NCBI GenBank assembly: GCA_963745035.1
Contig: CAVUVW010000003.1
Span: 1-18,330, forward strand
DNA length: 18,330 nt
Reading direction: 5' to 3'
DNA from: an uncultured delta proteobacterium
Lineage (GTDB): Bacteria > Desulfobacterota > Binatia > UBA9968
In this document: in pieces, positions 1 through 18,330 of the stretch
How positions within the stretch are numbered: the stretch's first letter is position 1
Layout of the letters: every line of letters starts with the position of its first letter
Translations under genes and position numbers: made by a program
Notes under the pieces: model-generated
What the model saw: the letters and a program-made list of their open reading frames with translations, nothing else
What the model was told of the DNA's origin: nothing
Databases searched by the model: none

Positions 1-129
1 TCATCTCAAGAATCACAAGCGCTGTCTTCGACGACGATCCAGGCGTCGCGGGAGCCGGAGTGGAGTTCTTCCCGCGGCGCCGGAAAATCCGGCTTCGGAT
101 TTTATCGGAAGAGCCCAGAAGGCACCCCG

Positions 130-1578
130 TCAGGCGAGCTCTTTCTTCCACTTTTCGGTGATTTTCTGCTTCAGCTCAGGACTTAGGGCATTGACCGGCG
201 GAAACCGATCACGCCAGGCGTAAGGGCGGCAGGCGTTCAGGATCGCGCGGCTGTTGATGAAGTTGCCGGCATCGCGCTGGTCCGGATGCATTGCCGGGTC
301 GAGGGGCGTGCTCCAGCAGCCGTCGATAATGGTCATCGCGGTCTTGGGATCGCAGCGGGTCGATACCGCCCAGATGACTTCTTTCATATCCGATGGATCG
401 ATGTCTTCATCGACGACGATCACGAAGCGGCCATGATAATTGCCCGCGCGCGATCCGAGCGCGGCGATCGCGGCTTGCTGCGCGTGACCATGATAGCGTT
501 GCTTAAGCGACACGACGATAAACGGCGCGCCGCCGGCGGGCGCCGATCCGCCGACGTAGCACCATACGCCTTTGATATCCGGCACGTCGGCTTTCTCGAG
601 ATAATTCCAAATCGCCGCCGCGCCGATCGGAACGCCGAAGGTGATGAATGGCGGCTTCAACGGCGGCGCGCCGCAGAGAATCGGATCATTGCGATAATAA
701 AGCCGCTTTACCCGTATGACCGGCTCGTTGGCCGCGCCATGCGCGTAATAGCCCGGCCATTCGCCGAACGGACCTTCCATGTGCACTTGTTCTTTGGGCG
801 GCGGCACTTCGCCTTCGATGGCGATTTCAGCCGTCGCGGGAATCGGCAAGCCGGTCACTTCGCCGCGTATGACGTCCACGGGCGCGCCGCGCAAGCCGCC
901 GCCGTAATCGAGCTCGGACATGCCGTAAGGGATCGATTGCCCGGCGACAAGGAACAGCAGCGGGTCTTGCCCGAAGGTGACGACGACCGGACAGTTCCTG
1001 CCTTTCTCCCAATATTTTTCGCGCATGATGCGCGCGTGGTGTCCGGGCGAGACGTAAAGGCCGAGCGTATTTTTATCGTGAACCTGGACGCGGTAAATAC
1101 CGACATTGACCCAACCGCCTTCTTCCGGCTCGCCGGTGATGACGCAATCGGCTGTGCCGATGTAACGTCCGCCGTCGAGCTCGTGCCAATGCGGCGTCGG
1201 AAATATCGTCATGTCGATATCGTCGCCGGTTTTGACGTTTTCCAGAATCGGCCCGCTCGCTGACGACGCGCGGAGGAATGGGCTTTACGCCTTTGAGAAT
1301 TTCTTTCCACCGCGCGACCAATTCGATGGGCGCCGCGTCCGTGGGCATGCCGACCGTCAGGCCGGAGCGCGCCGGCGTGTTGATCAGATTGGCCGCGACG
1401 CGGAAATTCGGTGGGTGATCGGGATCTGATCGAAGAGAACCAGCGGCGAAGGTTCTTTGAAGGCGAACAATTCGGTCAGCGCGCCGATCTCCAAGTTCCA
1501 GTGGGCGCCGTGGATTTCTTTGACTTGACCAAGCTCGCGAGCGGCATCGATAAACTCGCGCAGATCGTTGAAAGGCAT
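130..1578 (-). CDS. UbiD-family (prFMN-dependent) decarboxylase; two compensating single-base frameshifts near 1421 and 1258
   Basis: N-terminus MPFNDLREFIDAARELGQVKEIHGAHWNLEIGAL (ATG at 1578). Middle segment IPDHPPNFRVAANLINTP...KPIPPRVV is in another frame. C-terminal ORF 130..1212 has VNVGIYRVQV, EGPFGEWPGYY and IVVDEDIDP..EVIWAVSTRCDP motifs. Total span of 1449 nt is a multiple of 3. Confidence 0.92.
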
Positions 1579-1605
1579 AGTGCGTGTAAGGTCCCTTCGA
1601 TGATC

Positions 1606-1687
1606 ACCACGAAGGACACGAAGCACGCGAAGGAAACAAGATCGATGTCTGGATTCCGTTCTTCGTGGCCTTCGTGCTCTTCGTGGT
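1606..1687. repeat. Intergenic inverted repeat built from 9-nt-period CACGAAG units
   Basis: ACCACGAAGGACACGAAGCACGCGAAG (1606-1632) pairs imperfectly with CTTCGTGGCCTTCGTGCTCTTCGTGGT (1661-1687) across a 28-nt spacer. Confidence 0.85.
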
Positions 1688-1699
1688 AGACTCTGGTTT

Positions 1700-2501
1700 T
1701 TAAAAGTGCTTCAGTTCTTGCGCGTGTCTATAAATGCCGTCGTGAAACAGCGCGACGTAGTCGGCGTTGGTGAGACAGCAATATTCCGGTCCCCAGCCGG
1801 GGCGATACCAGGTATTGCCGTCCTGCAACAGCCGCTCGAAGATCATGCGCGCAACTTCGCCGTGTGCCATCAGGCCGTCCAAGTGCTCGTGCAGATCCGC
1901 TTCTTCGTGGACCTGAAAATAGTGCAGATCGGCGTCTTTGATCTTGTATTTATCGAGCAACGCCTCGCGCCAGCGTTTGGCCCAATGGCCGAACATTTCC
2001 TCGTTGAGCGAGCGCGCCCACCATTCGATCATGCTGCCTTCGTAAACCAGGCCGCGGGCGAACTCGGTGAGCGCGCGGCATTCGGCGAAAACTTCGCAGT
2101 TGATCATCTCATCGACCGAAACGCCGAACGCTTCGCCCTGTTTGATCAAAATTTGAATATGGCCCGGAATGCTCGGGTTCACCAACTCATCGCTGATCTT
2201 GCCGACATAGGGCGCGAGCAGGTCGCGGTGGCGCGCGAAGATGCCCTGGTGGCGCTGGTAGATGATCAAATGAAAATTGTTGATTTCCACGGGATAGCTG
2301 TACCAGTGGCGCCAGAAAAGCTTGATCGTTTCAAACGGCAGCTTGCCCGCTTCGAGATCGCGCATGAACGCGCCGCCGAAAATCTGTTTCATTCCAGCGC
2401 GCGTACATGCGCCGTTTGATCTCGTCGGTAAAAGCTTTCGCCTCGTCGGGCGAAAGCTTTTTGCCGATTTCCAACGTCAGCGGCTTTGGATCGATTCCCA
2501 T
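1700..2501 (-). CDS. Heme-oxygenase-like fold (TenA/PqqC/CADD-like) iron-containing redox protein; +1 frameshift near 2388
   Basis: Start MGIDPKPLTLEIGKKLSPDEAKAF (ATG at 2501) joins ORF 1700..2392 if one A is removed (WNEQIFGG). Candidate metal ligands: DELVNPSIPGH, NEE and YFQVHEEADLHEH (CADD-like HxxxDxxH). Confidence 0.7.
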
Positions 2502-2518
2502 GGCTGGAGACTGCGTGG

Positions 2519-3437
2519 TTAGAGATTGAAGCCGGCATTCACCAAACCTTCTTTGAGGTCCGCTTTGTCTTTGTCCGTGAACGGCGGCGTTTCCCAGCGC
2601 GGGAAACGTTCCACCGGCAAACCGCGCAGTTTCATCAGCTCGCAGAACACGCCGCGTCCGTGGGTGCGTAAATATTTGCCGACCACCTGCATGAGCCGGG
2701 TCAGCAGATCGTGTTCCTTTTGCGCAGCTTTCAGATCGCCGGCTTTGAGCGCTTCGTACATTTTTACGCAGGCCTCGGGAAAGGGCGTCGACGGCGGATG
2801 GATCGCGCCGCGCACGCCGACGGAGTAGCCGGTATAGAGGGAAAAAATTCCGCCGGGAAAAACTCCGGTCGTCTTCGGCAATTGATAGACGTAGCCCAGC
2901 AGTTTGTCGTAGGCGATGAACGAAACTTTGATGCCGGCGAGACGGATTCGGCGCGATCGCCTCGATGATCTTGTTGGCTTTGGCCGGAGTGATCTCGACC
3001 CAGGTGGTTTCCGTGTTGTCGTAAATGAACATGGGCGTGCCCGGAACGGATTTAGCGATCGCTTTGTAATGCGCATAGACTTCCCAATCATCGTGCGGAT
3101 AGTAGTAGGGCGGCACGACACCTACGGCATCGACGCCGAGGCTCACGGCATGCTTGGCGAGTTCGATGGACGAAAGCGTGTTCGCCGTGCCGATGTGCAT
3201 CACGACCGGCACGCGGCCGCGCACGCGCTTGACGATCTGCTCGGCGACTTTCTTGCGCTCGTCGATTTCCATCACCATGCCTTGGCCGTGGGTGCCCAGG
3301 GGAAAAAAGCCATGCACGCCGGAGTCCAAATAGAAATCGATGATCGCGTCGGTCGCGGCGTGATCGATGGCGCCGTCTTGTTTGAACGCCACCGGCATGG
3401 GCATCAGAATGCCTTCAATTTTTTTGTCGCTCGGCAT
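2519..3437 (-). CDS. Dihydrodipicolinate synthase / N-acetylneuraminate lyase (DapA) family aldolase; +1 frameshift near 2945
   Basis: RBS GAAAGGAG, then MPSDKKIEGILMPMPVAF. Motifs GFFPLGTHGQ, GRVPVVMHIG, VVPPYYY and FIYDN. After the frameshift, LAGIKVS contains the Schiff-base Lys. Confidence 0.9.
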
Positions 3438-3569
3438 AGGCTCTCCTTTCGGAAACGTGAATTGGCTCGATTGTCTCGTATCCATAGCGCAACAGGTGGA
3501 TAATTCCACCCCGTATCGCTTTGCCATGAAAGATGCTAGTGCGTGACAAATAATCTTCAGGAGGCAAGA

Positions 3570-4083
3570 ATGGCGGAAAAAAATCCAGTGGTGTTGATGA
3601 CGACGAGCAAGGGCAATATTCGCATCGAGCTCGACGCCGAGAAGGCGCCGATCACGACGAAGAATTTTCTCGATTACGTGGGCGAGGGACATTACGACGG
3701 GCTTGATTTTCCATCGGGTGATTCCGGGCTTCATGATCCAGGGCGGCGGCATGGACGCGCAGATGAAGGAGAAAAAGAACCGCGCGCCGATCAAGAATGA
3801 AGCAGCGAACGGCCTGAAGAACAACGTCGGAACCGTCGCCATGGCGCGCACCAACGTCGTCGACAGCGCCACCTCGCAGTTTTTCATCAATGTAAAGGAC
3901 AATGATTTTCTCAACCATCGAAGCGCGGCGCCGGCGGAGTTCGGCTACGCAGTATTCGGCCGCGTGATCGAAGGGATGGACGTGGTGCAGAGCATCGAGA
4001 AGGTGAAAACCGGCAACAAAGGCCAGCACCAGGACGTGCCGGTCGAAGCTGTGACCATCAACTCGGCGAAAGTCGAAGGCTGA
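3570..4083 (+). CDS. ppiB: Cyclophilin-type peptidyl-prolyl cis-trans isomerase (PpiA/PpiB family); +1 frameshift at GGG 3699-3701
   Basis: [49 protein letters not shown] joins [33 protein letters not shown] and GYAVFGRV. Confidence 0.93.
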
Positions 4084-4107
4084 GAAACGCCGCGAGCGCG
4101 CCGCTGG

Positions 4108-4863
4108 TCACGCCGTCCAAATTCTTCGTGGATCGTACTTTCGCAGCGCGGCTATTTCCCGTTCGCTCGGCGGCGCAGTTTCGCCGGCGCTTTCGGCGAT
4201 TTTGAGCCGCCAGCCGGTTTCCTTTTTCACTTGCGCGACGGTGACGCCCGGATGGAGGGAGCTGAGCAGCATTTCGCCGCTCGCCGCGTCGAAGGAGAAG
4301 ATTCCCAGACTGGTGATCACTTTGCTTGGGCCGCCGCCGGACAGCCCGTTTTTCAATCGCCCGCGGCCGCCGCGGCCGAAGCCGGGCGAGGTGATGAAGA
4401 GAACATTGCGGGCAAAGCGCCGCTTCTCGTGGTTCATGATGATGATGCAGCGCTTGGCCATGGTCGCGATATCGGCGGCGCCGCCGCTGCCGGGCAGACG
4501 AACGCGCTTGCCGTTCTCCTCGACCCAATGTGTGTTTAGGTTGCCAAAACGGTCGATCTCGGCGCCGCCGATGAAACCCAAGTCCACTCTGCCGGTCTGC
4601 AACAGATTCATCGCGTCGTTGAGACCGCCGCAGTAAAGCGCGCGGGCGACGTTGGCCGGATCGCTCATGGTCAGGATCGACTCCAGCGCCGGCCAATCGC
4701 GCACCACGCCGTTCTCGAAGATGCCGATGGCGCTCGGCGCGTGGGTTTCCTTGGCGACGGCAAAGCCGAGGAGCGGCAGGCGCATGCCGACGAACACTTT
4801 GTCGCCGTCGCGGATCTCGCGCGCGGCAGCCGCGACCATCAGCTCGCGAAGCGTATAGTCCAT
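4108..4863 (-). CDS. Family I CoA-transferase subunit B (glutaconate CoA-transferase GctB-like)
   Basis: ELMVAAAAREIRDGDKVFVGMRLP, FENG (catalytic Glu position), GGAEIDRFGNLNT, RLPGSGGAADIA and FITSPG motifs. Confidence 0.9.
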   Translation of the reverse strand: MDYTLRELMVAAAAREIRDGDKVFVGMRLPLLGFAVAKETHAPSAIGIFENGVVRDWPALESILTMSDPANVARALYCGGLNDAMNLLQTGRVDLGFIGGAEIDRFGNLNTHWVEENGKRVRLPGSGGAADIATMAKRCIIIMNHEKRRFARNVLFITSPGFGRGGRGRLKNGLSGGGPSKVITSLGIFSFDAASGEMLLSSLHPGVTVAQVKKETGWRLKIAESAGETAPPSEREIAALRKYDPRRIWTA

Positions 4864-4872
4864 CCTAAAAAC

Positions 4873-4932
4873 GTTTCGAGTTTTGGGTTCCGGGTCTCGG
4901 TTAACTCCAAAACCGAAACTCGAAACACGAAA
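4873..4932. repeat. Intergenic inverted repeat of degenerate heptamers (GTTTCGA / TCGAAAC)
   Basis: GTTTCGA-GTTTTGG-GTTCCGG-GTCTCGG followed by TTAACT and CCAAAAC-CGAAAC-TCGAAAC-ACGAAAG. Confidence 0.75.
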
Positions 4933-4939
4933 GCGAAGG

Positions 4940-5374
4940 CTACGCCTTCGCGAATGCGTCGATGCCCGCTTGGCCGATCTGGCGATCGACGGCGGAGGGG
5001 GCGCCGCTCACGCCGACCGCGCCGATGCACTGGCCGTCCACAGTCACCGGGAGTCCGCCTTCGATGCTGATGAACCAGCCGGGACCGACCGCGAGAGTTT
5101 GCGCCAGCACTTGATGATCGGGAATCTCGCTGCCGTCGCGGCCTGTTTTACCGGTAGCAGCGGTAGTCAGCGCCGCGCTCCGCGCCTTGGCCTGAGAGAT
5201 CAGCGTATTGTGTGTCCGACCGTTGGTCATGCGCTTGAAGGCCATCAAATGCCCGCCGGCATCGACGACGCAGATGCTCACGACCTGTTTTAATTCTTTG
5301 GCCTTCTCGACGGCGGCGTTGACGATGATATCGCAGCCTTCCTGAGTCAGTTTCATCGACGGCATGGTTTTCAT
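4940..5374 (-). CDS. GlcG/HbpS-family heme-binding protein
   Basis: VSICVVDAGGHLMAFKRM, SQAKARSAA, IEGGLPVTVDGQCIGAVGVSG and DRQIGQAG motifs; GAGGAGG RBS. Confidence 0.9.
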   Translation of the reverse strand: MKTMPSMKLTQEGCDIIVNAAVEKAKELKQVVSICVVDAGGHLMAFKRMTNGRTHNTLISQAKARSAALTTAATGKTGRDGSEIPDHQVLAQTLAVGPGWFISIEGGLPVTVDGQCIGAVGVSGAPSAVDRQIGQAGIDAFAKA

Positions 5375-5411
5375 ATTTTCCTCCTCGGTTTCTGGCTGGC
5401 TGAAATCGGTC

Positions 5412-6324
5412 TCAGTAGCTGAAATTCACGGCCGGCGCGAGCAGCTCTGCGCCCGGCTTTAATCTTTCGACTCTCTCCGGCGGCAAACGGCCCAAGAACT
5501 GGTGGTGATCGGCGACCTCGAGCACCCATTGCCGCACCCAGCTCTCGAAGCCCTCGCGGAGGCGCGTCGCGCGGTGATAGTCGAAATAGAAATCGTCGTC
5601 GCGGCGCGCGTAGCCTTGGGTCGGCGATGGAAACGACCCGAAGGGCTGGTGCACCACGCTGGAAACCACGAAGCCGGGAATCACGGTGCGATTGGGATCG
5701 CCGAGAATCACGTCGTGATCGACGATCTCTTCGCAGGTCAAAATCACTTTTCCGGACGCCAGCGCCGCTTCGCGCATGACGCCCGAAGTTGCCCCAGACG
5801 TGGGCGTTGCCTTCCCGGTCGGCGCGTTGCGCGTGAAGGATCGCAACGTCTGGGCGGATGGCGCGCACGGCGATCAACTTCTCACGCGTAAACGGGCAAC
5901 GCACCCGTTGAAACTGTTCCCCGTTAGCGATGTCGCTGCCGATGATCGTACGCGTGGGGAGAAAGGGCACGCCCATCGCCGCGGCTTGGAGTCCGAGCCC
6001 GATGGTGAAGTTGGAGTGCTCTTCGATTTCGATCGGCCGAGGAATGCCGGCTTCGGCGGCGCGGCGGTAATTGTGCCCGAGGCCGGCGGCGACGTTGCCG
6101 ACCCATGACGCGATAATTTTACGCACACAGCCGGCGCCGATCAGTTGATCGAATTGCATGTCGGAGATCGGCCCGATCAAGGTTAAATTGCTTTTATTCT
6201 GCCGAATGATTTCGTGACTGGCAGCGAAAGGAATGAGCGATTCGAGGGCGCAGCCCATCGCGATCGACATGCCGTCGTCTACGTCGCGGGCGATCGCGTC
6301 GTGCAGCGAGCGGAGCTTGTCCAT
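5412..6324 (-). CDS. Family I CoA-transferase subunit A (GctA-like); +1 frameshift at CCC 5782-5784
   Basis: MDKLRSLHDAIARDVDDGMSIAMG, PFAASHEIIRQ, AAAMGVPFLP and PDVAILHAQRADREGN. The C-terminus (VILTCEEIV, PNRTVIPG, GYARRD) lies in ORF 5412..5846. Confidence 0.9.
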
Positions 6325-6554
6325 CGACAACTCCTGTATCTGCTCAGACGCTTCAGTTCAACTGCGCGGGCTGATATCGCAGCGTCGTCCGTTAACGTTA
6401 GCGCCAACCAGCGCGTTCAATCGTATCCGTTGGACTATCGCGGCGTTACTGCGCAGATAGTAAGCGAGTTGCGTCGAATGTGGATCTCGAAGTGTTGATT
6501 CAGTGACAGTCAAGGAGCCAGCTATGCTCCTCACCGCAAAGAACTAAACGTATT

Positions 6555-8013
6555 CTACGCTCGTCGTCCCGCGGTCAACGTAAAATTCTCGCGGCGAATA
6601 TAGACATGGCCCGCGTCTCTCTTGCTGACCAGCTCTTCCACCAGCTTCACCAGAGGTTTTCGCGCATCCAGATATTCTTTGCGCGGCGGCGCGCCTTTGA
6701 GAGCGTCGACGAACTCCGGGCCGGCGTAGTAGCGCGAGCAGTAGTTCTTCATCCGACAGACTCGGCCCGCCGTATTTCTTTCTTACTTCTTCGAGCGATA
6801 TGTCCGGCACTTTAAAATTTTCCATTTCCCGAGCGCGGGAGCGATTCAAAACTTTCGCCTTCACCTCGGCGTCCATGTATTCGGCGCCTTCTTTGCCCCA
6901 TAGTCCAATTGCATACTGGATGACTTGATCCGTAACCTCCTTGTAGCGCTCGCCCGTTATGACGTTGATCGCGGCCTGGCTGCCGACGAATTGCGCAAAG
7001 GGAGTCACCATGATCGGGTAGCCGAGCTCGGCGCGGACCTGGACGATTTCCTCCAGAACCGTTTGCATCTTGTCTTCCTTGCCAAGCATCTTGAGTTGAT
7101 GCCGCAAGTTGGAAATCATGCCGCCGGGAACCTGGTGGCGATACCAGGTCTCGTCGTATTCCCGCGGCGTACCGATCGGCAGTCCTTCTTCTTCGGCGAC
7201 GCGGCGGAAGTGTCGCTCGACGGGCTCCAGCACACTTTCATTGACCAAAGGCTTGTAGCCCAGGGCGCGCAGGTTGCGGGCGACGTTGAAGATCGACGGC
7301 TGGGCCGAGCCATTGGCGAGCGGCGGCACCGAAGTATGAACGATGCGAATGCCTTGCTGGACGACCTCGAGGACGTTAAATGGAGCCAAACCGTTGTTGC
7401 AGTGCGCGTGAAATTCGACCGGAACGTCGCCGGCGTTATCCAGCACGATCCGAGAAAGGACCTGTGCCCGATCCGGGGTGAGCATGCCGCCTACGTCTTT
7501 GAAGCAAAGGCGATAGGGTTTCATCGCCGCGGCCTCGCGCGTTTTGCGCGCGTAGTACTCATCGGTATGGCGCGGCGAGATGGAGTAGATGATATTTACC
7601 ACGGAGTCCATGCCGAGATTTTTGAGCTCCGCGACTTCGTTCTTTAACGCCCCATAATCATTCCATGGGTCGGATAGCCGGGTGAGGGTAATACCGTAAT
7701 GTACCACGCGTTCGATAATGAGCCGCGGGATGCAGGCAGGTGTGAGAGTAAAGCCGCTGCTCAGGCCGCCATGATAGCGCAGTCGGGTGTGCTTGATTTC
7801 CTTTTGGCCGTAGCGCACCCAATCCCAGGGATCGTCGCGCTGCTCGCGCACGACTTTTTTGAAACGGCCGCTGACGAAAAACTCCATGCCGTCGAAGCCG
7901 GCCTGGTCCATGTGGCGCAGCGCGGGATGCATCATGCCGGTGGTCATATTGTGCGCCCACAGGCTCGTATTGCCGTCGCGCAGAGTCGTATCGACGATGC
8001 GGATTTCCTCCAT
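6555..8013 (-). CDS. Pyruvate carboxyltransferase-domain protein (PycB / OadA / transcarboxylase 5S-like) lacking a biotinyl domain; +1 frameshift near 6736
   Basis: GGAGG RBS, then MEEIRIVDTTLRDG. Motifs CFKDVGG, FHAHCN, HQVPGGMISNL and YPIMVTPFAQFVG. The tail RYYAGPEFVDALK...AGRRA* is in ORF 6555..6752. No AMKM biotin motif. Confidence 0.85.
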
Positions 8014-8180
8014 CGTAATCCTCCGGGAGAAGAGCGTTGTCGTTTCAAGCTTTGTTAACCTACGTTCGAGGCTCGATACAAGAGGGATTGACTTCGCGTG
8101 CCGCACGCCATGCAATCATCTTGACAGCCGACCGCAACGACGACTATGAGAGCGGCAGAACTGGCGAAGGAGATCGACCT

Positions 8181-9158
8181 ATGAAACAGGCGCGAAGCAC
8201 GGCTCTCGGCGCGGGTTATATGGTTTTCGTTGCGGTGTTGCATTTGTTTCTTGGCGCGGCGGCCGCCCAGCAAAAACCCAAGCTCCGCCCGCTCCATATC
8301 GCGCTCGCCAATCATTCGGCGACCATGACCCATATTTATATCGCCAAGCACCTCGGCATTTTCGAAAGCTACGGCTATGATGCGCGGGTTTTGGTCCTCG
8401 AGCCGCGCGCCGGTCTCGCCGCCATGCTCGCCGGCGAGCTCGATTTCTACTCCGCGATTGGCTCAACGGCGCGCGCGGCGCTGCGAGGTGTGCCGGTGCG
8501 CGTCGGACTGGTGTCTCTCAATCGTCCCGACTTCGTCCTCGTTGCGACAAAAGATATTACGACGATCGATCAACTCAGGGGAAAAGTAATCGGCGGCTAC
8601 ACGCCGCAGGGAACGGTGAATGTCGTTCTGGGGGAATTGCTGCGCCGCAAGGGATTGAAGCCGGACGAATACAAAGTCGTGAACGCGGGCACCGCGCGCG
8701 CGGCGGCGCTTAGCAGCGGCACCGTGCAAGTCGCTATGCTCAATAGCGTCGAGACCGTGCGTATGGTGAAGCAGGGATTTCATGTGCTCGCGCGAGCGGG
8801 CGATGAACTGGAGTTGCCGCAGAGCGGGCTAGGCATGTCGGTCGCGTCCATGCAATCCAAGCGCGATTTCTTCCGGCCGGCCGTGCAAGCCGTGGTCGAG
8901 GCAATCCGCATTATCGTCACCCAAAAGGAGCGGACCGTCCCCGTGCTGATGAAGCAGCTCGCGCTCAATCAGGAAGAGGCGGGCTATGTTTATGACGGAT
9001 TATTGAAGGGGTGGGCGTTGGACGGCAAGCCGACGGCGGGCGCCATGAAGCTCGAATTCGAGCTGGATCAGCGCGACATGGGGCTGAAAGAGCTGCCCAA
9101 GCCGGAACAGGTGTTTGATTTCTCGCTGCTCGACGAAGTGCTCGCGCAGAAACGTTAG
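8181..9158 (+). CDS. ABC transporter substrate-binding protein, NMT1/THI5/SsuA-like
   Basis: GGAG RBS before ATG 8181; hydrophobic signal region ending AAAAQ; IYIAKHLGIFESYGYD, AAMLAGELDF, DITTIDQLRGKVIG and VFDFSLLDEV. Confidence 0.85.
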   Translation: MKQARSTALGAGYMVFVAVLHLFLGAAAAQQKPKLRPLHIALANHSATMTHIYIAKHLGIFESYGYDARVLVLEPRAGLAAMLAGELDFYSAIGSTARAALRGVPVRVGLVSLNRPDFVLVATKDITTIDQLRGKVIGGYTPQGTVNVVLGELLRRKGLKPDEYKVVNAGTARAAALSSGTVQVAMLNSVETVRMVKQGFHVLARAGDELELPQSGLGMSVASMQSKRDFFRPAVQAVVEAIRIIVTQKERTVPVLMKQLALNQEEAGYVYDGLLKGWALDGKPTAGAMKLEFELDQRDMGLKELPKPEQVFDFSLLDEVLAQKR

Positions 9159-9227
9159 TGCCCGAACATATCACCACGAGGTGAGTCATGAGCTTACACT
9201 CGCCCATAGATGCTAAAAAATGCCTGG

Positions 9228-9328
9228 CAAAGATTCCTCACATCCGTTCGCAATGACGAACAATAGTAGACGCTTGTCATTTCGAACCCTTCGACGGTGC
9301 TCAGGATAAACTCCGTGAGAAATCTTTG
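9228..9328. repeat. REP/REPIN-like inverted doublet with an insert in the right arm
   Basis: CAAAGATTCCTCAC-ATCC-GTTCGCAATGAC (9228-9257) is the near reverse complement of GTCATTTCGAAC-[27 nt: CCTTCGACGGTGCTCAGGATAAACTCC]-GTGAGAAATCTTTG (9276-9328). Confidence 0.8.
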
Positions 9329-9370
9329 TCTCTGTTATTTTCGAAGGAGTGAATCAGGAGCTGGCGGGCT

Positions 9371-9886
9371 GTGCGTGCTCGACGCGAAGGCGGTAGCATT
9401 GTGGTCCGTGACCGGCCCGGAGCTCATTGGGCGCTCGGGCTTTTTCTTCTTGCCGGCGGTTGCGTCACCATGGCAGCAGTGCTCGGATTGGCTACAAATG
9501 CCGCCACATTGAGCGTATGGGCTCGATTGGGTTGTTTTGCGATCGGCGCCGGCGGTTCTGCCGGCGCTCTGTGGTGGTTGGCTCGGGCGCCCGCATCTCG
9601 CACGACAATCGATCTGCTCCGGCGCCGCGTGCAGGTAGCACGTTGGGGAATCAGCGGACGTTCGCTGCGTGAGCTGGAATGGCATGAGCTCGCGGGAATG
9701 ATGCTCGTCTTCGGAACAGATAGCGAGGGTGGAACAGTGGTGCGACCTACATTTCAGCTTCACAGCGGCGAAGTAGTGCCGCTCTCCCTGCTGTGGTCGC
9801 ACGACACCGCAGGGATTGAAACCCTGCTCAGCGAACTCGCCCGCGATTGCCAGCTATCGAGTCTGCAAGCAAAATCGGAGACATAG
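9371..9886 (+). CDS. Hypothetical membrane protein (two predicted TM helices plus a beta-rich C-terminal domain)
   Basis: CAGGAG upstream of a GTG start; hydrophobic segments HWALGLFLLAGGCVTMAAVLGL and WARLGCFAIGAGGSAGALWWL; fills the gap between flanking genes. Confidence 0.65.
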   Translation: MRARREGGSIVVRDRPGAHWALGLFLLAGGCVTMAAVLGLATNAATLSVWARLGCFAIGAGGSAGALWWLARAPASRTTIDLLRRRVQVARWGISGRSLRELEWHELAGMMLVFGTDSEGGTVVRPTFQLHSGEVVPLSLLWSHDTAGIETLLSELARDCQLSSLQAKSET

Positions 9887-9970
9887 CGAATTCGCGCGCG
9901 GCTGCACCGGCGCCACGGCTTCCAAACATGGAAATCCGTAAGTCTTGGTTACCTTTCGCTATCGCGCGAT

Positions 9971-10396
9971 CTAGGCAGGTTTGAACTTCGGCAGCCAGAC
10001 GTCTTTCGACGCCTGCTCGAACGTCACCGCCACTTTCATGCCGAGCTTGACGTCCTCGACCGGGCAGTTCACCACGTTGGTGATCATGCGCGGTCCTTCT
10101 TCGAGATCGACCCAGGCAATCACGTAGGGAATATCCGGCTCAAAAGCTTTCGAGGCTGCGCGGCCGACCACCTGGCGAATCACCGTGAAGGAATAAATCT
10201 CGCCATTGCCGCTCATGGGCGTCCATTCTATGCGCTCGCTGCCGCATTCGTTGCACAACGGGCGCGGCGTCCACACCCAGGCGCGGCAATCCTGGCAACG
10301 CTGCATGACGAGCTTGTTCTGCGCCGCCGCATCCCAAAATGTCTTGGCTTCGGTGGTGATCGCCGGCAACGGTTTTCTGATGTCTGCTTCAGCCAT
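9971..10396 (-). CDS. Zn-ribbon + OB-fold protein (DUF35 / ChsH2-like)
   Basis: MAEADIRKPLP..FWDAA, CQDC...PRPLCNECG, SGNGEIYSFTV, PYVIAWVDLEEGPRMITNVV and GMKVAVTF; starts 2 nt after the thiolase stop. Confidence 0.92.
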   Translation of the reverse strand: MAEADIRKPLPAITTEAKTFWDAAAQNKLVMQRCQDCRAWVWTPRPLCNECGSERIEWTPMSGNGEIYSFTVIRQVVGRAASKAFEPDIPYVIAWVDLEEGPRMITNVVNCPVEDVKLGMKVAVTFEQASKDVWLPKFKPA

Positions 10397-10398
10397 AT

Positions 10399-11592
10399 TT
10401 ACAGTTCGCTTCCGAGCACCGCCACGGCGCAGCAGCCCAAGTTTTTGCCGTAGGGGAGGACGCCCAAGCCGGTGACGAGACCGGTTTTCGCATTCGCTAC
10501 CTGACGCTCGCCGCCTTCGCCGCGCAGTTGGCGCACCCCTTCGATAACATGCAGAGTACCGCCGGCGGTGGACGGCTGGCCGACGTTGATCATGCCGCCG
10601 CCGGTCTGGATCGGCAGTTGGCCTTTGAAGGTGAAATCGGTGCGCTCGTAGAAGCTCACGTCCCCCTTGGCGCAAAAACCGAGATCTTCGATCTGCAGGT
10701 AAACGACAATGATGTAATCGTCGTAGAGTTGCAGAAAATTGATGTCGCTGTGTCGGACGCCGGCCATTTCCATGGCGATTTTGCCGGCGTCTTTGACGCC
10801 CATGACGAGCGCATCGGAGCCGGCGCGCGGGCCGTAGGACGAATTGCTGCGCTCGCCGAATCCTTTGAGATAGACCGGCTTCTTGCGCAGTGTTTTCGCG
10901 CGCTCGGGCGAAGCCAAAATATAGGCCCTGCCGCCGTTGGCCGGCATGACGCAGTCGAGCAGACGCACCGGATCCGCCACCAGCCGAGAAGTTTTATAGT
11001 CGTCGACGGTGATCGGCTTGCGCAGATACGCGAGCGGATTGAGGCTCGCGTGATAGCGTCCGGCGACGGCAATCTTGCCGAAATGATCCAGGGTCGCGCC
11101 GTACTCGTGCATGTAGCGGCGCATGACCATGGCGATCTTGCTGTTGGGCCCCATGGTGCCGTAAGGAATTTCCCAGTCGCGCATGTCGCCGGGTTGGATA
11201 CCGCCGCCCCAGTGCTCGGAAAACGGCGCCGCCGAACCGCACACGAGGGCGAGATCGATCAATCCCGAACTGATCGCCGCCGCCATGCCGCCGAGCAGCG
11301 AGACCGCTCCGGCGCCGCCGGTGGAGCCGCCTTGCAGCAGTCCCGGCGTGATGCCCAAGATCTCCGCGACTTCTTCGGGCCAGAAAGGCTGCGGGTAAGC
11401 GGTCGGTATCGTCACGCCCAAGCCTTGGCCCTGAAAATCTTTCAGGCTCAATCCAGCGTCTTCCAACGCAAGGCGCATGGCCCAGGAAATATATTCCGCG
11501 CTCGACTTACGCGGCTCGCCGGGCTTCGATCCCAAACGATCCGTGGGAGTTTCGCCGATGCCGACGATCGCTGTTTTGTTGCGAATGCTCAT
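10399..11592 (-). CDS. Thiolase-superfamily protein (SCP-x / Ltp2-like lipid-transfer protein)
   Basis: MSIRNKTAIVGIGET, RYHASLNPLA, SRLVADPVRLLDC, QLYDDY, QTGGGM and HVIEGVRQLRGEGGERQV. Confidence 0.9.
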   Translation of the reverse strand: MSIRNKTAIVGIGETPTDRLGSKPGEPRKSSAEYISWAMRLALEDAGLSLKDFQGQGLGVTIPTAYPQPFWPEEVAEILGITPGLLQGGSTGGAGAVSLLGGMAAAISSGLIDLALVCGSAAPFSEHWGGGIQPGDMRDWEIPYGTMGPNSKIAMVMRRYMHEYGATLDHFGKIAVAGRYHASLNPLAYLRKPITVDDYKTSRLVADPVRLLDCVMPANGGRAYILASPERAKTLRKKPVYLKGFGERSNSSYGPRAGSDALVMGVKDAGKIAMEMAGVRHSDINFLQLYDDYIIVVYLQIEDLGFCAKGDVSFYERTDFTFKGQLPIQTGGGMINVGQPSTAGGTLHVIEGVRQLRGEGGERQVANAKTGLVTGLGVLPYGKNLGCCAVAVLGSEL

Positions 11593-11694
11593 AGTGATAT
11601 CGGCGACCATAAAACGGCGCGGCAATTATTTCAAGGAGAAATGACGCGCGTCGGGTTGGTCCCGTTAGAGCGCTCATGAGCGTCCAATCAAGAA

Positions 11695-11746
11695 AGATTT
11701 CTCGCTTTAAACTCGAAATGACAGGATAGACTTCGTGCGAGATCTT
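11695..11746. repeat. Second, internally deleted copy of the 9228-9328 repeat family
   Basis: AGATTTCTCGCTTTAAACTCGAAATGAC resembles 9231-9257. CAGGATAGACTTCGTGCGAGATCT matches 9302-9325 (CAGGATAAACTCCGTGAGAAATCT) at 20/24 positions. Confidence 0.75.
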
Positions 11747-11853
11747 GAGGGCAACAGTAGTTGCCGCGGAGTTCGCTTGACACAAACTGCCCTGCCGATA
11801 GAGGATCGCCGTACTTCGGGCGATAGCCGAAGGTTTGTCCAAATGGAGGCAGA

Positions 11854-12900
11854 ATGAGCGAACGCGGCCGGTTTCATAGAGCGCTGTCCTTTTTATCGCG
11901 AATCTCTGAAGTGAAGTTTGCGATCAATATATTTATCGCAGCGAGCGGTTTGCTTTTGATACCTGCGTTCGCCCACGCGCAGAAGTCCATCGTCGCCTGG
12001 TCGGCGGTGAGCGCGCTGAATTCCCCGTTCTGGGTGATGAACGACGCAGGTTTTTGGAAGCAGGAGGGCTTGGACATCCAGCTCGTCTACATCGCTAGCT
12101 CGCCGACCGTGGCGCGGGCGACGTTGGCGGGCGAGATCGTGCTTTCCGGCGCCAACAGCCAGGTGATCGTCGATGTTGGGCTCGGCGGCGGCGATCTGGT
12201 CGCCATGGGCGCGATCACCAACGTCGTGGCTTTCTATGTGATGGCCGCGCCGGAAATCAAAAGCGTAAACGATCTCAGAGGGAAGGTGGTCGGTGTCACG
12301 CGCTTCGGTGCGTCGACGGATTTCGGCATGCGCATGCTCTTGTCGAAGTACGGTCTCGAACCGGCGAAGGACGTCCCGTTCATTCAAATCGGCGGCATGC
12401 CTGAGCTGGCCGCGGCGCTGTCCAAGAAAACCGTCTTTGCCGCGCCGATGTCGCAGCCCATGGTCTATCTTGCGCAGCAGGCGGGCATGCGCATGATCGC
12501 CAATCTCGCCAAAGAAGAGATCCCCTTTATGCACATCGGCCTCACCACGTCGCGGAAGTGGATCAAAGAAAATCGCCCGCAAGCCAAAGCTTTCGTTCGG
12601 GCATATGGCCGGGCGATGCATTTCATGCACACGCGCAAGGAGGAGACGCGGGCGATTTTTGCGAAATATACTCGGATCAACGATCAGGGCATGCTCGACG
12701 GCAGCATTCAGTACGGCTACGACTTCATGGAGAAGATTCCACTCGTAAAAGCGGAGGCGTTCCAGGTTACGTTGGACCAGATCGCAAAGTCCAATCCCAA
12801 GGCCAAACAGGCAAAGCCCGAGCAGTTCTTCGACAATAGCCTGGTACAGGAGCTGATCAATGAAGGGTTTTTTGCCAAACTTTGGGGCAAGAATCCTTAG
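11854..12900 (+). CDS. ABC transporter substrate-binding protein, NMT1/THI5/SsuA-like (paralog 1)
   Basis: GGAGG RBS; signal ending AFAHAQ; PFWVMNDAGFWKQEGLD and IKSVNDLRGKVVGVTRFGASTD. The true start may be GTG 11911. Confidence 0.88.
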   Translation: MSERGRFHRALSFLSRISEVKFAINIFIAASGLLLIPAFAHAQKSIVAWSAVSALNSPFWVMNDAGFWKQEGLDIQLVYIASSPTVARATLAGEIVLSGANSQVIVDVGLGGGDLVAMGAITNVVAFYVMAAPEIKSVNDLRGKVVGVTRFGASTDFGMRMLLSKYGLEPAKDVPFIQIGGMPELAAALSKKTVFAAPMSQPMVYLAQQAGMRMIANLAKEEIPFMHIGLTTSRKWIKENRPQAKAFVRAYGRAMHFMHTRKEETRAIFAKYTRINDQGMLDGSIQYGYDFMEKIPLVKAEAFQVTLDQIAKSNPKAKQAKPEQFFDNSLVQELINEGFFAKLWGKNP

Positions 12901-12924
12901 CGAGAAGATTGGAGTGATGGGCAA

Positions 12925-13917
12925 ATGAAGAGAACGTTGCTTGTGTTTCATTGCCTCCTTGTCGCAATTGTTATTTTCGCGCGGCCGGCGCTAGCGCAGA
13001 AGCTTGTCATAGCGTGGACCGCGGTGAGCGCGTTCAACTCGCCGTTTTGGATCATGAGCGATGCGGGATTCTATAAAGAAGAAGGCTTGGACGTCGATAC
13101 GATGTATATCGCCAGCTCGCCCATTGCCGCCAAGGCGACGTTGGCAGGCGAGATCGTCATCAGCGCGCAGAACAGTCAAGTGATCGCGGATTCCGGCCTG
13201 CAGGGCGCGGATTTGGTTGCCATCGGCGCTGCGGTCAATATCGTTCCTTTTTATGTAATGGCTGCGCCGGAGATAAACAGTGTAAGTGACCTCAAAGGCA
13301 AAACCATCGGCGTTTCTCGTTTTGGTGCGGCGACCGATTTCGGCATGCGCATGTTTCTTGCCAAGCACGGGCTCGCAGCTCACCGGGACGTGGCCTTCAT
13401 TCAGATAGGCGGTATGCCGGAGATCGCCGCGGCGCTCTCTAAGAAGATTATCGCGGCCGCGCCGATGTCTTACCCGATGGTCTATGTAGCCGAACAGGGC
13501 GGGGCAAAGGTGTTGGCCAATCTTGCCAAAGACGAAATTCCATTTGTTCACTTGACGCTGACGACCACGAAGCGCTTTCTCAAAGACAAGCGGCCGCAGG
13601 CGAAAGCTTTCTTACGAGCCTATGGCAAGGCGATGCACTTCCTCTACAATCGCCAGGCCGAATCGTTGGCAATATTTGCCAAATACACCAAAATTAAAGA
13701 TCAAAAAATGTTGGAGGGCAGTCTCAAGTATGGCTACGAATTCATGGAAAAAGTGCCGTTCGTGAAGCGGGCGGGGTTTCAGGTCACTCTTGATGAAATC
13801 GGCCGGACAAATTCCAAGGCGAAGCAGGCGCGGCCGGAACAATTCTTCGATAACAGCATCGTCCAGGAATTGGTCGACGAGGGATTCTTTGCCAAACTGT
13901 GGGGAAAGAATCCTTAG
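12925..13917 (+). CDS. ABC transporter substrate-binding protein, NMT1/THI5/SsuA-like (paralog 2)
   Basis: Signal peptide ending PALAQ; collinear with the upstream gene, and both end EGFFAKLWGKNP. Confidence 0.9.
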   Translation: MKRTLLVFHCLLVAIVIFARPALAQKLVIAWTAVSAFNSPFWIMSDAGFYKEEGLDVDTMYIASSPIAAKATLAGEIVISAQNSQVIADSGLQGADLVAIGAAVNIVPFYVMAAPEINSVSDLKGKTIGVSRFGAATDFGMRMFLAKHGLAAHRDVAFIQIGGMPEIAAALSKKIIAAAPMSYPMVYVAEQGGAKVLANLAKDEIPFVHLTLTTTKRFLKDKRPQAKAFLRAYGKAMHFLYNRQAESLAIFAKYTKIKDQKMLEGSLKYGYEFMEKVPFVKRAGFQVTLDEIGRTNSKAKQARPEQFFDNSIVQELVDEGFFAKLWGKNP

Positions 13918-13941
13918 CCCCCAAAAAAGGGGCAGTAGCAT

Positions 13942-14131
13942 GTGACGCTGATTCTCAACAATGACGACGTGAAGCAAGTCCTCGACATGGAAATCACCAT
14001 GGCGACGCTGGATACAGCCTACCGAGAGCTGGCGCGCCAAGAGGCGGTGTGCCGTCCGCGCACGGTATCACAAGATCTATCAGTGGGGCACGATGGAAGG
14101 CGGCTCGATTTCCGGCTACTCGGCTATTCGA
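13942..14131 (+). pseudogene. Truncated ornithine cyclodeaminase / mu-crystallin family gene (N-terminal remnant)
   Basis: MTLILNNDDVKQVLDMEITMATLDTAYRELARQEAVCRPR is a typical OCD N-terminus. KIYQWGTMEGGSISGYSAIR continues in another frame from 14072. No Rossmann domain follows. Confidence 0.7.
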
Positions 14132-14147
14132 CCGCGGCCTAGGGATA

Positions 14148-14187
14148 GCCTGACCAACCCCAGCGGTTGATACGCGGTTCGTTAGGC
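14148..14187 (+). other. attC remnant (40 bp)
   Basis: GCCTGAC (R''-like) at 14148 and GTTAGGC (R') at 14181; L boxes not recognisable. Confidence 0.5.
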
Positions 14188-14246
14188 TTGTAGATTCAGA
14201 CAACAGGCGTCGTACTTACGGCACGCTCGATACCAAGGATTTGACG

Positions 14247-14654
14247 ATGCCGCTGGTTGCTGTCACCCGCTTGCGCGTCAGGTCGGTTCGCTTTGGGTTG
14301 CCATTTGGCTGGTATACCTGGCGATCATTCAGACAGGCCCAACGCGTGCCCGGCAGCCTCGGGGTCAAGTTGCGGAGAGTAGAAGGCTTCGCGTTCTGGA
14401 CAGTGACCGCGTGGCGGGACGAAGCGGCGATGAGCGCCTACCGCATCGCGCCGCCTCATCTGCACGCGATGCCCAAGCTTCTCGAGTGGTGTGACGAGGC
14501 CGCTGTGGTGCATTGGAACCAAGACTCCGCCGAGCTACCGGACTGGGAAACAGCGGAGAGGCGAATGGCCGAATCCGGCCGCCTGTCCAAAGTGAATCAT
14601 CCGTCTATCGATCAACAAGCCGGCCGACTAGACTTTACGGCCAAGAACACCTAA
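14247..14654 (+). CDS. DUF3291 / ABM-like dimeric alpha-beta barrel protein (cassette gene)
   Basis: AAGGA RBS; VAVTRLRVRS, FWTVTAWRDEAAMSAY and PHLHAMPKLLEWCDEAAVVHW; the stop TAA lies within the R''-like ACCTAAT. Confidence 0.8.
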   Translation: MPLVAVTRLRVRSVRFGLPFGWYTWRSFRQAQRVPGSLGVKLRRVEGFAFWTVTAWRDEAAMSAYRIAPPHLHAMPKLLEWCDEAAVVHWNQDSAELPDWETAERRMAESGRLSKVNHPSIDQQAGRLDFTAKNT

Positions 14655-14743
14655 TCAAACGCTGCACGTCACAGTGACATCGGCGGCTTCTAAGAGTTTT
14701 GCGTTTCACCATCCGCCGTCGCAAGTGAGCCGAGGCGTTTATT
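14649..14743 (+). other. Degenerate attC site (95 bp)
   Basis: ACCTAAT-CAAAC-GCTGCACG ... GGCGG...CCGCC ... AGTGAGC-CGAGGC-GTTTATT. L''/L' pair with one unpaired base, but both core boxes deviate from consensus. Confidence 0.7.
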
Positions 14744-14883
14744 CCCGAGTCTGTTCCGCTGTTCCTAAAACGCTACAAAGTGAAGTATGGATAAGCTGAC
14801 CAGTAATTGTCGCTCCCTACGGCGGCTCACTTAATAGTTAGTTAGACTGCATCATCAAGAATGCCTGACTGCTAGTATCGAAA

Positions 14884-15606
14884 ATGCCAAAAGACTCGTT
14901 TCCGAACCCTCCTGCGTTTCTCGCTGGAGCCCCGAAAGTCGTTCTCAATAGGCTGGACCCGGAGCGAGCTTTGCTGTTCGCCCTAGACGCCAGAAACCAA
15001 CCGGCGTCACGCGGCGGCTGCCTTATCGCGCTCGGTAGCATCGATTCCGCATTAGCCGCCGCGAGAGTTCAGCAGCGGCGGATTGCCAGCGCCAAGAGAA
15101 TGATGGAGCGCAACTCGCGGGCCGGACGAGGCCATCGCATGTTATTCCACGACGTCCACTTCTACCTGATTTGCTGGGGTAGGGTTTCTAAACTGGCACA
15201 TTTCGTCGTCAGGATCACTCAATTCCCGCAGGCCCGGCTCGTCCTCAAACGGTATCGCACGCGGCTTGATCATATGGTTGGGTTCCGGGACCACCTTGAA
15301 CACTTCGAAGAGCGCCTTCCCGGTGGCTCAAAGAACCACATTTTGAGGGTGCCTGGAGACCTTTTCAACATGAGTGGTGACTTCGCGACAATTGGAGGCG
15401 ACCGCGTAGACGTCGGAAAAGCCAGCGTCAGATTACTTGCCATGATCGTGAGCGAGTTCAAGACAGCGGTGCTGTTTGATGCCCTCACAAGCTTGGCAGC
15501 CAAGGATCCAAACTCTGCCGCGCGCTTGATCCAGGCTGCGGCGCGTGATGTCGGGCTCGCTCGCATCATGCGAGCTGTGCGGAGAGGCCTGCGACATGCC
15601 GTCTAA
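14884..15606 (+). CDS. Hypothetical cassette protein, putative HEPN-domain nuclease
   Basis: Apparently helical 240-aa protein with DVHFYLICW and FRDHLEH (R-x4-H). Preceded by GTTAGAC (14841-14847); stop TAA lies inside GTCTAAC. Confidence 0.65.
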   Translation: MPKDSFPNPPAFLAGAPKVVLNRLDPERALLFALDARNQPASRGGCLIALGSIDSALAAARVQQRRIASAKRMMERNSRAGRGHRMLFHDVHFYLICWGRVSKLAHFVVRITQFPQARLVLKRYRTRLDHMVGFRDHLEHFEERLPGGSKNHILRVPGDLFNMSGDFATIGGDRVDVGKASVRLLAMIVSEFKTAVLFDALTSLAAKDPNSAARLIQAAARDVGLARIMRAVRRGLRHAV

Positions 15607-15652
15607 CCAAGCGCTGCACCCGGCGGCCGCGGGTGAGCGCTGGTCGTTAGGC
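15601..15652 (+). other. attC site (compact, 52 bp)
   Basis: R'' GTCTAAC, spacer CAAGC, L'' GCTGCACC, L' GGTGAGC, R' GTTAGGC. AGCGCT-g-CACCCG-g-CGG pairs with CCG-CGGGTG-AGCGCT, leaving two extrahelical bases. Confidence 0.9.
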
Positions 15653-15680
15653 GCTCAAATTTTGTAGTACTGGAGGTCCC

Positions 15681-16130
15681 ATGAAAGTGTGCGTGGCGAC
15701 ATTGCTTCTGATTAGTTTGTCGTTGCTATTTTCCGAGGTTTACGCGCAGAAGACAGCTACATCACGTCGCGATTCTCCCATCGCGAAAGGTATGCCGATC
15801 AAATGCTCCGGAGCCGATTACACGTGGACGGGGATGCTACGAGAAAAGGAGAGTACTCATACACTCGAGACAAGCAAAGACGTTAACTCGACTCCGCTCG
15901 AGGTCGTCATTCTGGAAAAGGCCGACGCACTGATGGTGGACAACGAGAAGTTCAAGATCGTCCGCAGCAATCCAAACGAAACATTTGCCCTGTTCCTCGA
16001 CGACAGGAATCTGATCACCGTCGTGCTCAACTATAGGTACGGAACTTTACTCTACAGTAAGGTGTTCACCAACGTAGAGGTTGGCAAGCAGAATGCGATG
16101 AGCTTTGTCGCAGCCTGCAAGAACTATTAA
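15681..16130 (+). CDS. Hypothetical secreted protein (cassette gene)
   Basis: GGAGG RBS; signal peptide MKVCVATLLLISLSLLFSEVYAQ; two Cys in the mature part (IKCSG, AACKNY); flanked by attC sites. Confidence 0.8.
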   Translation: MKVCVATLLLISLSLLFSEVYAQKTATSRRDSPIAKGMPIKCSGADYTWTGMLREKESTHTLETSKDVNSTPLEVVILEKADALMVDNEKFKIVRSNPNETFALFLDDRNLITVVLNYRYGTLLYSKVFTNVEVGKQNAMSFVAACKNY

Positions 16131-16148
16131 CTGACGCACGCCCAGGGC

Positions 16149-16224
16149 GCCTGACACGCCGCTGCAGACCGACAAGCGGCGCGTGCTTGCGGGGCTTTTT
16201 GCGAGTTGACTCTCGTCGTTAGGC
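16149..16224 (+). other. Degenerate attC site (76 bp; L' apparently lost)
   Basis: GCCTGAC-ACGCC-GCTGCAGA-CCGAC ... GTTAGGC (16218-16224); no CTGAGC-type L' before the core. Confidence 0.7.
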
Positions 16225-16254
16225 AACATACTTGGGCCTTTCGGTGTGGCAATT

Positions 16255-16484
16255 ATGTACTCCCCTTCGCAAATCCTTATCTCAAGCGGCTTGCTTTTAA
16301 GTATTATCGGGTCAGGTATTCTCGTTTGGCACCCATCAAAGAGATTTTTCGTGTCCCGAGAATGCTCACATTAAAGACCCTAAACTCACCTATGTGGCGC
16401 GTGATATCGATTGGAAGGTTATCAAACAGTGGGAAGCATCCAAATGCCTCCCCTTGAATTTTCTTCGACAATGAAGATGCCTAA
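16255..16484 (+). pseudogene. Probable decayed cassette gene (small membrane protein fragment)
   Basis: ATG 16255 gives MYSPSQILISSGLLLSIIGSGILVWHPSKRFFVSRECSH* (stop at 16374). Protein-like sequence continues in other frames to a TAA within GCCTAAC. Confidence 0.35.
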
Positions 16485-16485
16485 C
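16479..16485 (+). other. R'' box (GCCTAAC) of the attC interrupted by the IS
   Basis: Perfect complement of the GTTAGGC at 16218 that opens this cassette; directly abuts the IS terminus. Confidence 0.8.
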
Positions 16486-16497
16486 GAGCCTGTAAGT

Positions 16498-16528
16498 AAA
16501 CCCGATTTTGAAAGCGGGTTTTTATTTC
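16498..16528 (+). terminator. Terminator-like hairpin just inside the IS end
   Basis: AAACCCG-ATTTTGAAAG-CGGGTTT followed by TTATTT; possibly bidirectional. Confidence 0.5.
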
Positions 16529-16615
16529 GTGTTCTGGTATCCCAGTCAGTGATCGTTCGTTGGCGAGCGGGACAATGCCATGGACCGACACGCGCGGTTT
16601 CTCTTCGTCCTAGCG

Positions 16616-18159
16616 CTATACTGCTCCAACCGAGGCGATCTTCTCGATATTATGCACCAAGCTGAATAATTGCCATTGCGTGTTCACTTTCTGTTTGCCG
16701 CGTAGCGTAAATCGGTTCATTCCCTTGTTCTTTAAATTCCCAAACACCGGCTCCACTATCGCGATCCGTTTGTTGTAGATGAACCGCCCGAATAGGGTGT
16801 CAAATTTGCGCCGCATCTTCTCGATCGGGCTCTCCTTGGTTTTTTCGCTGCGACCGATGAAGATCGTGATTTGCTTGGTCTCGGTGGTCTCGGCGTCTTT
16901 AAACACCGCTGTCGCAGGATACAAGGCCCACACGCCGATTGGGCTCCCCGGAACTTGACACCGAGAAATCCATGGACGTTAATATTGCTGCCGTTTCGAT
17001 ACAGCCGATTGCCCGCCGGACAACGGCAGCTTCGATCCTTCTCATCGTAAATAAAGTCCTTGGCCGTGAAGCGCTGGGAATCAATCCCGTAATAACGGCG
17101 CTTGTCTTTTCGAAATCGAATTTTATACCTATCGTAGTCCGCAAACGCAGGGTCGCGCTGACGATGGCTGCGATCAGCAATGTAGGCGTCGATGCTATTC
17201 TCTTGGGTGTACGTAACCGAGGCGCCGCTGTGATAGCCCGCATCGGCCGTCAGTTTCGCTTGCTCAAACACATCCGGGGAGATCTTTGCCGCTTGGAGCC
17301 CTTCGCGCGTGCTCTCCAGCATGGGCTGAAGTAAGTGCGCCTCTTGACCTTCGCCGTGGGCTTGGGCGTTGACTATGATCTGATGCTTCTCATCGACCAC
17401 CGCCACTCCGTTGTAGCCTTGGATCACCCCATGGCTGGTCGACATCTTGGCGCTCTGGGGATCGGTGATATTACTCTTGCGCTCATTACCACTGGGACCG
17501 ATGTTTTTTTGGTTGGATTCTGAAAACTTCTTGATCTTTTCGATCTTACGCTTGTAGGTGGCCAGTTTCTTGTCGTCCTGTTCAGCCATCGGGCTCAACT
17601 TTTCCTTGTCATCGCGGCCTCGGTGCCGAGCGACAATCTTTTTGGCCGCCGCTTCGTACTTCTGTTGCTTGTTCTTTAATTCATCGTGAGTCCCGCTCCA
17701 TTCCTTAGAGGCGTTGGAGGGTAATTTACAGCCGTCAATGGCGAAGGTCTCTTTGCCGATCAGCCCCAGAGCGTCGGCGTACATCAATACGTCACGAAAA
17801 ACTCGGGCGATTTCCTGGTGCATTGTCGCTACAAAGTCGGCGATCGTGGTGAAGTGAGGTTGGGTGTCGGCCGTCAGCGCTTTGAACTGGACATTGCGTT
17901 GGCAGGCTTCGGCTAAGCGCCGGCTGGAAATCAATCCCTTATAGTAACCAAACAAGACGATCTTGAGCAGAATCGCAGGATCGTAAGCTAAACACCCGGT
18001 GTCATCATTTTGGTAGCGGGCTTCAAAAGGACGCAGATCGATATGTTCATCGACGATTTCGTTGAGAGCGTATTCAAAACTTCCGGGTATGATTTGATCT
18101 GGAAACGATACAGGGACTAAAGTGACTTGGTTAACGTCATACGGCTTGTATCGCGCCAT
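16616..18159 (-). CDS. IS1182-family DDE transposase; one base missing near 16892
   Basis: AYDPAILLKIVLFGY..SSRRLAEAC, PHFTTIADF, AIDGCKLPSNAS, NITDPQS, QGYN, ADAGY, CPAG and C..C.LRQRC; after the frameshift, YNKRIAIVEPVFGNLK..RFTLRGKQKVNTQW..HNIEK. Confidence 0.93.
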
Positions 18160-18189
18160 CGAGTAGAAATGACCTCCGTTGAGGGGTGT

Positions 18190-18207
18190 GCGTTGCGATC
18201 GCAACGC
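18190..18207. repeat. Perfect 18-bp palindrome in the transposase 5' leader
   Basis: GCGTTGCGATCGCAACGC is its own reverse complement. Confidence 0.85.
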
Positions 18208-18254
18208 CCTTGTCGCAGGGAAATATAACCTAAAATGACTTTTTCTACACCCTC

Positions 18255-18308
18255 AACGTTGCAGTACAGGCCGATTGCTAAAAGCGCCGGCTGAGCACCC
18301 CGTTAGCC
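18255..18308 (+). other. Remainder of the IS-interrupted attC
   Basis: AAC-GTTGC-AGTACAGG-CCG...CG-GCTGAGC (L', 18290)-ACCCC-GTTAGCC (18302). Joined to GCCTAAC it gives a 58-bp site; L'' is imperfect. Confidence 0.75.
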
Positions 18309-18330
18309 CCAAGGCTGTTCCGCTGCTGCA

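Follow-up and report, generated by a model that had tools for sequence, protein, structure and literature searches.

Results

The interrupted attC and its cassette array

The window, that is, the whole stretch of 18,330 nt that was analysed, belongs to the genome of an uncultured delta proteobacterium and ends in a gene-cassette array, in which the ORFs are each trailed by an attC-like site. The last of these sites before the contig end, which follows 22 nt beyond it, is interrupted by an insertion sequence (IS). The features of the locus are as follows.

14148..18308, plus strand: gene-cassette array
14241-14654, 14884-15606, 15681-16130 and 16206-16457, plus strand: ORFs of the array
14148-14187, 15601-15652 and 16149-16224: attC-like sites found by covariance model R2, at 11.4, 35.7 and 12.2 bits
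16479..16485, plus strand: R'' box (GCCTAAC) of the attC split by the IS; after restoration it pairs with GTTAGCC
16483-16485, plus strand: left AAC copy of the target duplication, the last three bases of the R'' box
16486..18254, minus strand: IS1182-family insertion sequence of 1,769 bp, its ends taken from alignment to the relatives L013, L012 and L014 and to two solo ends
16486..16500, minus strand: inverted repeat at the transposase-downstream (right) end, plus strand GAGCCTGTAAGTAAA
16616..18204, minus strand: transposase gene, split between two frames (482 aa at 16756-18204, 105 aa at 16616-16933)
18240..18254, minus strand: inverted repeat at the transposase-upstream end, minus strand GAGGGTGTAGAAAAA
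18255..18257, plus strand: right AAC copy of the target duplication, read from the sequence
18258..18308, plus strand: rest of the interrupted attC, with L'', variable loop, L' (CTGAGC) and R' (GTTAGCC, 18302-18308), assigned from the fold and from similarity to an attC on contig C6 of the same genome

Removal of positions 16486-18257, the IS together with one AAC, restores a site of 58 nt that folds into an imperfect hairpin with its two R boxes paired (bottom strand, -20.3 kcal/mol; its 3' arm has two bulges of one base each). GCCTAAC fits the consensus RYYYAAC at 7/7 positions and GTTAGCC fits GTTRRRY at 6/7. The restored site is identical in 46 of 65 aligned columns to an attC (G000:C6:39460-39522) of the array linked to the genome's own integrase gene, which lies 2.6 kb away from that attC. 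Read on the minus strand, it is CAACGTTAGGC, which contains the context C-GTT-AGGC. The claim of the first-pass annotation that excision of the IS and one AAC gives back an attC is thereby confirmed. Its suggestion that the element spares the upstream stop codon is moot here, given that the cassette ORF (16206-16457) in any case ends 22 nt upstream of the attC.

No intI was detected on the contig of the window; that of the source genome is on another contig (G000:C6:42134-43036) and scores over the cut-off. A search of the whole window against Rfam gave 0 matches at gathering thresholds, Rfam being without an attC family, though a clean attC is present.

Detection of attC sites

Both the hairpin test and the covariance model used here were built for this analysis and are distinct from those of IntegronFinder. 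Model R2 was made from 14 uninterrupted, shorter sites with a hand-written structure, and was run on the loci as they stand, unexcised. An earlier model, R1 (19 sites, RNAalifold consensus), was dropped because it captured only 6 R-box pairs, and a relaxed scan combining a regular expression with folding was also abandoned, as it gave matches all over the GC-rich coding region of the window. A strict scan, which misses attCs with degenerate R'' boxes, served only for picking training sites.

The ends and the state of the window element

At the left junction, GCCTAAC (16479-16485) is followed by GAGCCTGTAAG from 16486; at the right junction, the element runs through CTACACCCTC to 18254 and is followed by AAC (18255-18257), by GTTGCAG and, at 18302-18308, by GTTAGCC. 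These letters bear out the earlier reading of an IS1182 element placed exactly in the AAC of an attC R'' box, with that AAC duplicated, and the relatives fix the ends independently. The alignment to L013 spans bases 1-1769 of the element at 86% identity, and the same terminal bases are found in five other copies or solo ends, which stop there as well.

The source genome has one full copy of the element. A DNA search of 60 relatives gave only fragments, except for a partial copy in G037 at 74% identity. The window copy looks decayed, as judged from a one-base frameshift near 16893 and from a right inverted repeat that matches the consensus of the relatives at 12/15 positions in a comparison by eye (14/15 for the other end, consensus GAGgCTGTAGAAAAA), and it is probably inactive.

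The transposase belongs to the IS1182 family

Comparison with the intact 529-aa gene of L013, by tblastn and by alignment, places the frameshift at a one-base gap in a run of C. The upstream piece (16756-18204) carries DUF772 (PF05598, E 2e-13), and the downstream piece (16616-16933) carries DDE_Tnp_1_6 (PF13751, E 5e-14) and PF01609. Against the NCBIfam profile NF033551 ('IS1182 family transposase', cut-off 270), the two pieces score 212.4 and 60.6 bits over profile positions 1-411 and 416-487, each of them under the cut-off because the gene is split. The intact transposase of L013, which is 89% identical to the window protein, scores 275.5 bits, and that of L027 scores 329.4 bits. The inverted repeats GAGGGTGTAGAAAAA and GAGCCTGTAAGTAAA enclose a single transposase gene, as is typical of the IS1182 family. 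The transposase is thus a classical DDE enzyme of this family.

In a tree from a quick search, with only five outgroups and long branches, the transposases of 68 relatives are split off from ISPa7 and four further members of the IS1182 family by a single branch (length 1.98, SH-aLRT 99). The frameshifted window protein was left out of the tree; L013 and L014, which are 89% identical to it, lie inside the clade. When clustered at 90% identity, the proteins of this clade form at least 7,991 clusters, with scoring limited to 8,000, and the clade extends over at least eight phylum-level groups. A plasmid search for close relatives in clinical integrons gave none, the best matches being two Pseudoalteromonas records at 44%.

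Conserved ends, duplication and target of the clade

Elements of the clade measure 1733-1875 bp, a range that includes the window IS, and begin and end with GAG...CTC in inverted repeats of 15-18 bp (consensus GAGnCTGTAGAAAAA). All 85 elements with both ends called start with GAG, GAA or GAC. GTT/GTT or AAC/AAC flanks are present in 80 of these 85 elements, and in 22 of the 24 complete elements in genome loci, while 5/85 have no matching triplet on both sides. In the metagenome loci, GTT stands before 69 of the 71 left ends called and after 63 of the 64 right ends called. MITEs of ~158 bp have the same ends and flanks as full elements, and tandem insertions are parted by GTT alone. An independent check of the duplication is provided by Nitrosomonas europaea, where removing the copy and one GTT restores the 799-aa frame of a TonB-dependent receptor. 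A 4-bp duplication (AACG), considered because one base is common to the IS end and the flank, was ruled out, since in orientation-B elements the base after AAC varies (C, A or T).

The restored target of the relatives is C-GTT-AGGC, the integron core site, with an L'-like box before it. Among 80 distinct restored sites, C occupies position -1 in 68/80, A position +3 in 61/79, G position +4 in 57/79 and T position -11 in 55/75. In all, more than a hundred related elements of numerous bacterial phyla have this target. The homologue flanks, whose comparison the first-pass annotation had proposed, carry the core-site triplet on both sides in 80/85 elements and agree with its reading. Chance insertion of a non-specific IS into an attC is refuted by this same triplet and context in 80/85 independent relatives from several phyla, even though the source genome has one full copy and IS occur in 23% of complete integrons according to Cury et al. 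(PMC4889954).

Most targets lie at the cassette boundary

At least 38 of the 80 restored sites pass the hairpin test for an attC-like fold; in controls from the same genome it was passed by 22/400 random GTT, 6/114 CGTTAG and 26/400 GTTRRRY sites. In the metagenome loci, R2 matches end at the left end of the IS in 17/71 cases at E<=0.1 and in 29/71 at E<=10, all of them on the transposase strand; of the 83 R2 matches at E<=10, none ends at a right end of the IS. Matches ending at an IS junction were also obtained in L007, in L038 and twice in L026, and the flanks of 12 loci contain more attC matches by R2. intI scored over the cut-off in 5/5 host genomes tested and in 0/14 control genomes.

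Orientation relative to the core site is strongly biased, with 74 elements one way and 6 the other (n=80). Where the upstream flank reaches 400 nt or more, the ORFs place the transposase along the cassettes in 14 cases versus 1. The top strand of an attC has its extra unpaired (extrahelical) bases on the 5' arm, and a rule partly based on this finds the excess on the 5' arm at 27 sites and on the 3' arm at 3, a count to be read only with the ORF test, as the rule is noisy: the verified top strand of 15601-15652 gives 1 vs 2, from spacer asymmetry. In most members of the clade, the target is thus the R' box, the exact cassette boundary, and the transposase is co-oriented with the cassettes. The window copy, in an R'' box and antisense, is a minority form, and because it is atypical and probably inactive, little is learned of the mechanism from it.

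Three of the 80 sites are inside long ORFs: those of L013 (the closest complete relative), L019 (a TonB receptor) and L106. A further 21 sites with adequate flanks pass neither test; by eye, several of them resemble attCs with a degenerate R'' box, so that the attC fraction is only bounded from below. Since some copies are inside genes, the specificity for attC is not absolute, and the sequence motif alone can suffice. The proposed attC-specific IS1182 subgroup is strongly supported by its ends, triplet, core target, enrichment in hairpins and R2 matches, and single tree clade, and has to be relaxed for the three copies in genes; 80/85 elements have the core-site triplet.

Discussion

Proposed selection of the integron core site by the transposase

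We consider, with a probability of about 0.85, that the window element is a decayed member of a large, previously uncharacterised IS1182 clade with a transposase that selects the core site of integrons. Insertion would occur at C/GTT/AGGC through a 3-nt staggered cut, which would account for the duplication of the conserved GTT, or AAC when read on the opposite strand. Given that attC is near-palindromic, the motif is presented both by the R' box and by the complement of the R'' box, and the window copy would have entered the R'' box on the bottom strand, antisense. The transposase probably reads a double-stranded motif; the bare target in linear duplex, as distinct from the full attC, would be CGTTAGGC. 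The GAG/CTC termini leave GTT+GAG (GTTRRR) and CTC+AAC (YYYAAC), and hence a core-site-like box at both sides.

The transposase might instead recognise the folded attC, as hairpin or cruciform, in the manner of IS1272 or IntI. Within the same family, IS1272/TnSha1 inserts into hairpin stems, and a quoted review says of some IS1182 members that they target palindromes (PMC4923244, PMC5678879). The strong polarity of insertion (74 vs 6), with all junction R2 matches on the transposase strand, would fit such recognition, and so would the conserved L'-like box upstream and a solo end on contig C6 of the source genome that adjoins the foot of a hairpin. However, the L' box may merely accompany R' boxes, and the three insertions in coding sequence speak for the duplex: the TonB-receptor site of L019 is without an attC-like hairpin, and L013 and L106 are recorded as failing the attC test, L013 lying in a short 28-nt hairpin. 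The primary-sequence signal C-GTT-AG is also strong, whereas IS1272 is described as having no sequence preference and no duplication and as deleting the hairpin (PMC4923244). Recognition of the fold is possible, but we regard it as the less probable explanation of the target.

A separate question is whether the junctions are still functional for IntI, so that the cassette stays recombinable, the IS travels as cassette cargo and the GAG/CTC termini are kept for that purpose. The IS sits exactly at the G/TT crossover point (PMC8876359), the junctions fit the core consensus GTTRRR/YYYAAC in all 85 elements, and the left junction of R'-type insertions still scores as attC by R2 (17 loci, E<=0.1). 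In the window, the hybrid site 18251-18308 has the box CCTCAAC, with a 6/7 fit to RYYYAAC, and its hairpin keeps the fold and the AACG/CGTT pairing at -16.1 kcal/mol, compared with -20.3 for the restored site. Against this, 4/7 R-box pairs are lost and R2 does not find the full hybrid site, detecting only 18276-18308 (4.6 bits, E about 5). The earlier statement that the insertion regenerates the site thus applies only at the level of the motif, and fails at the level of detection by R2. No separate hairpin exists at the right junction, where none of the 83 R2 matches ends, and conserved termini are equally expected from transposase binding and cleavage. Any effect on IntI recombination would be predicted from these motifs and folds, and junctions maintained for IntI seem rather unlikely to us.

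An extension of this idea, which we find doubtful and put forward only as a speculation, is that the clade may be an integron hitch-hiker, in which sense-oriented insertion at G/TT and GAG/CTC termini that rebuild a core-like box would co-opt the integron for dissemination and expression. If this were true, the upstream attC would stay usable by IntI, the IS would move together with the downstream cassette as a single unit, and transcription from the integron promoter could reach the transposase as it does a cassette gene.

The element could also be a transposase gene cassette placed by IntI. Insertion at G/TT would give GTT on both sides, and the element is usually co-oriented and at a cassette boundary. 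Yet it has terminal inverted repeats of 15-18 bp and no attC at its 3' end, with no R2 match at the right junction; it occurs in both orientations to the core site (6/80 reversed), has MITE derivatives and is also inserted in ordinary genes, which it splits with a clean duplication of 3 bp. Because of the inverted repeats, the two orientations, the MITEs and the gene insertions, placement by IntI is close to refuted.

Selection of the core site by an IS1182 transposase would add a third lineage to those that home to attC, and one with an ordinary DDE transposase, a tractable case of a protein reading a short recombination site. The clade duplicates the invariant GTT of that site. Placed at the very point where cassettes cross over, these elements may lock cassettes in place, fuse them or mobilise them; they also provide repeats through which arrays can rearrange, and probably break metagenome assemblies at arrays. 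The conserved ends with GTT flanks could serve as markers for finding cassette arrays, and integron annotation tools could bridge attC sites split by such elements.

Comparison with known systems

In the literature searched, the only mobile elements described as homing to attC are the IS1111-attC group and the group IIC-attC introns (PMC3001079, PMC11187229), whose targeting is RNA-guided or RNA-based. No link between IS1182 and attC was found in that literature; ISfinder and TnCentral lie outside the search, and a target may be on record for some named member. ISPa7, ISPmo1, ISPpu20 and ISBusp4 belong to the same NCBIfam family, with 28-29% identity over 85-90% of the window transposase. The ends of ISPa7 share a TGTA-AAAA motif; ISPa7 is outside the clade in the tree, and the one copy examined has other termini and no GTT flanks.

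IS1272/TnSha1 of staphylococci is a member of the same IS family as the window element, and it targets inverted repeats that can fold into hairpins (PMC4923244, PMC5678879). These sources describe insertion without sequence preference or duplication and with deletion of part or all of the hairpin, whereas in the present clade the target has a strong sequence consensus, 3 bp are duplicated and the hairpin is left whole. Hairpin replacement of the IS1272 type is not seen in the window, where the triplet is duplicated and the whole hairpin can be recovered.

Group IIC-attC introns, such as S.ma.I2, are a monophyletic lineage within a broader class of mobile elements; it homes to attC and enters the bottom strand, antisense to the cassettes (PMC3001079). 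They consist of a ribozyme and a reverse transcriptase, whereas the window has no Rfam family at gathering score and its ORF is a DDE transposase.

The IS1111-attC elements (ISPa21, ISPst6 and ISKpn4, of the IS110/IS1111 family) are a monophyletic subgroup specific to the attC sites of cassette arrays (PMC3001079, PMC11187229), and their transposase is a DEDD enzyme guided by a seekRNA (PMC11187229). Both they and the present clade are thus monophyletic IS subgroups that target attC. In contrast to the DEDD enzyme, the window element matches only DUF772, DDE and NF033551 profiles, and it has terminal inverted repeats and a 3-bp duplication. To our knowledge, the IS1111-attC group makes no target duplication, a feature in which the window element differs from it. 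Unlike IS1111-attC, the present clade is mostly inserted at the 3' (R') end of attC, in sense orientation.

Insertion in the window attC

The element occupies 16486-18254, with its transposase on the minus strand. It starts with GAGCCTGTAAG right after the R'' box GCCTAAC and finishes with ...CTACACCCTC, followed by AAC (18255-18257), GTTGCAG... and GTTAGCC (18302-18308). These ends are well fixed, since the alignment with the related locus L013 spans the entire 1,769-bp element (86% identity), the relatives L012 and L014 end at the same base, and two solo ends also stop there, at C6:31620-31905 of the window's own genome and at G015:C8:78566-78640 of a congener. Removal of the IS and one AAC leaves a 58-nt imperfect hairpin with the R boxes paired (top strand -16.9, bottom strand -20.3 kcal/mol), identical in 46 of 65 columns to the attC at C6:39460-39522. 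The claim of the first-pass annotation that the IS splits an attC at the AAC of its R'' box is thus borne out by the ends fixed by relatives, the restored hairpin and the similarity to the C6 attC. On its minus strand, this attC has the geometry of the normal target, namely CTGTAC, six bases and GTTAGGC.

The solo end on C6 (G000:C6:31620-31905; L002, L010, L139) derives from a related IS (83-87% identical) and represents its transposase-upstream side. It lies at the far end of the intI-linked array, next to the base of a hairpin with a 7-bp stem, and its flank is CGCT, not CGTT. The solo end in the same-genus genome (L006) is 75 bp of the same IS, flanked by AACGTT, just downstream of the apparent 3' end of a putative tRNA gene.

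The window transposase lies in two minus-strand frames, of 482 aa with DUF772 and 105 aa with DDE_Tnp_1_6; alignment with the L013 gene, which is intact at 529 aa, shows a single-base gap within a run of C near 16893. NCBIfam NF033551 ('IS1182 family transposase') is matched by the two pieces at positions 1-411 and 416-487, and the intact relatives L013 and L027 score 275.5 and 329.4 bits against it (cut-off 270). The named IS1182 elements ISPa7, ISPmo1, ISPpu20 and ISBusp4 are 28-29% identical to the window transposase. The frameshift, together with a downstream inverted repeat that agrees with the clade consensus at 12 of 15 positions, points at the sequence level to a decaying copy, the only full one in its assembly. 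A closed genome from within the order (L005/L011, G037:C1:3037801-3038818, and L008) carries incomplete copies that match the central part of the IS at 74-77% identity.

Cassette array and integrase

The window is a complete 18,330-bp contig (G000:C3) of a 7.4-Mb genome, and carries a gene-cassette array in which attC-like sites were scored with R2, our own attC covariance model trained on 14 uninterrupted attCs, none of them adjoining an IS end.

Features of the cassette array
~14148 to contig end, ORFs on plus strand: gene-cassette array, ORFs and attC-like sites
14148-14187: attC-like site (R2, 11.4 bits)
14241-14654, plus: cassette ORF, attC-like site after it
14884-15606, plus: cassette ORF, attC-like site after it
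15601-15652: attC-like site (R2, 35.7 bits)
15681-16130, plus: cassette ORF, attC-like site after it
16149-16224: attC-like site (R2, 12.2 bits)
16206-16457, plus: cassette ORF, attC-like site after it
16479-16485, plus: R'' box GCCTAAC, from sequence

The site at the array start is very short (40 nt) and directly follows a 66-aa ORF (13942-14142) without a Pfam match. Just upstream of the array are tandem paralogous genes for NMT1/THI5-like substrate-binding proteins (11854-12900 and 12925-13917; ~71% identical DNA, 1,017-bp spacing).

An integron integrase is absent from the window contig, and a true one, with attCs close by, is found in the same genome at C6:42134-43036 (TIGR02249, 445 bits vs cut-off 265). 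The window array may be an integrase-less cluster, or part of the main integron that ended up on a separate contig. Given that the C6 integrase is on the minus strand and that the attCs at 39460-39522 and 34637-34696 are best on that strand (G000:C6:30000-44000, L139), it is suggested that the integrase is transcribed towards its own array, not away from it.

Ends, duplication and target of the relatives

A scan with one genome per species gave 41 loci, and 80 loci were used from metagenome contigs, out of at least 531 confirmed stretches; in 6 of these 80, no end could be called by the end pattern used. The termini GAGnCTGTAGAAAAA are common to elements that are 36-93% identical in protein and 1733-1875 bp in size. 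An equal triplet stands on both sides of 22 of the 24 complete elements of the genome loci (three 158-bp MITEs counted in). Flanks of all 85 elements with both ends called were GTT/GTT in 74, AAC/AAC in 6 and others in 5; among the called ends of the metagenome loci, GTT stands before 69 of 71 on the left and after 63 of 64 on the right. Collecting homologous transposases and their flanks, as the first-pass annotation had proposed, showed that the core-site target and the triplet duplication recur (GTT/GTT or AAC/AAC in 80/85).

The logo of 80 distinct restored sites reads C(-1) GTT A(+3) G(+4) G C (C(-1) 68/80, A 61/79, G 57/79, next G 43/79, C 46/79) and, by its sequence, is the core site of integrons, GTTRRRY. 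At the spacing of the attC L' box lies a GC-rich box, with T at -11 in 55/75 restored sites. The 3-bp duplication is independently confirmed by a Nitrosomonas europaea copy, since an open frame of 799 aa reappears once the IS and one GTT are removed in silico. The halves of this frame carry domains of a TonB-dependent receptor (STN/Plug and beta-barrel). This clade member (L019:2362-6528, strain ATCC 25978) splits the receptor gene at CGTTAGTC, where no attC-like hairpin is present.

The ~158-bp MITEs (L024:3749-3906, L025:6568-6725, L026:2526-2684) have GAG...CTC ends and GTT flanks like the full IS, and one of them directly adjoins a full copy. In a betaproteobacterial MAG, one IS is present twice (L025:3910-5676, L026:3928-5694), with GTC, not GTT, after the right end of both copies; as GTT follows three bases beyond the called end in L026, this end may be three bases longer than called.

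Are the targets attC sites?

In our own hairpin test (an AAC 40-150 nt upstream as partner, AAC/GTT pairing imposed, 14 or more stacked pairs and a fold energy of -0.30 kcal/mol per nt or lower), 38/80 restored sites passed, vs 22/400 GTT, 6/114 CGTTAG and 26/400 GTTRRRY controls from the largest contig of the window's genome. The flank was too short or a partner was lacking in 18/80. The figure of 38 is a lower bound, because several failures look attC-like by eye, with an R'' box without AAC. R2 gave 40 matches at E<=0.1 and 83 at E<=10 on the 80 metagenome loci, of which 17 and 29, respectively, end -3 to +4 nt from a called IS left end, all on the transposase strand, where ~0.07 coincidences are expected from match density; none ends at an IS right end. 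Genome loci L007, L038 and L026 (two) also have an R2 match at the junction, and the flanks of 12 metagenome loci hold additional ones. An integron integrase scored above cut-off in 5/5 host genomes tested vs 0/14 control genomes. Of the 80 restored sites, three fall within long ORFs (L013, L019, L106) and 21 remained unclassified.

In the 38 well-folded sites, the 5' arm has the excess of unpaired bases in 27 and the 3' arm in 3, one of them the window, with no excess on either arm in 8. A frame of at least 60 aa ending at the attC was taken as R'-type (far side, same strand) or R''-type (near side, opposite strand), which gave 15 R'-type, 7 R''-type and 16 unclear sites, and 14 vs 1 once an upstream flank of 400 nt or more was required. 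The arm-excess counts (27 vs 3) and this ORF test (14 vs 1) indicate that the usual insertion of this clade is into the R' box, in sense orientation, at G|TT, the reported integron crossover point (PMC8876359). The window copy is in the R'' box, antisense. Relative to the motif, six elements (L018, L027, L028, L030, L033, L036) have the opposite orientation, and they occupy two places in the tree.

A quick maximum-likelihood tree was made from 73 transposases. A branch (SH-aLRT 99, length 1.98) separates the 68 that have clade ends and flanks from ISPa7 and four other IS1182-family proteins, a small and long-branched outgroup. Taken together, the common ends, flanks, core-site logo, attC hairpins, R2 matches and single branch uphold the earlier suggestion of an IS1182 subgroup with an attC target. 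This is a large family: at least 7,991 candidates (of 8,000 scored) reach E<=1e-40, and their source names are only 'transposase' or 'IS1182 family transposase'.

Proposed mechanism and comparison with known systems

We propose that the DDE transposase would bind the conserved terminal repeats and capture the core-site sequence C-GTT-AGGC, and that the target would be cut with a 3-nt stagger, repair then duplicating GTT; the GTT flanks argue for this last step. The element tip GAGGC resembles the target half-site AGGC. MITE-IS and IS-IS tandems with only GTT between them occur in L024, L093 and L128, and the junction from one insertion seems to serve as the target for the next. The tandems are at L024:3749-5673, around 2257-4200 in L093, with an attC model match just upstream, and at the right end of L128.

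The idea that insertion regenerates the site stands at motif level, with GTT+GAG and CTC+AAC as junction boxes across the clade. The window hybrid (18251-18308) keeps the inner fold, loses most R-box pairing (-16.1 kcal/mol) and was not found by R2. The left junction of R'-type insertions still scores as attC with R2. Hypothetically, the IS could travel as cassette cargo.

Full-text literature searches turned up no link between IS1182-family elements and attC. The literature consulted names IS1111-attC and group IIC (and IIB) introns as attC-targeting elements, and a plant-microbiome study assigns 49% of cassette-associated transposases to the 'IS5 family' by BLAST to ISfinder and makes no claim of targeting (PMC11089894). 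The present enzyme may sense the hairpin as well as the sequence. Other IS1182 members are described as using hairpins as targets without sequence preference or duplication, whereas the present clade has both. The R''/antisense placement of the window copy matches what has been reported of group IIC-attC introns and IS1111-attC elements (PMC3001079).
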